From: a virus
Taxonomy: Duplodnaviria > Caudoviricetes
Length of the DNA: 64,000 nucleotides
Reading direction: 5' to 3' (one strand)
IMG/VR virus record: IMGVR_UViG_2595698451_000001
Span: 64,001 to 128,000 of that record
Shown here: in pieces, positions 1-64,000 of the stretch
How positions within the stretch are numbered: the stretch's first letter is position 1
How the letters are laid out: the number at the start of each line of letters is the position of its first letter
Made by a program: the position numbers and the translations under genes
The notes under the pieces: generated by a model
Database searches by the model: none
Seen by the model: only the letters and a program-made list of their open reading frames with translations
What the model was told of the DNA's origin: nothing

Positions 1-972
1 GCTCAAAACATGAATGGTGAAGGCTTAATGTTCTCCAAGTCAGGAGCTCAATACGGTTCAAAGGACCTTAACGATTACGATAACCTGATGGTGCGGGATG
101 GTGTTTTGTATTTAAACGCCGCAGGATCAGAGATGAAGTTAGGGAACCACCTACAGATGCAAAACTACGACATTCGTAATGTTAACCATATCACCATTAA
201 TGACCCCGGAGGAAACGAGGGCATTGAGTGGTTAGGCGGCAGTGGATGGAAGATTGTAGAGGCACCGAATAACCTGTCTAATACTGGAGGTCCCTTACAG
301 TTTGCTACAGGGGATACTAGAAAGGCGACTATATCTACAACAGGCAACATCTACATCGCTGGGAATGTATTCAGAGGAGAGTCAGGAGGATACACTTATT
401 TTGCAAGTCAAGCACAGGCTTGCCTCATCAGTGATGCTTCCACAGGTGCTTCAATACGAGTACATGTAGACGGTACAGGAGGTCGTGTATGGTCCAACGA
501 TATTTACAACCGTACGTACAGTGGTTCTGCGAACATGCATGTTACGCCTGACGGTACATTGGGCAGAATAAGCTCATCAGCCAAATACAAAATGGAAATT
601 AAAGAAATAGACACTGAAACACTAGCAGACCGTATACTCAAATTAAAACCTAAGTCTTGGTATGACAAAGCTGTTGTTGAAGCGCTTGTCAATAAGTTAG
701 GTACCTCTATGAGTGATGAGGAATCTGGAGAGGAAATAGAGGGAGACATTCCGTACCTTGAAAGATACTACGGATTTATTGCAGAGGACTTAGTAGAAGA
801 GGGCCTAGAAATGTTCGCTACCTATGGTGAGGCGGATGAGAACGGGAATCGAGAACTAGAGGGTATTGCGTATGACCGCTTGTGGATACTATTAGTCCCT
901 TTAGTGGGTAAGCAGCGAAAACAGATTGAAGAGTTAAAAGCCAGACTAGATCAATTAGAGCAAACCAAATAG
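1..972 (+). CDS. Tail fibre/spike C-terminal part with peptidase S74-like intramolecular chaperone domain (5' end lies outside the window)
   Basis: Frame open from window start; SSAKYKMEIKEI cleavage-type motif, YGFIAEDL, terminal coiled coil. Confidence 0.75.
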   Translation, partial: AQNMNGEGLMFSKSGAQYGSKDLNDYDNLMVRDGVLYLNAAGSEMKLGNHLQMQNYDIRNVNHITINDPGGNEGIEWLGGSGWKIVEAPNNLSNTGGPLQFATGDTRKATISTTGNIYIAGNVFRGESGGYTYFASQAQACLISDASTGASIRVHVDGTGGRVWSNDIYNRTYSGSANMHVTPDGTLGRISSSAKYKMEIKEIDTETLADRILKLKPKSWYDKAVVEALVNKLGTSMSDEESGEEIEGDIPYLERYYGFIAEDLVEEGLEMFATYGEADENGNRELEGIAYDRLWILLVPLVGKQRKQIEELKARLDQLEQTK

Positions 973-985
973 GAGGAATTTTAAA

Positions 986-1195
986 ATGCCAGAAATTAAT
1001 AAAGAAAATGTCGAAAAAGTTGAAAATTCTAGGAACCCTGTAAACTACAACTACGTACTACAAGAGTACCAGCAAACCATCTCCCAACTTACCAGCGAGC
1101 TTGTATACCTTAAAGCAAGGGTGAGAACTCTTGAGGATGAACTGCAAGAAAGTAATGATAGCGAAGAAAAAACAGAACATAGACTAAAGAAATAA
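986..1195 (+). CDS. Small coiled-coil hypothetical protein (tail module)
   Basis: ORF track; AGGAGG RBS. Confidence 0.7.
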   Translation: MPEINKENVEKVENSRNPVNYNYVLQEYQQTISQLTSELVYLKARVRTLEDELQESNDSEEKTEHRLKK

Positions 1196-1208
1196 CGGAA
1201 GGTGACTT

Positions 1209-1823
1209 ATGGATATGCCAATTTTATCATCACTTGAGAAAAAAGTTTTAGAAGTTGGTTACGATGGATTATCTTTGAGCGAAAAGAACGATTACATTCG
1301 ATTAGTAGCTTCTAGAAAGCAAAAATTAGTAAACCAAGTTACAGAGCAGGATTTACTGGACTACCACAAGGAGTTTAAAATTTACGTTTTCCAAGTAACT
1401 TGTGACACGGAGATCGCTAGAGGCTTTACTGCTTCTAACGGTCATACCTACAGAACTAATCGAGAAGATCAAACAAACATGCTCGCAACGAAAATTCAAC
1501 TATCCGAAGACCCTACCATTACTGAGGTGTATTGGTTAACACAAGACGCAGGATACCTCATGCACACTAGAGAAGAGTGGTTGAAGGTTTACAATGAGGC
1601 ATTTGATCATAAGAAGCAATTAGTTTATAAGAACGGTGAGCTTCGTAAAATGATTGAGAATGCAACCACAGACAAGGAACTGGTAGCGATCAAATGGGAA
1701 AATCCGTTCCCTCCTGTTACTACTCCAGCTCCGGTTCCTGAACCGACACCTGAACCAGACCCAGAACCCTCTTCTGGTGAGACTGACAATTCATCCAGCT
1801 CTGAGGGTTCCGTATCTGAGTGA
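1209..1823 (+). CDS. DUF4376-like tail fibre-associated protein with Pro/Ser-rich C-terminus
   Basis: GFT..GHTY..REDQTN...IENATT.ELVAIKW pattern; position. Confidence 0.55.
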   Translation: MDMPILSSLEKKVLEVGYDGLSLSEKNDYIRLVASRKQKLVNQVTEQDLLDYHKEFKIYVFQVTCDTEIARGFTASNGHTYRTNREDQTNMLATKIQLSEDPTITEVYWLTQDAGYLMHTREEWLKVYNEAFDHKKQLVYKNGELRKMIENATTDKELVAIKWENPFPPVTTPAPVPEPTPEPDPEPSSGETDNSSSSEGSVSE

Positions 1824-1867
1824 CTGCGTAAGCTTCTAGGTCTACTGACTTAGATGATTTAAGGGAG

Positions 1868-2359
1868 ATGGTGGTACATATGAAGACAATACAACCCGGA
1901 GATGTTATTTTTTATAGACCTACCGGATTTATAGGATGGGCAATCAGTAAAATCACAAAATCAGAGTATAGTCACGTAGCACTAGTCGTATCGCCGGACC
2001 ACATCATTGAGGCTAATAGGTTTATAAAATCGAGGATTGCTGACTTACACTACACGAAGGGGATACATAGTGTTTATCGGTTAAATAACCTACCTGCGGA
2101 TACTCGACTCAGGATTATAAACAATGCGCTGACTATGCTTGATGTTAGTTATGACTACTCTCAAATATTTGGATTGATGCTCCGCTTAGTATTTGACATA
2201 AAGACAAATGTATTCAACAAAGTTAACAAATACATCTGCTCTGAAATCATTGACAATGCTTTTGTAGCGGCAGGTGTACCGAGAAAAGATAAAGAGAATA
2301 TAGGAGACGTTACACCTCAAGAGCTTCTTGACAAGTATGATCTCCGCAAAGTGATCTAA
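1868..2359 (+). CDS. Permuted papain-like NlpC/P60 (YiiX/YebB-type) amidase
   Basis: PGDVIF, YSHVAL, YDY, YICSE and VTPQ motifs. Confidence 0.8.
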   Translation: MVVHMKTIQPGDVIFYRPTGFIGWAISKITKSEYSHVALVVSPDHIIEANRFIKSRIADLHYTKGIHSVYRLNNLPADTRLRIINNALTMLDVSYDYSQIFGLMLRLVFDIKTNVFNKVNKYICSEIIDNAFVAAGVPRKDKENIGDVTPQELLDKYDLRKVI

Positions 2360-2383
2360 GACAGGTGGATAACCTGTCTTTTC
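2360..2383 (+). terminator. Rho-independent terminator
   Basis: AGACAGGT-loop-ACCTGTCT followed by T run. Confidence 0.65.
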
Positions 2384-2411
2384 TTATATTATTAAAGAGA
2401 GGTGAGATAAC

Positions 2412-3164
2412 ATGCCAATTTCAGACGGTAAGTCTAACTTAAGAAAAATCGCTTTCCAAATTGGTGATACATTTTTCCGGTTCGCTATTAACCCGGAGAA
2501 CATGACAAGACCAAATCCACACAGGACAACAGCTATTAAAACAAAAAGTCGAATTGTAATAGAGGACTTCCAATCAGATATCCCTACGATTACTATATCC
2601 GGTACAACAGGGTTCAATCCTACAGGGCGTGAGGAAGACAGAGGAGTCAAGAAGATCAGAGAACTAGAGCAGTTTATCCGAGACTACTCTAGTATGGGAG
2701 GTAACGGTAGAACATCTGTTGACGATTTTTACTTCCATGACTTTACAAATGATGAGAGCTATGTTGTGCATTTATCTCCTGAAGGGATCACGTTTACACA
2801 AGATGTTAGTTCTCCGCTGCTATACCGCTATGAGATCAAGCTTGTGATTCTGAGACGTGCAAGTGAGCCAGCGGATGAGGACATTGTGGACCCGGAAATT
2901 GGAAATAGGTTCCCATCAATTTCTCCGGGGGATGGAAACCTGTCTCCTGATCTATTTAAGGATGACCCTCTGGAGGCTTATGACCCTTCTTCAGGAAACC
3001 CAGATGTCTATGGTGGAGGTAACAGTGGGGTGTACATCCCTCCACAGGATACGGAGCCGATAAACCCACAAGCTCCATCACCTAGTGCATACGCTTATGG
3101 GATGTCTGGGTTAGGCTACACTATAGGTTACTATGCCCGTTCGATTGGAGGTAAGATGTCATGA
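2412..3164 (+). CDS. Conserved baseplate/virion structural protein
   Basis: FRFAINPENM, TITISGTTG; Herelleviridae synteny; late-promoter-like motif upstream. Confidence 0.65.
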   Translation: MPISDGKSNLRKIAFQIGDTFFRFAINPENMTRPNPHRTTAIKTKSRIVIEDFQSDIPTITISGTTGFNPTGREEDRGVKKIRELEQFIRDYSSMGGNGRTSVDDFYFHDFTNDESYVVHLSPEGITFTQDVSSPLLYRYEIKLVILRRASEPADEDIVDPEIGNRFPSISPGDGNLSPDLFKDDPLEAYDPSSGNPDVYGGGNSGVYIPPQDTEPINPQAPSPSAYAYGMSGLGYTIGYYARSIGGKMS

Positions 3165-3679
3165 GCTACTCAGGAGACTTAATTAGATTCATCTCATCAA
3201 TCCCTGTTTTAAACGATGGGACGATTCCGCTGAATACAATTAATACCAATGAACCTTTTGTCTCAAAACTGTACGACCCTGTGTACTCTCTATCTACTCT
3301 TGCCCGAATCACTCAAGGGTACCTCGCAGATGGTACAATAGAGGGAGACAATAACACTTTAGACTCAGGAACTATTGTAAGTCAAGCACTCAATAGTGAC
3401 CTATCCTCTTACTCTCCAGACGTGTACCTGCTGCTACGGGCTGTCGTACTAGAGTCCTTCTCTTTAATTTACAACATCGAGAAGGTGCCGCAGAACTTAC
3501 AGTATGTAGGGACTAGAGACATACAGAACTGCAAAACAAACTTGAACTATATTGCCGACTACTTTAGTACGGAGTCTAAGTATTACCCGTTCATCGCTAA
3601 CTTGAGAGATATGAATGTATCTTTTGGGTACATCGAGAACCAAATTGATGTCATCATGATTGAAAGGGGTGGAAGATAG
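3161..3679 (+). CDS. Virion structural protein, hypothetical
   Basis: ORF track; overlapping start/stop coupling. Confidence 0.6.
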   Translation: MSYSGDLIRFISSIPVLNDGTIPLNTINTNEPFVSKLYDPVYSLSTLARITQGYLADGTIEGDNNTLDSGTIVSQALNSDLSSYSPDVYLLLRAVVLESFSLIYNIEKVPQNLQYVGTRDIQNCKTNLNYIADYFSTESKYYPFIANLRDMNVSFGYIENQIDVIMIERGGR

Positions 3680-4417
3680 TGAAGTTCGTAAAGCATATTA
3701 TCTCATATGGGGACACCATGCAAAGCATAGCTCAGCAAGAGTTAGGGGATATGACTCAATGGGTTAGTTTAGTCAAATTCAATAACCTAAAGTACCCATA
3801 CATTGTAGACACGGTAGAAGAGAAGATGAAAAAACCCGGACCACTTAGTAACAATCGGGGACACTCTTCTTATTAGGATATCCGATGATGCCCAGTCCAT
3901 CCTTATTAACGAGCTGAAGCGCTCTCCTGAATACGATCAGGAAGAGTTGTATGCTCTTGCCCTTGGGAAGGACTTAGACATTCTGCCATTACCTAGAGGC
4001 ATAGGAGACCCGGGAAGAGACTCAGAAACGTTAGAGATGAAGGGCAACAGTAGGGGAGGCATCGCTACTGTTCGAGGCATTCAAAACCTCAAGCAATCCT
4101 TGTACATAAGGCTTATTACTCCTAAAGGCAGCTACGTAGGTCATCCCAATTACGGGTCTGAACTACACAAGTATTTAGGGATGAAGAACACCGAGGAGAA
4201 TGCTGCTCTAATTGACTTAGAGATCGAGAGAACATTGAGGACCGACAGCCGGGTTAAGAAAGTGACGCTTAATCAGCACATCCTCAAAGGAAACTCTTAC
4301 GCTGTATCCTTCAGCGTCTCAACCCTGTCCTTAGAAGATGCCTTTGAGTTTGTATTATCCGCACAAAACAACGGTCCAGTAGTGTTACTGGATAATTTTA
4401 ATGACGCCATAGGGTGA
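3679..4417 (+). CDS. Baseplate wedge subunit (LysM-like N-terminus plus gp25-like domain), split by an apparent extra A near 3829-3834
   Basis: Removing one A joins MK-NPDHLVTIGDTLLI to the 3947-4417 ORF; HPNYGSELH gp25 motif. Confidence 0.75.
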
Positions 4418-4424
4418 AAGGAGA

Positions 4425-5477
4425 GTGACCATGAAGTTTAAACGTATGTCAGAAATATACTCACGTTTAGTTGACTACACAATTACAAACACAAGAGAGG
4501 TTAATGACTTCTCAGTCGGTAGTGCCATGAGAGCCCTATATGAGGCTATCTCGATTGAGTTAGAGCAGTTCTATATCCTAACAGAGGAGAACATAACTGA
4601 GGCTATTGAGCAGGGTGTATACAGCTCTTTTGGATTCACAAGGAAGAAAGCGATTCGAGCTTACGGTGTAGTACAAATTGCTTTACATAATGCCGCACAG
4701 CAGGACATGATTGTATCCCGAGGCTCCCGGTTCACTTCTAGCGAGTCAGAGTACCCTCAAGTGTACGAGACACTGGTTGATTACTATATCCCTAAAGGGT
4801 CCATCCTAGCTGAAGTCGAAGTTCACTGTTTGTCCCCGGGTTCGACTGGAAACATCCCCGAAAATGTACTGGACGTTATGCAGTCTCCATTAGCAAATGT
4901 TAAGTCTGTTACAAACCCGCAGGCATTCCAAACTGGGCAGGATGAGGAACCGTTAGAGGAGCTTCGTTCCCGCTTCAGATCATTCATTAAAGCATTAAGT
5001 AGAGCAACCGTTCCAGCTATCGAATACGGTGTGCGTACAGTGCCGGAAGTAGCGGGAGTGTACATTGAAGAAGAGACAGGTCGAGTAAACATATATGCTC
5101 ACGACCGAAACGGAAACCTTCCTGACTCTGTTAAGACTAAGATCGAGGAAGTAATGTATGAGTACCGCCCCGCAGGTATTCCGGTCCGTATTTTCCCTGT
5201 GACACGGAAAGCTATTGATGTAGACGTAGTAATTACCTTGACGAACAAAGCAGCCATCACAGACACATTTAAGAAGAAAATCCAAGATGAGATCACCAGA
5301 TACCTGAATAATATGCAGACTTCCCAAAGTCTAGTCCTATTAGACTTATCCAGCATTATCAAATATATAGATCGCCAGTTGATCTATGATGTCACATTCA
5401 AGAACCCTACCGGAAACGTAACCTTGAAAGGTTCTGAGATCATCCGGGCAGGAACAATCAAAGTAACCCTACAATAG
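4425..5477 (+). CDS. Baseplate J-like protein
   Basis: GQDEEPLEELRSRF, RATVPAIEY, YRPAGI motifs. Confidence 0.85.
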   Translation: MTMKFKRMSEIYSRLVDYTITNTREVNDFSVGSAMRALYEAISIELEQFYILTEENITEAIEQGVYSSFGFTRKKAIRAYGVVQIALHNAAQQDMIVSRGSRFTSSESEYPQVYETLVDYYIPKGSILAEVEVHCLSPGSTGNIPENVLDVMQSPLANVKSVTNPQAFQTGQDEEPLEELRSRFRSFIKALSRATVPAIEYGVRTVPEVAGVYIEEETGRVNIYAHDRNGNLPDSVKTKIEEVMYEYRPAGIPVRIFPVTRKAIDVDVVITLTNKAAITDTFKKKIQDEITRYLNNMQTSQSLVLLDLSSIIKYIDRQLIYDVTFKNPTGNVTLKGSEIIRAGTIKVTLQ

Positions 5478-5492
5478 GGAGGAGGAAAATGT

Positions 5493-7023
5493 ATGTCTTT
5501 TTTAAAGCACCTGCTGCCCGGGTGGAAAAGAAACATAGAGAATAAGACCACAGCAAATGGGGCTATTCTCGCAGCTATAGACACAGAGCTTACGAGCACT
5601 GAGATTGACATGATCAATAGTAAGACGCTCATGTCCTTAGACACTGCAACAGGGAAAGTGGCTAGATCAGTATGGCTCCCTGTTCGGTGTGCTGCGTAAA
5701 GATCAGGAAAGCGATGACGACTACAGAAAACGTATCATTAGCTATGTGCTGCTAAAGAGAGGTACCATCCCTGCAATCATTGACGCTCTCAGAGACTACC
5801 TTCAAGACTACAGTTCATACATAGAAATATACGAGCCGTACACGAATGTTTTCATTCTAAACCATTCCAAGCTTAACAGCAAGGACCATTTCCTCGGAGA
5901 ATACTACACTGTAGCGGTAATCGACATCAAGTTTTCCCGTCCCTTCCCGGCAGACATTATGGGCGTTATAAACGAGTTCAAGCCAGCTGGAGTAACTGTA
6001 AGGTTGACGTATCAACCGGGAGCAAATAACCCTGACGCACCTATTATAGACTCTGGTATTGATGACAAAGAAGGATTGTCAAGCATCGAATGGCTCAGAA
6101 TCATGAATGGTATGAACGACCGTATTCGAGGGCATCTAAGTTTAACTGCACGATCCCGTGATGACAACGATAACAGTGGAGTCTTTAGGTTGAATCACAG
6201 TAAACTGAACTCTAATGACCGTCTTGCAGGGGCGTTCTCGGTAGGTAATGCTACTTACAACCTCGCTTCATTCTCTACTGCGGACTTAGTCTTTAATAAC
6301 GATACAAAAATAGCAGACGTACTCAGCGAGACAGAGAGCATGTCTTCAGACTTCTACACTAAGACCGGAGAGATCAACGATCTTTATGCTGCTCAGACAG
6401 TAGATGGCACTTCCAACAGTTATTTGTATTTCACAATGGATGTAGCTACTTATTTTGATGTGAACTACAGCAGCTACCTCCGAGAGGTACAGCCAGACGG
6501 TCTATACAACAAAGACACCTATTTAGCTCTAATAGACTCTCCATATGTCCAGTACCAAATGAACGCTATGTTACCGTCTACAAAAGCAACGCAGTATAGC
6601 CTACAGCTGTTCAACCTCGGTACCTCAACGTGGGATACGGTGGACAGTGGTACATTAAGTGTAGCGTATACGCAAGGGAAAGCGGCTATAGCGGGTATGG
6701 GGGACTATCTATCTGACAACGGTATTCTGTTTACCCGAGTTAGTCTAGAGCCAAATATTGGCACGTTAAGTTATGACGGTGGCACCTTCACCGACACAGA
6801 AGTGACTTCAGTTATAGACGGTGGAGACTTCAGTGCAGTAACTCCGGCAGGAACAGTAGATGGGAACGTAAGTGAACCTTATGAGTTTAGAGCTCGGGTT
6901 CTACGAGTTTGGATTTATGAAAGACGTAGCAGTACGACCGACTATAGCCATGGGGGAAGAAGTTACAGGAAGTGGAACATTAGTCCCTATTCAATAATTA
7001 ACAGAGAGGTGGAGACTTACTAA
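5493..7023 (+). CDS. Baseplate wedge/tail protein with apparent frameshifts near 5655 and 6885
   Basis: Repair gives TATGKWLDQYGSLFGVLRK..ESDDDYRKRI; KPAGV motif; the alternative frame after 6885 gives a more natural end at TAA 6995-6997. Confidence 0.7.
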
Positions 7024-8159
7024 TGGCAGACGTAGAAAAAAGAAAGATAAAACTTCGTAGAGGGCAGGAAGCAGACTTACCAACTCTTGATGAGGGGGAG
7101 CCCGCCCTTACGTTAGATACTAACAAGTTCTTTATCGGAGGTACGACTGGGAACATCCAACTAGCCGATCAAAAAGACTTGGAAACTCTCTCAAGCAGTG
7201 TAGACAGCGTAAAAGAGGACATCAGCACAGCCCAGACCGATATCAGCGGTTTAAAAACAGATGTAACTACTACTAAAGAAGACGTTTCTAAATTACAGAC
7301 AGACGTATCTACAGTCAAGACAGACTTAGACACCGCAGAAGGTAACATCGGGTCTCTTCAAACAGATATGACCGCAGCTAAGGCAGATGTATCCACATTA
7401 AAGACAGACATGACTACAGCAAAGTCGGACATCTCTACTTTGAAGTCTGATGTAGGTAATGCAAAATCAGATGTATCTACTCTAAAGTCGGATATGACTA
7501 CAGCAAAATCAAACATATCTTCTTTGCAGACGGACACCGGGTCTTTACAGACGGACGTAGGTGGTCTTAAAAACCTCATCAGCTCTAGTAACGGGGCAGT
7601 GGATGTGGGGGACGCTGCTATGGATGCCACAATTAAGGGTAAAGAAAAGGTATCAATTGCGGCTCCTGTACTAAATGTATCCTCTAGAGAAACATACCAT
7701 CAAGGGAACTTTTGCAATCATGCAATATTCTCCAGCTCTGAGGCTGTCGCACCTGCTACACTGCCTAAAGATACCTATACTGATCTTACAGCGGTTCTAG
7801 ACACCGTAGATTCCGCATTCCCCGCCGGATCAGCTTCGGCAGCAGCATATACAGTACCGAGAGAAGGTGTTTACTCCTTCAACGTTACGGTTAAAGTAAC
7901 GACAGCGGTAACGGCTACAGCAGGGTACATTCGGTTCGGATTGAAACAAAGTAGAGGAGAGACTGTAACAGACCTTGACATCCAAGATGTACATTACTCT
8001 AATGCTTTCGGTACCCCATTATTAAGTGCAACCTTTATTTATAAATGCGCTGCGGGAGACGTTATCACACCAGAGATAAAACCATTGACTGAGGATATCA
8101 CAGTAGGTGCAGGTTCGAAGTGTAGTATCTACTTCCTCGGAGATAGTATTCAAGCTTAA
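7023..8159 (+). CDS. Tail fibre: Mtd/hyaluronidase-like N-terminal anchor, heptad-repeat stalk, C1q/TNF-like head
   Basis: IKLRRG..LDEGEP..TLDT; 14-aa DVSTLKxDMTTAKS repeats; YTVPREGVYSF. Confidence 0.7.
   Translation: MADVEKRKIKLRRGQEADLPTLDEGEPALTLDTNKFFIGGTTGNIQLADQKDLETLSSSVDSVKEDISTAQTDISGLKTDVTTTKEDVSKLQTDVSTVKTDLDTAEGNIGSLQTDMTAAKADVSTLKTDMTTAKSDISTLKSDVGNAKSDVSTLKSDMTTAKSNISSLQTDTGSLQTDVGGLKNLISSSNGAVDVGDAAMDATIKGKEKVSIAAPVLNVSSRETYHQGNFCNHAIFSSSEAVAPATLPKDTYTDLTAVLDTVDSAFPAGSASAAAYTVPREGVYSFNVTVKVTTAVTATAGYIRFGLKQSRGETVTDLDIQDVHYSNAFGTPLLSATFIYKCAAGDVITPEIKPLTEDITVGAGSKCSIYFLGDSIQA
7200..7570 (+). repeat. Degenerate 21/42-nt coding repeat (coiled-coil heptads)
   Basis: Repeated DVSTLK / DMTTAK units. 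Confidence 0.7.
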
Positions 8160-8160
8160 A

Positions 8161-8186
8161 GAGCCAGCTCTAATGGCTCTTTTTTG
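8161..8186 (+). terminator. Rho-independent terminator
   Basis: GAGCCA...TGGCTC followed by T run. Confidence 0.7.
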
Positions 8187-8220
8187 TTGTATGGTATAAT
8201 AAGTTTATGGAACTAGATAC

Positions 8221-8230
8221 TGTTATATTA
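8221..8230 (+). promoter_or_regulatory. Putative late promoter TGTTATATTA
   Basis: Matches the late motif known from Twort/K-like phages; variants at 2382, 12511, 36624, 43328, 47411, 53669, 62108. Confidence 0.6.
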
Positions 8231-8278
8231 GTAATAGATACTGTTTACGAATGAGACACGAGAGGGTGAAAATGAATA

Positions 8279-8809
8279 ATGGCTACTTCTACACTTTATT
8301 CCCATATTTATGACGCCATTCAGTTACAGTCAAAATGGGATAATGCATATTTAGTCTTTGGTAAGACATCTCCATGGACAGACGAAGACAACCCCCCGCA
8401 AGAAGACCCTAATGCGGCAGCCATTCAAGAGATTGTTGGTTATAAAAAAGTAAGACAATTCTCACTGGCAAGACCTCTAGAACAAGGGGAGCAGCCTACA
8501 GACACGCCTTATCCGGTTGTGACATACAACCAGCAGCAGTGGGTACTCATCCCTGTAGATAAAGCTTATACGGAAAAGGCTCGATGGGTGTACATAGAAG
8601 CGGAAATACAACCAGACGATTTTGCACTGGGAGAATACAGACAGGTTGGTATTCATGTAGACCTAAAGCCTGCTAATGGAGTAACGAAACAGAGCTTACT
8701 ACCTTCCGAGGTCGCAGACCCGGGAATTTTGCGCTTCTATGAAAATAGAAAGAGACAAACAAGAACATCCAGTGTGTATGCATTAGAACAATTCTTAGTT
8801 AAATTATAA
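8279..8809 (+). CDS. Baseplate structural protein
   Basis: GKTSPWTDEDNPP, YRQVG motifs; synteny. Confidence 0.7.
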   Translation: MATSTLYSHIYDAIQLQSKWDNAYLVFGKTSPWTDEDNPPQEDPNAAAIQEIVGYKKVRQFSLARPLEQGEQPTDTPYPVVTYNQQQWVLIPVDKAYTEKARWVYIEAEIQPDDFALGEYRQVGIHVDLKPANGVTKQSLLPSEVADPGILRFYENRKRQTRTSSVYALEQFLVKL

Positions 8810-8823
8810 AGGAGTGAAATACT

Positions 8824-11800
8824 TTGGCAGATATCAACTTCGGTGTATCACCGTATAACGATAGATTTAACCCGGATAGTAACAGAACCAAGGTACTTTT
8901 TAGACCTGACCGAGCACTCCAACAAGCTGAGCTAAACGAACTACAGTCTATTGCTGAGTATAACGTTAGACAGTTAGGTGACAGCCTCTTTGAGGATGGA
9001 GCAATGCAAACAGGGATGTCCTTCTCTATCGACTCTGAAGCTAAGACGATCACAGTCGAAGATGGATCAGTATACCTTGCTGGTCGAGTTCGGGTATTCA
9101 AGAAACAAACAATCCCTTTCAACAGCACAGGCAATGAAAAGATCGGTGTAAAACTTGAACAGAAGATCCTCGACTACAACATGGACCCTACTCTTCTTGA
9201 CCAAACTCAAGGAGTGGATAGCTACCTATCTCCGGGTGCAGACCGATTAGAAGAAACTGTTGTTCTCACAAACAATGATGACAGCGCTCCAACTATTTAT
9301 GAGTTCAATGACGGCGCCCTCTTTGTGCAGCCAGATCGTCCAGAGTTCTCTCTGATTAACGACACACTGGCGCAGCGTACATATGAGGAGTCCGGCTCTT
9401 ATCAAGTAGAAGGATTTAAAATGTGGTCTGAAAAGAGTCAGCAAGAAGGTAAAGTAGACCTTCTAGTAGACCGAGGTACTGCTTATGTACTAGGATACCG
9501 GATCAATAAACCCACTGCTACACGTATTCCTGTAGACAAGTCTACTACATTTGCGAACGTAGTGCAAGAGACACACACATACGATACAGCAGTTCGTAAG
9601 TCTAAAATCGGAAGTAGCTCAGTCAAGGATGTAACTCAGGTCATCGCTCGTACACAGAGCCCTGCTGGAGGGGTTACGCTTTCTAAGGGTGCTCAAGATG
9701 GACGGGACGCTCTACCTGCTCAATACACCAGTGTAGACCCGACTACTACAAAAGTTTGGACTACATCTCCAGAGAAATACTATACATATGGTACAGATTA
9801 CAAGATCGTAGAGGAGAATGGCATTCAGTACGTAGACTGGAACACCGGAATGAACGGTACTGAGCCTCCTACTGGTCAATCTTATAACATTTCATTTGAG
9901 TACGACCGAGTGATGCAGCTGAATGTAGACTACAAAGTTACTAAGACTCCGGTAGAAGGTACTGCTGGATGGGATACCTATGTTGACTTTAATGGTATGA
10001 CAGGCATCAAACCTAAAGATGGTGGGCTTATTCGAGTAAGCTACACCTACTATTTAGCTCGTGTAGACCTAATTACTCTTAACAGTAAAGGCGAGTTTGT
10101 AGTAATCCAAGGTCAGCCGGGAAGAGTAGATGCAGCACAAGCACCAGACCACGAGGACCCATTAACTCTTCGTATTGGTACAATCTTTGTGTATCCTAAC
10201 TCTGACCTTGCTGAGACGACTAATGATGGTATTATCCGGTTACGCATGGAAGACCTCCAGAAAATGAAGTCTCGTCTAGAAAACGTGGAGTACAACCAAG
10301 CGCTACTTGCTCTTGAGAACAACTCAATCGTAACTGAAGACCCTCTTGTCTTACGTGGAGTATTCGCAGACGGGTTCGTAGACTTTGACCGTATGGACCT
10401 CAACCAGTCATCTGTCGCAGTAAGCTTCGATGATGCGAGTATCACGCTAATGGTTAACGCACCTTCTGATCAGCAGAAGGCTCCTGAGTTTGCTAAAGAT
10501 AAATCTCTGGCTGCTCTGTGGGGTCGTATCATCACGGCACCTTATACAGAGACCAAAGAAATCTCACAACCTTTGGCTACAGAAGCGATGAACGTTAACC
10601 CGTATGCGGTGTACAACAAGCTAGGTACCTTAAAGCTCACACCATCTGCGGACAACTGGATTGAAGAGAAAAAAGTAACAGTCAACAAAGAAACCACTAA
10701 GACAGTTCGTATGGACAGATGGTGGAGACATAACCGGACTACGACTAAGCACAAGGACCTACAGTACCTAGTTGACAACTTAGACCTAGACGGAAACCAG
10801 CAGTGGGACATGGGTCTTAACTTAGCACAGGATAAGCTCGTAGGACGTACTGGTACCCTCACAGACGTAGCTACTACTGTTCGTGAGTCAGCTATTGAGT
10901 ATATCCGTTCAAGAGAGATTTCCTTCACAGCTGAGAACTTGCAGCCAATGTCCAACAACTTGTACCTGACATTCGATGGTCTACGAGTGAACATCACTCC
11001 AACCGGATCAACTGTAAAAGGTTCTGATACGGGAACGATCATGTCAGATGCAAACGGTAAAGCTTCAGGTAAGTTTACAATCCCAGAAGGGGTACGTACG
11101 GGAGTCCGTGAAGTTGTCCTACAGAACGACAACAACAGCGCTATTACTACATACGTTGCTCAAGGTACTCTTAAAACAACTGAAGAAGTTGTTACACGTA
11201 CCCGGGTTACGGTTAACCTATACGACCCGCTCGCTCAGTCCTTCGCCTTCCCGCAAGACCGAGTAGTAACTAGTTTCGACTTGTACTTCGCTTCCAAGTC
11301 TAGCTCAGAAAATGTTATTGTTCAGGTCCGTGGGCTTTCTGAAGGTGGGTTCCCTAACCAGACTGTTTATGCAGAGCGCATCCTGACTCCAGCGCAGATC
11401 GTAACGTCTAATGACGGTTCTAAGCCTACGAAGGTAGCCCTTGACGATCCGTTGATGTGTAAAGGCGGTCAGAGCTACTGTGTTGTTATTATCACAGACA
11501 GCAATGACTACACAATGTGGGTAGCTACTCTTGGACAGAACCGTATCGACAACCCGTCTACGAAGGTTGTATCTCAACCATACGTTAACGGTGTACTCTT
11601 CAGTTCATCCAACGCTCGTACTTGGACAGTTCACCAAGGTTCAGACCTTAAGTTTAGCGTATACACAGCGCAGTTCCAAGAGAACGCAGTTGTTGAGTTC
11701 AACACAATTTCAGACTTAGATTCTGACATGATCCTGCTTATGGCTTCATACTTGACTCCGAATAACACTGGATGTTTATGGGAAGTAAAAGTAGTTCCTA

Positions 11801-12324
11801 AAGCGGACGTAGGTACCGTGTCCATTGACGATGTACCATGGCAGCCGTTAGCTAACTACATTGAGCAGATCATGAATCCTACTGTAATCGGTCTTGTCAA
11901 GCTGAGAGCTACGTTTAAGGCTAATAGATACATTTCTCCAATGCTAACTCTAGAAGATTTACTGTTCGTAAACTTCATCTCAGAGACTGCCGGAGATTAC
12001 GTGTCTGTGAATATTGACGCAACCTCAGCTCCGTTTAATACTGTTACGGTTCAGTATGATGCAGCTACACCTACAGGAACGTCTGTGACACCTTATTACT
12101 CTTTAGATGCAGGGGAGACGTGGGTCAAGTTCGACAAACCTACAGATGTTCAACGTCAATCTGCTGAGTACAGCCGCTATACGTTTACAAAAAAAGTAGC
12201 AGGTGCCGGACAGAACTTAAAAACTCAGATCAAGTTTAAGCTTGAGTTGAGAGCAGACAACCGATTCGTGAGACCACGAGTAAGACGCTTCACTGGAGTG
12301 TTTAAAGACGAGATCATCTCTTAA
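8824..12324 (+). CDS. Large DUF4815-type baseplate/adsorption-associated tail protein
   Basis: PYNDRF..VLFRPDRALQQAELNELQS, PGADRL, DPLAQSF motifs. Confidence 0.8.
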   Translation: MADINFGVSPYNDRFNPDSNRTKVLFRPDRALQQAELNELQSIAEYNVRQLGDSLFEDGAMQTGMSFSIDSEAKTITVEDGSVYLAGRVRVFKKQTIPFNSTGNEKIGVKLEQKILDYNMDPTLLDQTQGVDSYLSPGADRLEETVVLTNNDDSAPTIYEFNDGALFVQPDRPEFSLINDTLAQRTYEESGSYQVEGFKMWSEKSQQEGKVDLLVDRGTAYVLGYRINKPTATRIPVDKSTTFANVVQETHTYDTAVRKSKIGSSSVKDVTQVIARTQSPAGGVTLSKGAQDGRDALPAQYTSVDPTTTKVWTTSPEKYYTYGTDYKIVEENGIQYVDWNTGMNGTEPPTGQSYNISFEYDRVMQLNVDYKVTKTPVEGTAGWDTYVDFNGMTGIKPKDGGLIRVSYTYYLARVDLITLNSKGEFVVIQGQPGRVDAAQAPDHEDPLTLRIGTIFVYPNSDLAETTNDGIIRLRMEDLQKMKSRLENVEYNQALLALENNSIVTEDPLVLRGVFADGFVDFDRMDLNQSSVAVSFDDASITLMVNAPSDQQKAPEFAKDKSLAALWGRIITAPYTETKEISQPLATEAMNVNPYAVYNKLGTLKLTPSADNWIEEKKVTVNKETTKTVRMDRWWRHNRTTTKHKDLQYLVDNLDLDGNQQWDMGLNLAQDKLVGRTGTLTDVATTVRESAIEYIRSREISFTAENLQPMSNNLYLTFDGLRVNITPTGSTVKGSDTGTIMSDANGKASGKFTIPEGVRTGVREVVLQNDNNSAITTYVAQGTLKTTEEVVTRTRVTVNLYDPLAQSFAFPQDRVVTSFDLYFASKSSSENVIVQVRGLSEGGFPNQTVYAERILTPAQIVTSNDGSKPTKVALDDPLMCKGGQSYCVVIITDSNDYTMWVATLGQNRIDNPSTKVVSQPYVNGVLFSSSNARTWTVHQGSDLKFSVYTAQFQENAVVEFNTISDLDSDMILLMASYLTPNNTGCLWEVKVVPKADVGTVSIDDVPWQPLANYIEQIMNPTVIGLVKLRATFKANRYISPMLTLEDLLFVNFISETAGDYVSVNIDATSAPFNTVTVQYDAATPTGTSVTPYYSLDAGETWVKFDKPTDVQRQSAEYSRYTFTKKVAGAGQNLKTQIKFKLELRADNRFVRPRVRRFTGVFKDEIIS

Positions 12325-12338
12325 GGAGGAGAGGCTTT

Positions 12339-12509
12339 ATGCCGTTAGAGAAACGTGATCCAGTTTCTAAAGCACGCTTGTTTATTCCAACAAATGCAGA
12401 GAGGGCTCTGGTTAAAAGCCAGAACCTCTTGAATGAAAAATTAAAAGAGGTAGACGCCTTGATCGACAAACTCAAGGATGTAGATTCCTCCTCAAATGAC
12501 AGCAATTAG
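12339..12509 (+). CDS. 56-aa hypothetical protein (below ORF-track cutoff)
   Basis: AGGAGG RBS; MPLEKRDPVSKARLFIPT... Confidence 0.65.
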   Translation: MPLEKRDPVSKARLFIPTNAERALVKSQNLLNEKLKEVDALIDKLKDVDSSSNDSN

Positions 12510-12579
12510 GTGCTATATTAAGGGAGATAGGAGACTATTCTCCCTTTTTTTTTTATTAAATAATACAGGAGGTTTTAGC

Positions 12580-13095
12580 ATGCAAGAACGAGATAGTCTA
12601 TACCACAACTTGCCTAATGCGATAGAGGTTATTTCAATGAAAGTGCTGGAGTTGTCTAAAGCAGTGGAAAAAGAGCTAGGAGACATTGGGGATATCGGAG
12701 AAATATCAACCGAGCTGAATACACTTAAAAGTAACGTAGAATCCCTTACAAAGCAGCTATCTGACCTATCCACACTTGTAGGTACTAAAGCAGACGCCGC
12801 TAAGGTGACCACTCTAGAAGGTCAGATCACCACTATCAACAACACGCTAAAGGGTAAAGCAGATGCCTCTACGGTTACTACTCTCGATGGAAAAGTTACA
12901 AACCTAACAACTGAGGTAGGGAAGAAAGCTGACTCCTCTACAGTTACTACCTTAGACGGCAAAGTAACTTCTTTGACAACTGACGTAAGTAAAAAAGCAG
13001 ACGCTTCAACTGTGACTACTTTACAGCAGCAGGTTGAAGACTTAGCTAACAGAGTAACTGCTTTAGAAAATGGTAGTGGAGGCACTACAACATAA
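12580..13095 (+). CDS. Fibrous coiled-coil protein with ~22-aa KADASTVTTLDGKV repeats
   Basis: AGGAGG RBS before ATG 12580; four repeats; late motif at 12511. Confidence 0.7.
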   Translation: MQERDSLYHNLPNAIEVISMKVLELSKAVEKELGDIGDIGEISTELNTLKSNVESLTKQLSDLSTLVGTKADAAKVTTLEGQITTINNTLKGKADASTVTTLDGKVTNLTTEVGKKADSSTVTTLDGKVTSLTTDVSKKADASTVTTLQQQVEDLANRVTALENGSGGTTT

Positions 13096-13098
13096 ACT

Positions 13099-13125
13099 GA
13101 CACTCTAACGGGTGTCTTTTTTTTT
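13099..13125 (+). terminator. Terminator ending the structural module
   Basis: GACACTC-TAAC-GGGTGTC followed by long T run. Confidence 0.75.
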
Positions 13126-13182
13126 GCCTATTTTAGATACAGAATACTAAAGGGTTCTGATCAAATTACACCACTACTTTGT

Positions 13183-13281
13183 CATATTTTATTTTAACTT
13201 ATACTGTATTACTCTTTATATAATTATATATTAATTATTATATATAAATAATAAATACAGAGGGGATAAAATAAAAATATG
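13183..13281. other. AT-rich inverted repeat, candidate replication origin
   Basis: 43-nt pure A/T core (13215-13257) inside nested inverted arms, directly upstream of the helicase/replication cluster. Confidence 0.4.
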
Positions 13282-13415
13282 CGCTACTCGGTTTAACAAT
13301 TCAAGAAATCCCTAATGTGTCAGTAGACTAAAATAAGACAGAATGTTGATGAGACTGTATTTTTGTGGTACAATAGAGAGTGAGATACAGAACCTATAGG
13401 AGGAATGTTACACAC

Positions 13416-16295
13416 ATGAAAATCACTGTTGACACGATGTTTTCACATGTAGACTTTGGCAATGATACTCTCCTCAGAGAGAAAGTACATAAAATTGTTC
13501 ACCATGCTTTAGGTATCAAAGTAGACGGTGTTCAGTATAACTCTGCATACCGGAATGGTTACTGGGACGGTATTACCGACTTCTATGACATGAAAGAAGA
13601 TAAGTTCCATACAGGGCTACTGGATCAATTCTTAGGAGCTATGCGGAAACTAAAAGAGCTGGACCCATCCTTCACATACGAGATAGAAGACGTTAGACCT
13701 GCTCCACGAGTTCATCCAGACGCTATTGACGAACAGATTGTATTAGGGAACGGTGACCAGAACCCCATCACACTGAGAGACTACCAGTACGACTCTGTTA
13801 AATCCATATTCAAGGAGCAAGTAGGGATTGTGAACGTCGCTACTAACGGAGGGAAAACAGAAATCGCCTCGGGGTTTATGCAGCAGGTACTTCCCTATCT
13901 CCAGCGAGGAGAACGAATCGCTTTCTTTACCCACTCCAAAGAGATTTTCCACCAGTCAGCGGACCGGATCATGAAACGACTCAATCTCAAACCAAAAGAC
14001 ATCGGTAAGATTGGGGATGGTAAGTTCGATATCAAAAACAAGAAGATTGTATTCGTTATGGTACCTACTCTTGTCAGCGCATTGAAGGACCCTAAGCAGG
14101 GGATTAAGTTTACGCATAAAGAACGGGTTATCAAGATGATTGCTGAAGATATCACTCCTAAGTTTAGGAACACAAAAAACACCCGGCAGCTGCTTCGGAA
14201 CTTTATAAAAAACTGTAAGCTGACAACAAAGGTCTGGCAGGACGTAGAAGAGCATCTAACATACATAGCCTACGACAATAAATTCACAGATAAAAAAGCG
14301 CAGATGCAGCTTAATAAATACATAGTTGAGTTTGACAAGATCATGGAAAAGAAGAACAAAAATAAATACAAGAAGTACAAAGACACTACAGATTTCCTTG
14401 AGTCTGTAACTGTTATGATTGCCGATGAGTGTCTTGTAGAAGGCTCATTAGTATTACTTCCAGACGGAGGCTGGAAAGCCATTGAGAAAATTAAAGAGCA
14501 GGATGAGATTTATGGGGGGTCAGTATCTAACTTGATCAAAAGGGAAGTCCCTACAGTCGAAGTTAAATCTCGAAATACAGTTTTAGAGGGTAGCCTGACA
14601 CACCCAACTTTTGTGGTTCGAGAAGAGGATTTAGAAAAATATAAAACAAAGGTAAAAACACAGGGAGATTTTGAACAGGTACCTTTGATGAGTGTTAAGT
14701 CCGGGGATTACATTCCAGTCCTCTATAAGCTACCTCACCACACTAAATATAACTGGACTCCTGAGCAGCTCTCACTAGTGGCATTGGTTATGGCGGACGG
14801 ACATTTAGACAAGGATAGTTACGCACCTGATGGAAGAACAAAGGTCAGCAATCGAGTGAAAGTCAATGTATCAAAAGATCAGGAATGGTACTTGGAAGAG
14901 TTTACTCTAGGGGTAAAGTCGTTTAACGGAGACTACGAAGTTAAACACAGCTATGATTGCAGAGGAAACTTAACAGTTAGGAGTACAGACAAGGAGCTTA
15001 AATCTACTCTTGAAAATGTATTTCAAATACCTAGAGGGAAAAAATCACATCTTATAACGATTAATGAACAGATACAGTACGCACCTTTGGAGTCTATTAA
15101 ATCCTTTATCTATACGTACTTTAGTTGTGAAGGAGATATTTCAATCGAAAAAGGAGGTTTAAGGAGAAAGAGCCCTAGTTATCGGTTGTTCGGTAATACT
15201 TGCTCTAAGGAGTTTGCGATAGGTCTACAAAATTTACTTAGAAAATTTGGTATAGTATCTACTCTACAAATCATTAAAAGACAAAATGAAAATCATAACA
15301 CAGTATACCGTGTAGGTATTGCAGGGTCTATGTTCAACAAATACATGGATACCATTGGTATTATGCCGAGAAAAGATATTAAGGAGAGAAACAAAGGTGA
15401 GACGCCTTTAGTGCGTGTAGGGGACTACGTGTTGTCTAAGGTACATTCTGTCGAGTTTTTTGAAGATAAAAAGTATGTATACGACTTTACGACCTCATCG
15501 CATACATTTGTGGCTAATGGGGCATTGACACATAACTGTCACCACTCTAAGGCAGATACCTGGTATACGTCTTTATCAAAGTGTACGAATGCGATATATC
15601 GAGTTGGTCTTACAGGTACAGTTGACAAGAAGGACCCAATGGGCTGGCAGCGGCTCCAAGCAATATTCAGTCAAGTCGTTGTACGAGTATCTAATGATTT
15701 TCTCATCGGGAAAGGAATTTCTTCTAAACCGAAAATTCGATTATTCCCTGTACAAGAGCCTAGAAACATTGAGTTGCTGAATACATACTTAGAGGCGTAC
15801 AAGGCTGGGATTGTAGAGAATGAAGTCCGTAACAAGATGATTGTAGACATCGTGAAATGGTACAAAACGCAACGACCGGGTGGAATCCTTATCAGCGTTA
15901 AAGAGATAGACCATGGAGATAGAATCCTTGATCAACTAAAAGAGCAAGGGTATGACGCTGAGTTCATCCATGGCGGATCAGATAATGATCACCGTACAGA
16001 CAACCTAGAGAAGTTCTCCAAAGGTCAACTGGATATCCTAGTGTCCTCTACGATTATTGACGAAGGAGTGGATATGAAAAGTATAGGTTGTATGATCTTA
16101 GCAGCAGGTGGTAAATCCATGAGGCAACAGCTACAGCGTATTGGTCGGGGTTTACGTTTGAACGGTATTGACGGCAACAGTGTCATGGTCTTTGACTTCT
16201 ATGACCAGACGAATAAGTTCCTGCTCAACCATAGCAAGGAGCGGATTAAAATATTTGGAGAAGAGAAATTCGATGTACGTATTCTGGGAAAATGA
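13416..16295 (+). CDS. SF2 (DExH, UvsW-like) helicase containing an intein
   Basis: LRDYQ, ATNGGKT, IADE|CH, GLTGT, QRIGRGLR motifs. Confidence 0.9.
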   Translation: MKITVDTMFSHVDFGNDTLLREKVHKIVHHALGIKVDGVQYNSAYRNGYWDGITDFYDMKEDKFHTGLLDQFLGAMRKLKELDPSFTYEIEDVRPAPRVHPDAIDEQIVLGNGDQNPITLRDYQYDSVKSIFKEQVGIVNVATNGGKTEIASGFMQQVLPYLQRGERIAFFTHSKEIFHQSADRIMKRLNLKPKDIGKIGDGKFDIKNKKIVFVMVPTLVSALKDPKQGIKFTHKERVIKMIAEDITPKFRNTKNTRQLLRNFIKNCKLTTKVWQDVEEHLTYIAYDNKFTDKKAQMQLNKYIVEFDKIMEKKNKNKYKKYKDTTDFLESVTVMIADECLVEGSLVLLPDGGWKAIEKIKEQDEIYGGSVSNLIKREVPTVEVKSRNTVLEGSLTHPTFVVREEDLEKYKTKVKTQGDFEQVPLMSVKSGDYIPVLYKLPHHTKYNWTPEQLSLVALVMADGHLDKDSYAPDGRTKVSNRVKVNVSKDQEWYLEEFTLGVKSFNGDYEVKHSYDCRGNLTVRSTDKELKSTLENVFQIPRGKKSHLITINEQIQYAPLESIKSFIYTYFSCEGDISIEKGGLRRKSPSYRLFGNTCSKEFAIGLQNLLRKFGIVSTLQIIKRQNENHNTVYRVGIAGSMFNKYMDTIGIMPRKDIKERNKGETPLVRVGDYVLSKVHSVEFFEDKKYVYDFTTSSHTFVANGALTHNCHHSKADTWYTSLSKCTNAIYRVGLTGTVDKKDPMGWQRLQAIFSQVVVRVSNDFLIGKGISSKPKIRLFPVQEPRNIELLNTYLEAYKAGIVENEVRNKMIVDIVKWYKTQRPGGILISVKEIDHGDRILDQLKEQGYDAEFIHGGSDNDHRTDNLEKFSKGQLDILVSSTIIDEGVDMKSIGCMILAAGGKSMRQQLQRIGRGLRLNGIDGNSVMVFDFYDQTNKFLLNHSKERIKIFGEEKFDVRILGK
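14430..15536 (+). mobile_element. 369-aa intein with LAGLIDADG homing endonuclease
   Basis: Starts CLVEGSLVLL, ends VYDFTT..FVANGALTHN followed by Cys+1; blocks LVMADG and YFSCEG. Confidence 0.92.
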
Positions 16296-16393
16296 TGTAA
16301 CAGTTTTATAAGCACAAATAAATTAGGTATTGACGACTCTGTATAATGTGCTATAATCTGACTATACAATATTACGAATGGAGGAACAGCTGT

Positions 16394-18094
16394 ATGGAAT
16401 ACGGTGTGTATTTGGAATCCTCTATTGTCGATTTAAAGCCCACAGTCCTAGACTTCTTAACCAAGATTGTTGACAAGGCTAAAGAAGTTAGAGACTTTGC
16501 TATCTCTATCAAGAAAAAGGAGCTTGCGGAGATAGCGGGCAAAGACACTAGAACGGTTTCCCGCTACCTAAACGAACTAGAAGAGAGACACATCATTGAA
16601 ACAAAAGGCGTTAGAGGAAGATCAGGAGGCACGGTCATTTTATTTAACACGGAGTTAATCCGATTCGACACTTCAGATAAGGCTCTTGTCAACTCTGACA
16701 GCTCTATCTCTATTGATGATGTAGTACAGAAGAAACTCCCTAAGAAGGGGAAAGAACCTAAGAAGAAGACAAGAAATAGAAGAACCAAAAAGCAAATGAT
16801 GGAGGACCAGCTTCTCCAAAATCAGCAGCAAGCTGAGTTAGATGAGCTTAACGCAGAGGTTGCTTCTTTAGGAGGCGTGCCTAACTGGGAATGGTTCCAA
16901 AAAACAGATGATCCGGTAGGCAACTACAAGACATACCTGCTATCTAGATTATACAATCGCTATGCTGCGCTGTTTACAGACAGACATAACGCAGAAGTAG
17001 TGGTTAGCGGTGAAGGAAACCAAGTACCGAAAGTAAGCAGCGACTATGATGTCCTGCCTGAGAACTTCTTCGGTTCTTCCCGTTGGCAGCAGTTCGAGAA
17101 GTTCCGCCAATTCTGTGAGGAGAACAACATCGAGCCGGATGTATACCTGTCAGCTCAGTTCTCCAGATCAGTATTTACAGCGGCAGCCAGAAACGCTAAG
17201 AACAAGGTCCTTCCGTATGTGAATACGCTGACTACAGATACCTCATATGAGGTGTATAAACAATACTGTGACTACCAAACAAAAGGTAGCTGGACGTATG
17301 CTATGTATAAGCAAATCCCGATCCAGTTTGCAGACGATTTCATCATCCGGGCAATCACAGAAGCTTACGATACCGCAGAGTGCGGCTTAGGGTTACTATC
17401 CTACCGTCACGCTATTAATGATTTCTTGGAAGGATTCGGTGCAGATGAAAGGGAAGAGGCTCTAGTAGAGTTCTACCGTATAACAGAAAAGAACCTCCAC
17501 AACCAAAAGGTATCATTTAAAACAAGAGATACTATTAAGAAGTTCGTGTTGACTCAATCCATGATATTATCTGGAGGAATTTCTCGACTTCCGGGACACC
17601 TTATCTTAGGTGCAGAACATACTCAAGTTGTCTTAGCTTCTATCGACAAATTAGCGAAGCCTATTGAAGAAAGGAACGAGCTAAAGGCGATGGCTTTAGG
17701 TATGCTTACGCATCCACAAATTAAACCAGATAAGCAACTAGAAAAAGGCAGAATGTACCTGTATCAGTCCAATGTTCTTTACGAGACACCTCAAGTTCTC
17801 TCACTGATTATGGAGCGTAAGAACTTGAAGCTCTCTCTCGAAGATATCAACAAAGCTTTAAAAGAGTACGGTAAAGAAAAAGTCCCGGTAGATGACTACT
17901 CCGTTCTAGACGTAGATCAGATTGTTAACTTTGTTCTTCAGGAGGAATACATCGCCACACCTAAGGAGTTCCAGCATGAGGAGATTACCGATACTCAGTC
18001 AGATGAATGGGTACTAATCGAAACAAAGGCAGAGGAGGCGGACTTCCTCGAACAAGCTGCCAAGGGTATCTTAGGGTCTGATCAGTTAACCTGA
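16394..18094 (+). CDS. N-terminal wHTH protein (putative replication initiator or regulator)
   Basis: KELAEIAGKDTRTVSRYLNELEE..IETKGVRGRSGG; lies between the two helicases. Confidence 0.65.
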   Translation: MEYGVYLESSIVDLKPTVLDFLTKIVDKAKEVRDFAISIKKKELAEIAGKDTRTVSRYLNELEERHIIETKGVRGRSGGTVILFNTELIRFDTSDKALVNSDSSISIDDVVQKKLPKKGKEPKKKTRNRRTKKQMMEDQLLQNQQQAELDELNAEVASLGGVPNWEWFQKTDDPVGNYKTYLLSRLYNRYAALFTDRHNAEVVVSGEGNQVPKVSSDYDVLPENFFGSSRWQQFEKFRQFCEENNIEPDVYLSAQFSRSVFTAAARNAKNKVLPYVNTLTTDTSYEVYKQYCDYQTKGSWTYAMYKQIPIQFADDFIIRAITEAYDTAECGLGLLSYRHAINDFLEGFGADEREEALVEFYRITEKNLHNQKVSFKTRDTIKKFVLTQSMILSGGISRLPGHLILGAEHTQVVLASIDKLAKPIEERNELKAMALGMLTHPQIKPDKQLEKGRMYLYQSNVLYETPQVLSLIMERKNLKLSLEDINKALKEYGKEKVPVDDYSVLDVDQIVNFVLQEEYIATPKEFQHEEITDTQSDEWVLIETKAEEADFLEQAAKGILGSDQLT

Positions 18095-18158
18095 TACAGA
18101 CCTGTTTACAGAGTAACATACAGCAGGTATACTGTTTAACAAACAAGGAGGGAACAAC

Positions 18159-19631
18159 TTGATAGAGAGTCCGATTCAAAAACAAATAATGAAAAAAGCA
18201 ATTGAATCTCCTATCTTTGCTAAGGAGGTTCTATCACAAGCGCCTTTAGACATTTTTGAAGGTAATGAAATTTATAAAGAGCTGTCCCAGATTATTCGGC
18301 GGTACTATTCATCACACCGGGATAAGATTACTGAGGAAGCGTTGCTTACCTTAACAGAGGATAAGCTGACTAAGATGAGGAAAGACCCTGAGACACAGCA
18401 GAGTTACTTTAACGCCATCAGTGGACTGTACGAGATTAGGAACAGTCATGATGACAGCGTAACCGATGAGAACATCGAAAAGCACATTAGGAAGCATATG
18501 CTACTAGATATAGTCAAAAAGAACATTACGAACCTCGATGGCTCAGAAAAGACCGATAAGTTTATCCAAAAGATAACTGAGGTTCAAAGGATGGACATAA
18601 GTGGTAAGCAGCAGGAAATCATCAACGTCATAGATGATGTAGAATACAAACGAAGAGCGTTGAGTACCTTGAATCGAGACCTTATTCGAAGTGGGATCAA
18701 TGGGCTTGATAATATTACGGATGGCGGGTTAGCTAAAGGAGAGCTTGGTCTTATCGTAGCAGCCTCCGGTACAGGTAAAACATTATGGCTTACTAACTTA
18801 GCCACTAGCTACACTAAACAGAAAAAGAACGTGCTTTTCATTGCCCTAGAGGAACTGGAGAACAGGATGATCCTAAGATTCGAGCAGTCAATGCTTCGAG
18901 TGAACAGAAGCACTTTGTTAACAGGTAGAAAGCTCAACGAATCCAACTTTGATAAACTACAGAATGCTTATAAGAATGCCCGGGAACACCTTGGTAACTT
19001 ATTGTTTGCTCGCTATTCTCCACGTACTATCACACCAGCTAAGATCGAGCAGCTTATTTCTGATGTTACACTTCGTATGGGTATAGAGCTCGATGTTGTT
19101 ATTATTGACTATCCTGAACTTCTACGAAACCCACATGCGACAGGGAATGAAGCGGATGATGGTGGTAAACTGTTTGAGGAAATGCGCCGTATTGGTCAAG
19201 ATTACAGAGTCTTGATGTGGACAGCCGCTCAGATGAACCGATCAAACTACAATGCCGCTATCAAAACTTCCGAGCACATGGAAGGTTCTCATCGTAAAAA
19301 GAATGCGGCAGAGCTTGTAGTTACAGTTAACCAAACAGAGGAAGAGTTTAATGCAGGGTTTACTCGTCTGTACATAGATAAACTACGTAACCCTCCTGCT
19401 GGGAACTTCAATCGAATGGTAGGCTTCAAAGTTGTGGGCAGCCAGATGACCGTTAGGGACTATGAAGGTAACGAGGCAGAGGACCATAAGGCTATACTCG
19501 AAGAAGTTGACAACAAGAACGAGCAGCTGTTCAAAGGTAAGAAGCGAGACAAGAAAGAAAATGCACCACAGATCGACTACTCAGCACAAATAAACCAGTA
19601 TATCCATGCTCAACGCCAGACAGGTAGCTAA
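18159..19631 (+). CDS. dnaB: Replicative DnaB-like helicase
   Basis: AASGTGKT Walker A, IIDY, TAAQMNR, KLRN. Confidence 0.85.
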   Translation: MIESPIQKQIMKKAIESPIFAKEVLSQAPLDIFEGNEIYKELSQIIRRYYSSHRDKITEEALLTLTEDKLTKMRKDPETQQSYFNAISGLYEIRNSHDDSVTDENIEKHIRKHMLLDIVKKNITNLDGSEKTDKFIQKITEVQRMDISGKQQEIINVIDDVEYKRRALSTLNRDLIRSGINGLDNITDGGLAKGELGLIVAASGTGKTLWLTNLATSYTKQKKNVLFIALEELENRMILRFEQSMLRVNRSTLLTGRKLNESNFDKLQNAYKNAREHLGNLLFARYSPRTITPAKIEQLISDVTLRMGIELDVVIIDYPELLRNPHATGNEADDGGKLFEEMRRIGQDYRVLMWTAAQMNRSNYNAAIKTSEHMEGSHRKKNAAELVVTVNQTEEEFNAGFTRLYIDKLRNPPAGNFNRMVGFKVVGSQMTVRDYEGNEAEDHKAILEEVDNKNEQLFKGKKRDKKENAPQIDYSAQINQYIHAQRQTGS

Positions 19632-19657
19632 TCGGATAATAGGAGGAGTTCATAAGA

Positions 19658-20731
19658 ATGAGTAAGGTTGTTCACTTTACAGATTTTCATGCTCATAAAT
19701 TCGAAGACTTTGCAAAGCCAGACCCGGAGTTCGGCAATGACAGATTCCGAGCACAAATCGAAACCCTACACAAGGTGTTTGATATCGCCCGTCAAAACTC
19801 AGCCCCTCTTGTGTTTGGCGGGGACTTATTCCATAGTAGAAGCCGATTAGAGGACATTGTGTTCAACAGAGTCTATGAAGCATTCGCTCAGAACGATGAT
19901 GTCCCAACATATTTAATTAGAGGAAACCATGACTCTAAGAACAACACAACAGATACAGAACACTGGCTGCAAACATTCAAGTACCTACCTCACGTACATG
20001 TAAGTGCTATGCCTGAAATGGTCCACGTACACTCAAAACCCGGAGGGTACCAGTTCAACAACTTTATGCTGTACACTGTACCTTATTCTGATGATGTAGA
20101 GTTTCTTAAAAGACATATAGACAAGTTTGCTGAAGTAGCTAAGGACAGTAGTATTCCGACCTTATTAGCCGGACACATAGGGGTGGATGGTAGTGAGACA
20201 GGGAGATATAGTCACAGACTTGAAGGAGCCTTCAAAGTAGGAGACCTGCATCCAGACGTGTTTGATTATGTAGCTTTAGGGCACTATCATAAGAGACAGT
20301 TCTTAGCAGGTACGGATAATGTGTTTTACACCGGGAACACCATTCAGACAAGCTACTCTGATGAAGGTCAAGAGAAGGGAGTATTCTTGATTGACTTTGA
20401 GAAGGGTGGTAAGCCGGAGTTTATTCCTATCAAGAATAAGCTGTTTATCACACTCACTGATATTGATGAGAATACACAGGACCTCGTAGACAATAACTAC
20501 GTAAGGTTCGTACTGCCTAAAGAAAAAGCCCAAGAGGTGGAGATTTTTAAAGAAGAGAGCGATAATGTCCGGGTAGAAATTCAAAGAGAATATAAGACCG
20601 AGACAAGAATCAATATTGATGTAAAATCCAGTGAAGAGCAGATCGTAACAGCGTATACTGAGGAGTTTTACCCTAACAGCACTGATTTAGCCTTAGATGT
20701 CCTAAAGGAGGCTATGTCTAAGGAGCATTAG
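19658..20731 (+). CDS. sbcD: SbcD/Mre11-like nuclease
   Basis: DFH, GDLFH, GNHD, LGHYH motifs. Confidence 0.85.
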   Translation: MSKVVHFTDFHAHKFEDFAKPDPEFGNDRFRAQIETLHKVFDIARQNSAPLVFGGDLFHSRSRLEDIVFNRVYEAFAQNDDVPTYLIRGNHDSKNNTTDTEHWLQTFKYLPHVHVSAMPEMVHVHSKPGGYQFNNFMLYTVPYSDDVEFLKRHIDKFAEVAKDSSIPTLLAGHIGVDGSETGRYSHRLEGAFKVGDLHPDVFDYVALGHYHKRQFLAGTDNVFYTGNTIQTSYSDEGQEKGVFLIDFEKGGKPEFIPIKNKLFITLTDIDENTQDLVDNNYVRFVLPKEKAQEVEIFKEESDNVRVEIQREYKTETRINIDVKSSEEQIVTAYTEEFYPNSTDLALDVLKEAMSKEH

Positions 20732-20836
20732 GAGTTATCTTATGATAACTCTTTTTTGTGTTGACATAACATACAGTGTCTGTTATAATCAAGTTACAGC
20801 GTAATATACACTGATCTAAGGAGGTAAACCTAGTAT

Positions 20837-22738
20837 ATGAAATGGAAACGACTAACGGCAAAGAACTTCTTATCTTTCGAAGAGCTAAGCCTTGACCTAG
20901 ATAACCGAGGTATTATCCTTGTGGAAGGGAACAACTTAACAAGCAGTAAGTTTAAGAGTAACGGGTCAGGAAAAAGCTCGTTGTTAGAGCCCCTAGTCTA
21001 CGCCCTATATGACACTACATCTAAGGGGATTAAGGCAGATGATGTGGTGAATAACAAGGTTGGTAAGAACACAGAAGTTATTCTTGAAGGGGTTAAAGGT
21101 GACGATACATACCGAATCGAGAGGTACCGAAAACATAGTAAGAACAAGAATAAAGTTAAGCTGTTCATCAATGGTAAAGAAGTTACAGAGAAGTCCGCAG
21201 CAGAGACAAACAAAACCATCCAGAGAATCATAGGTATCGACTATAACACATTTATCAACAGTATTATGTTCTCCCAAGGTAACGGAGCCGGAAGGTTTGC
21301 TATTGCTACTGACAAGGAGAAGAAAGAAATACTTGAAAACCTTGTACACCTCGACATATATGCCAAAGCACAAGCAGTAGCTAAAGAGAGACTTAAAAAG
21401 AAAGAAGAAGAAATTGCTTTAAAGGAGCAAGAAAAAACCCGGTTAGATTGGGAGTTTGAACGAATCGAAAGCCTAGAGAAGCAGGATAGAGAGAACTACG
21501 AAAACACAAAGCAGATGATCCTACAAGAACACCAGAACATCCGAACACTGGTCGACACGTTAGACAAGTTTACAAGTACCAACTTTCCGGCTGTAGAGGA
21601 GATCAAAGGGCAACTTGAGGAGCTAAACAGGCAGAGGGAGTCTGCGGCAGGGTTCGATGTCTCAGCACATATCCTAGAAGCAGTGAATATGGTAAAGCAG
21701 CAGCTCGCAGAAAAACAAGCACAGTATCAACAACAAGACTATCAGAAAAATCAATTAGTTGAACAATACAAAAAGCTGCACTCCAATACTCACTGCCCAG
21801 TTTGTGGAAACGAACTTGACACTGCCCACAGACACGCTGAGATGGAGAATATTAAACAAAAACTAGCTGTAATACTAACGACCATAAAGCAGCTACAGCA
21901 AGAGATGGAGCCTCTAAACCAGCAAGTCCAAGAAGCTACTGCTAAGTATCAAGAAGCACGAGCTAAGCAAGATGAAGCCAATCAGAACTATCAGAGCATT
22001 GTACAGGCAATCTCTAGAGGTGAGCAGCAAATTAGACAGTATGAGGATACCATCCAACAGTACCGGAATAAGATTGATGCCGCACAGAACACAGTTAATA
22101 AGCTGTCAGAGATAGCGGAACCGAAACCTAGAGATAAGGAACGAAAAGAGGTAGACAAGAAGATTAAGGTCTTCCGGGAGGAACTGCTTAAGCTTCAAGA
22201 AGAAAGATTACAGCTGGAAGACGTAGTGAAAGTGTTCTCCAACTCAGGCGTGAAATCTCACGTATTGGACTTGATAACTCCGTTCCTAAACGAAAGAGCT
22301 AACCACCATTTAGCTACTCTATCTGGACCTGACATGGAGGTCAAATTTAGTACACAAACAAAGAACAAAGACGGCAGTATGTCAGATAAGTTCGATATTG
22401 AATTGATCAACCATGTAGGAGGAGGCAGCTATAAGTCTAACTCAGAAGGTGAGAAGAAGCGTGCCGACTTAGCAATTTCTTTAGCCATTCAGGACTTAGT
22501 GATGGGTCGAGGAGAGCCGCCAACTAATTTCATTGTATACGATGAAGTATTTGATGCGCTGGACAGCGTAGGTAGTGAAAACGTAGTAACCCTACTAAGA
22601 CAGCGAGTACATACAGTGGGAACCATTTTTGTAATTACACATAGCGAACACTTAAAACCACTATTCGACAAGGTCATAACTGTAACAAAAAATAAAAGTG
22701 GAGTATCCACAGTAGACGGAGGAGTAGAAACATCATGA
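20837..22738 (+). CDS. sbcC: SbcC/Rad50-like ATPase
   Basis: NGSGKS, CPVC zinc hook, SEGEK signature, YDEVFDALD. Confidence 0.88.
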   Translation: MKWKRLTAKNFLSFEELSLDLDNRGIILVEGNNLTSSKFKSNGSGKSSLLEPLVYALYDTTSKGIKADDVVNNKVGKNTEVILEGVKGDDTYRIERYRKHSKNKNKVKLFINGKEVTEKSAAETNKTIQRIIGIDYNTFINSIMFSQGNGAGRFAIATDKEKKEILENLVHLDIYAKAQAVAKERLKKKEEEIALKEQEKTRLDWEFERIESLEKQDRENYENTKQMILQEHQNIRTLVDTLDKFTSTNFPAVEEIKGQLEELNRQRESAAGFDVSAHILEAVNMVKQQLAEKQAQYQQQDYQKNQLVEQYKKLHSNTHCPVCGNELDTAHRHAEMENIKQKLAVILTTIKQLQQEMEPLNQQVQEATAKYQEARAKQDEANQNYQSIVQAISRGEQQIRQYEDTIQQYRNKIDAAQNTVNKLSEIAEPKPRDKERKEVDKKIKVFREELLKLQEERLQLEDVVKVFSNSGVKSHVLDLITPFLNERANHHLATLSGPDMEVKFSTQTKNKDGSMSDKFDIELINHVGGGSYKSNSEGEKKRADLAISLAIQDLVMGRGEPPTNFIVYDEVFDALDSVGSENVVTLLRQRVHTVGTIFVITHSEHLKPLFDKVITVTKNKSGVSTVDGGVETS

Positions 22739-23328
22739 AATTAACTGTAGATCACGCAGTAGACATGCTGCTGCTTGAAGTAGAAACAACCGGAGAGGAA
22801 AAGAAACATATTTATCTATCCACAGAAAATGTTCATTACTGGTACCCGTTAAACACTAATTTTTCGTATAGGTACTCTAATGCGAAAGAGCAGCTGTACC
22901 TAGTTCAAGAAGGGGGATACACTGGGGATAACGTTTACGGAGCAGACATTTTGAAGAGATCAAAACAGCTAGTAGTCAACAAGGATGGTTTTTTAATACA
23001 CCCGGAAGTGCTGGAAAGAAACATGTATATTATGGATGAGGCAGCGTCAATGGGGATTCCTACACTAATACACTCTTACAATGGCTATGACGTGGAGGAC
23101 GGGTTTGATACTCTAAGTAGCTGGATCAAAGAGAGAAAAGAAATAATCGAAGACAGATTTATGGCGCAAGACGCCGAAGCTTGGACGATTACTCAGACCG
23201 AACTTAATGAGGAATGGGATACTAAGTTATACAGTTATGCAACAGACGAAGAGTTAAAGCAGCTTCAGGAGCTTGGAGAAATATATACCATGTTATGCTT
23301 AATGAGAAAACTAGCAGAAGGGAGATAA
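22735..23328 (+). CDS. Conserved hypothetical protein
   Basis: ORF track; translational coupling. Confidence 0.65.
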   Translation: MKLTVDHAVDMLLLEVETTGEEKKHIYLSTENVHYWYPLNTNFSYRYSNAKEQLYLVQEGGYTGDNVYGADILKRSKQLVVNKDGFLIHPEVLERNMYIMDEAASMGIPTLIHSYNGYDVEDGFDTLSSWIKERKEIIEDRFMAQDAEAWTITQTELNEEWDTKLYSYATDEELKQLQELGEIYTMLCLMRKLAEGR

Positions 23329-23332
23329 CAAC

Positions 23333-24424
23333 ATGTTCATGGATTTAATACATGAGGAATTAGGTAACAGCAAGGACTCAGGTAAAGACACTCGATTTAA
23401 CTGCCCTTTCTGCGGGGAGGACGACCATAAGTTCTATGTCCGTAAAGATGCTCCGCATCTTTGGAGATGTTTTAAGTGCCCGGAGAAAGGTAACGCCGTT
23501 TCCTTCGTTATGAAGTTCTATGAGGTATCTTATCCAGACGCTGTTGATATCTTAGAGACATACGACTACGATGTAGAACTGCATCAGAACAACGATTTTG
23601 CAGCCATCAGCGGAGCTAGACCTGACCTATCTCCAGAAGAGCAGCTACTCCTATATATTTCACATATGTCGAATCCTATAGAAGAGGAAGAGAATATAAA
23701 GCTTAGGTGTCCGAAAGTACCTCCTACGTGCAAATCATTAATAGACAACTGGGATAACCCCGAAGCGTTCCCATTCTTCGCTTACTTACATCGCCGGGGA
23801 GTTACTCCAGAACACATTCAGCAGCACAGTATTAGTTACATTGTAGATGACCTGCTGGAACTCCCTTCGTATGATGAAAGAGAAAAAAGAACAATGCGTA
23901 TAAAAAATCACGTAGTGTTCTTCACAAAGGACAACGAGGGAAACCCAATATACTGGAATACTCGGAGCATTGACCCAAACCCTTTTGTTAAGTCTATCAA
24001 CGCACCTAGTACGCCCGAAGAGTATTCTAAGAACAACACAGTATTCAATCTTAATAACGCTAAGCATGCGGATAAGATTGTCATTCATGAAGGGGTATTC
24101 GACAGTATAATGACCCCGGGATGTGGGGTAGCCACCTTTGGTAAGCAGATCACCCAAGCGCAGCTAGAGCTTCTGCTAAATGAGACAAGGGGACGTAAGC
24201 TTCCGATCTACCTGTATTTAGACACCGATGCTTGGAGAGAGATGATTGATACAAAGAACAGGATTAAGGCTATAGAGCCAGATAGATTGGTATACTATGT
24301 CTACAGTGGATCGGATGACGATGCGAACAAGTTAGGGATTGAAAGGGTAAGTGAACTCATTAGCAATGCATTCATAGCAGATGCCACATCGGATGTACAG
24401 TTAGAGTTATTAAATTATGTGTAA
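23333..24424 (+). CDS. dnaG: DNA primase
   Basis: CPFC..CFKC zinc finger; TOPRIM EGVFD, YLDTD, DAN. Confidence 0.88.
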   Translation: MFMDLIHEELGNSKDSGKDTRFNCPFCGEDDHKFYVRKDAPHLWRCFKCPEKGNAVSFVMKFYEVSYPDAVDILETYDYDVELHQNNDFAAISGARPDLSPEEQLLLYISHMSNPIEEEENIKLRCPKVPPTCKSLIDNWDNPEAFPFFAYLHRRGVTPEHIQQHSISYIVDDLLELPSYDEREKRTMRIKNHVVFFTKDNEGNPIYWNTRSIDPNPFVKSINAPSTPEEYSKNNTVFNLNNAKHADKIVIHEGVFDSIMTPGCGVATFGKQITQAQLELLLNETRGRKLPIYLYLDTDAWREMIDTKNRIKAIEPDRLVYYVYSGSDDDANKLGIERVSELISNAFIADATSDVQLELLNYV

Positions 24425-24497
24425 CTTAAAGTGTTGACAGTACACAGACTGTATGATATAGTATATTGTATAGTCACATTATAAGGAGGAAAATTAT

Positions 24498-25258
24498 TTG
24501 AAAGAGATTGATGTTCTATATCAACTTGGAAAGGGTGCTGTAGCTCCAACGCAGGGTTATGAAGACGACTTTGCTTATGATATGTACGCTGCGGAAGGTC
24601 GGCTAGTACCTCCGAGGAACTACTTCTCAGTTATTGTTCCCACTAACTTAAAGACTGCTTTTGACCCTATCGCTGCTGGACTTAAAATCTCCTTGCGTAG
24701 TGGTGTGGCAGTTAAAACACCTTTGGCTATCTCTAACTCACCGGGAATCGTGGAAGGTACATATCGAGATGGGATCGGCATTTTAGTACGTAACACCTTC
24801 ATTGATGACAGCTTAGTGGACTTTGTAATGACTGTGGAGGGTAAACAACTCCCGGTAAGCAAAGTACCTAAGAAGGTTTTACAAGAAGCCAGACGTTTCT
24901 ATGATAAGGAGTCTGAAGCGTTAGGTTATGCTGAGCCGACTACTCCAGAAGGTATGGCATCGGATAAGGTAGCCTATCGTACTCATGTGCCTCGGGGGAC
25001 GGTTTACATTGCCAGCACGACCGTATCGCTCAAATGCACTTCTCAGAGAAGATCATAGCTAACTTCAAAGAGCATAAAGGAACACTGCCTGCTTCGGTAC
25101 GTGGGGAGAACAAGTTCGGTAGCTCAGGGACCTCAGTAAACATCCCGAAACAACCGAAGTACCTTGAACCAAACCCGCTAGATGAGGTGATCGAAGCTCA
25201 ACAGAAAACCCTCAAGCAGGCTATCGAGAACGCCCAAAAGCTAGAGAAAAAGGAGTAG
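24498..25258 (+). CDS. dut: Trimeric dUTPase with insertion; apparent one-base deletion near 25013
   Basis: AYDMYA, LRSG, GIVEGTYRDG; repaired frame gives HDRIAQ..RGENKFGSSG. Confidence 0.8.
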
Positions 25259-25262
25259 CCTT

Positions 25263-25592
25263 ATGAAAGACACACTCATACTGGATTATCTAAAAAAGTT
25301 GTCGGAGTGCTCTAACGCAGAGGAGGCTACTTACGTCCGAATGTTGGAAGGTAACCAAGAGTTAACACTGGACCAAGTTGCTACAGCTATGCGGACAATG
25401 GTAAGTCAGTTAGTAGACTATATTGATGAGTCTAATGAAGCTGCCCAGAAACTTCAGGAGATGCGTTTAATTGCTATTCTAGAAGAGCTACCGGAAGATA
25501 TCCAAGAAAGAGTAAGACACAAGTTTTTAGAAGTTGATGATGATTTACTAAATGATGATAATGAAGGAGATAATCAAAATGACAAACAATAA
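25263..25592 (+). CDS. Hypothetical protein
   Basis: ORF track; RBS. Confidence 0.65.
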   Translation: MKDTLILDYLKKLSECSNAEEATYVRMLEGNQELTLDQVATAMRTMVSQLVDYIDESNEAAQKLQEMRLIAILEELPEDIQERVRHKFLEVDDDLLNDDNEGDNQNDKQ

Positions 25593-25965
25593 AAGCCAAG
25601 AACCTATCTCAGCGCAGGACCTAAACGTGTACTTTAATTACTTAATCACGCAGCACGTAGATAACGAAAAACATGCTAAGCAGATCAACCGCCTCTCTAG
25701 ACGTACAACAACACTTAGTGATGTTGCAGTTGTGTTCAATAAGCTGGTAGACCATCAAGAACGGAAGATCACTCAACTTATGGAAATAGTTCGCAAACAA
25801 GAGAAACTCCTTAAAAAACTAGGAGCAACAGCCGATATGTTTGCAGAAGTTGACAAGGAGTACGAGGAGGAACTCGACATGATTAGGAAAATGATTGAAG
25901 AGAACCAGAAAGGCAATGCAGGGGTTGTGCCTACTGAATCAGAGAAAGAAGAAGATGAGGATTAA
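25579..25965 (+). CDS. Hypothetical coiled-coil protein
   Basis: AAGGAG RBS before ATG 25579. Confidence 0.65.
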   Translation: MTNNKSQEPISAQDLNVYFNYLITQHVDNEKHAKQINRLSRRTTTLSDVAVVFNKLVDHQERKITQLMEIVRKQEKLLKKLGATADMFAEVDKEYEEELDMIRKMIEENQKGNAGVVPTESEKEEDED

Positions 25966-26225
25966 TGGCTAAATATCGGAAGAAGCCTGTTGTCGTAGAT
26001 GCCTTCCTCTTTAATGTCGATACCACTCCTGACTGGTTTCTCGAGAAGGTAAACTCAAGAGAGATAGTACTGGGGTACGAGATGGATTCTAGATTTTGTA
26101 TGATACCTACTTTAGAGGGTACAATGTGCGGGTCAGAAGGAGACTATATTATCAGAGGGGTTCAAGGGGAGATTTACCCATGCAAAGCAGATATATTCGA
26201 ATCGACATACGAAAAGGTGGAGTAA
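25965..26225 (+). CDS. Widespread small phage protein (YRKKPV...GDYII.GV.GE.YPCK family), function unknown
   Basis: Recognisable family motif. Confidence 0.7.
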   Translation: MAKYRKKPVVVDAFLFNVDTTPDWFLEKVNSREIVLGYEMDSRFCMIPTLEGTMCGSEGDYIIRGVQGEIYPCKADIFESTYEKVE

Positions 26226-26228
26226 GTT

Positions 26229-26783
26229 ATGGCTAAGAAATCCAAAGTAAAAGGCTCGGCATATGAACTTAAAATTGCGAAGCTTCTGACACCATGGTGG
26301 GGTGCTGGTACATTTAACCGTGCCCCTGCCTCTGGCGCACTGCACTGGGGGCGAGATCAACGGGTTGCTGGAGATATTGTAGCTCCTCCCGATGCAAAAT
26401 TCCCTTTTGTGATTGAGTGTAAGAAGAGAGAAGAGTGGACTATGGACCATGTCCTACTGGACATCGGACAGCCTAGAGAGTGGTGGAAACAGGTCGTAAT
26501 GGACGCCCGTAGAGTTGAGCAAGTACCTATCCTTATCTTCTCTCGAAACAGAGCTAAAGACTTTATCATGATTCCGTATGAACCCTCTATGTATGACAAG
26601 CTAAACGCAGTAGAAAAAGCAGCTATGATTACCACAGTCAGTATTAACAACATAAGAGACGAAGTAGAATACTTCGATGTAATTGTAAGTACATACGACT
26701 CGTTAACAAAGATACCCCCCTCAGAGGTTAAAGAATATGCTGCCGCTGTAGACTGGGATAAGTACAAGGATGAATACCAGTAA
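26229..26783 (+). CDS. Holliday junction resolvase (PD-(D/E)xK fold)
   Basis: KGSAYELKIAK, GDI, IECKK motifs. Confidence 0.8.
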   Translation: MAKKSKVKGSAYELKIAKLLTPWWGAGTFNRAPASGALHWGRDQRVAGDIVAPPDAKFPFVIECKKREEWTMDHVLLDIGQPREWWKQVVMDARRVEQVPILIFSRNRAKDFIMIPYEPSMYDKLNAVEKAAMITTVSINNIRDEVEYFDVIVSTYDSLTKIPPSEVKEYAAAVDWDKYKDEYQ

Positions 26784-26821
26784 AGAATAAAAAAAAATTC
26801 CCCTACAATATAGTTGAAAAA

Positions 26822-26880
26822 ATACTATATGTAGGGGGTTTTTATGAATTTAGGGACTATACAAACACTATATTATGTGT
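26822..26880 (+). promoter_or_regulatory. Two putative NrdR boxes upstream of nrdI
   Basis: ATACTATATGTAGGGG (26822) and ACACTATATTATGTGT (26865) versus consensus acaCwAtATaTwGtgt; 43-bp spacing. Confidence 0.5.
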
Positions 26881-26938
26881 TACAATATGACTGTAACCTT
26901 CTTAAAATAAGACTGTAACAAAGGAGGGACTTCGGAGA

Positions 26939-27316
26939 TTGTTACTTACATATGAAAGCAAGACAGGGAATGTCAGACGCTTTATTGGTAAGGTCGAGAA
27001 GGGGTACAGCATTAAAACAGAGGAAATCACTGAAGACCTTAAGGTACAGGAACCTTTTATCCATGTAACTTATACTACAGGGTTCGGACAGGTACCTGAC
27101 AAAACTCTAAAATTTATAGAAAACAACAAGAACAACTTCGTAGGCGTAGCCGTGAGCGGCAATCGAAACTGGGGAGATAGATACGGATTAGCCGGAGACA
27201 AACTCTCCGAACAGTTCAATGTCCCTCTACTACATAAATTCGAGATGAGCGGAACAGCTACAGACCTTGACAAGTTTATACAGGAGGTAAAGATCATTGG
27301 AAAACAATATTCCTAA
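26939..27316 (+). CDS. nrdI: Class Ib RNR flavodoxin NrdI
   Basis: SKTGNVRRF, TYTTGFGQVP, SGNRNWG, KFEMSGT. Confidence 0.92.
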   Translation: MLLTYESKTGNVRRFIGKVEKGYSIKTEEITEDLKVQEPFIHVTYTTGFGQVPDKTLKFIENNKNNFVGVAVSGNRNWGDRYGLAGDKLSEQFNVPLLHKFEMSGTATDLDKFIQEVKIIGKQYS

Positions 27317-30003
27317 GTGGGTACGACTTAACAACGAGATCATGATTCAGAAGGACGGCAAGTTCCAGTTTGAAAAGGACAAAGAAGCCGTTCATAGCTA
27401 TTTTGTGGACTATGTGAATCAGAACACTGTGTTCTTCCACAACCTTAAAGAGAAGCTTGACTACTTGATCGAAAACGAGTATTACGAAGAGGAGTTTTTA
27501 TCTAAATACTCTTTCGAGGATATCAAAGAGGTTTTCAAGCTGGCTTACAGTAAGAAGTTCCGTTTCCCTTCATTCATGAGTGCATTTAAGTTTTATAATG
27601 ACTACGCACTTAAAACAAATGACAAGAAGAAGCTGCTTGAGCGTTATGAGGACCGCATCTCTATCGTAGCTCTATTCTTTGCTGATGGGGACACTGAGAA
27701 GGCTAAGCAATACGTTGAAATGATGATCCAGCAGGACTACCAACCAAGTACACCTACATTCCTTAACGCAGGCAGAAAAAGACGTGGAGAACTTGTCAGC
27801 TGCTTCCTGATGGAAGTCGGGGACTCCCTAAATGACATCTCTAAGGCTATTGATATGTCCATGCAGCTTTCTAAATTAGGCGGAGGAGTGTCATTAAACC
27901 TTTCTAAGCTCCGTGCTAAGGGGGAAGCTATTAAAGGTGTAGAAAACGCTACTAAGGGTGTCGTAGGGGTAATGAAGCTATTAGATAATGCTTTTAGATA
28001 TGCCGATCAAATGGGTTGAGTTGGCTCCTTTCGTCAGTAATGGCGATTGAAAAACCTCTTTAATTGCTGGGAACTCCTTATGGGACAATCAGCAGCGAAG
28101 CCTCGTTTGAGGAACGTTCAACGACTAGCCGAAAGGCGTAGGCTACAAGCGATTGGTAGTCGAAATGGGAGGCATCCTTCGGGATGAAGATATAGTCTAA
28201 TCTTCATGGTAACATGAAGCAGCCATATGGCGGGACGTGCGTAGCGAACACGTCTGAATAGTCTGCAAAGACAAGGATCAGGTGCGGCATACCTAAACAT
28301 ATTCCACAGAGATATAAGTGACTTTCTCGATTAATTGGTAGTCGCCTACGGTAGCAATACAGTAGTGAAAACTTTGTGAACGCAAGCAAAAGCGGTGTCC
28401 TTATTAAGGGCTAACGGGGGAACCTCAGCGAGTAGTGTCGGTGGCAATCCCGTGCCAAGCCGAGCACCAGAGGAGGTGTTTATATGAACGCTGTATATAG
28501 GATAATAAATAAAACAAATGGAAGGTTCTACACTAGTAGGGTTAATAATCCAAGATTTAAAAACTATTACAGGTGCTCGGAAGGTGTAGAGACTAATTAG
28601 TAAGCCAGAGATTAGCACTGGTTGAAGCGCAAAGCACCCTACAGGGGTGAAGATATAGTCCAACCCTCTTAGAAATAAGGGGATAGTTGACCAAGAAAAT
28701 CTCTGCGGACGAAGATGTACGTGTGAAGACCCTCTCTATCGGTGTAGTCATCCCTGATAAGTTCGTAGAGCTTGCACGAGAAGATAAGGACGTATTTGTG
28801 TTCTATCCACACACTGTCTATAAAGAGTACGGGCAGCACATGGATGAGATGGATATGAACGAAATGTACGACAAGTTGGTTGAGAACCCTAATGTCAAGA
28901 AAGAAGCTCTAAACGCTCGTAAACTTCTTGAGAAGATGGCAATGCTCAGATCAGAGTCAGGATACCCGTACATCATGTTCCAAGACAACGTAAACAAAGT
29001 ACACGCCAATAATAACATCTCAAAAGTCAAGTTTTCAAATCTATGTTCGGAAGTTCTCCAAGCATCTCAAGTTTCTAACTACACAGACTACGATGAAGAG
29101 GATGAAATTGGATTAGATATCTCTTGTAACTTAGGTTCTATTAACATCCTGAATGTAATGAATCATAAGACGATTAAAGAAACTGTTAAGCTGGCTACAG
29201 ACTCGCTAACTAGGGTTACTGATACTACACGTATTGTCAACGCTCCGGCAGTAAACCGAGGAAACCAGCTCATGAAGTCTATTGGTTTAGGTGCAATGAA
29301 CCTGCATGGGTACCTTGCTACTAATGGAATTGCTTACGAAAGCCCTACTGCCCGGGAGTTTGCTAACGTCTTTTTCGCTGCTGTAAACTTCTACTCCATA
29401 GAGCGTTCTAACGAGATCGCTGTAGAAACAGGAGAGACATACGAAGGATTTGAAGGCTCTACATACGCTTCTGGTGAGTATTTTGACAAATACATTAACA
29501 ACAGTTTCCTACCAGAGTCAGATAAGATTAAAGAGCTATTTGAGGGTATGGAACTTCCAACTAAAGAGGACTGGGCAGCCCTTAAAAAGAAAGTTATGAA
29601 GGGCGGCATGTATCATAGTTACAGACTATGTATCGCCCCTACAGGATCAATCTCTTATGTACAGTCTAGTACGGCTTCTGTCATGCCTATCATGGAGAGA
29701 ATTGAAGAGCGTACATACGGAAACAGCAAAACCTACTACCCTATGCCGGGACTGTCCTCTAATAACTGGTTCTTCTTTAAAGAAGCTTATGACATGGATA
29801 TGTTTAACGTAGTAGACATGATCGCTACAATTCAGCAGCATGTTGACCAAGGGATTAGCTTCACATTGTTCCTTAAGGACACAATGACAACTAGAGACTT
29901 AAACAGAATCGACTTGTATGCACATCACAAAGGTATTAAGACCTTGTATTATGCGAGAACAAAAGATACAACTCAAGAAGGATGCCTATCGTGTGTAGTT
30001 TAA
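27297..30003 (+). CDS. nrdE: Class Ib RNR alpha subunit in three exons: 27297-28016, 28266-28331, 28690-30003
   Basis: Splicing restores YADQMG|QRQGSGAAYLNIFHRDISDFLD|TKKISADEDVRVK; SNLCSE; C-terminal CLSC. Confidence 0.93.
28017..28265 (+). ncRNA. Group I intron 1 of nrdE (249 nt, no ORF)
   Basis: Exon ends in U, intron ends in G; P AATTGCTGGGAA, Q AATCAGCAG, R GTTCAACGACTA, S AAGATATAGTCT; P1 GGGU/GCUC. Confidence 0.9.
28332..28689 (+). ncRNA. Group I intron 2 of nrdE (358 nt) with endonuclease relic in a loop
   Basis: U/G boundaries; guide TTGGT pairs with 3' exon ACCAA; AACGGGGGAA, AATCCCGTG, GTAGAGACTA, AAGATATAGTCC. Confidence 0.9.
28484..28600 (+). pseudogene. Internally deleted GIY-YIG homing endonuclease remnant (38 codons)
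   Basis: AGGAGG RBS then MNAVYRIINKTNGRFY, matching the GIY-YIG N-terminus. Confidence 0.65.
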
Positions 30004-30050
30004 AAGGTATCTCACTATGAAAAATCAATATGAAACTAAGGAGCGAATAT

Positions 30051-30131
30051 ATGGGTGACTTTAACGTAACACCGCAACAGTCAGCAAATGGATTTACGGT
30101 ACTCGAACTATTCTGCGGAGGAGGACTCTGA
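30051..30131 (+). pseudogene. N-terminal stub of a C5-cytosine DNA methyltransferase (26 aa)
   Basis: AAGGAG RBS; MGDFNVTPQQSANGFTVLELFCGGGL* ends in motif I (FxGxG). Confidence 0.6.
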
Positions 30132-30307
30132 TGGAGCTTGATAGAGAACTTAGCGAGTTAGGTTATCGTATTCGCAGAGCCATACACCATGGAGAGTGTT
30201 TCTACGAGGAGAGCGAGCTACTAAGCTTTCTCTCCGAGCTTAAAAAATTGGAAGAACTAACAAAGAAACATTATGCAGAGAATCAGGAGGAACGTTTAGA
30301 TGACTGA
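30131..30307 (+). CDS. 58-aa hypothetical protein
   Basis: GGAGGAGG RBS; [16 protein letters not shown]...; overlaps nrdF start. Confidence 0.55.
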
Positions 30308-31282
30308 AAAAATTTACACCGCTGCGGACTGGTCTAAACCAGACGATGACTTTACACAGATGTTTTACAACCAGAATGTCAAACAGTTCTGGCTCCCGGA
30401 AGAAATTGCCCTTAACGGTGACTTGCTTACTTGGAAGAATCTTAGTGTACAGGAACAAGATACTTATATGAAGGTTCTGGCTGGTCTTACATTACTAGAC
30501 ACGGAGCAGGGGAACACAGGGATTCCTACCATTGCTGAACATATAAACGGACACCAGCGAAAAGCTGTACTGAACTTCATGGCTATGATGGAAAACTCGG
30601 TGCATGCTAAATCGTACAGTAACATTTTCCTTACACTAGCACCTACTGAAAAGATTAATGAAGTATTCGAGTGGGTTAAGAACAACAAGTATCTTCAAAA
30701 GAAAGCGAAGATTATTGTATCTGTTTACGAGAGTATTGAAAAAGGTAACGATGCTTCACTATTTATGGCTCTAGTAGCGTCTGTGTTCCTTGAAAGTTTC
30801 TTGTTCTATAGTGGTTTCTACTACCCGCTATATTTCTACGGTCAAGGCAAGCTCATGCAGTCAGGAGAGATTATTAACTTAATCATCCGGGATGAAGCAA
30901 TTCATGGGTCTTATATTGGCTTACTTGCTCAAGAGATTTACAATAAGCAAGATGAAGAAACCCAAGGTGTCTTTAAAGCTAAGGCTATGGAGCTGCTCAG
31001 GGCTCTGTACGATATGAGATGGACTATACAGAGGATGTGTACAGTTCAGTAGGTCTGACAGCCGATGTTAAAAAGTTTGTCCGATATAACGGGAATAAGG
31101 CTCTTAACAACTTAGGCTGGGAAGGTACCTTTGAAGAGGAAGACGTTAACCCAATTGTTATTAATGGATTGAGCACAAAGACAAAATCCTTTGACTTCTT
31201 TTCGATGAAGGGGAATGGATACAAGAAGGCTACAGTAGAGCCACTACAAAACGAAGATTTCTATTTTGGGGAGAGAGACTAA
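30300..31282 (+). CDS. nrdF: Class Ib RNR beta subunit; apparent one-base deletion near 31013
   Basis: [27 protein letters not shown]; repair gives YDNEMDYT..SFDFFS. Confidence 0.9.
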
Positions 31283-31518
31283 TGAGTAAACTTATTCTTT
31301 TGAAAAAGCACAATTGTACAGGGTGTGAGCTAGTAGACCTGTACTTGACAAATGAAGGGGCAGACTACCGCACGTATGACGTAGAAGAGGCGCCGGAAAT
31401 TGCAGCACAGTATGAGGTAATGTCTGTACCAGTCCTCATCAAGCTGGACGATGAGGGGAACGAGCAGGAGCGCATTGTAGGGTACGCCCCTAGTGCTATA
31501 AGTGAAATGATTGAGTAA
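31282..31518 (+). CDS. Thioredoxin/NrdH-like redoxin
   Basis: CTGC active site, VMSVP cis-Pro, ERIVGY. Confidence 0.85.
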   Translation: MSKLILLKKHNCTGCELVDLYLTNEGADYRTYDVEEAPEIAAQYEVMSVPVLIKLDDEGNEQERIVGYAPSAISEMIE

Positions 31519-31620
31519 GCAAGGGAGCAGGACTTTATGTCTTGCTCTTTTTTTTTTGTTGACAAACTTTGGTACAGTACGGTAGACTGTAACTATCTTA
31601 TAAAATACAGGAGGTTACTC

Positions 31621-31815
31621 ATGGCGTATAATGACATGAACGGAAAACTGACTGACCCTAAAGTCAGCGACTACATCAGACTGCTTCAAGACCATATGGA
31701 GGTTTACGGAGACACCCGTGTCAGAGCTTACTTTGAGGACGAGTTAGTACACCCTGAAGTTCAAGCAGAACACTATAAGAACGTCTTAGTGCTTAATTTT
31801 AAGGAGGAAGAATAA
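31621..31815 (+). CDS. Hypothetical protein
   Basis: GGAGG RBS before ATG 31621; TTGACA promoter upstream. Confidence 0.65.
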   Translation: MAYNDMNGKLTDPKVSDYIRLLQDHMEVYGDTRVRAYFEDELVHPEVQAEHYKNVLVLNFKEEE

Positions 31816-31879
31816 TACAGGTCAAATGAGGTTTGCGCTGCAAGGACGGGCATACATTCTTTAAGGAGGTTACACACTA

Positions 31880-32071
31880 GTGGGAACACAATTAAACACG
31901 GAAGAAATTTTCAAAAGTAAAGGTTTGATGTTAATTATTACGGGGGCAACAGCTTTAGTTGAAGAAGAGGGAATGACACCCCGAGAAGCCTTAGAACAAC
32001 TAGAAAAGGTTAAAAATACGATCTGGGGCGCTCTTAATGAAATCCACGCAGAGCAGGGCGGTAAGAAGTAA
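31880..32071 (+). CDS. Hypothetical protein
   Basis: ORF track; AAGGAGG RBS. Confidence 0.6.
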   Translation: MGTQLNTEEIFKSKGLMLIITGATALVEEEGMTPREALEQLEKVKNTIWGALNEIHAEQGGKK

Positions 32072-32232
32072 TGAGGGAATCCCCTTGTATTAAATGTGGA
32101 AAGATGACGGATGCAGACATGACAATGTGCTGCGATGGTCGAGAGTGCGGCTGCATGGGACTTCCTATCCATCCGCCTCTGTGTGAGGAGTGTGGAGAGA
32201 CATTTTTGAGGAGGGCATGGAGTGAGAGGTAG
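32071..32232 (+). CDS. 53-aa Cys-rich putative zinc-binding protein
   Basis: CIKC..CCDGRECGC..CEEC; coupled TAATG start. Confidence 0.6.
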   Translation: MRESPCIKCGKMTDADMTMCCDGRECGCMGLPIHPPLCEECGETFLRRAWSER

Positions 32233-32661
32233 AGCGATCTACCTAACCCGAGAAGAAATGAAAATGATTGAGTTGTGTTTGGGTAATGTGGAACCGGAGG
32301 ACTTTATTGCTACAGAAAACAAATAGGAGAACTTGGAACCCGATCATAGAGCATACAAAGCATGGCATTCGATACCAGATAAGATTTTCAAAGCATTAAG
32401 GGAGGGTGCGGAGTGATGTATAAAAGCAGTACCGTCTATCTTACAAGTAAAGACAAAGAAGTGATTGACGAGTTGATTGAAATGTATTACACCGCTATAA
32501 ATCCCGATGAAGAAATGGAAGAAGGAATACGCAGAATACGAATGAAAATTGAGAAGTGAAGGAGGGTGTAGAGTGATTGAGGTTATCGTAAAAAGTAAAA
32601 TTAGCGGCAGATTCAAGAGAGGATTATTCACCGCAAGGCAGTTACAGCCCTTTCCGAACGG

Positions 32662-32700
32662 GAAAGCCCATCGCCTTTAGGCATGGGATGAAAGTGAGGT
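32662..32700. mobile_element. Possible orphan IS200/IS605-family end hairpin
   Basis: AAAGCCCATCGCCTTTAGGCATGGGATGAAAGTGAGG resembles Firmicute IS605-type subterminal hairpins; no transposase nearby. Confidence 0.35.
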
Positions 32701-32811
32701 TGGATACGGAGTACCACTAAAAATCGCTAAGTTTGTGGTGCTACAGCATACTGGACCTACGAGCAGCCTGTTGATATTGATATTTACCCCTATCAGAAAG
32801 GATGATCTAGA

Positions 32812-33024
32812 TTGAAGACAGAGATGACCATTGACGGAGGAGAGCTCACCATTAGTACCGTAGACGGTGTATTTAGTGCCACAATAGACATCGAGACTGG
32901 GGAAGTCATAAGCTTTGTATACACAGTAGCGACAGTTCCACAGGTGGCTGCATTCGCAAACAAGGTCAAGACTCGATACAACAAATTTCTTCATAGTAAA
33001 GACATTGATGATTTTATCAACTAG
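32812..33024 (+). CDS. Hypothetical protein
   Basis: ORF track; AAAGGA RBS. Confidence 0.55.
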   Translation: MKTEMTIDGGELTISTVDGVFSATIDIETGEVISFVYTVATVPQVAAFANKVKTRYNKFLHSKDIDDFIN

Positions 33025-33127
33025 GTAGAGGGGTTTCTGCTCCCTACCTTTTTTCCGTTCTATGTTATAATAAGGATATAGGAATATACATACAATTCTG
33101 AAAAATACATAGATAGGACGGATTAAC

Positions 33128-33894
33128 ATGACTAGGAAGAAGAGTTTGAACATCCACAATACGGATCGTCTCTTTAACCTTAACCTCACGACAAAGCAAG
33201 AAGAAGCTGATTTTATCAAGGTTACAAGGTTAAATGAGAAACAGATCGAGAAGGATATGGATGCATTAAAGGCAGCATCGACAAGATACAACAAACGAAA
33301 CAATAAAAGGTATCTATTGTACAAGCAGCGATACGCAAACGACACAGTTCAAGACAAGGTATTTGATCACGGAGGGCACATTTACTATTACACCACAGAC
33401 CGGGTACCCTTACCTGTAATCAATAAACTAGCCAGTGTACCTCAGTCGGAGGTGGTATACTACTGTAAGAAAGAGCACACCCTCGAAGATGTTATGAATG
33501 TGCAGCTGGCTTCTATGGCTACACAGGTTACTGTAGACGTTCCAATTGTGTTACCAGACATAAACCCTTATGACTACCTGTTTTCCCTTGCACCCTGAGG
33601 TATCATGTAGACAAAGTTAAAATCTCCTTCCCAGCTCTAAAGGAAGAAGAGCTGCAAGAGCGTCACAAAGAATACTATGTCTTCTATAATGGCATGTACC
33701 ACTTAAAAGCGCACTATAAGTATCAGTGCTTCAAATACATTCAGGAACCGCTGTCTACTTGGAAAATGAACATCTGGCTGGTATGTGACTCTAAGATGGA
33801 TAAGGATATGGTAGAGTCTTTAGTTGTCCGTAATACAAAACGTCTAAAGAAAAAGGCTGACTCGCAGGGAGGTAACTCTGATGGTCAATCGTAA
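33128..33894 (+). CDS. Conserved hypothetical protein; apparent one-base deletion near 33593
   Basis: Adding one C joins FSLAP to LRYHVDKVKISFP and the 33694 ORF. Confidence 0.65.
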
Positions 33895-34171
33895 GGAGTT
33901 AGCTAGACGAATTGCACATATATTAGGCTATAACATCGGAGAAGTGGAGGAGGTCCTAGCGGTGTCAGAGGATGTCATCGCAGATGCCTTAGCCTCTGGA
34001 GAAGAAGTTAAGATGGGAAAACTGTATAAGCTGTTCCTACAGGAACTCCCAGAGAAAAAAGCTTTCGATGGACTTAATAAGAAATACTTTGTTAGAAAGG
34101 CGAAGAAGGTACCTAAGTTTAAGCCATTGTCTCGGTTACAGAATATCAGCACAGAGGATACAGAGGAGTGA
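33881..34171 (+). CDS. HU/IHF-like DNA-binding protein
   Basis: NRKELARRIA..DALASGEEVK..KVPKFKP. Confidence 0.8.
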   Translation: MVNRKELARRIAHILGYNIGEVEEVLAVSEDVIADALASGEEVKMGKLYKLFLQELPEKKAFDGLNKKYFVRKAKKVPKFKPLSRLQNISTEDTEE

Positions 34172-34253
34172 TACTCCTCTTTTTTATGTTGACAATCGGT
34201 ATATGTTATAGTAAGATTATACACATGAATACACTGTAAAGGAGAGAGCGATA

Positions 34254-34478
34254 GTGGAAAACTCATCAGTAATATGGGTAGAGGTTCTAAAGCCCTTTGG
34301 GTACTACATCGAAGATCACCCTGTTGGAGAAGTTATGCAGGTTGATTTAGTCCACGTAAACGATCTTGTAAAAGACGGGTATGCCAAGATCGTTGTAAAC
34401 AATATGGGTGAGAACAGTCCAGTTGATAGAAACCTAGACAACTTAGACCCATTCGAAGTACAGCTATCAGAAGAGTAA
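34254..34478 (+). CDS. Hypothetical protein
   Basis: ORF track; sigA-type promoter and RBS upstream. Confidence 0.55.
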   Translation: MENSSVIWVEVLKPFGYYIEDHPVGEVMQVDLVHVNDLVKDGYAKIVVNNMGENSPVDRNLDNLDPFEVQLSEE

Positions 34479-34491
34479 GGAGGGTACAATA

Positions 34492-37400
34492 TTGAAAGTT
34501 TTATTTCTACAAGATCACCTTAAAGAGAACCATGTTAAGCAAGTAGACGGAACTCTTCGTAATGTATACTTCCAAACACAGGCAGGTAAGATTCTTAAAC
34601 GTACAGCGGAGGAGACCCTCAAGCTGAAAGGGAACGAATACTACATTGACTACGCCTACCAGCTGGTTCCGAAAGTTGTACAAAGAGATAAGTTTAACCG
34701 GGCTATACGATACAAGAAAGTAAGTTTAACAGAAGCAAGACCAGAGTTTGAGCTGCTATACGAGAGAATTATCAGGGAGAAGCCAGATATTATAGTCCCA
34801 CAAGGGAACCTTGGATGCAGTGCATTACTCAAGAAAAATGGAATCAAGTCACTTAGAGGCGTCCCTCAAAAGGTTGTTGTTAGGCACGGTAATGCCTCCC
34901 ATGAAACATGGGTACTCCCTACATTTAGTATTGAGCACATGTTAGTAGACTACAAGGTCAACAACCTTGTTGCTGCCGATTTTAGCACGTTAGGAAAGTA
35001 CATTGAACAAGGGGATGTAGCGTTTGAATCGGAGAATCGGGACTACGAATTTGTAGACAGCATCAAGCGGGTTAGAGAAATTTTTAAAACGATCTTGCCC
35101 GCTGCTCCTATTGTCGCATGGGACTTAGAGACCAATACGTTACATCCCGAAAAAGCTGGAGCAAAGCCACTCGTTATCTCCTTGTCTTGGCAGGAGGGTA
35201 CTGGGTGTACCATACCGCTAGAACATAAAGAGTTTACATGGATTCCCGGGCATTTAGCGGAGATATACGAGCACATAAAGGCATTCGTAGCTGACCCAGA
35301 TATAATCAAAGTAGGTCATAACCTGCAGTACGACATACGGTTCCTACAACTCACTAAAGGGTTTAGAGACTTTCATAACCATCGGGATACCAAGGTCATG
35401 TACTACCTACTCGTGGATCAGGATAAAGACGCTTCATTGAAGTTGAGTAACCTGAGCTATGAAATGACTGATATGGGCGGATACGACAAACCCTTAGAAG
35501 ACTTCAAGAAAAAATACGTAGAAGACTATGTTGCTAAAGAGCGAGCTCGAATCAACCAGTTGAAAGAGGATTACAAGAAAGCAGTAGCTAAAGAAAGAGC
35601 CTTAGCCAAAAAGGAGAAAAGGAAAGCGCAATTACCTCCTAAACCAAAGTTCCCTAAAGTTACTCCTCCTGTAAACGAGATAGATGGTAGTGACTTTAAC
35701 TATGAATGGATTCCTTTAGAAAGCATGTTATCTCCTTACGCATCTGGAGACGTTGACGCTTGTCTACGTATACATAACTTTTTAGAGAAGAAAGGTCAAG
35801 CAGAAGAGAACGCTAAAATTCGAAAGCTGTACACTGAGCATTATACAGAGTTGTCCGCATACCTCGCTAAGGTAGAGGCTGCGGGGGTCCAAATGAACAC
35901 GGATTACACCAGAGGACTTATTGATGCATATACAGAAGAAGAAGACAGACTTCTTCAGCTGATCCGTAAGTTCCCAGAAGTGCAGAGACTTGAAGAAGAG
36001 CATGAGGCACTATACATGAAAGGTTTAGAAGAGTGGTCTAAGCCGAAAGCCATGCGGAATGAAGAAATTGCAAAGCTACGTGATAAGTACAAAAAGAAGC
36101 TAGTCTTCAACCCAAACTCCTCAGACGACAAACAGAAGGCTCTATATAAGTACACTGGATACAGACTCCCATACAACAAAGAGTTGGTTGTTAAGTCCGC
36201 TTTTGAGGATGGAATAAGTGAGGATGAGTTAGAGTGGTATCACTATAAAGCGGATAAGACAGCTTTAGAGTACATCAAAGAGAACTTTGAGGACCTCAAA
36301 GAATTAGCTGACCTGCTGCTAACCCACTCGTTGGTTAAGACTCGGAAACAGAACTTTACATATAAGCTGTTAGACTTAGTAAATGACAAGAAGCGGCTGT
36401 ATGGTACGTTTAACCCTACAGGTACTGAGACTACACGTCTTTCCTCTAGGGACCCTAAGTAGAATTGGGGTATCTCGGTGAATTGCGGGGACATCCTTAG
36501 AGCTCCATTTACCAAGCTATACTGGAAACAGATATAGTGGCTGAACTAACTACTCAGGTAAGGTAAAAAGAATGGAGATTGGGCAAGTAAGGTTTTGGTT
36601 GTCACCCTAAATATTGGTTGAAGTGCTATATTACATTTAGAAACCAACCAATACTTTAAGAGGTGAAGTTAAAATGAGTTTTAAAGAGATTATGGACGGA
36701 TTACTTTTAGGAGATGGGTGTTTACGAAAGACAGCTAGAACAGCTAAGTACACTCACTCAGCTAAACACGAGGATTATCTTCTGTGGATTAAAAATTTCT
36801 TGGAAAAAGAAGGAGTTTCCTTTACACCTAAGATTTATAGGAAAGACGAAGGAAGAGGAATTTACTATCAGCTCCATTCAAGAGTACATGAAAGGTTAAC
36901 CGAAGAGTACCATAGGTGGTACACTGAGGAGGGTAAAAAGATATTACCTTCTGACCTAAAATTAACTCCTCTATCTGCTAAGCATTGGTATATAGGGGAC
37001 GGAGGTTTAGACTCCGACAAGGGTTACTTAAGACAAATAAGTTTTGCCGCTCATTCGTTTTCTTACGAAGAAAGAGATTATTTAGTGGCACAGCTTAAAG
37101 AGCTAGGGTTTAAAGCAAGTAACCGAAAAAGAGGTCAGATATGTATAGCTAAAAGTTCCGTTAAAGACTTTATTGATTGGATTGGAGAATGTCCTACTAA
37201 GTCTTACGAGTACAAGTGGGAATTAACCAAGTACCAATCAAAACAACCAAAATACCGAAAGCTCTGATGGATAATCCGCAGCCAAGCCTCTGAAATGCCG
37301 ATAAGTATGAGGAAGGTTCAACGACTAGATTGTGAGCTAGGCAAAGCAATAATCAATCATTAGTGCCGAGAGTTATGTAAACGGGCTGTGTATCTGAAGG

Positions 37401-39059
37401 AGGAAAAATGGAATTAATCTGGAAAGACATTCCTGAAGCTGAAGGATACGCAATAAGCAACACAGGTAAAGTTAAAAACAAGAGTACAGGTAAAATTTTA
37501 AAGACATGGGTTAATAATAGCGGTTATGAGTGTATAAAGATCAACACAAAAAAGGCAAAATTCAGAGATACAATACACCGGATAGTTGCCAAAGCTTTCT
37601 GTGAAGGTTATAAGGAAGGGTTAGTGGTAAATCATATTGACACTAATCGACTTAATAACCACGCTTCCAACTTAGAGTGGATGACTTACAAAGAAAGTAT
37701 CTCAGAAATGAAAGATCGTAATGCGCTGAATACTCATACAGCCAGAGAAGCCCATAAAAAGAACCTGATAAAGAAAGTAGATATGTATAGTAAAGACGGA
37801 AAAACTTTCTTAAAAACATTCGATTCTATACGAGAAGCCGCTAAGGAATCGGGTGCTCGTCCTGAAAAGATAACTGAAACAATTAAAGGACGAAGGTTTA
37901 CTGCGGGAGGGCATCACTGGAAGTACAATAACCCCAAAGACAACTACTCTTACTATACAAAAGGAACACGATGAAAGTATACACTAGCCCGTATACATAG
38001 CAAGATATAGTCTACTCCGACTGGTACAGCCAGTGTTAAAGTATCTCGAAAGAGACGGTATACAGGAACTTACAGCAGATTCCAAGGAAGACAGGGAACG
38101 TTAAGCGGTTCGACTACAAGCACCCTATTAAACGGATGTTTGTTACAAGCTTCCCGGGAGGAGCCCTATTACAGCTTGACTACAGCTCCCTAGAGTCTCG
38201 TATCTTAGGTTTGGCGGCTGGGGACGAAGAGATGACTCAACAGTTCTTAGATGGACGAGACTTGCACAAAGAGACAGCAACCTTCGTATACGGAGTGTCT
38301 ATGGACCAAGTTACTGAAGACATGCGTTCCATGGCTAAAGCCGTAACATTCGGACTCGCATACGGGGAGACTCCTTTCTCCTTCGCACCGAAAAACAACA
38401 TGTCCGTTGAAGAAGCTGAAGTCATCTTCCAGAAATACTTCCAGAACAAGCCGAAAGTTAAACAGTTCATTGACGCTACACACGAACAAGTGAAAAAAGA
38501 TGGTTTTGTAGAGTGTATGCAAGGATTCAGACGGAACCTACGTAATGTGTTCTCACAAGATAAGTCAAAAGTAAACGAAGCCCTACGTCAATCTGTAAAC
38601 ACCAAGATTCAGGGTTCAGGGGCATTCTTAACGAACTCTTCTGTAATTCTGATCATTAAGTTCATTGAGAAGAACAACTTGCGTTCTAAAGTCGTTCTAA
38701 CAGTACATGACTCCATCGTAATCGACTGCCCGCCGGAAGAAATCCATATCATGGCACATGCAGCTAAACACATCATGGAGAACTTACCTATCGACTGGTT
38801 GTTCATCGACTGGAAAGGCGAGAGACTTCGTTATCCAATCAAAGCTGATGTTGAGATCGGTACTAACTACAATGACATGGTTGCTTACGACAAAGATGAT
38901 CTTAACAGCTTTAAAACGGTCCAGAAATACTGTGACTTCTACTTAGCTAAGAAGGAAATCAAGAACCACAAAGAGACAGGAACTATCACTAAAGAGCGGT
39001 ATGAGGAGCTTAAAGAGCTTATCGACAGCCGTAAACCAGCTTACCAAGAAGCTGTATAA
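34492..39059 (+). CDS. polA: Family A DNA polymerase with UDG-like N-terminus and 3'-5' exonuclease; exons 34492-36456 and 38067-39059
   Basis: DLET, HNLQYD, YASGD; splicing restores TTRLSSRDP|NLQQIP; DYSSLESR, KAVTFGLAYG, VHDS. Confidence 0.93.
36674..37267 (+). CDS. Intron-encoded double-motif LAGLIDADG homing endonuclease
   Basis: IMDGLLLGDG and HWYIGDGG motifs. Confidence 0.88.
   Translation: MSFKEIMDGLLLGDGCLRKTARTAKYTHSAKHEDYLLWIKNFLEKEGVSFTPKIYRKDEGRGIYYQLHSRVHERLTEEYHRWYTEEGKKILPSDLKLTPLSAKHWYIGDGGLDSDKGYLRQISFAAHSFSYEERDYLVAQLKELGFKASNRKRGQICIAKSSVKDFIDWIGECPTKSYEYKWELTKYQSKQPKYRKL
37408..37974 (+). CDS. Intron-encoded NUMOD4-HNH endonuclease (I-HmuI-like)
   Basis: WKDIP..YAISNTGKV, IHRIVA.AF, VNHID.NRLNN..NLEW, FDSIREAAK. 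Confidence 0.9.
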   Translation: MELIWKDIPEAEGYAISNTGKVKNKSTGKILKTWVNNSGYECIKINTKKAKFRDTIHRIVAKAFCEGYKEGLVVNHIDTNRLNNHASNLEWMTYKESISEMKDRNALNTHTAREAHKKNLIKKVDMYSKDGKTFLKTFDSIREAAKESGARPEKITETIKGRRFTAGGHHWKYNNPKDNYSYYTKGTR

Positions 39060-39176
39060 ATTTTTTATAAAATACAGTTGACATACAGCCTTGGTTATAG
39101 TAAGATATAAATACAGCGGAGGGGTAATACAGAGTGCTATGCCTCTTCTCTGTCTCTACATAAGCGAGGTGAGAGA

Positions 39177-39695
39177 GTGTTAGACGTGAATATCGGTAGC
39201 CTTGACTTTTACAAGCTAAGGCTCATAGACGAGAACGGACAATTTCAAGAGTATGACCTAGAGGACCTGCTTAGAGTTAACGAAGACAACTACATGCAAG
39301 AGATGATCGAACAGCCTTCCAAGTACATCTACTGGTCGTCAGTGTTAGAGCGGCTTAAGTTCTACCAAGAAAGTGTAGAGTTAGAACTAGAGACCGTTGT
39401 AGCCAGTCTAGACCAAGAAGCCCGAGATTACCTTAAGGACACAGTACCTAAACCTACAAAAGATATGGTAGAGTCTTATATCAAAAGGCAGCCAGCTTAT
39501 AAAAGTGTTAGAGATAAGGAAATCCATTATAACTACATTGTAGGCAGGGTGCAGCGTATTGTAAAAGCTTTCGAGCAACGTAAGGACATGCTACAGTCCT
39601 ACGGTAAACAAGTTATTGATAACCAGCAGTATGGTAGAGGAGCAGGGTCTACTCTAATGTACCCTTCGTATAACCCGCCAAACCCTAATCAATAA
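39177..39695 (+). CDS. Conserved hypothetical protein (possibly UvsY-like recombination mediator)
   Basis: Helical; KAFEQRKDML; located next to ssb and recA. Confidence 0.55.
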   Translation: MLDVNIGSLDFYKLRLIDENGQFQEYDLEDLLRVNEDNYMQEMIEQPSKYIYWSSVLERLKFYQESVELELETVVASLDQEARDYLKDTVPKPTKDMVESYIKRQPAYKSVRDKEIHYNYIVGRVQRIVKAFEQRKDMLQSYGKQVIDNQQYGRGAGSTLMYPSYNPPNPNQ

Positions 39696-39798
39696 ATGGG
39701 CTATAACTTGTTTATAACAGTTGACATATGTTATAATGTATGTTAGACTGTCATTATAGTAACAAAATATTTTACATACACAGGAGGAGAAAGTTAAT

Positions 39799-41027
39799 AT
39801 GTCATTCTTAGACATCGTAAACCAAGAAGCAGGAAAGTTAAAAAGCAGCGGTAACACAGACAAAGTAGAGTACCCGAAAACAAAACATGATCGAATCTTC
39901 GCAGGAAAGGACAATCAGATCGCTGTACAGATTCTGCCAAGTGCTGATCTAAGCGGGCAATGCTGGAAGAAGATTAGAAAGCTGTATCTTACTACTGTTT
40001 CATCTCAAGGCAAAGAAGTGAAAGCCAACTTTATTCTTGATGAGGATGAGAACCCGGGCTCTATGCTTGAGCAGAAATATATGGAGTGGGTTGAACGAGA
40101 CATTTTACCTAAAGGTCGCTATGGTATCCCTACCCCTAATGAGTTCTATCTTGTAAATGCAGTTCGATTAGTTCAGGATGCTGCGGGTAACTGGACTCAA
40201 GAGCGAGACACTACAGGTCAGTTAGTTGTACGGGTACTAGAGCTTAAACCGTCTGCAATGCAGGATATCTTGAATAAGATTCAGAACACTATGTACAACA
40301 TCTCTAATACACAATTAGCGTTCTTACACCCAGATAAATCGTGTGTAACACAAATTGAGAAACCAGCAGACAACGAGTCTCCTAAAAAATACAAGTTCCA
40401 TGTATTCCCGCACTTACTTCTTCCACCATTAGGTCAAGGATGGGAACAGCAACTTGAAGACTTAGAAGAGCAAGGTACACCTACAGAACGATTAGTGAAC
40501 GGAGACAAATGGGTACAAGCGTTTATCGACATGATGGAAGGTCGTAAACCTAATCAAAACCAAGGTCAGAATGCTGCTCCAGCACCGACAGTAAACCCTT
40601 ACGCTGCACAGCAACCTAATGCTAACCCATTTGCAGGGCAGCCAGCTCCAGCGGCTAATCCGTTAGCAGGTCAGGTACCTCAGCAAAATACATATGGTCA
40701 GCCAGCTCCGGCACCAGCAGCACCACAACAACCGAATATTACAATGCCTACTGGAATGGTGAGCCAACACCTCCTCCGGTACAACCACAGGCTAACGCTA
40801 ACCTAGCGACACCTCCGGTTCAGCCGCAGGCAGCGCCAGTTCAACCAGCTCAGCCTACAGGGGGGTTAGTATCAGACCCATTACCGACTGATTTCGGTAC
40901 CACTCATCAGGTAGGTTCAGACCCTGCTAACGAAGTTCCATTACACAGTGTAGAGACTAACAGCAATGGTCTTTTAGATGTTAATGCACTTCTTCAACAG
41001 GAAGTAGGAGACCTGCCAACTGAGTAA
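39799..41027 (+). CDS. ssb: Single-stranded DNA-binding protein with Pro/Gln/Ala-rich tail; apparent frameshift near 40758
   Basis: Synteny between polA and recA; low-complexity tail continues in another frame to TAA 41025-41027. Confidence 0.6.
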
Positions 41028-41111
41028 ATGAATAGAGCCTAGTGTAACAACTAGGCTTTCTATATCAAATTTTATACATACAAGAAGTAAGAAACACTGG
41101 AGGGAAAACAT

Positions 41112-42307
41112 TTGGCAAAGAAGAAAAAACAGAATAATGTATCCGTAGACATTGACTTATCGTCTCTAGCACAGGACGCAGGGCTAACTATCCTCAGAGA
41201 TTCAGAGTACGCATTAGTTAAGGATAGACTCCCTACTTTCCTACCGAGAATTGATAAGTCTTCGGAGGCGGTTTACCGTTTGGTCGTATGATAGAAGTTG
41301 CAGGGGTTCCGGGTGGAGGTAAGTCTACATTGGCGTTCCACATAGCCCGAGTAGGCACTCAATTAGGGTGCATTGTCGTGCTTATTGACGTGGAAGGTAC
41401 AGCTGACCGGGTACGTTTAGCAGAACTAGGTATTGATATTAGCAAAGTTCTTGTTAAGCAGCCTGATCTAGAGAAGGACATCGCTCTTACCGTTGAAGAG
41501 ATCGGTAGAACGGTTGAACAGTGTCTTGAGATTTTCGGTAAGAAATACCCGGGTGTTCCTGTAGTATTCGTTTGGGACTCGGTAGGTATCACCCCGAGTG
41601 AAGGTGAGCTGGACAAAGACTATGGTGAAAAGAACGTAGGTATGCGTGCAAAAGCCATTACCCAGTTCATCACCAAAGTAGCTCCGCAGGTGACAGCACA
41701 GAAAGCAATGCTTATCGGCATTAACCAAATTCGGGCGGATATCGGCGGAAACACAATGTTCCCTACAATGTCTGTTCCGGGGGGTAAAGCTTGGGAGCAC
41801 TATGCAAGTCTACGTCTGGAAATCCAAAAGAAGGCTGCGATTAAAAAGGGTACAGAGAAGATCGGACATGAACTTGGAGTAAAAGTTAACAAGTCCAAAG
41901 TCTCTCGTCCACACCAGATCGCACTCGGATACCTCATCTCAGATAATGGTCTGGACTACGAGTATAACCTCGCTAAGATGGCAGAGGCAGACGGACTCTT
42001 AAACTCTGTAGGTCAGAGCTATGAACACGTAGACCGATATGGTGAAATACATAAGAAGAAGAAAGACAACTTTATTGAATGGCTTAAAACGCCTGATGGT
42101 CAGCACGTCCGGGAAGAGCTGCTAAACGCATTAATTGAGCATGAGTACCCGGGCGGTACATATCCAGCATTTGAAAATGATTCCTTAGACATCTCAGGGT
42201 GGATCGACAAAGTAGAGAGACAGGTTCCACAACCGCTAGACTTAGATAAGCCTGTTACAGAGAGCACCAATGTTGATGATTTATTGAACACTGATGGAGA
42301 AGGGTAA
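41112..42307 (+). CDS. recA: RecA/UvsX recombinase; apparent one-base deletion near 41257
   Basis: Repair gives IDKVFGGGLPFGRMIEVAGVPGGGKST; WDSV, INQIR, PGGKAW. Confidence 0.88.
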
Positions 42308-42347
42308 CTCCCTTCTCTCCTAATTATTAAGAAGGGCGGGTCCAGTA

Positions 42348-42707
42348 TTGCAGAAGAGAAGGCATGGCGATATTGTAGCCAATACTCTACAGTATTATAG
42401 GGAGAGAACAAAAAGCAATAACGACAGAACCCCACACCTCTATCTTGACATCAAGAAGAAGCTACAAAAGATTGCTGAAGAAGGTAAGCGTGTCCTTATC
42501 GACACTAAAGACTCCTACAGTGTTCAAACAGTATGCTTGAAATTTGATTACATCTCGGATAGATGGGCAAGGGGCACGTCAATCTGTTACTTAGATGGTA
42601 AAGAAGTGAAGGTTCCTTATACAATCCATTACTCTGACATTGTGTGCAGCCGCATGAATGTCAAAGTAATCATGGAGGGGGATAACCCTTTTGAGAGACC
42701 TCAATAA
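42348..42707 (+). CDS. Conserved hypothetical protein
   Basis: ORF track; synteny. Confidence 0.6.
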   Translation: MQKRRHGDIVANTLQYYRERTKSNNDRTPHLYLDIKKKLQKIAEEGKRVLIDTKDSYSVQTVCLKFDYISDRWARGTSICYLDGKEVKVPYTIHYSDIVCSRMNVKVIMEGDNPFERPQ

Positions 42708-43326
42708 AGAGCAGGAGCAAATCTTGAATGGCAACCGTTTTATGGTGAATACAAACGAAGCTACAGGAGTGTTCCTTCGGGACGTGGATAAGTTGATGCA
42801 CCAGTACCGTAACCTACGAATGAGTGTATACAATCAGTTTAAAGACTGCTTACCGGACCCAGTATCCCGGGAGGAGCTTAGGAGCTACATTGATGAGCAG
42901 TTCGTCCGTCTTGTGAAGGAGTACGATATCAATGGTCCTGTAGATTTCCCCGGGTACATAAAGACCAAACTAACTTACAGAGTTAAGCACTCTTACATCA
43001 AAGGGGAGTACCGGGACAGACACAGGGTGTTTGTAACAAAGAATGAGTTCGATGTTTCTACACTGATTGAAAGAACGCCTAGCTTAGACGAAGAGTTGGA
43101 CTACTATGAAGTGTTGGAGTACACGCTGCATGATGTGAACTTGACTAATCTTGAAAAAGAGGTATTGTTTTATATTCTACAGGAGCTAACAGACTCTCAG
43201 ATAGAGCAGAAAGTGAAAGAGTCCTTTGCAGATGAGTATAAACTTAGTACCTCCGAGATACGTACAACGATTAAACTGATGCAGACATTCTTAAGAACAA
43301 AGCTCGAAGAAGCTTTGAAGAAGTAA
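42691..43326 (+). CDS. Phage RNA polymerase sigma factor (probably late)
   Basis: EQFVRLVKEYD..VDFPGYIK region-2-like segment; conserved position after recA in Herelleviridae. Confidence 0.7.
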   Translation: MRDLNKEQEQILNGNRFMVNTNEATGVFLRDVDKLMHQYRNLRMSVYNQFKDCLPDPVSREELRSYIDEQFVRLVKEYDINGPVDFPGYIKTKLTYRVKHSYIKGEYRDRHRVFVTKNEFDVSTLIERTPSLDEELDYYEVLEYTLHDVNLTNLEKEVLFYILQELTDSQIEQKVKESFADEYKLSTSEIRTTIKLMQTFLRTKLEEALKK

Positions 43327-43369
43327 GTGCTATATTATACAAGTAAACCACGAAGAAGGGATGATCGAC

Positions 43370-43666
43370 ATGGCTGAGAACAAAAATGCCCAAGTGCAAG
43401 AGGTAGAGATTCCAACAGAAGCTCCTAAAGTGTCTTCTAAGCTAGTTGTTACAACTATCATCTACCTAATTGCGATTGTCAACGCTGCCGCAGCTTTCCT
43501 TGGTTTTGATTTTAATATTCCAACAAACTACGACTTTATCTATGATGGCGTTTCTCTAGTGTTCTTTGCAGGAAGCTTTTTCCACGCATACTGGAAGAAC
43601 AATGACATCACTAAAAAAGCTCGTATCAAAGCAGAGGTAGCTAAACAAGTTGATCTTAAGAAATAA
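43370..43666 (+). CDS. Holin (SPP1-like)
   Basis: Two TM segments, AYWKNNDITKKA; late motif at 43328. Confidence 0.75.
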   Translation: MAENKNAQVQEVEIPTEAPKVSSKLVVTTIIYLIAIVNAAAAFLGFDFNIPTNYDFIYDGVSLVFFAGSFFHAYWKNNDITKKARIKAEVAKQVDLKK

Positions 43667-43693
43667 TAACCTTATGGAAGGAGATATTAACTC

Positions 43694-44230
43694 ATGAAAA
43701 TTTCAGAAGCGATGGCTCAAGGAACTGTTACTCTTAACCCAGGTGACTATCTTGCAGCTAACACAGATTCAGTAGGATACCTGCCTACATATAAAGACAC
43801 AAGCGATCTACACAGAGGTCAGTACCTCTTCAAGGTAGTGAGCGCAGACTCTGGTCTGGATGTTATCCCGGTTGTAATGGCTGAAGATGGCAAGTCCTTT
43901 GTAGAAGTTCCTGAGCGCCCGATCATTTCTCAGAGAGGTAATGTAATTTCTTACATGACTACTCGTAATGATCCTATATTTAAAGACGGCTACCGCCCGG
44001 CGCATGCACACGTAGTAGAAAACATCCCATCTGGTGAAGAAGCACGTAATATTCTTGCCACTTTCATTGCCTTTGTTGGCAGCGAGTACGGTATGGGTGT
44101 TAATGACTTCAACATTGAAGGTCCTGACTATCTGAATACTGGAGCAGCACCAGAAGAGCCAGCACCAGAAGAGCCAGCACCAGAAGAGCCAGCACCAGAA
44201 GAGCCAGCACCAGAGGAACCACAAGCTTAA
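43694..44230 (+). CDS. Putative virion accessory protein with (APEEP)5 tail
   Basis: ORF track; co-transcribed with holin. Confidence 0.6.
   Translation: MKISEAMAQGTVTLNPGDYLAANTDSVGYLPTYKDTSDLHRGQYLFKVVSADSGLDVIPVVMAEDGKSFVEVPERPIISQRGNVISYMTTRNDPIFKDGYRPAHAHVVENIPSGEEARNILATFIAFVGSEYGMGVNDFNIEGPDYLNTGAAPEEPAPEEPAPEEPAPEEPAPEEPQA
44146..44220 (+). repeat. 15-nt tandem repeat GCACCAGAAGAGCCA x5
   Basis: Directly visible; last copy slightly degenerate. Confidence 0.9.
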
Positions 44231-44422
44231 TACAGTGGTACTATAGTCCTAGTATAACAAATACTAAGATAGTACCACACACCAAGAATGGAAGGGGCTA
44301 TAGCCCCTTCTTTTTTATATGTTAAAAACCTGAAATATTTTTAATATTTTTATTGACTATTTTAAAGAGCCCTGATAGAATATAGTTACAGGGTAAGAAA
44401 CCTGTAGAAATGGAGGGAGATA

Positions 44423-45364
44423 ATGGACAACAAACTGACCTTGCGAGTCTTTGTGCCCACAACGTTTGAGGGTGTAACAAGTGTTGCAATCTTAGAAGAG
44501 ATTATACACCCTAATGTACACCTCGATGTTCGATATACACGGCACTTAGATTTTCGAGAACACTGGGAGTTCCACGGAGCAGACATTGTTCTGATACTGG
44601 GGTTGGCTTACAGAGGCTATACACTCCCGGAAGAGTTTTATACCGAAGTCGATGTGCCCTTTATGGACTTCCACCATGGCAGTACATACGGAAAACCTAT
44701 TGAAGGCCGCCACATCCAGTCAATCGTTACGGAAGACGCAGACCCCATCTATGAGTTATGCCACCACATGCGTTCGTTCCCCGATCAGAGCTTATTGTCC
44801 AAGAACGTTACGATCACAGACAAAGCATGGCAGATGATTAATGCAGTGAACAGCTATCGGACGTGGACTTGGGAAGGTAACGATATTGTCCGGTTGCTTC
44901 TTGCGTTGTATCACGCCAGCTACACATTGATGCCGGGAGCTATCAGAGGAAACAGCTTAGAAGAGACAGTTAAGAAGAACGCCATTGTCATTAAAGGGCA
45001 GATGGAGAAACTCAAAGCTTATATCGCTAGGAAGAAAGAAGTTACTCAGACATATACAGTAGACATTAATGGTACACACTGTCTGCTGAAAGTTGTGTTT
45101 GCAGACGAATACATAAACGAATTGGCTAATGAACTACTAAATGATGAAAAGACTTCGATGCCAGTTATTGTTTGTGTGGGAAGGGCTACGAAATCAAATG
45201 ATATGTTTTCTATTCGTACAAAGCGTATACACGCCGGGCAGGTTGCTAACCTGATAAACGAGGGGAACGGTAAAGAAGAAGTCGGTACTGTATTTGTAGA
45301 CGTAGGCTATGCGGAACTTATGGGGAAAAGTATTATTGCAGCGCTTACCCGTAATGTACAGTAA
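44423..45364 (+). CDS. Degenerate DHH/DHHA1-like phosphoesterase fold protein
   Basis: FEGVTS (DxDG-like), DFHH, FSIRT..VA pattern. Confidence 0.4.
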   Translation: MDNKLTLRVFVPTTFEGVTSVAILEEIIHPNVHLDVRYTRHLDFREHWEFHGADIVLILGLAYRGYTLPEEFYTEVDVPFMDFHHGSTYGKPIEGRHIQSIVTEDADPIYELCHHMRSFPDQSLLSKNVTITDKAWQMINAVNSYRTWTWEGNDIVRLLLALYHASYTLMPGAIRGNSLEETVKKNAIVIKGQMEKLKAYIARKKEVTQTYTVDINGTHCLLKVVFADEYINELANELLNDEKTSMPVIVCVGRATKSNDMFSIRTKRIHAGQVANLINEGNGKEEVGTVFVDVGYAELMGKSIIAALTRNVQ

Positions 45365-45407
45365 GATTACAAGGTATGTTATAATAAAACACAGGGAGGA
45401 ACTTAAT

Positions 45408-45686
45408 ATGGTGGAAGTATTAGATCAGTTGGTAGGTAGTTATGGGGTTACTACGGATGAGGAGTTCGGTAAAATCGTAGATACACTACTTAAAGTTGGT
45501 AGAGTTGTGCAAGATCAAGAAAGACCGAGCCATCAAGCAGAGCTTATCATCCAAAAGTTCGAGGTGCCTACGCCGGATGGGAAAACAAAGTGCTACGACC
45601 TCTGGTATCAAACACGTACACCCTTTTCACCTAAAGAAATGTGCTGCTCTTTTGGTTTCGAGGAGACAGACAGAAAATATATCTAG
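45408..45686 (+). CDS. Hypothetical protein
   Basis: GGAGG RBS before ATG 45408. Confidence 0.6.
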   Translation: MVEVLDQLVGSYGVTTDEEFGKIVDTLLKVGRVVQDQERPSHQAELIIQKFEVPTPDGKTKCYDLWYQTRTPFSPKEMCCSFGFEETDRKYI

Positions 45687-45698
45687 GAGTGAGAGATA

Positions 45699-47009
45699 TT
45701 GAGCGATAAACGTTTAAGTGCTGAGGAGAAAACAATACTAGGTACCGAGAATGGAGCTAAGGCAGCTTTAATGGGGTATCTTATGGCAGAACGAGGTAAG
45801 TGCGCTCCAGCGGTCTTTAACAAGTATGCTAAGCGATTAGGCTTTAGTAAAGTAAACATTGCTGAGATGAAGAAACTTCAATCTGACATTGAAAACGACA
45901 CTGTATTATACAGCATCTATGGGAAAGCATACCAGCGTGTCATCAAACTTGAAGACATCCCTACTGCTTACGACAGCGTACCTGAAATGAGAGAGGAAGA
46001 CGCATTTTCTCAGGTCACCCCTTACGTAGTGTCCAATGAAGCAAATAATGCATTCCTGAGAGAGTTAAGAAGTTTGCAGCGTAAGGGCGCCCATATGGAG
46101 CTGCTGTTTAAAGGACTTAAACATTACCTCGTAGAAGAGCTTAAAGGGATGCCGAGAGCTAAATATTTAAAGACTCCGGTACCTAAGCCTCGAAAGGGAG
46201 ATAAGAGCCTCATCCTCGCCTTCTCAGACTGGCATATCGGTGCCCTAGTTTTCAACGAAGACACCGGGGGATACGACTTCAAGAAGCTCACAACTCAGAT
46301 GGGCGAAGTTACAGAGTTTGTGCTTGGTTTAGTTGAAGAACTAGGCATTAAGCACCTATACATATTCCACGTTGGGGATGTCATCGAACATATCTCCATG
46401 AGAAACGTGAACCAAGCTTTTGAAGCAGAGTTCCCGGCTACAGAACAGATTGCTAAGGGAACACGGCTGCTGATTGACATACTTAAAAACATATCCGCAC
46501 ATATTCATGTTACCTTCGGAATGGTTGCTGGTAACCACGACCGTTTCAACGGGAACAAGAACGACAAAGTGTATAACGACAACGTAGTATACTTAATCCT
46601 TGAGACACTTATTATGTCCCAAGAGGAATTTGGAGCGCTACCTAACGTCACTATTATTGACAACAGGGCTGACACTTATGAATTTACCCAAAAGGTAGCA
46701 GGTCAAAACATAAAAGTTAAGCACGGAGAGTATGAAAAGAAAAAAGACGATCAAAAAATTCCAAAACACATCAAAGAAGAACCTATCGACCTGTATATCA
46801 TGGGACACATACATACAAACAGATTCGTACAAGAAGACTACTCTAGATTCCATGTGTACACTGGTTCTACAATGGGAGCGAATAACTACTCCAAAGAACT
46901 TAACTTCCCGACCACAGCAGCCTCTCAGTTAGCAGTAGTTTTGACGGAAGGAAGCTCAACAAGAATGTTTATCCCAATTATGTTTAATAAAGACGGAAAA
47001 TTAGATTAA
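45699..47009 (+). CDS. Calcineurin-like metallophosphoesterase
   Basis: SDWHIG, GDVIE, GNHD, KHG, GHIH. Confidence 0.82.
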   Translation: MSDKRLSAEEKTILGTENGAKAALMGYLMAERGKCAPAVFNKYAKRLGFSKVNIAEMKKLQSDIENDTVLYSIYGKAYQRVIKLEDIPTAYDSVPEMREEDAFSQVTPYVVSNEANNAFLRELRSLQRKGAHMELLFKGLKHYLVEELKGMPRAKYLKTPVPKPRKGDKSLILAFSDWHIGALVFNEDTGGYDFKKLTTQMGEVTEFVLGLVEELGIKHLYIFHVGDVIEHISMRNVNQAFEAEFPATEQIAKGTRLLIDILKNISAHIHVTFGMVAGNHDRFNGNKNDKVYNDNVVYLILETLIMSQEEFGALPNVTIIDNRADTYEFTQKVAGQNIKVKHGEYEKKKDDQKIPKHIKEEPIDLYIMGHIHTNRFVQEDYSRFHVYTGSTMGANNYSKELNFPTTAASQLAVVLTEGSSTRMFIPIMFNKDGKLD

Positions 47010-47023
47010 TTAGGAGGATGTAA

Positions 47024-47401
47024 ATGGAGACACTAACTGCTTTTGCTGTAACTATGTATGGGGTCGTTATAGCTTCCTTATTCGCTAACCTCCTTCAGCA
47101 ATGGAGAGAAACTAAGGAGCTTAAACAGAAGGGGAAGACCCCGTTGACCGGAAAGAATACAGCCACGGTTACCTGTGCAGCACTTGGGGAAGCTGTAGTC
47201 GTCACCCTTGTATTTTTAGCTCTAGCCGCTGTACCGGCTACACTAGGTATTTGGGAACTAGGGGCGGCTGCTGTAGGCTGCTATCTTATTAAAGAGCCTG
47301 CTGCATATCTCTCCGCTTGGGCGTGCTGGTCAGTATTTCTGAAGTTCGAGAAGCGTAAAAGAGTAGCAGAGCTTAAAAAAGATCAAAAAGGAGCCATTTA
47401 A
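47024..47401 (+). CDS. Membrane protein
   Basis: Hydrophobic segments. Confidence 0.65.
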   Translation: METLTAFAVTMYGVVIASLFANLLQQWRETKELKQKGKTPLTGKNTATVTCAALGEAVVVTLVFLALAAVPATLGIWELGAAAVGCYLIKEPAAYLSAWACWSVFLKFEKRKRVAELKKDQKGAI

Positions 47402-47473
47402 GGCTCTTTTTTCTATATTATAGTAGACACATCCCTGTAGCTATGCTATACTAAGGCTATAAAATACAGAGGA

Positions 47474-47839
47474 GTGATCTGGATGTTTAAGGAGAGAAAG
47501 GTAAAGATATTTGACTCTGAAATAATCAAGGAGAGTTATATCATCACATTAGACCAGTACCGGATAAATACTACCGGATATGACTATGATGAGGACTACG
47601 AAGTTAGTTGGGACTACGTAGGGAGTATTACTGGGGTGATCTCAGAAGCTTCGGAGGACTTGTTCACGGTAGTGTATTTAAGCCCCCGAGTACACGGACA
47701 GACTTGTGAGTACAATATATGCATTGATGAGGTTGTAGAAGGGGATTTACTTCCAAAGGATGATACTATAAGCATTATGTATAAAATCGTAGGAGTAACA
47801 GACCGAATAAAAGGAGTATCAATAAGTCAGAAGGAGTGA
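47474..47839 (+). CDS. Hypothetical protein
   Basis: ORF track; RBS. Confidence 0.6.
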   Translation: MIWMFKERKVKIFDSEIIKESYIITLDQYRINTTGYDYDEDYEVSWDYVGSITGVISEASEDLFTVVYLSPRVHGQTCEYNICIDEVVEGDLLPKDDTISIMYKIVGVTDRIKGVSISQKE

Positions 47840-47843
47840 TCTT

Positions 47844-48440
47844 ATGAACGAGAAAGACATGGCACTACCTAACCCGGAACTGTTGACATACATTCAAACC
47901 GGAGTTTTATGGATAAAAGACGATCCTACTTATGTCATAGACCTTATCAGAAAAGAAAATATAGCTATTGTTCACGTGTTTGCTGTTCATGACAAGACGG
48001 CTCAAAGACCTAAGAAAAGGGCAGTGCAAATAAAGCAGCAGACAACCCGATTCAGTAACAAGACTAGGCTAGGTGAGATGGCTAATAAGTACCTACCTGC
48101 AAAGACTATAGAAAAGTGGGTGGTAAACCCTCCGCTGTTTACAGCACCTATAGTGCAGGGGTACCGAGATACCTTCTCTCAAAGACAAGAACCTGGGTTC
48201 TTTGAACGAGAGCCGGACACCGAGACGACCTTTAATGGGGAACGTAGGATCATTAGAGGAAAAAATACAGGAGTGTTTATCGGGTTGTCCTCTATTGTAT
48301 GGGAAGACAAGATCAGAATATCTAAGGAGTCCCTTGTACAAGCGATCAATCAGTATAGGCAGGGTAACTCTTTCTATAACTTTACAGATAGGGACGATGA
48401 CCCGAATAACCCGTTATCGAGCGGCTACAATAACCTATAA
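47844..48440 (+). CDS. Conserved hypothetical protein
   Basis: ORF track; RBS. Confidence 0.65.
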   Translation: MNEKDMALPNPELLTYIQTGVLWIKDDPTYVIDLIRKENIAIVHVFAVHDKTAQRPKKRAVQIKQQTTRFSNKTRLGEMANKYLPAKTIEKWVVNPPLFTAPIVQGYRDTFSQRQEPGFFEREPDTETTFNGERRIIRGKNTGVFIGLSSIVWEDKIRISKESLVQAINQYRQGNSFYNFTDRDDDPNNPLSSGYNNL

Positions 48441-48525
48441 AGAGGTAACAGAGTTACTGGCTGCTAGGCTCCGGCTTAGCAGCTTTTTGTGTACATAACC
48501 CAGACAATATTAGGAGGGAAATGTT

Positions 48526-49245
48526 ATGAAAAAGTTATACGAGGCAGAAATTAAAGAATTAATTTTAAAAAAGAGGCATATATTTGTGTCAAACGGGAAT
48601 AGTAATAGTACCATCCTATTCGAGAAGGCAATTGTTATAGGCTCCACAATCGCAGACTGTATCATCTTCTCTGAGGATAGAGGGATTATCGGTATAGAGA
48701 TAAAAACAGAGTATGACAACACTAGACGGCTTAACAAACAGCTGAAGAACTACAGCCTTGTATGCGACTACGTTTATGTACTGTGTCACGATAATCACGT
48801 AGAGAAGACTGAGGAGATACTTCTCAAAAATAATCATCATCATGTGGGGATACTAGCATATACTGAATTTAGAGGGGAGGCAGTACTAGGGGTTTATAAG
48901 GGAGCTGCTCACTCGCCATCCAAGAATGTTAGAATGGCGTATCAGATGCTGTGGAAAGAAGAAATATCTAACATACTAGGCAGCTTTAAGAAACAGATGA
49001 AGACCTTGGAAGAACAAGGACTATCAGTAGACACTGCAAAGAGTAGGTCAAATGGTTTACACGGACTTTACACCCAGTCTAACGCATCTAAGAAGTACCT
49101 TACGAAGAGTAACATGATAAACATGATCGTAGGGCGGCTAGGCGAGCACTCTGCTAACTGTCTACTGTGTGACATCTTTATATCCGGCAGGATGCACCCT
49201 GATAGAAATTTAAAATTTCATTATTTTAAGCAGTCCGGTAAATAG
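48526..49245 (+). CDS. PD-(D/E)xK nuclease-fold protein (sce7726/MmcB-like)
   Basis: IAD..GIEIKTEYDN..RL.KQL.NY..VCDYVY. Confidence 0.7.
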   Translation: MKKLYEAEIKELILKKRHIFVSNGNSNSTILFEKAIVIGSTIADCIIFSEDRGIIGIEIKTEYDNTRRLNKQLKNYSLVCDYVYVLCHDNHVEKTEEILLKNNHHHVGILAYTEFRGEAVLGVYKGAAHSPSKNVRMAYQMLWKEEISNILGSFKKQMKTLEEQGLSVDTAKSRSNGLHGLYTQSNASKKYLTKSNMINMIVGRLGEHSANCLLCDIFISGRMHPDRNLKFHYFKQSGK

Positions 49246-49343
49246 AGGAAGTTTACATTGTAATCATGCCATGATATACTTCCTGTATAAAGTCTTTTGA
49301 GAACAGATAAACTAAAAATAAAAAACCGAAGGAGAGATACACA

Positions 49344-49892
49344 ATGACTGTACACATGAATTTAGTTAAATACGCAGGAGACTTTTGGGTGACTTTAGCT
49401 GACTATACGCATACTAGGAGTGTTGAGAAATACTCAGATCATGCATCTGTAAAATCTGCGATCCGTACTGCGGTAGTTAGAGAAGGGGCAGATAAATACA
49501 TCGCTTTTAGAGGAGAAGCACAAATTAAGGGTATTATTAGAGAAAATAAGGACAACAAGATGTTCTATCCTGAAGATTTTCAAGGACATACTCGTGCTGC
49601 TTTAATTCATTGGAGTATGCTTGATATGCTCAATAACCGATTCAAAGTAGAAAAAGGTAAAGAGCAGGCATTCGCTCGCTTTATGGAAGAGGCAGAGGAG
49701 TATATGGAGACTCTAGCTACCCCTACCGAGGAATCTACAGGACTTTTCGATAACAGGTCTGCAATGCTAAAGAGCTTACGACAAGACCTAAGCTTATTGG
49801 ATAAAGAAATTGAAGTTAAAATGAATAATCGAGAGAAGATACTACAAGCTATAAACGCTCTAGAGGGTCTCGACTTAGAGAATATCCAGTAA
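49344..49892 (+). CDS. Hypothetical protein
   Basis: ORF track; RBS. Confidence 0.65.
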   Translation: MTVHMNLVKYAGDFWVTLADYTHTRSVEKYSDHASVKSAIRTAVVREGADKYIAFRGEAQIKGIIRENKDNKMFYPEDFQGHTRAALIHWSMLDMLNNRFKVEKGKEQAFARFMEEAEEYMETLATPTEESTGLFDNRSAMLKSLRQDLSLLDKEIEVKMNNREKILQAINALEGLDLENIQ

Positions 49893-50004
49893 GTATGATA
49901 CAATATGAATACAGAGTATAGGAGGTGACATTTTGTAAAAAAGTGTTGCCTTTTTCTTTTATACACTGTATAATATACATAAGACATATAGGTGGTTACA
50001 GACT

Positions 50005-50535
50005 ATGGCAAAAAAGAAAAAACCAAATTCAGTAACAAGAGCAATGTCTCGGGGTGTCGGAGCCCGAGGAACGTCAGCAACACCTAACTCCGGTAAAGAT
50101 GCCTATAATCAGGCGAGAAAGAGCACTAAAGGGCATTACAGAGTAGAGTTCACAGAGGTATTTGAGCGGATGACTGAGAAGGATATAGAGCTAAGGAAGA
50201 CATACGGTATAGACTTAGTTGCAGGGAACCTAAAGGTACCTACAGACATGGTTACACTCCGAGCTAAGAAGAAAACAGGAGAACAGACTCTAACTTCTCT
50301 AGATGAGGTGTACTATGTTAAGGTTGGTCAGGAGACCTGCGGAAAGCTGTCTATACGTACACAGAGGCTATGGAAAAGCAGTAACCTTATATTTGTATTC
50401 CAGATCAAGAAAACCGCTCTAAAGCCGCCACAGAAAGCTTTTAGCCGCAACAAGGGGTTTAAGAAACGAACCACCAGTCAGAAAAGCCAGGCTAGTAGAA
50501 ATTCCTATAATAAACGCAGAGGAGGAAAGAATTAG
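50005..50535 (+). CDS. Basic hypothetical protein
   Basis: K/R-rich termini. Confidence 0.65.
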   Translation: MAKKKKPNSVTRAMSRGVGARGTSATPNSGKDAYNQARKSTKGHYRVEFTEVFERMTEKDIELRKTYGIDLVAGNLKVPTDMVTLRAKKKTGEQTLTSLDEVYYVKVGQETCGKLSIRTQRLWKSSNLIFVFQIKKTALKPPQKAFSRNKGFKKRTTSQKSQASRNSYNKRRGGKN

Positions 50536-51089
50536 TGGTTGAGAAAAAATATTTTGAAGTCACTCTAGACTTTAAGGGGAAACCTTTTCTATTTGATGAG
50601 TCCTCTTTGACGGCGCTTAAAGAAAGTTATCTCGGACTTGGTCGTGGAACAATAGGGCTTTACTTCGGAGAAGACTCTAAACTAAGTGACACAAGAACAG
50701 GGTCAGAGGTAAACTGCTCTGCCGTGGAACTGTGGAACCTCTTGAGGAAAGCAGAGGGTAAATTAAAAGAACTTAGACAAGAGTTCCATAAGGAGCAGCT
50801 AAGGGAACTGCGTGAACAGAGTGCGGAGGCTGAAAGAATAAAACGGAACCAAAAGCATAAAGAGGAAGTTGAGCGTGTGGCTAGAGAGCAGCTCTTCGAT
50901 GCAGGGTTCCGTAGAGTGAAGGTACTTTACCATGATGAGAAATATATTCAGCTCAAAGGGGAAAAGAGACATTGGTTTAGCAAGCGTAGTTATGTTAAAA
51001 CTTTTGAGATTGTAACAAAAAAGACTACGGACAACTTTGGCTATGCCGGAGATTGGTTCCTAATGCCAGTTAGTAAAGGGATGCTGTAA
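50535..51089 (+). CDS. Hypothetical protein
   Basis: ORF track. Confidence 0.6.
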   Translation: MVEKKYFEVTLDFKGKPFLFDESSLTALKESYLGLGRGTIGLYFGEDSKLSDTRTGSEVNCSAVELWNLLRKAEGKLKELRQEFHKEQLRELREQSAEAERIKRNQKHKEEVERVAREQLFDAGFRRVKVLYHDEKYIQLKGEKRHWFSKRSYVKTFEIVTKKTTDNFGYAGDWFLMPVSKGML

Positions 51090-51090
51090 A

Positions 51091-51393
51091 ATGAATAAGT
51101 ACACTCAATTTGAAGTCCTGTTCAAAGGAGAATCATTCACCGTAACCATGGGGCTGATCGAATACTTTGAGAAACAGGCATATAGTAACCCTGTAGGAGA
51201 GATAGATGTAGAGTTTCTAGACGGGAGAGTTCGTAAATGGTACGGAACAGACCTGATTATTTTTTGTAGGAATGCAACCAAAGCGTATCACCAGCTAATC
51301 TATGAAGACCTTAAAGGTAATGAAAACGCCTATGTAAAGCGTATGCGAAAAGAGAAAGACCCCTATGGAAAGGACGATGACGATGATTATTAA
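51091..51393 (+). CDS. Hypothetical protein
   Basis: ORF track. Confidence 0.6.
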   Translation: MNKYTQFEVLFKGESFTVTMGLIEYFEKQAYSNPVGEIDVEFLDGRVRKWYGTDLIIFCRNATKAYHQLIYEDLKGNENAYVKRMRKEKDPYGKDDDDDY

Positions 51394-52252
51394 TGGACTA
51401 AAAGAGTATAAAGGCACGCTTAAGAAGCTAGACAACTTACTGAAAGATACAGCTAGAGGCATTCAAGGTGTGTATTACACAAACAGTTTCTTCAGCCAGA
51501 GATACCTTACAAAAGCTTTCGCTATTGCAGACCACCTAAGCATTGCAGACAATAGTGTCAACCTCAAGATCGTTACAAGAGTTGAGAAAGCAGGCATCTT
51601 AGAGATGAATAATACTAGTGATATGCTGTTGGACTACGCTGCGGGAGAAGTCAAGGCGTTTTCTCTAGACCCGAAGGAAGCTTACGCACACAACCCTACA
51701 ACACCTATCCCGGAGCCTATATCAGTAAACATGGCATTATTTCCTTTTGACATTGAGCTATTCATGAAAGACCCGGAGGTTACATACCAAGAGGTCACAA
51801 TCGCTGGAAGTAAGTTTACATTGATAAACCTACACCAAGTATTAGATCAAGAAAAAGAGCTGGAACAGACGGTATCACTGTTATTCGGAGAACGAGACAA
51901 ACTTAACTTCTTCTCTCATTTCCTCAACAAGACTTTAACATCCAGAGACACTAAGCTAATACTAGACCTGATCGTGGATGAGAATATCACAGGTAGGGCG
52001 GTCAAGTCTGTGAGCTATCGTAACGAAGAAGGAGTAATCAGCCAAGTATTCCCTTACGAAGAGCTTATCAATTCTTATAGAAACTCTAACGGGCATTACA
52101 TCTTCGGCACAGGTCATGGGTACATGAGAATCCCTAAAGATAACCTCCATAAGTACCAAATGACTGTAGATGCGTTTAGTGACTCAAAAAGCCTAGAATA
52201 TCAGCTAGTTCTAGAGTCGGCTAAGAGTAGAATTATTCTAAATATGGACTAG
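51365..52252 (+). CDS. Conserved hypothetical protein
   Basis: ORF track. Confidence 0.65.
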   Translation: MERTMTMIINGLKEYKGTLKKLDNLLKDTARGIQGVYYTNSFFSQRYLTKAFAIADHLSIADNSVNLKIVTRVEKAGILEMNNTSDMLLDYAAGEVKAFSLDPKEAYAHNPTTPIPEPISVNMALFPFDIELFMKDPEVTYQEVTIAGSKFTLINLHQVLDQEKELEQTVSLLFGERDKLNFFSHFLNKTLTSRDTKLILDLIVDENITGRAVKSVSYRNEEGVISQVFPYEELINSYRNSNGHYIFGTGHGYMRIPKDNLHKYQMTVDAFSDSKSLEYQLVLESAKSRIILNMD

Positions 52253-52263
52253 GGGGTAATCGT

Positions 52264-52497
52264 ATGCCACCCCAAGATAAAAATGGCAAGTATATAACAG
52301 ACTGTAATATAGTGTACTACTTCAAGACCGTAGATGAGAGGATCGTCTCCAAAGAGCATCAATCTTTCGAAGATATGCAGGTAATCTCGGACGACTTCTA
52401 TCAACCGTATATCGAGATGTCCACTAGAATGAGAGACGAACCTAGGAAGCCAAAGTTCCGAAGTCTATCGCAGGCAATGATTCGTAAAAGAAAGTAG
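52264..52497 (+). CDS. Hypothetical protein
   Basis: ORF track. Confidence 0.55.
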   Translation: MPPQDKNGKYITDCNIVYYFKTVDERIVSKEHQSFEDMQVISDDFYQPYIEMSTRMRDEPRKPKFRSLSQAMIRKRK

Positions 52498-52526
52498 TCT
52501 AAATCAAAAAACAAGGAGAGGTTACT

Positions 52527-53150
52527 ATGTATGCAAAGTTTACAGGAAGACAGTATGAGGCGTATAAAAAACTTAGAGAGGACTACCGCATTCAGGACTA
52601 TGCTCTTCAAGTGATCTATAGGTATCACGGCACATTAGACTGGGAGGCGGGACCTTATGCGCCTTTAAACGGGGTAGAGAGATATTCTCTAGTTCAAGCG
52701 GTTGTTAATGACCATTATGAAGTTCGTCTTACATTCGTAGAGAAGTTAGAAAACATGATCAAGGATCAGACTAACAAAGTAGATAGCCTGACAGAGAGAT
52801 TAGACAGTAGTCAGCATACTTTATCAGGACCATTAACTGAGTATATTATCCCTGAAGTACAGACAGAGCGGGAGATAGCCTTAGCTGAGCATAATGTACT
52901 TAGAGATGTTTACTTGAAATACATTGAGGAGCAAGAGGGGTCACGGTACGAAGCTAAGAGGCGATTAAATATCCTTCTAGGCGAGGTCCCGGAGCCTACA
53001 GATGATGATGATGATAATGATGATGAAGAGCGGTACCCCTACGATATTGATGAGGATGATGAAGAAATCGTACGCAACCCGCCTGCCTCAATCCGCAGAG
53101 ACATCCCGTTTACTGATAAGATAGAAAATAAGGAGGGTAACGATGAGTGA
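52527..53150 (+). CDS. Hypothetical protein with acidic tail
   Basis: ORF track; RBS. Confidence 0.65.
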   Translation: MYAKFTGRQYEAYKKLREDYRIQDYALQVIYRYHGTLDWEAGPYAPLNGVERYSLVQAVVNDHYEVRLTFVEKLENMIKDQTNKVDSLTERLDSSQHTLSGPLTEYIIPEVQTEREIALAEHNVLRDVYLKYIEEQEGSRYEAKRRLNILLGEVPEPTDDDDDNDDEERYPYDIDEDDEEIVRNPPASIRRDIPFTDKIENKEGNDE

Positions 53151-53451
53151 TAAAAGAGAACGTCCTTGGGACATAAGTAAGTACATTTCCGACACGAGAG
53201 ACAAGGACCCTGAACCCGTCTGTAAGTCCCATGTCGAAGGGTTGTCCGAACTAAGTCCACTAGAAGCTGAGATGCATTTCCCAAGCTTACCAAAACCGTT
53301 TTCGATATCTGATGAGGATGTTAATTACCTCTTCTCTAAAGAAGCGTCAAACACAGAGTCCCGTAAGCGGCTTAGAAAAGAGCTAAAAGCTTACCGAGAG
53401 GCAAAAGCAAAGTGGGAAAGGGAAAGAGAAAGAGCAGAAGAGACCGAGTAA
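53143..53451 (+). CDS. Hypothetical protein
   Basis: ORF track; RBS; terminator follows. Confidence 0.6.
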   Translation: MSDKRERPWDISKYISDTRDKDPEPVCKSHVEGLSELSPLEAEMHFPSLPKPFSISDEDVNYLFSKEASNTESRKRLRKELKAYREAKAKWERERERAEETE

Positions 53452-53750
53452 TCGGTCTTTTTTCTTTGTTTAGAGCGATGGTTCAAGAAACAAAAAATCT
53501 AACAAAATAGTGTATAATAGAGATAGAGGGTAAACAGGTTTTTCTGTAAAGGTCTTAAACAAGGAGTGTTCGTTCAAGATTTTATCTTATCTTGAATTGT
53601 CTAAAAGTCAACAATGTTGTGAGTTTTTCATTAAAATTTACTGAATATTGAAAATATCTTGAACGATTTACTATATTAGTGTAGAGACCTTGATATATCA
53701 AGCTTTACCGCTATTTAATAAATACACAATATTGGAAGGGTTGAACTAAA

Positions 53751-54491
53751 ATGGCAGATAAGAAAGACAATAAAAAGAAGTCCATGGGCTCCAGTAGCGT
53801 ACTTGTACAGCTGTATAACAACAGGAAGCTGGCAACAAAAGTAGATAACATGCTGGATGAAGGGCAGACCTACGATTACATTATCGACTTCTGTAAAGAA
53901 AATGGGCTGAGTATTTCAAAAGCATCTTTGACTAACTATAAGAAAAAGCGGGAAGAATCTATACAGACAGGTAAACCGCTGTTGCAGCTGCTGGATAAAC
54001 GTGCAAAGGACAACGTTACATACATAACAGAAAAGAAAGTAGAGGCTTTCAAGGAGAAACAGTCTGAGAAAGGATCATCAGAGGACGGACATTCTCCGGC
54101 AACTATCCACGAATTTGATAAGATGGACTCTATTTTCCACGATATTGAACTGTTAGACGATATCATCCGAAAAGGAGCCAAGGGGCTTAAGCAGTTTGAT
54201 GTAGTGGACACTCCACTTGCAATGAAGGCAATCGAATTAAAAGCAAAGATCACGAACAACCAGCTTAACGGCTTGTCTATTGCAGGGCTTAGAGAGCTAA
54301 AGCTGCGTCAACAAGCGAGAGCATCTGCATTAATGGAAGTTATCATGAAGTACGTACCAGAGGAGCAGCATGACTCTTTATTCGAGGATATGGACGCCGC
54401 AGAAAAAGCATTCTATGAGAACCTTGATCTGACTGAAGAGGACAAACGTATCAGTAGAGCCTTAGAGCAAAGTGGGTTTGGGCTAGAGTAA
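53751..54491 (+). CDS. HTH protein, possible small terminase subunit (Mu gp27/DUF3486-like)
   Basis: MLDEGQTYDYIIDFCKENGLSISKASLTNY HTH followed by helices; late-like motif at 53669. Confidence 0.45.
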   Translation: MADKKDNKKKSMGSSSVLVQLYNNRKLATKVDNMLDEGQTYDYIIDFCKENGLSISKASLTNYKKKREESIQTGKPLLQLLDKRAKDNVTYITEKKVEAFKEKQSEKGSSEDGHSPATIHEFDKMDSIFHDIELLDDIIRKGAKGLKQFDVVDTPLAMKAIELKAKITNNQLNGLSIAGLRELKLRQQARASALMEVIMKYVPEEQHDSLFEDMDAAEKAFYENLDLTEEDKRISRALEQSGFGLE

Positions 54492-54505
54492 CTTGAGGAA
54501 GGAGA

Positions 54506-54988
54506 ATGATAATGGCTACGTTAGACCCAGTTGAATACATATCGCTGCCTTTCGCAGTGTACACAACATTAGAAGAGAAGTTACAGGCATTATTAAATGG
54601 AGAGATGCTGCTTATTAAGAAGTTTGAGCAGCGGGAAGGTGCGGACGTACTTGTTCGACTGGAGAAGAAGAAATTCACCGTCACCCAGATTTCCTACGAT
54701 GTTACATATACCGATAGGAACCCTCGATTCTGGGCTACATTTAACATAGGGATAAACGACCTATCTCTGTTTACCTGCTTTAAATTTGAGGAAGAGCTGT
54801 TTACCCATACAAACCTATTCCAGTTAAATGATAACGTATGGTACACAAGTGAGGACGGTCGTAAGGATACTGCTCTAGTAGAGGAAGTGTACGTGTCAGT
54901 TACAGACCCTACGAAGTACGCATATAAGTTGTCCCGGGATGATGGGTTATACGCTGAAGAAGATTTATCACAAAACAAATACGCATAA
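54506..54988 (+). CDS. Conserved hypothetical protein
   Basis: ORF track; RBS. Confidence 0.65.
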   Translation: MIMATLDPVEYISLPFAVYTTLEEKLQALLNGEMLLIKKFEQREGADVLVRLEKKKFTVTQISYDVTYTDRNPRFWATFNIGINDLSLFTCFKFEEELFTHTNLFQLNDNVWYTSEDGRKDTALVEEVYVSVTDPTKYAYKLSRDDGLYAEEDLSQNKYA

Positions 54989-55114
54989 GGAACGGATACA
55001 GGGTGCTTAGGACATCCTGTATTTTTTTTTTTTTATAAAAATCGTTGACAGTAACAAGGCTGTATGATATTCTCTAAATATAGAAATTACATAAGCCTAG
55101 AGGAGGACGAAAAT

Positions 55115-55675
55115 GTGGAAAAGAATAAGAAGGTTGCCCCAATACGTATTGTAGCAGAGGAAGGAAATACAGGGGAGTTTACCCGAGAGGACATTAAACT
55201 GATTGAGTCGATGTATGTTGCAGGTAAGCCTATTGCAGACATTGAGGCAGCACTTAACATCTCAAGAGGAACATTATATAGCTACCTAGACCGTATGGGA
55301 GTGCAGCGCCGTATGGGTGCACCTATGACATCCTCTACCCGTAAGCTACTCACAATGAGTAAAGAGGACCAGGAAACACTGATTCAGAGGTATGTTTCTG
55401 GAGAGAGAACCCAAGACCTACAGAAAGAGTACGGCATCACAAAGCACGCATTATACAGTCTTTTAGACCGTGAAGGAGTACCTCGTAGAGGGCGAACAGG
55501 TAAAAGAACAAAGGCTAACTTCATTACAAGTTCTAAATCACTGACAGTACCTCAACCTCTTGTAGATGTTCCTGCTATGCGTATCGAACGGGTTGGGGAT
55601 GCGCTACACATCAACATCTCTCAGCAGCCGGACTGTCCAGTTACAGAAGTGAGGGTAACATTCGATAAGGAGTGA
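55115..55675 (+). CDS. Tandem-HTH DNA-binding protein
   Basis: Two repeats: YVAGKPIADIEAALNISRGTLYSYLDRMGV and YVSGERTQDLQKEYGITKHALYSLLDREGV. Confidence 0.75.
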   Translation: MEKNKKVAPIRIVAEEGNTGEFTREDIKLIESMYVAGKPIADIEAALNISRGTLYSYLDRMGVQRRMGAPMTSSTRKLLTMSKEDQETLIQRYVSGERTQDLQKEYGITKHALYSLLDREGVPRRGRTGKRTKANFITSSKSLTVPQPLVDVPAMRIERVGDALHINISQQPDCPVTEVRVTFDKE

Positions 55676-55680
55676 GAGGT

Positions 55681-55833
55681 ATGACACCTTTAGAAGTACA
55701 GGAACGATTAAAGAAAGAAAAGCTGATGAACAGATTACAGCAGATGATCATTACAGGGGCTGCACCGGAGGGTCATATCCCCTTCTTACGAAAAAAGGTA
55801 GAGGAACTTAAAATTGAATTGGAGGGACTTTGA
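55681..55833 (+). CDS. 50-aa hypothetical protein
   Basis: RBS; MTPLEVQERLKKEK... Confidence 0.55.
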   Translation: MTPLEVQERLKKEKLMNRLQQMIITGAAPEGHIPFLRKKVEELKIELEGL

Positions 55834-56090
55834 TGAAGAAATTTCTTCTAGCTCCTGCGCTGCTCCTAGCGCTTGCCGGGTGCTCAGGGAACACAGAAGA
55901 GGCTACCAAGGATGTTGACTGGGACACTGACAGGTTTACAGAGGTAGCGCAGGACGAGTTATTTGATGATTGGTCCTATGTCAAGACTACTCAGGACAAT
56001 GTTACAGGCTGCCAGTATATACTAACATACAAAGATGTTGTCACTCCGGTCCTTAAAGAAGATGGAAAACCTTACTGCGTTAAGAAATAA
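55830..56090 (+). CDS. Lipoprotein (DUF6440-like)
   Basis: Signal peptide with LAGC lipobox; DNVTGCQY..TPVL.EDGKP. Confidence 0.75.
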   Translation: MMKKFLLAPALLLALAGCSGNTEEATKDVDWDTDRFTEVAQDELFDDWSYVKTTQDNVTGCQYILTYKDVVTPVLKEDGKPYCVKK

Positions 56091-56110
56091 AAATAAGGAG
56101 GACTCTGTAC

Positions 56111-56500
56111 GTGAAATGTGACTTTTGTAAACAGGAAATGATTGAATCCTCCGCAGAGTGTGTGCTATGCGGTGGGGAGGGGTGTGGATTCTGTTCAAAT
56201 ACAGGTAAACTTAGGATTACAGGGTGTAATAATCCTTTGTGTACCCCTCCTGATCTCTCCTTAGAGTTCGATGACGAGCTAGATGATGAATACTTTGTCC
56301 CTTGCACTCAAGAAGAAGCCACCCATATCAGAGTCGTTGAGGAGGATTTGTCCGGGACAGGTTTAACTTACGGAGAAGTATACGAATACCTTTATGATGA
56401 TCACCCCTCAGAAGAAACACATTATATCATCCAAGACAACGGAGTACCCTTCTACGACTTCGAATGTGTAATTGACGTAACGTATTTAAAGCAGGTATAA
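56111..56500 (+). CDS. Zinc-finger (CxxCxGxG) protein
   Basis: CDFC, CVLCGGEGCGFCSNTG. Confidence 0.6.
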   Translation: MKCDFCKQEMIESSAECVLCGGEGCGFCSNTGKLRITGCNNPLCTPPDLSLEFDDELDDEYFVPCTQEEATHIRVVEEDLSGTGLTYGEVYEYLYDDHPSEETHYIIQDNGVPFYDFECVIDVTYLKQV

Positions 56501-56638
56501 CTTCATCTCCAAGGGGTAAGTTATATGTATTGACACGGTAACTTACCCTGTATCATTTTTTTTTTCTAAAAAGGTGTTGACTAAAAGAAAACATCGTGTT
56601 ATAGTTAAGGTAACAAATGAGTTACAGAAACAGGAGGG

Positions 56639-57388
56639 ATGGAAATGAGACAAGAGACTGTATTCAAAAAAGACAATGACGTAGCGATGGTATTCATGAA
56701 TGAAAGTGGAAAGGTAGTAATCAAAAAAGGTAATGAGACTCGGGTGTTCAACCAAAGTGTGGGCTTCGATGACGTAGTAGAGAGCTTTCGAGAGGGTGGC
56801 TGGGTTGAAGGTGGGTTCGAGGACAGCAAGCGAGACATTAAAGCAGAGGTTCAAGCGCCCATTGACAGCCTTACAGAGCCTGAAGGATTTAAAGTTATAT
56901 CGTCTGAAGAACCCCATATGGCTGTAGCTAAAACAGGCACAGGAACATCATATTTAGCAGAAGCAGCTCAAAACTCCTTAGATCAGGAGGTAAGCCTAGA
57001 AATTATCCAAAAAGTGGACCAATACATTGAGTTGCATAAACAGGCAGCAGAACTCAAGAGTCGTATGGAAGAACTTAAAAAACCTGTACGTACCTATATG
57101 CTAGAGAACAATCATAAGAAAATTAAAGGAACAAGAGGTGGATCGGTGGTTCTTCAAGACGCTACAGCGTCTAACTCAACAGCTATTTATTCTAACTACG
57201 AGCTTGGTGACATCGCACCTCTAGTTTCTGCAGACTTCTTGAACAAGGTCACTGAGAGCAGAATTAACTCCGAGAAGCTTGAAGGACTGCTTAAGACTCA
57301 CGAGGGCTTGGATAAGGAGACTATCGAGAAGATCAAAGAAGCAAAGATCGTAAAACCGGGAACACCTCGCTTCACAGTTAAAAAATAG
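56639..57388 (+). CDS. Hypothetical protein
   Basis: ORF track; promoter and RBS. Confidence 0.65.
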   Translation: MEMRQETVFKKDNDVAMVFMNESGKVVIKKGNETRVFNQSVGFDDVVESFREGGWVEGGFEDSKRDIKAEVQAPIDSLTEPEGFKVISSEEPHMAVAKTGTGTSYLAEAAQNSLDQEVSLEIIQKVDQYIELHKQAAELKSRMEELKKPVRTYMLENNHKKIKGTRGGSVVLQDATASNSTAIYSNYELGDIAPLVSADFLNKVTESRINSEKLEGLLKTHEGLDKETIEKIKEAKIVKPGTPRFTVKK

Positions 57389-57395
57389 GAGGGGC

Positions 57396-57863
57396 ATGCA
57401 CATGAGTATGAAGATTAACAGGTTAAAGCGGGAAAAGACAGAGTACCGAGATAAGAAAGGTACAGTTATTCGGGATGAGGATACTATACTATGGGAGAGC
57501 CAAATCTATGAGGTCTACAAAGACCCCTTTATAGCTGACTGGGTGCTAGACAACGTCCTTGGGGCACCTATCTCTCTAAAGGAGGTGCATAACCAAGTTT
57601 CTGTAGTTGTTGTCAAAGAAATCCCCGGACTATCAGAAAGTATAGAAAAAGAAGCTATGAAGCACCAGAAGCTTTTAACCCTAAGACTGGCTACTATGGA
57701 GAGTGAAGAACGTATCCTTCTCATTATGTTCTACGAGCAGTACGTGCAGATAGCGATTTCTGAAGGGTTGACACCTAAGTCGATGTTAGATTTTATTGAT
57801 GAGGACCTAGAGAGTATGGCAGAGGATGTACTAAACGGTTTAGAGAAAGGATTGAATAACTAA
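57396..57863 (+). CDS. YopX-like hypothetical protein
   Basis: TEYRDKKGTVIRDEDTIL resembles the YopX T.LKDKNG.EIYEGDI motif. Confidence 0.45.
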   Translation: MHMSMKINRLKREKTEYRDKKGTVIRDEDTILWESQIYEVYKDPFIADWVLDNVLGAPISLKEVHNQVSVVVVKEIPGLSESIEKEAMKHQKLLTLRLATMESEERILLIMFYEQYVQIAISEGLTPKSMLDFIDEDLESMAEDVLNGLEKGLNN

Positions 57864-58069
57864 TGGAAAAGACGTATAAAGTAGAGGTAGATATTACACA
57901 GCGGTTTACTACAACAGTTACAGTGACTGGAGACTTTAAAGATGCTAATGATCCTAGAATTGATAAAGCAGCTGAACAAGAGGCTGATCGAATGAATCAT
58001 GGAGCGTGGGATTGGCAAGACTCAGAGTTTGAAATTATGAATGTAAAAGAGGTATCAAAGGAGGAGTAA
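57863..58069 (+). CDS. Small acidic hypothetical protein
   Basis: ORF track. Confidence 0.6.
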   Translation: MEKTYKVEVDITQRFTTTVTVTGDFKDANDPRIDKAAEQEADRMNHGAWDWQDSEFEIMNVKEVSKEE

Positions 58070-58088
58070 GGAATTTGGACCAGACACA

Positions 58089-58286
58089 GTGGTAGTATTT
58101 TCAGTAGATACAGGTTATGTAGGTTGCGATAGAGAGGAAAAATTTACTTTAGGGGACTTAGGTATTATAGACGAGGGTGAAACTATCTCCGTAGACGACT
58201 TAGACTCTGCATTACAAGAAGCTTATGATAACTGGTTATGGGACAATATCAACTGTAACTATTATGTGGATGAGGAGTCTAAGTAA
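58089..58286 (+). CDS. Small acidic hypothetical protein
   Basis: ORF track. Confidence 0.55.
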   Translation: MVVFSVDTGYVGCDREEKFTLGDLGIIDEGETISVDDLDSALQEAYDNWLWDNINCNYYVDEESK

Positions 58287-58466
58287 AGTGCACATAAAAA
58301 ATGACTTAAAAAAGAGGGCTGTATGCCTTCTTTTTTTTTTATTTTTTTTTTGAAAAAAGGGGTATAAAAACTATAGACAGTAATATACCTGTATGTTACA
58401 CTGTTTACAGATAGTAAATACAGGGTATATACAGTATTCTTAAAAATGAGAGGAGAGTTAAAAAAG

Positions 58467-59459
58467 ATGGCGAAAAAAACGGAGTTATTGACGACAGGGG
58501 AGATTTTTGAACTGATTAGTGCAGCGCAATCTGGGTCAGCAGAGGCTACGAACATCTTAGTAAGTCGAAATCAGAGACTAATTTTCCATGTGTTAAAAAG
58601 AGTTTATTGTGCTCGTGTTCCCCAAGAGGATTTAGTACAGATTGGAAATATAGGTCTCCTCAAAGCAATACAGAATTTTGACTTGAATAAAGGTGTGAGG
58701 TTCGTTACATACGCAGTTCCTTGTATCTTTGGAGAAATCATGATGTTCCTAAGAGACGATGAAGTGGTCAAAGTTTCTAGACCAATCAAAGACTTAGCGA
58801 TTAAAATTGCCAACAGCGGGTTAGTGAATTTGAATACTCAAGAGGTTATTGACGCTCTAAACCTTACGGAGAAACCGGAAACAGTACACTTAGCATTAAC
58901 GTTTATGGAGAATCGAATTACAATATCTACAGAGGCTGCCATACTGAACGAGGGTACAGATGAGGAAATCTGCCTCAAAGACACTGTCCACCTTAGTAAA
59001 GACCTTAACGGGGATAACTGGATGGATAATATTGATTTAACAGAAGCAATGAAGGTACTAGACGAACGAGAACGAAGAATTATAGAACTCCGGTACTTCG
59101 GTGACAGAACACAAGACTACGTAGCTGCCGATCTCGGAGTGTCCCAGACACATGTTTACAGGTTGGAGAGACGTGCACTAAACAAACTTAGAGACACGAT
59201 GTTATACGGAGGTACTGAGTTCGTTGAGGAGAACGAATCAGAGAAGCACAGACGGGAAATGCGGGAAAAGGCGATTGAGTTATTAAAGAGCACTACGGAC
59301 ACCTACGCCAGTATTTCAGAAGTGACAGGGTTGTCTGCTGCTACTATCAGTGGCCTAGCTAGAGAGCATAGACCAGAGCATATGCGGAACAAGGGCAAGC
59401 GGAAAGGTATTTTGGGTCTACCTGCAAATACTAAAGCTAAGAAAGCTGCCACAGCTTAA
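58467..59459 (+). CDS. SigF/SigG/SigB-type sigma factor with extra C-terminal HTH
   Basis: EDLVQIGNIGLLKAIQNFD..RFVTYAVP.I.GEI..FLRD..VKVSR; LRYFGDRTQ.VA.LGVSQ.HV.RLE. Confidence 0.88.
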   Translation: MAKKTELLTTGEIFELISAAQSGSAEATNILVSRNQRLIFHVLKRVYCARVPQEDLVQIGNIGLLKAIQNFDLNKGVRFVTYAVPCIFGEIMMFLRDDEVVKVSRPIKDLAIKIANSGLVNLNTQEVIDALNLTEKPETVHLALTFMENRITISTEAAILNEGTDEEICLKDTVHLSKDLNGDNWMDNIDLTEAMKVLDERERRIIELRYFGDRTQDYVAADLGVSQTHVYRLERRALNKLRDTMLYGGTEFVEENESEKHRREMREKAIELLKSTTDTYASISEVTGLSAATISGLAREHRPEHMRNKGKRKGILGLPANTKAKKAATA

Positions 59460-59476
59460 TACAGGAGGAGTTTACT

Positions 59477-59890
59477 ATGTCGAAAAGAGGAAACAAAGAA
59501 CTAGCAATAGAACTACTAGGTTCTACCCAGATGTCTTATCAGCAGATTTCTAAGGAGACGGGAGTAAGCCGATCTACAGTAGCGTACATGGCAAAGAAAT
59601 ACCGACCAGAGCATCTATTGAACTCAATAGGACGCAAGCCTAAAGAGGAGCTAGGCGTACCAAACATTCAGATAGACCTCTCTGAAGAGCCACAGTCTGT
59701 TAGTGTCCCTCTCCCTGATTCGATTCCAGTGAGAAGGTCTAATGAGGGAGTAGTAGTTAGCTTTAACCTAAGTGTTGAGGAGCAAGCAGTACCTAAAGAG
59801 ACAGCGGTTAATCGACTTGAGGGGGTGCTACAGGTTCTAAAGACGTTGCCGGGGGACCAAGTATCTTTAAGCATGAAACTAGAACAGTAG
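59477..59890 (+). CDS. HTH protein paralogous to the sigma factor C-terminal extension
   Basis: AIELLGSTQMSYQQISKETGVS..YRPEHL. Confidence 0.7.
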   Translation: MSKRGNKELAIELLGSTQMSYQQISKETGVSRSTVAYMAKKYRPEHLLNSIGRKPKEELGVPNIQIDLSEEPQSVSVPLPDSIPVRRSNEGVVVSFNLSVEEQAVPKETAVNRLEGVLQVLKTLPGDQVSLSMKLEQ

Positions 59891-59900
59891 GAGGTAAACT

Positions 59901-60116
59901 ATGAAAAGGGATAAGTATATCGTCTGGGAAGTAGAGGACCTGCCGGAACTAACTAAGCAGGAGCTAAATATTCTGAACAGTATTTCAGAGCGTATGGCTA
60001 TGGAAAAGCAGGTGAAAGGTAAAGACACAAATCCTAACTACCTTGTTATTAAAACCAGTGCCTCTTATGCAGGTACGGTGAGAGACCTCATGCGTCAACA
60101 TGGGGACTGGGATTGA
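59901..60116 (+). CDS. Small conserved phage protein
   Basis: KYIV..GK..NYLVI..YA..V pattern; RBS. Confidence 0.6.
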   Translation: MKRDKYIVWEVEDLPELTKQELNILNSISERMAMEKQVKGKDTNPNYLVIKTSASYAGTVRDLMRQHGDWD

Positions 60117-60352
60117 TTGTTAGCCCAGTTCCTTAATTTTTAGAAAGTTGTTGACACGCAGTCAAGGGAGACTGTATAATATAGCCATTGATACAGAGTG
60201 GTTTTAGACGCTATAGAAAGTGTGACGAACGATGCCTATGATGAAGGTGAAAAAGCAGGATACTCAGAAGGCTATGAAGAAGGTTATGATATCGCCATAG
60301 ATATGAACGAAGACTAACAGACTAATACTAATACAACACAAGGAGAATTTAG

Positions 60353-60466
60353 ATGTCACATCCAGTAGCAGTAATCATCGCATGCGCTGTAGGAATTGTC
60401 CTAGTAAGGGTAACGATGGATATTAGAGAAAAAGCAAACAACAAGCATAACAGGAGGAGGGACTAA
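60353..60466 (+). CDS. 37-aa single-TM peptide
   Basis: AAGGAG RBS; MSHPVAVIIACAVGIVLV... Confidence 0.5.
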   Translation: MSHPVAVIIACAVGIVLVRVTMDIREKANNKHNRRRD

Positions 60467-60467
60467 A

Positions 60468-60887
60468 ATGAAAAAGAAACTTATATGAAGAAAACTGGGT
60501 TTGTTCCTGATGAGAGGGTTGTGCATATCAGCGAGGTTCAGGAGGCTGCACTAAAAGAAACTTTTTGAGGACTATGGCGGGCATGTTGAAGAAATCCTTG
60601 ATGTTATTGAAGCCAACTGGGATGGCTGGATGGACAATGAGTTCGATGATTACCACCCTCTAACTCACCTAGATCAGTACACCTTAACAAAAATCATAAT
60701 GACTGGGGAGTACACAGTCCGAGATAACTTCGAACAAGTGATACTAGATCGTATTGGGGATGTGAAATCAAGGTCCACAACAGAAAGTGTCGTAACAGTT
60801 CTATATCAAGTTCTTAATGACTACAGACGATTTAAGGAGGAAGATTTAAATGCAAAGAAAAGAGCAGCTAAATTTTATCCGAGATAG
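60468..60887 (+). CDS. Hypothetical protein with two apparent homopolymer frameshifts (~60473, ~60564)
   Basis: Strong RBS at ATG 60468; frames join to the 60630 ORF after single-base corrections. Confidence 0.5.
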
Positions 60888-61017
60888 TATTGAGGCATTT
60901 GAAGGTCCCTTCACCAAGGCTGAGATGGACACGATCATGGAGGAGGACTTCCTCCATCTTAGCGATGAAGAACTAGCAGAGCAGGCAGCTTGGTACGAGG
61001 AGTTATGGTTAAAATAA
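60850..61017 (+). CDS. 55-aa acidic hypothetical protein
   Basis: AAGGAGG RBS; MQRKEQLNFIRDS..LSDEELAE. Confidence 0.55.
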   Translation: MQRKEQLNFIRDSIEAFEGPFTKAEMDTIMEEDFLHLSDEELAEQAAWYEELWLK

Positions 61018-61036
61018 ACAGGGGAGGGACTAAATA

Positions 61037-61231
61037 GTGCCTAAGTTTGAAGTAACATATGAGCATGAGATCGTTAGAACCTACAGAATTACAATTGAGG
61101 CGGATTCAATAGAAGACGCACAGAACAAAGTTGACTACCTAGAGTTCGATACCAGCGATGAGGAGCTTGTAGACGAAGAGGGTTTACGAATAAACGTCAC
61201 GGATATTGAAGAAGTCGAGGAGGGAGAGTAA
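61037..61231 (+). CDS. Very acidic small protein (DpnD/PcfM-like pattern)
   Basis: KFEV.YE..RTY.ITIEADS.EDA. Confidence 0.6.
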   Translation: MPKFEVTYEHEIVRTYRITIEADSIEDAQNKVDYLEFDTSDEELVDEEGLRINVTDIEEVEEGE

Positions 61232-61540
61232 GTGGCTAAGAAAAAGCAGAACCTCGCAGACCAGATAAGTGAGTGGGATAAAGTAATCCAGAAACAGTTT
61301 GATGACAGACGTGAAAGAGATCAGCTGCTGGAACCTAGTCGACCAGCCATCCCTCGTATCGTTAATTCCGCACAGGCTTTAGGTCGGATGGCGCACTACA
61401 TTCAGATGACCTCCGATATGGCACATGAAGGACTCCTTGCAGCAGATAAATCGCAAAGGATTATAGATAACCAGATCAAGCATATGACCAATGAGATGAC
61501 TTACCTCTCCATGTTCTTGAAAAAGGAGGACGAAGAGTAA
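61232..61540 (+). CDS. Hypothetical protein
   Basis: ORF track. Confidence 0.6.
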   Translation: MAKKKQNLADQISEWDKVIQKQFDDRRERDQLLEPSRPAIPRIVNSAQALGRMAHYIQMTSDMAHEGLLAADKSQRIIDNQIKHMTNEMTYLSMFLKKEDEE

Positions 61541-61662
61541 TGGAGGACCTTTCAATTACTTTATTTATGATCTTCTGTACTCCTTTTGGGTGGGCAGGCA
61601 TCTTCATCTTTGGATTAGCAGCCAGCTTTGTCATTAAAGCGTGGAGAGGGGTTAAAAAATGA
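61540..61662 (+). CDS. 40-aa membrane peptide
   Basis: AGGAGG RBS; MEDLSITLFMIFCTPFGWAGIFIFG... Confidence 0.5.
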   Translation: MEDLSITLFMIFCTPFGWAGIFIFGLAASFVIKAWRGVKK

Positions 61663-62096
61663 CTAACATTATAGACAAGCATATCCTGTTAAAACGACTT
61701 CGTTATGTTGCTGAAAAGCTGCGGGAGTATGAATCAAAACATCCCGAGCAAGAAGCGTATATCCTAGGCGGACTTAAGGTAGTAACTGACCTTGAATATC
61801 AGATTAGAAACGGTCTGTACGATGCTGAGGTAGGGAAGGGGCATCTTATAGGCTGTCAAACGGGTCGGTTCTCCAGCAGCGAGACCAACCTGAGTGCGGA
61901 ACCTAAGAGCGGTCCTCCTGTTGTAAACGGACATGCGCTTTATACCAAGGAGGACTTTAAAGACATGACCGGAGAAGAATTGGAGAGCAGCTATACTGCA
62001 CACCTTGTCTTGGATGGCGGTCTCGCTATTTGTAAAATCTGCGGGGAAGGGGAAGCAGGGTTAGACAATCCTTGCAAACCGGAGGGAGAAAAGTAG
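61659..62096 (+). CDS. Mosaic hypothetical protein with PolA-motif-like peptide and C-terminal His/Cys cluster
   Basis: GCQTGRFSSSETNL; H..CKIC..C. Confidence 0.55.
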   Translation: MTNIIDKHILLKRLRYVAEKLREYESKHPEQEAYILGGLKVVTDLEYQIRNGLYDAEVGKGHLIGCQTGRFSSSETNLSAEPKSGPPVVNGHALYTKEDFKDMTGEELESSYTAHLVLDGGLAICKICGEGEAGLDNPCKPEGEK

Positions 62097-62139
62097 CGGG
62101 CACCTCGTCCTATATTAGACACAGAAAGGACGTGATGAT

Positions 62140-63573
62140 TTGAGCAAGTTTAGACCGAAATTCCATATTACACCGGAGAGTGGATGGATGAGTGATATTC
62201 AGCGCCCGCTATACCTTAACGGAGCTCATCATTTGTTTTACCTCTATAACGGTGATTTTAGCTGGGGAGGTAATGGAACAGAGTGGGCACATGTAAAGTC
62301 CGTGGACTTGAAGAACTGGAAAAGGCTACCTATAGCAATACCAAAGTACACAGATGAAGCCGGAGACCCATGGACCGGGAGTGCTATTGTGGACAAAGAT
62401 AATACTGCGGGGTTTGGAGAGGGTGCCGTAATCGCACTACTGACTATGCCAGCCCCAGAGTACCAATATACTCACCTGTGGTACAGTACAGATGAAGGTA
62501 GCAGCTTTAAACATTATAATCCTGGTCCTTCCTCTTCAACTCCACAGCCTGTAATGAAGAACCCGACAGGGAGTTCTGATTTTAGAGACCCGAAAGTAAT
62601 TTGGCACGAAGAGACTCAAAGTTGGGTGATGCTGCTTGCAGAAGGGGACAAGGTAGGATTTTACAAGTCCAAAAATCTTAAGGACTGGGAATACCTTAGC
62701 GGGTTTGTAAGACCGGACATAGGGGTTATCGAATGTCCCGATCTTTTCCAGATCAACCTAGATGAAGACTCGAATAATAAAAAATGGGTTCTTATGATCG
62801 GGGGTAACGGGTTTAACTATGGCTTGACAACTGGGTTCTGTTATTTTGTAGGTGACTTTGACGGGGTTAATTTTAAACCAGAGACCGACATTCAGTGGCT
62901 CGAAAGAGGGGCGGACTCCTATGCTGGAGCTACTTGGGACGCACCGTATACAGAAGGTAACTATAGATACTACATCTCATGGATGAACAACTGGGCTTAC
63001 GCATTAGAGACTCCTTGGGAAGAGTACAACGGGAACGCAAGTATAGTGAGAGAGCTGCGCCTGAAAACTGTTAAAGGCATACCTAAGCTCGTTCAGCAGC
63101 CACTCTGGAATTTGTCAGAAGGTTTCGAAGAGGTTCTATCCTTAAACCACTTTGAGCTCACAAGGGGTAACGTTATTCAGCAGTCTGACTTAAAATCGTA
63201 CATAGTAAACCTAGCTGTAGAGGTAACTGATGTCACAAGAGGTAAGTTTGGTATAGCTCTTCGAGACGGTGTAAACCACACTGATCTGGTATATGATGCA
63301 GCTAACAACGAGCTTATATTCAACCGTCAACAGAGTGGAGCAGTAATTGACAAACCTGAGTTTAACAACTTACAACGAACAATAACCCTTCCTAAAGATG
63401 GACGAATTAAGTTAGAAATCGTAGTAGACAACAGCACTGTGGAGATATTTGTTAATGACGGCGAAGAAGTCCTTTCAAATATGATATTCCCCGAAGAGGG
63501 CTCGACAGGATTCCGTATATGGACAGACGATTCAGCGCTAATTGAAAGTCTGTCTATTAAGAAGGCGGACTAG
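62140..63573 (+). CDS. levB: GH32 levanase, LevB-like, without signal peptide
   Basis: WMSD nucleophile, WTGS, FRDP, ECPD, WMNNW; GNGTEW and AIPKYT segments as in Bacillus LevB. Confidence 0.85.
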   Translation: MSKFRPKFHITPESGWMSDIQRPLYLNGAHHLFYLYNGDFSWGGNGTEWAHVKSVDLKNWKRLPIAIPKYTDEAGDPWTGSAIVDKDNTAGFGEGAVIALLTMPAPEYQYTHLWYSTDEGSSFKHYNPGPSSSTPQPVMKNPTGSSDFRDPKVIWHEETQSWVMLLAEGDKVGFYKSKNLKDWEYLSGFVRPDIGVIECPDLFQINLDEDSNNKKWVLMIGGNGFNYGLTTGFCYFVGDFDGVNFKPETDIQWLERGADSYAGATWDAPYTEGNYRYYISWMNNWAYALETPWEEYNGNASIVRELRLKTVKGIPKLVQQPLWNLSEGFEEVLSLNHFELTRGNVIQQSDLKSYIVNLAVEVTDVTRGKFGIALRDGVNHTDLVYDAANNELIFNRQQSGAVIDKPEFNNLQRTITLPKDGRIKLEIVVDNSTVEIFVNDGEEVLSNMIFPEEGSTGFRIWTDDSALIESLSIKKAD

Positions 63574-63718
63574 ATATAGAGGCTTATACCACTAAAAACA
63601 AGGGTTATCCCCTTGTTTTTTTATTTATGTACAGACATAGGATTCCGCATATGCCCATAAAGTAGAATCACAAGGGTATTACAAAGTATGCGAAGGAATG
63701 ACAAAGGAGGAGTTAAGT

Positions 63719-64000
63719 GTGACAAAGTATGCGGGTTTTAATGTAAAAGCGTTGGACGATGGGTATGGGGATGTAAAATTCGACAGCACAGGTTCTCCTA
63801 ATCTTATCCCATCATTCGTCACAAGTTTTAAGGAAAAGCCTAAAAAGGACTTTGGGCAAGACAGCAAGCTGTGGTATGTAGCCAGCGAGATTGACGGAGA
63901 AAGATATGTAGTAGGAGACTACGCAATGAAGCTGGACCCAAACATCATCTGGGCTGGAGGGGAAAACAAACACACTGACAAGAGGTTCCCGGTCTTATTA
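63719..64000 (+). CDS. ParM/StbA-like actin ATPase, 5' part (runs off the window)
   Basis: AAGGAGG RBS, GTG start; ALDDGYGDVK phosphate-1 motif, IPSFV, YVVGDYA. Confidence 0.75.
   Translation, partial: MTKYAGFNVKALDDGYGDVKFDSTGSPNLIPSFVTSFKEKPKKDFGQDSKLWYVASEIDGERYVVGDYAMKLDPNIIWAGGENKHTDKRFPVLL

Follow-up and report, generated by a model that had tools for sequence, protein, structure and literature searches.

The window (a stretch of 64,000 nucleotides of Bacillus phage DNA) contains a family A DNA polymerase gene that is split by one group I intron (Table 1). Exon 1 ends in RLSSRDP and exon 2 starts with NLQQIP, and removal of the intron rejoins the polymerase frame. The splice junction proposed in a preliminary description of this DNA is borne out in two ways: the Pfam DNA_pol_A profile passes from exon 1 at position 126 to exon 2 at position 127, and the intronless allele of phage SPG24 is collinear with the joined exons, connecting window position 36458 to 38067 with a 2-nt (AA) ambiguity. 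The host gene is thus uninterrupted once the intron is removed. The boundaries are those of a group I intron: U36456, which ends the 5' exon, can pair with G36467, and the last intron base is G38066. An in-frame TAG stop (36460-36462) lies two codons inside the intron. Scanned for promoters and terminators, 36300-38200 yields 2 promoter-like sites where 3.8 are expected, and 0 terminators.

Table 1. Features of the split polymerase gene and its intron, in window coordinates.
Feature	Position	Strand	Remarks
Polymerase exon 1	34492-36456	+	3'-5' exonuclease domain and start of polymerase domain
Group I intron, 1610 nt	36457-38066	+	bounds from SPG24 intronless allele; ORF-less homologues match RF00028
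Internal guide sequence	36463-36472	+	7-bp P1 with 36452-36458, including U36456-G36467 wobble; duplex -9.6 kcal/mol
P3 5' strand	36472-36480	+	partner 37362-37372; -11.6 kcal/mol
P element (P4 5' strand)	36483-36490	+	pairs with Q 37274-37281; -9.2 kcal/mol
P5 5' strand and P5a-c extension	36491-36582	+	P5a helix closes directly 5' of GATTGG, where the cassette is inserted
LAGLIDADG cassette, 688 bp	36583-37270	+	position ambiguous by 3 nt (TGG repeat)
Q element (P4 3' strand)	37274-37281	+	few nt 3' of cassette; in putative LAGLIDADG target
P6/P6a and R element	37281-37329	+	R: GTTCAACGACTAGA, 37316-37329, P7 5' strand; RF00028 matches
P8 5' arm	37373-37393	+	duplex with 37979-38000, -25.9 kcal/mol
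HNH insert, P8 loop	37394-37978	+	Shine-Dalgarno GGAGGA; ORF 37408-37974, 188 aa, I-HmuI-like
P8 3' arm	37979-38000	+	duplex with 37373-37393
S element, P9, 3' terminal region	38001-38066	+	S: CAAGATATAGTC, P7 3' strand; RF00028 matches
Polymerase exon 2	38067-39059	+	starts NLQQIP, open to stop codon; DNA_pol_A profile 127-380, 7.6e-62

The intron has a single catalytic core. At the gathering threshold (score 50) of the Rfam group I covariance model RF00028 the intron is missed in the window sequence, and only fragments of the model match, because two inserts of ~0.6-0.7 kb split the core. These fragments are complementary (model positions 58-150 at 37181-37329 and 221-251 at 38002-38031, with 19.2 and 13.1 bits), and no duplicated core fragment appears in the window up to E=10. 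The same covariance-model search matches RF00028 over positions 1-253, at 63.6-66.7 bits, in the ORF-less or ORF-remnant homologues of phages SIOphi, SBSphiJ4, Mawwa and SBSphiJ2; the core that the window shares with natural ORF-less alleles is 94-98% identical. The P3-P9 core with its P, Q, R and S elements is thus recognized by way of ORF-less alleles that score above the gathering score. P1, P3, P4, P5, P7 and P8 are all able to pair, and 12 of the 20 pairs predicted in the P5 5'/P5a-c region are maintained through two-sided changes among five related introns. Since natural relatives that lack ORFs match the full model, there is one ribozyme core, and neither a twintron nor a mini-exon: the single P/Q/R/S set of the preliminary description stands, a second core (up to E=10) or internal exon was looked for and not found, and the splice sites are kept in the absence of either insert.

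The insert in the P8 loop is, as had been described, an I-HmuI-like HNH gene enclosed by the two P8 arms. Its ORF is intact, with an HNH motif and NUMOD modules over its full length (Pfam NUMOD4, 3e-10; HNH_3, 1.1e-8; an I-HmuI NUMOD-like match at 1.1e-4 lies below its cut-off). The protein aligns with I-HmuI (PDB 1u3e) over residues 4-173 of 188 (2.2e-27); its motif reads VVNH...NN...N, where the aligned I-HmuI has VVDH. It is 97-100% identical across 5 phages of three genera.

The other insert, placed correctly by the preliminary description between P and Q in the P5 region, is a cassette whose bounds follow from comparison with phages BSP15 and SBSphiJ1: the alignments part at 36582/37268 and overlap by 3 nt, so that the cassette measures 688 bp. 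It consists of a 91-nt leader with a Shine-Dalgarno sequence (AGAGGTGA) followed by an ORF (36674-37267; 197 aa), and the leader can fold with the Shine-Dalgarno sequence paired (z-score only -1.32). The ORF runs to its stop codon at the edge of the cassette, whose last letters, GATGG, rebuild the 3' strand of P5. The intact ORF belongs to Pfam LAGLIDADG_2 (PF03161, 6.4e-25) and has two motifs, each with an acidic residue (LLLGDG, D14; WYIGDGG, D109); G13, D14, G15, G108 and D109 do not vary among 25 family members. An AF2 model (pLDDT 93.7) presents the two-domain alpha-beta-beta-alpha-beta-beta-alpha order of this fold; its best PDB match is I-SceI (TM 0.75, E 5.6e-11; phmmer 4.5e-4), with I-WcaI, bI3 and I-AniI also among the matches. 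The protein is 100% identical in the window and in phages BSP12 and BSP9, so the three variable sites in the ORF are synonymous.

Alignment with the introns of related phages shows that the polymerase site exists in nature as intronless, ORF-less, HNH-remnant, HNH-only and two-ORF (BSP12) alleles. Among close relatives either insert, HNH or LAGLIDADG, can occur or be missing irrespective of the other, and the natural absence of each leaves the splice sites unchanged (the BSP15 allele is the cassette-free one). This independence supports the earlier proposal that the intron was invaded twice. The two-ORF architecture at the polymerase site is rare rather than common among relatives, occurring in 1 of 38 matching phage records; it was known before, though, from the GenBank record of BSP12 and, in print, from phage phiNIT1 (PMC11878797). 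Contigs assembled from four sequencing runs contain the joints 36579>37268 (3 runs), 36455>38070 (4 runs) and 37393>37994 (1 run). All joints in RNA-library contigs equal natural DNA alleles and are therefore silent on splicing and expression. In one run (X1) the cassette lies in a terminase context like that of BSP9.

The patterns of identity around the two inserts differ. Between the window and BSP12, intron segments are 97.6-100% identical and the polymerase exons only ~75% (121/162 and 139/184), a contrast in keeping with homing into polymerase alleles that the HNH enzyme would drive. The terminase intron of BSP9 carries the same cassette (681/685 nt, 99.4%) at the homologous P5/P4' junction, in an intron core that is only ~62% identical to that of the window (81/129 and 88/142 in the flanks) and between unrelated exons. 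The second contrast points to intron DNA as the target of the LAGLIDADG enzyme: the cassette most likely homes into the DNA of the ribozyme core and not into a host gene. Together the two comparisons speak for the suggestion, already in the preliminary description, that the two nucleases would have separate targets. The terminase gene lacks an intron in the window's genome, as does the polymerase site in BSP9.

A natural empty counterpart exists at the terminase site also: BSP21 has the BSP9-type intron without exactly 688 bp (a match of 1493 nt to a 2181-nt query), the two sequences part at the homologous point, and their flanks are identical at 511/511 and 1587/1589 positions. Over the 18 positions between -6 and +12, the two invaded sites share 17. 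Identity around the insertion point is confined to 6 nt on the 5' side and extends over ~20 nt of Q/P6 on the 3' side. LAGLIDADG relatives occupy the same P-Q site in other group I cores: L040 (65% identity, sense orientation), L023 (47%, antisense) and L022 (42%, antisense). The protein has 227 relatives, and genomic context was classified at 27 loci that encode relatives: by pattern search, only 3 are at the P5 site, 2 are in a P8 context and 22 lack core motifs, which weighs against the proposal. In viral contigs, a single-protein scan returned no LAGLIDADG relative and an alignment-based scan did return relatives. L040 is a LAGLIDADG-only intron, and the enzyme family might also mobilize whole introns. 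The proposed target passed one attempt at falsification: the three cassette-bearing genomes contain no unoccupied target-like site (up to 3 mismatches in 19). The occupied right junction, on the other hand, matches 16 of the 19 target positions, which counts against the proposal, since the carrier would have to escape self-cleavage. Near-identical cassette copies are known only from the window, BSP12 and BSP9, a small sample that amounts to two insertion sites.

These facts are likely, in our judgement, to describe a nested mobile element of three layers: a ribozyme, an HNH driver and a LAGLIDADG cassette that arrived later. Comparison of sequences is the basis on which we infer both cleavage activities and the target site. 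The first layer would be the group I ribozyme, which splits the polymerase gene at the conserved DP/NLQ motif and is predicted to remove itself from the mRNA. The P8-loop HNH gene would serve as the intron's own homing driver, its product presumably nicking polymerase alleles close to where the intron inserts, whereupon the whole intron is copied in by repair. The third layer, with its own ribosome-binding site, would have been added on the 3' side of the P5 extension, just before P5'/P4'; its putative enzyme would cut cassette-free introns of the family in the DNA of the P5/P4 junction (GATTGG/RTAATCCGCAGCC), and repair would copy the cassette in, allowing it to spread between introns whatever their host gene. 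We lean, by a little, toward a broader statement: that the LAGLIDADG lineage seen here specializes in parasitizing a ribozyme, with the P5/P4 (Q) core DNA of a single family of phage group I introns as its target. Because such a target would be held constant by RNA catalysis and not by protein coding, the nuclease gene could jump between introns of unrelated genes (polymerase, terminase and others) in distant phages, in either orientation, and on top of an intron nuclease that is already there.

Other readings of the locus place the boundaries or the activities differently. That two distinct introns colonized the gene in turn (as a twintron or with a mini-exon between them), each with its own nuclease, is how the phiNIT1 Pol intron was read in print (PMC11878797), yet it is scarcely credible here. 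The 688-bp cassette is almost entirely ORF (594 nt, with the 91-nt leader and no 3' non-coding sequence), which leaves no room for a second core; a second P/Q/R/S set is absent up to E=10; BSP15, without the cassette, keeps the splice sites, and alleles without both ORFs match the whole of RF00028; and the sequence between the ORFs is not exon-like, 37268-37393 being taken up by Q, P6, R, P3' and P8. It is very improbable, too, that both nucleases target intronless or heterologous alleles of the polymerase gene as a double weapon in one homing or exclusion event, the terminase copy being incidental. The nucleases of the SPO1 and SP82 introns are known to compete, which counts in favour of such an arrangement. 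An anti-competitor role for intron nucleases is raised in the Discussion of PMC11878797. The cassette and its relatives, however, sit beside unrelated exons in BSP9 (terminase), L040, L023 and L022; the cassette ends coincide with intron-core sequence, ~125 nt from one exon junction and 800 nt from the other; and the exons show no pattern that depends on the LAGLIDADG gene.

An unlikely but weightier alternative makes the LAGLIDADG protein a maturase or an inactive passenger, its cassette having moved by ordinary or microhomology recombination in mixed infections. LAGLIDADG maturases are known, bI3 and I-AniI are among the fold matches, and GenBank labels the BSP9 and BSP12 copies 'putative RNA maturase'. 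The ~20 nt of identical Q/P6 sequence on the 3' side of the site also favour this reading, and ectopic recombination between conserved Q/P6 stretches could in principle move the cassette without a nuclease. The 6 identical nt 5' of the insertion point, in contrast, make a poor substrate for homologous recombination, and a site-specific break accounts better than chance recombination for the repeated use of this site, which is filled in three more introns and in either orientation. The invariance of both catalytic-motif aspartates among the 25 family members and the nearest folds, the active nucleases I-SceI and I-WcaI, likewise argue for an enzyme that cuts DNA. Nor did splicing of the phiNIT1 Pol intron in vitro call for a protein (PMC11878797).

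The question of how a ribozyme and a nuclease gene come together in a mobile intron is old and has received mostly circumstantial answers. The alleles described here are natural before and after states of invasion by a nuclease gene, at two introns, and the invasion step is therefore directly testable in a Bacillus subtilis phage system. The two-intron reading in print for the phiNIT1 type of Pol intron is corrected to one intron. Recognition of ribozyme-core DNA, if true, would explain the spread of one nuclease gene across host genes, and would add a further layer of competition among the selfish elements inside phage genomes.

Introns of the SPO1/SP82 type are group I introns in the family A polymerase gene of Herelleviridae, with an HNH/NUMOD ORF (I-HmuI, I-HmuII) in a peripheral loop. 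The window's intron shares the host gene, the class and an HNH/NUMOD ORF in a loop of this kind, and I-HmuI aligns with its HNH protein full length; it differs in that this protein is ~40% identical to I-HmuI (by eye) and in the addition of a second, unrelated nuclease gene. I-SceI (PDB 1r7m) shares with the LAGLIDADG protein a monomeric two-motif LAGLIDADG_2 fold at 23-25% identity. Its home is an rRNA intron of yeast mitochondria, and it cleaves the rRNA gene that lacks the intron, a target unlike the one proposed here.

The Pol intron of phiNIT1 (Nitunavirus) self-splices in vitro and is spliced in vivo in mid-infection (Weglewska et al., NAR 2025, PMC11878797). Its two internal coding sequences are of PHROG P59 (HNH) and P11023 (LAGLIDADG), the same two families as the ORFs of the window; it is printed as two distinct introns, against which the present data argue. 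The paper further reports two introns and a small exon in a ribonucleotide reductase gene, an arrangement that the window has as well. The available sections of PMC11878797 make no mention of BSP9, BSP12, the 688-bp cassette, the P5/P4' site or recurrence in a terminase intron. Among fungal mitochondrial group I introns, 'biorfic' ones hold two nuclease genes, and LAGLIDADG_2 genes move between introns of the same type (PMC3847072, PMC7487136, as far as the accessible text of these sources goes); those are cases from a eukaryotic organelle deduced from phylogeny, whereas the window offers a phage intron with an HNH and a LAGLIDADG gene and near-identical before and after alleles. In the endonuclease-gene invasion model for T4 sunY/I-TevII (Loizos et al. 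1994, as presented in the available portion of PMC3984707), an intron acquires a nuclease gene at an internal site whose sequence the encoded nuclease recognizes; the evidence there is that an artificial construct joining the two ORF flanks, which are similar to the exon target, is cleaved. The putative target here is ribozyme-core DNA. Unlike the T4 case, the present family possesses natural empty and filled alleles, in two introns, with flanks 99-100% identical.

The family A DNA polymerase gene of this 155.6 kb phage (source record G000, which has terminal repeats and of which the window is bases 64001-128000; closest relatives among the matches listed are Bacillus subtilis phages of the Herelleviridae/Bastillevirinae: Nitunavirus BSP15, SBSphiJ1-7, SPG24) is split by a 1610-nt intervening sequence. 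The Pfam DNA_pol_A match of exon 1 ends at profile position 126, that of exon 2 picks up at 127, and the intronless SPG24 allele is collinear over the gap, with a 2-nt ambiguity. Within the intervening sequence lie two intact ORFs, each preceded by a good Shine-Dalgarno sequence. The preliminary description had read them as LAGLIDADG and I-HmuI-like HNH nucleases, and the Pfam, PHROG and structural matches agree (HNH ORF against I-HmuI, PDB 1u3e: 2.2e-27, full length covered). The polymerase genes of relatives carry extra interruptions that the window lacks (BSP12 locus L001, 523-4901; loci L002 and L006); in BSP12, SBSphiJ4, SIOphi, Mawwa and TimeGriffin the gene is also split upstream (annotated exon 1, 1140 nt), and BSP12, BSP15 and SPG24 have an additional intron downstream, with another HNH ORF or a hypothetical one.

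Features of the split polymerase gene and the ribonucleotide reductase gene, in window coordinates
Feature	Coordinates	Properties
Ribonucleotide reductase, group I match	27970-28219	
Ribonucleotide reductase, group I match	28556-28682	
Family A DNA polymerase exon 1	34492-36456	C-terminal end ...RLSSRDP
LAGLIDADG cassette	36583-37270	688 bp, discrete block; edges ambiguous by TGG repeat
Cassette leader	36583-36673	
LAGLIDADG ORF	36674-37267	LAGLIDADG_2 6.4e-25; PHROG 11023 8.5e-61
Inter-ORF stretch	37268-37393	Q, P6, R, P3', P8 5' arm; not exon
HNH ORF	37408-37974	NUMOD4 + HNH_3; PHROG 59
Family A DNA polymerase exon 2	38067-39059	start NLQQIP

A second ribozyme core or an internal mini-exon, either of which would turn one intron into two, was looked for in the intron and not found. 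Rfam misses the window's polymerase intron at the gathering threshold; at a permissive threshold it yields two complementary RF00028 fragments (model positions 58-150 and 221-251) and no duplicated core fragment. The window segments equivalent to the full-model matches of relatives (below) can pair as P1 (with a U36456-G36467 wobble), P3, P4, P5, P7 and a 20-bp P8. The inter-ORF stretch consists of core elements, and the non-coding part of the LAGLIDADG insert amounts to only 91 bases; neither a twintron nor a mini-exon therefore fits. What settles the matter in favor of one predicted ribozyme, not two, is the ORF-less or ORF-remnant form of the intron in SIOphi, SBSphiJ4, Mawwa and SBSphiJ2, which matches RF00028 over positions 1-253 with 63.6-66.7 bits (gathering score 50). 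The covariance-model check thus bears out the single P/Q/R/S core of the preliminary description.

The cassette directly follows the P5a helix and precedes P5'/P4'; its terminal bases, GATGG, rebuild the P5 3' strand, and the stop codon lies at its edge. In five related introns, compensatory changes at 12 of the 20 predicted pairs support the P5a helix on its upstream side. The predicted fold of the leader pairs the Shine-Dalgarno sequence AGAGGTGA with TCACCCT (minimum free energy -20.4 kcal/mol; z-score -1.32, not significant), and could serve translational control of the nuclease. Translational control is known for the T4 intron nucleases.

Alignment with related phages, proposed as a check on the original reading, shows both-ORF, HNH-only, ORF-less and intronless states. 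The 38 phage records matching 36300-38250, among which four phages are present twice (GenBank and RefSeq), were assigned by covered share and span, with nine polymerase loci checked by BLAST; 26 records match the BSP9 terminase intron.

Allelic states at the polymerase and terminase sites
Site	State	Records	Phages
Polymerase	both ORFs	1	BSP12, 95% identical
Polymerase	only HNH ORF	5	BSP15, SBSphiJ1/3/6, TimeGriffin
Polymerase	intron without intact ORF	12	4 with HNH remnants, 8 with short P8
Polymerase	no intron here	9	SPG24 and others
Polymerase	cassette only, at other location	1	BSP9
Polymerase	partial match	10	
Terminase	both ORFs	1	BSP9
Terminase	without exactly the 688 bp	4	BSP21, SBSphiJ5, SPG24 x2
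Terminase	ORF-less intron	9	Grass, SIOphi and others
Terminase	intronless	3	BSTP3, BSP10, BSP15
Terminase	cassette only	1	BSP12
Terminase	partial match	8	

BSP12 is of another genus. Its intron segments are 97.6-100% identical to those of the window, whereas the adjoining exons agree at only 121/162 and 139/184 positions, which suggests that the whole element moved between polymerase alleles. In SBSphiJ2 (L003, 981-983; window 37471-37958 missing) and SBSphiJ4 (L004, 906-908; window 37396-37947 missing) the HNH ORF is deleted with both end remnants kept; these are decay stages of a nuclease gene within an otherwise intact intron.

The cassette also appears to move apart from its intron. BSP9, whose polymerase is intronless at the window's site, carries it in the intron of its terminase large subunit gene, at a homologous insertion point; the cassettes are identical at 681 of 685 positions, the flanking intron cores at only 81/129 and 88/142. 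BSP21 lacks it and is otherwise nearly indistinguishable from BSP9 on either side (511/511 and 1587/1589). The two empty sites, ...GGAGATTGG/ATAATCCGCAGCC and ...AAGGATTGG/GTAATCCGCAGCC (slash, insertion point), share 17 of the 18 positions from -6 to +12. An enzyme that cuts empty sites should leave none in a genome with the cassette, and G000 (whose terminase gene is intronless), BSP9 and BSP12 contain no target-like sequence at up to 3 mismatches of 19, the occupied junction itself excepted. We infer that the target of the LAGLIDADG enzyme is ribozyme-core DNA. The comparative evidence supports the proposal that the intron was invaded twice and that the two nucleases may have separate targets. 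The ORF-less terminase intron of Grass (L021, ~505-515) has GGATAGGG in place of the GGATTGGG of BSP21, a change within the putative target that could be a resistant variant. The BSP9 terminase intron has its own, different P8 ORF (L007, 3336-4244; 302 aa), annotated 'homing endonuclease', whose Pfam matches are limited to a CapR homology domain (2.2e-7) and a weak treble-clef zinc finger; this points to a third, distinct nuclease type lodged alongside the cassette in one intron.

The LAGLIDADG protein looks functional: its three copies are identical, the three variable ORF positions being synonymous, the aspartate of each motif is unchanged in all 24 aligned relatives, and its AlphaFold model (pLDDT 93.7) best matches I-SceI (TM 0.75, E 5.6e-11). 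Its other nearest relatives in the phage collection are <30% identical; a large protein database holds 227, up to 89% identical. Among 27 encoding loci recovered (18 viral contigs, 9 genomes), three place the ORF inside a group I core, between P and Q and at the GATTGG...GATGGACAATC site, two (the same sequence, 29% identity) have it in P8, and 22 show no core motifs by the patterns used, so the association with the P5/P4' site holds only for part of the closer clade. One of the three, on a Lachnospiraceae MAG contig (L040, 2280-3290; 65% identity), reads in the sense direction and is the only ORF of its intron, which lies in a region of phage-like structural genes. The P5 extension of this intron is very similar to the one in the BSP9 terminase intron, and the insert is bordered by an 8-nt repeat, TGGACAAT. 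The others, on IMG/VR contigs (L023, 2426-3016, 47%; L022, 2501-3118, 42%), run antisense to the intron, an arrangement that would require a separate promoter for the nuclease gene; in L023 the intron falls within a polymerase-like gene, directly after ...TVHD.

The notion of a nuclease gene entering an intron at its own recognition site is old (Loizos et al., via PMC3984707), and from fungal mitochondria there are descriptions of 'biorfic' introns as well as of LAGLIDADG_2 genes that move between same-type introns (PMC3847072, PMC7487136). The available text of PMC3984707 names GIY-YIG, HNH, PD-(D/E)xK and EDxHD as the nucleases usually met in phage introns; LAGLIDADG is not among them, which makes a phage intron with such a gene uncommon. 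A literature search found no phage intron nuclease targeting ribozyme-core DNA, which is not proof of absence. The two-ORF architecture itself is already in print: in the available text of a survey of Bastillevirinae introns (Weglewska et al., NAR 2025; PMC11878797), which does not mention BSP9 or BSP12, the phiNIT1 polymerase intron has two CDSs (PHROG P59 and P11023), is removed by self-splicing in vitro and is spliced midway through infection; the survey interprets it as two separate introns. The present analysis adds the demonstration of a single core, the exact cassette bounds, the recurrence of the cassette at the equivalent position in a second intron, for which near-identical alleles without it exist, and the probable ribozyme-core target. 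The two group I matches in the ribonucleotide reductase large-subunit gene (RF00028: one of 94 bits over the full model, the second of 33 bits) have coding sequence between them; P5/P4' of the first intron, GGGACAATCAGCAGCGAAGCC, is unlike the putative LAGLIDADG target and carries no cassette. The window shares the features that the survey lists for phiNIT1, including two introns in this gene, where, as in phiNIT1 rNDPL, a small exon lies between them.
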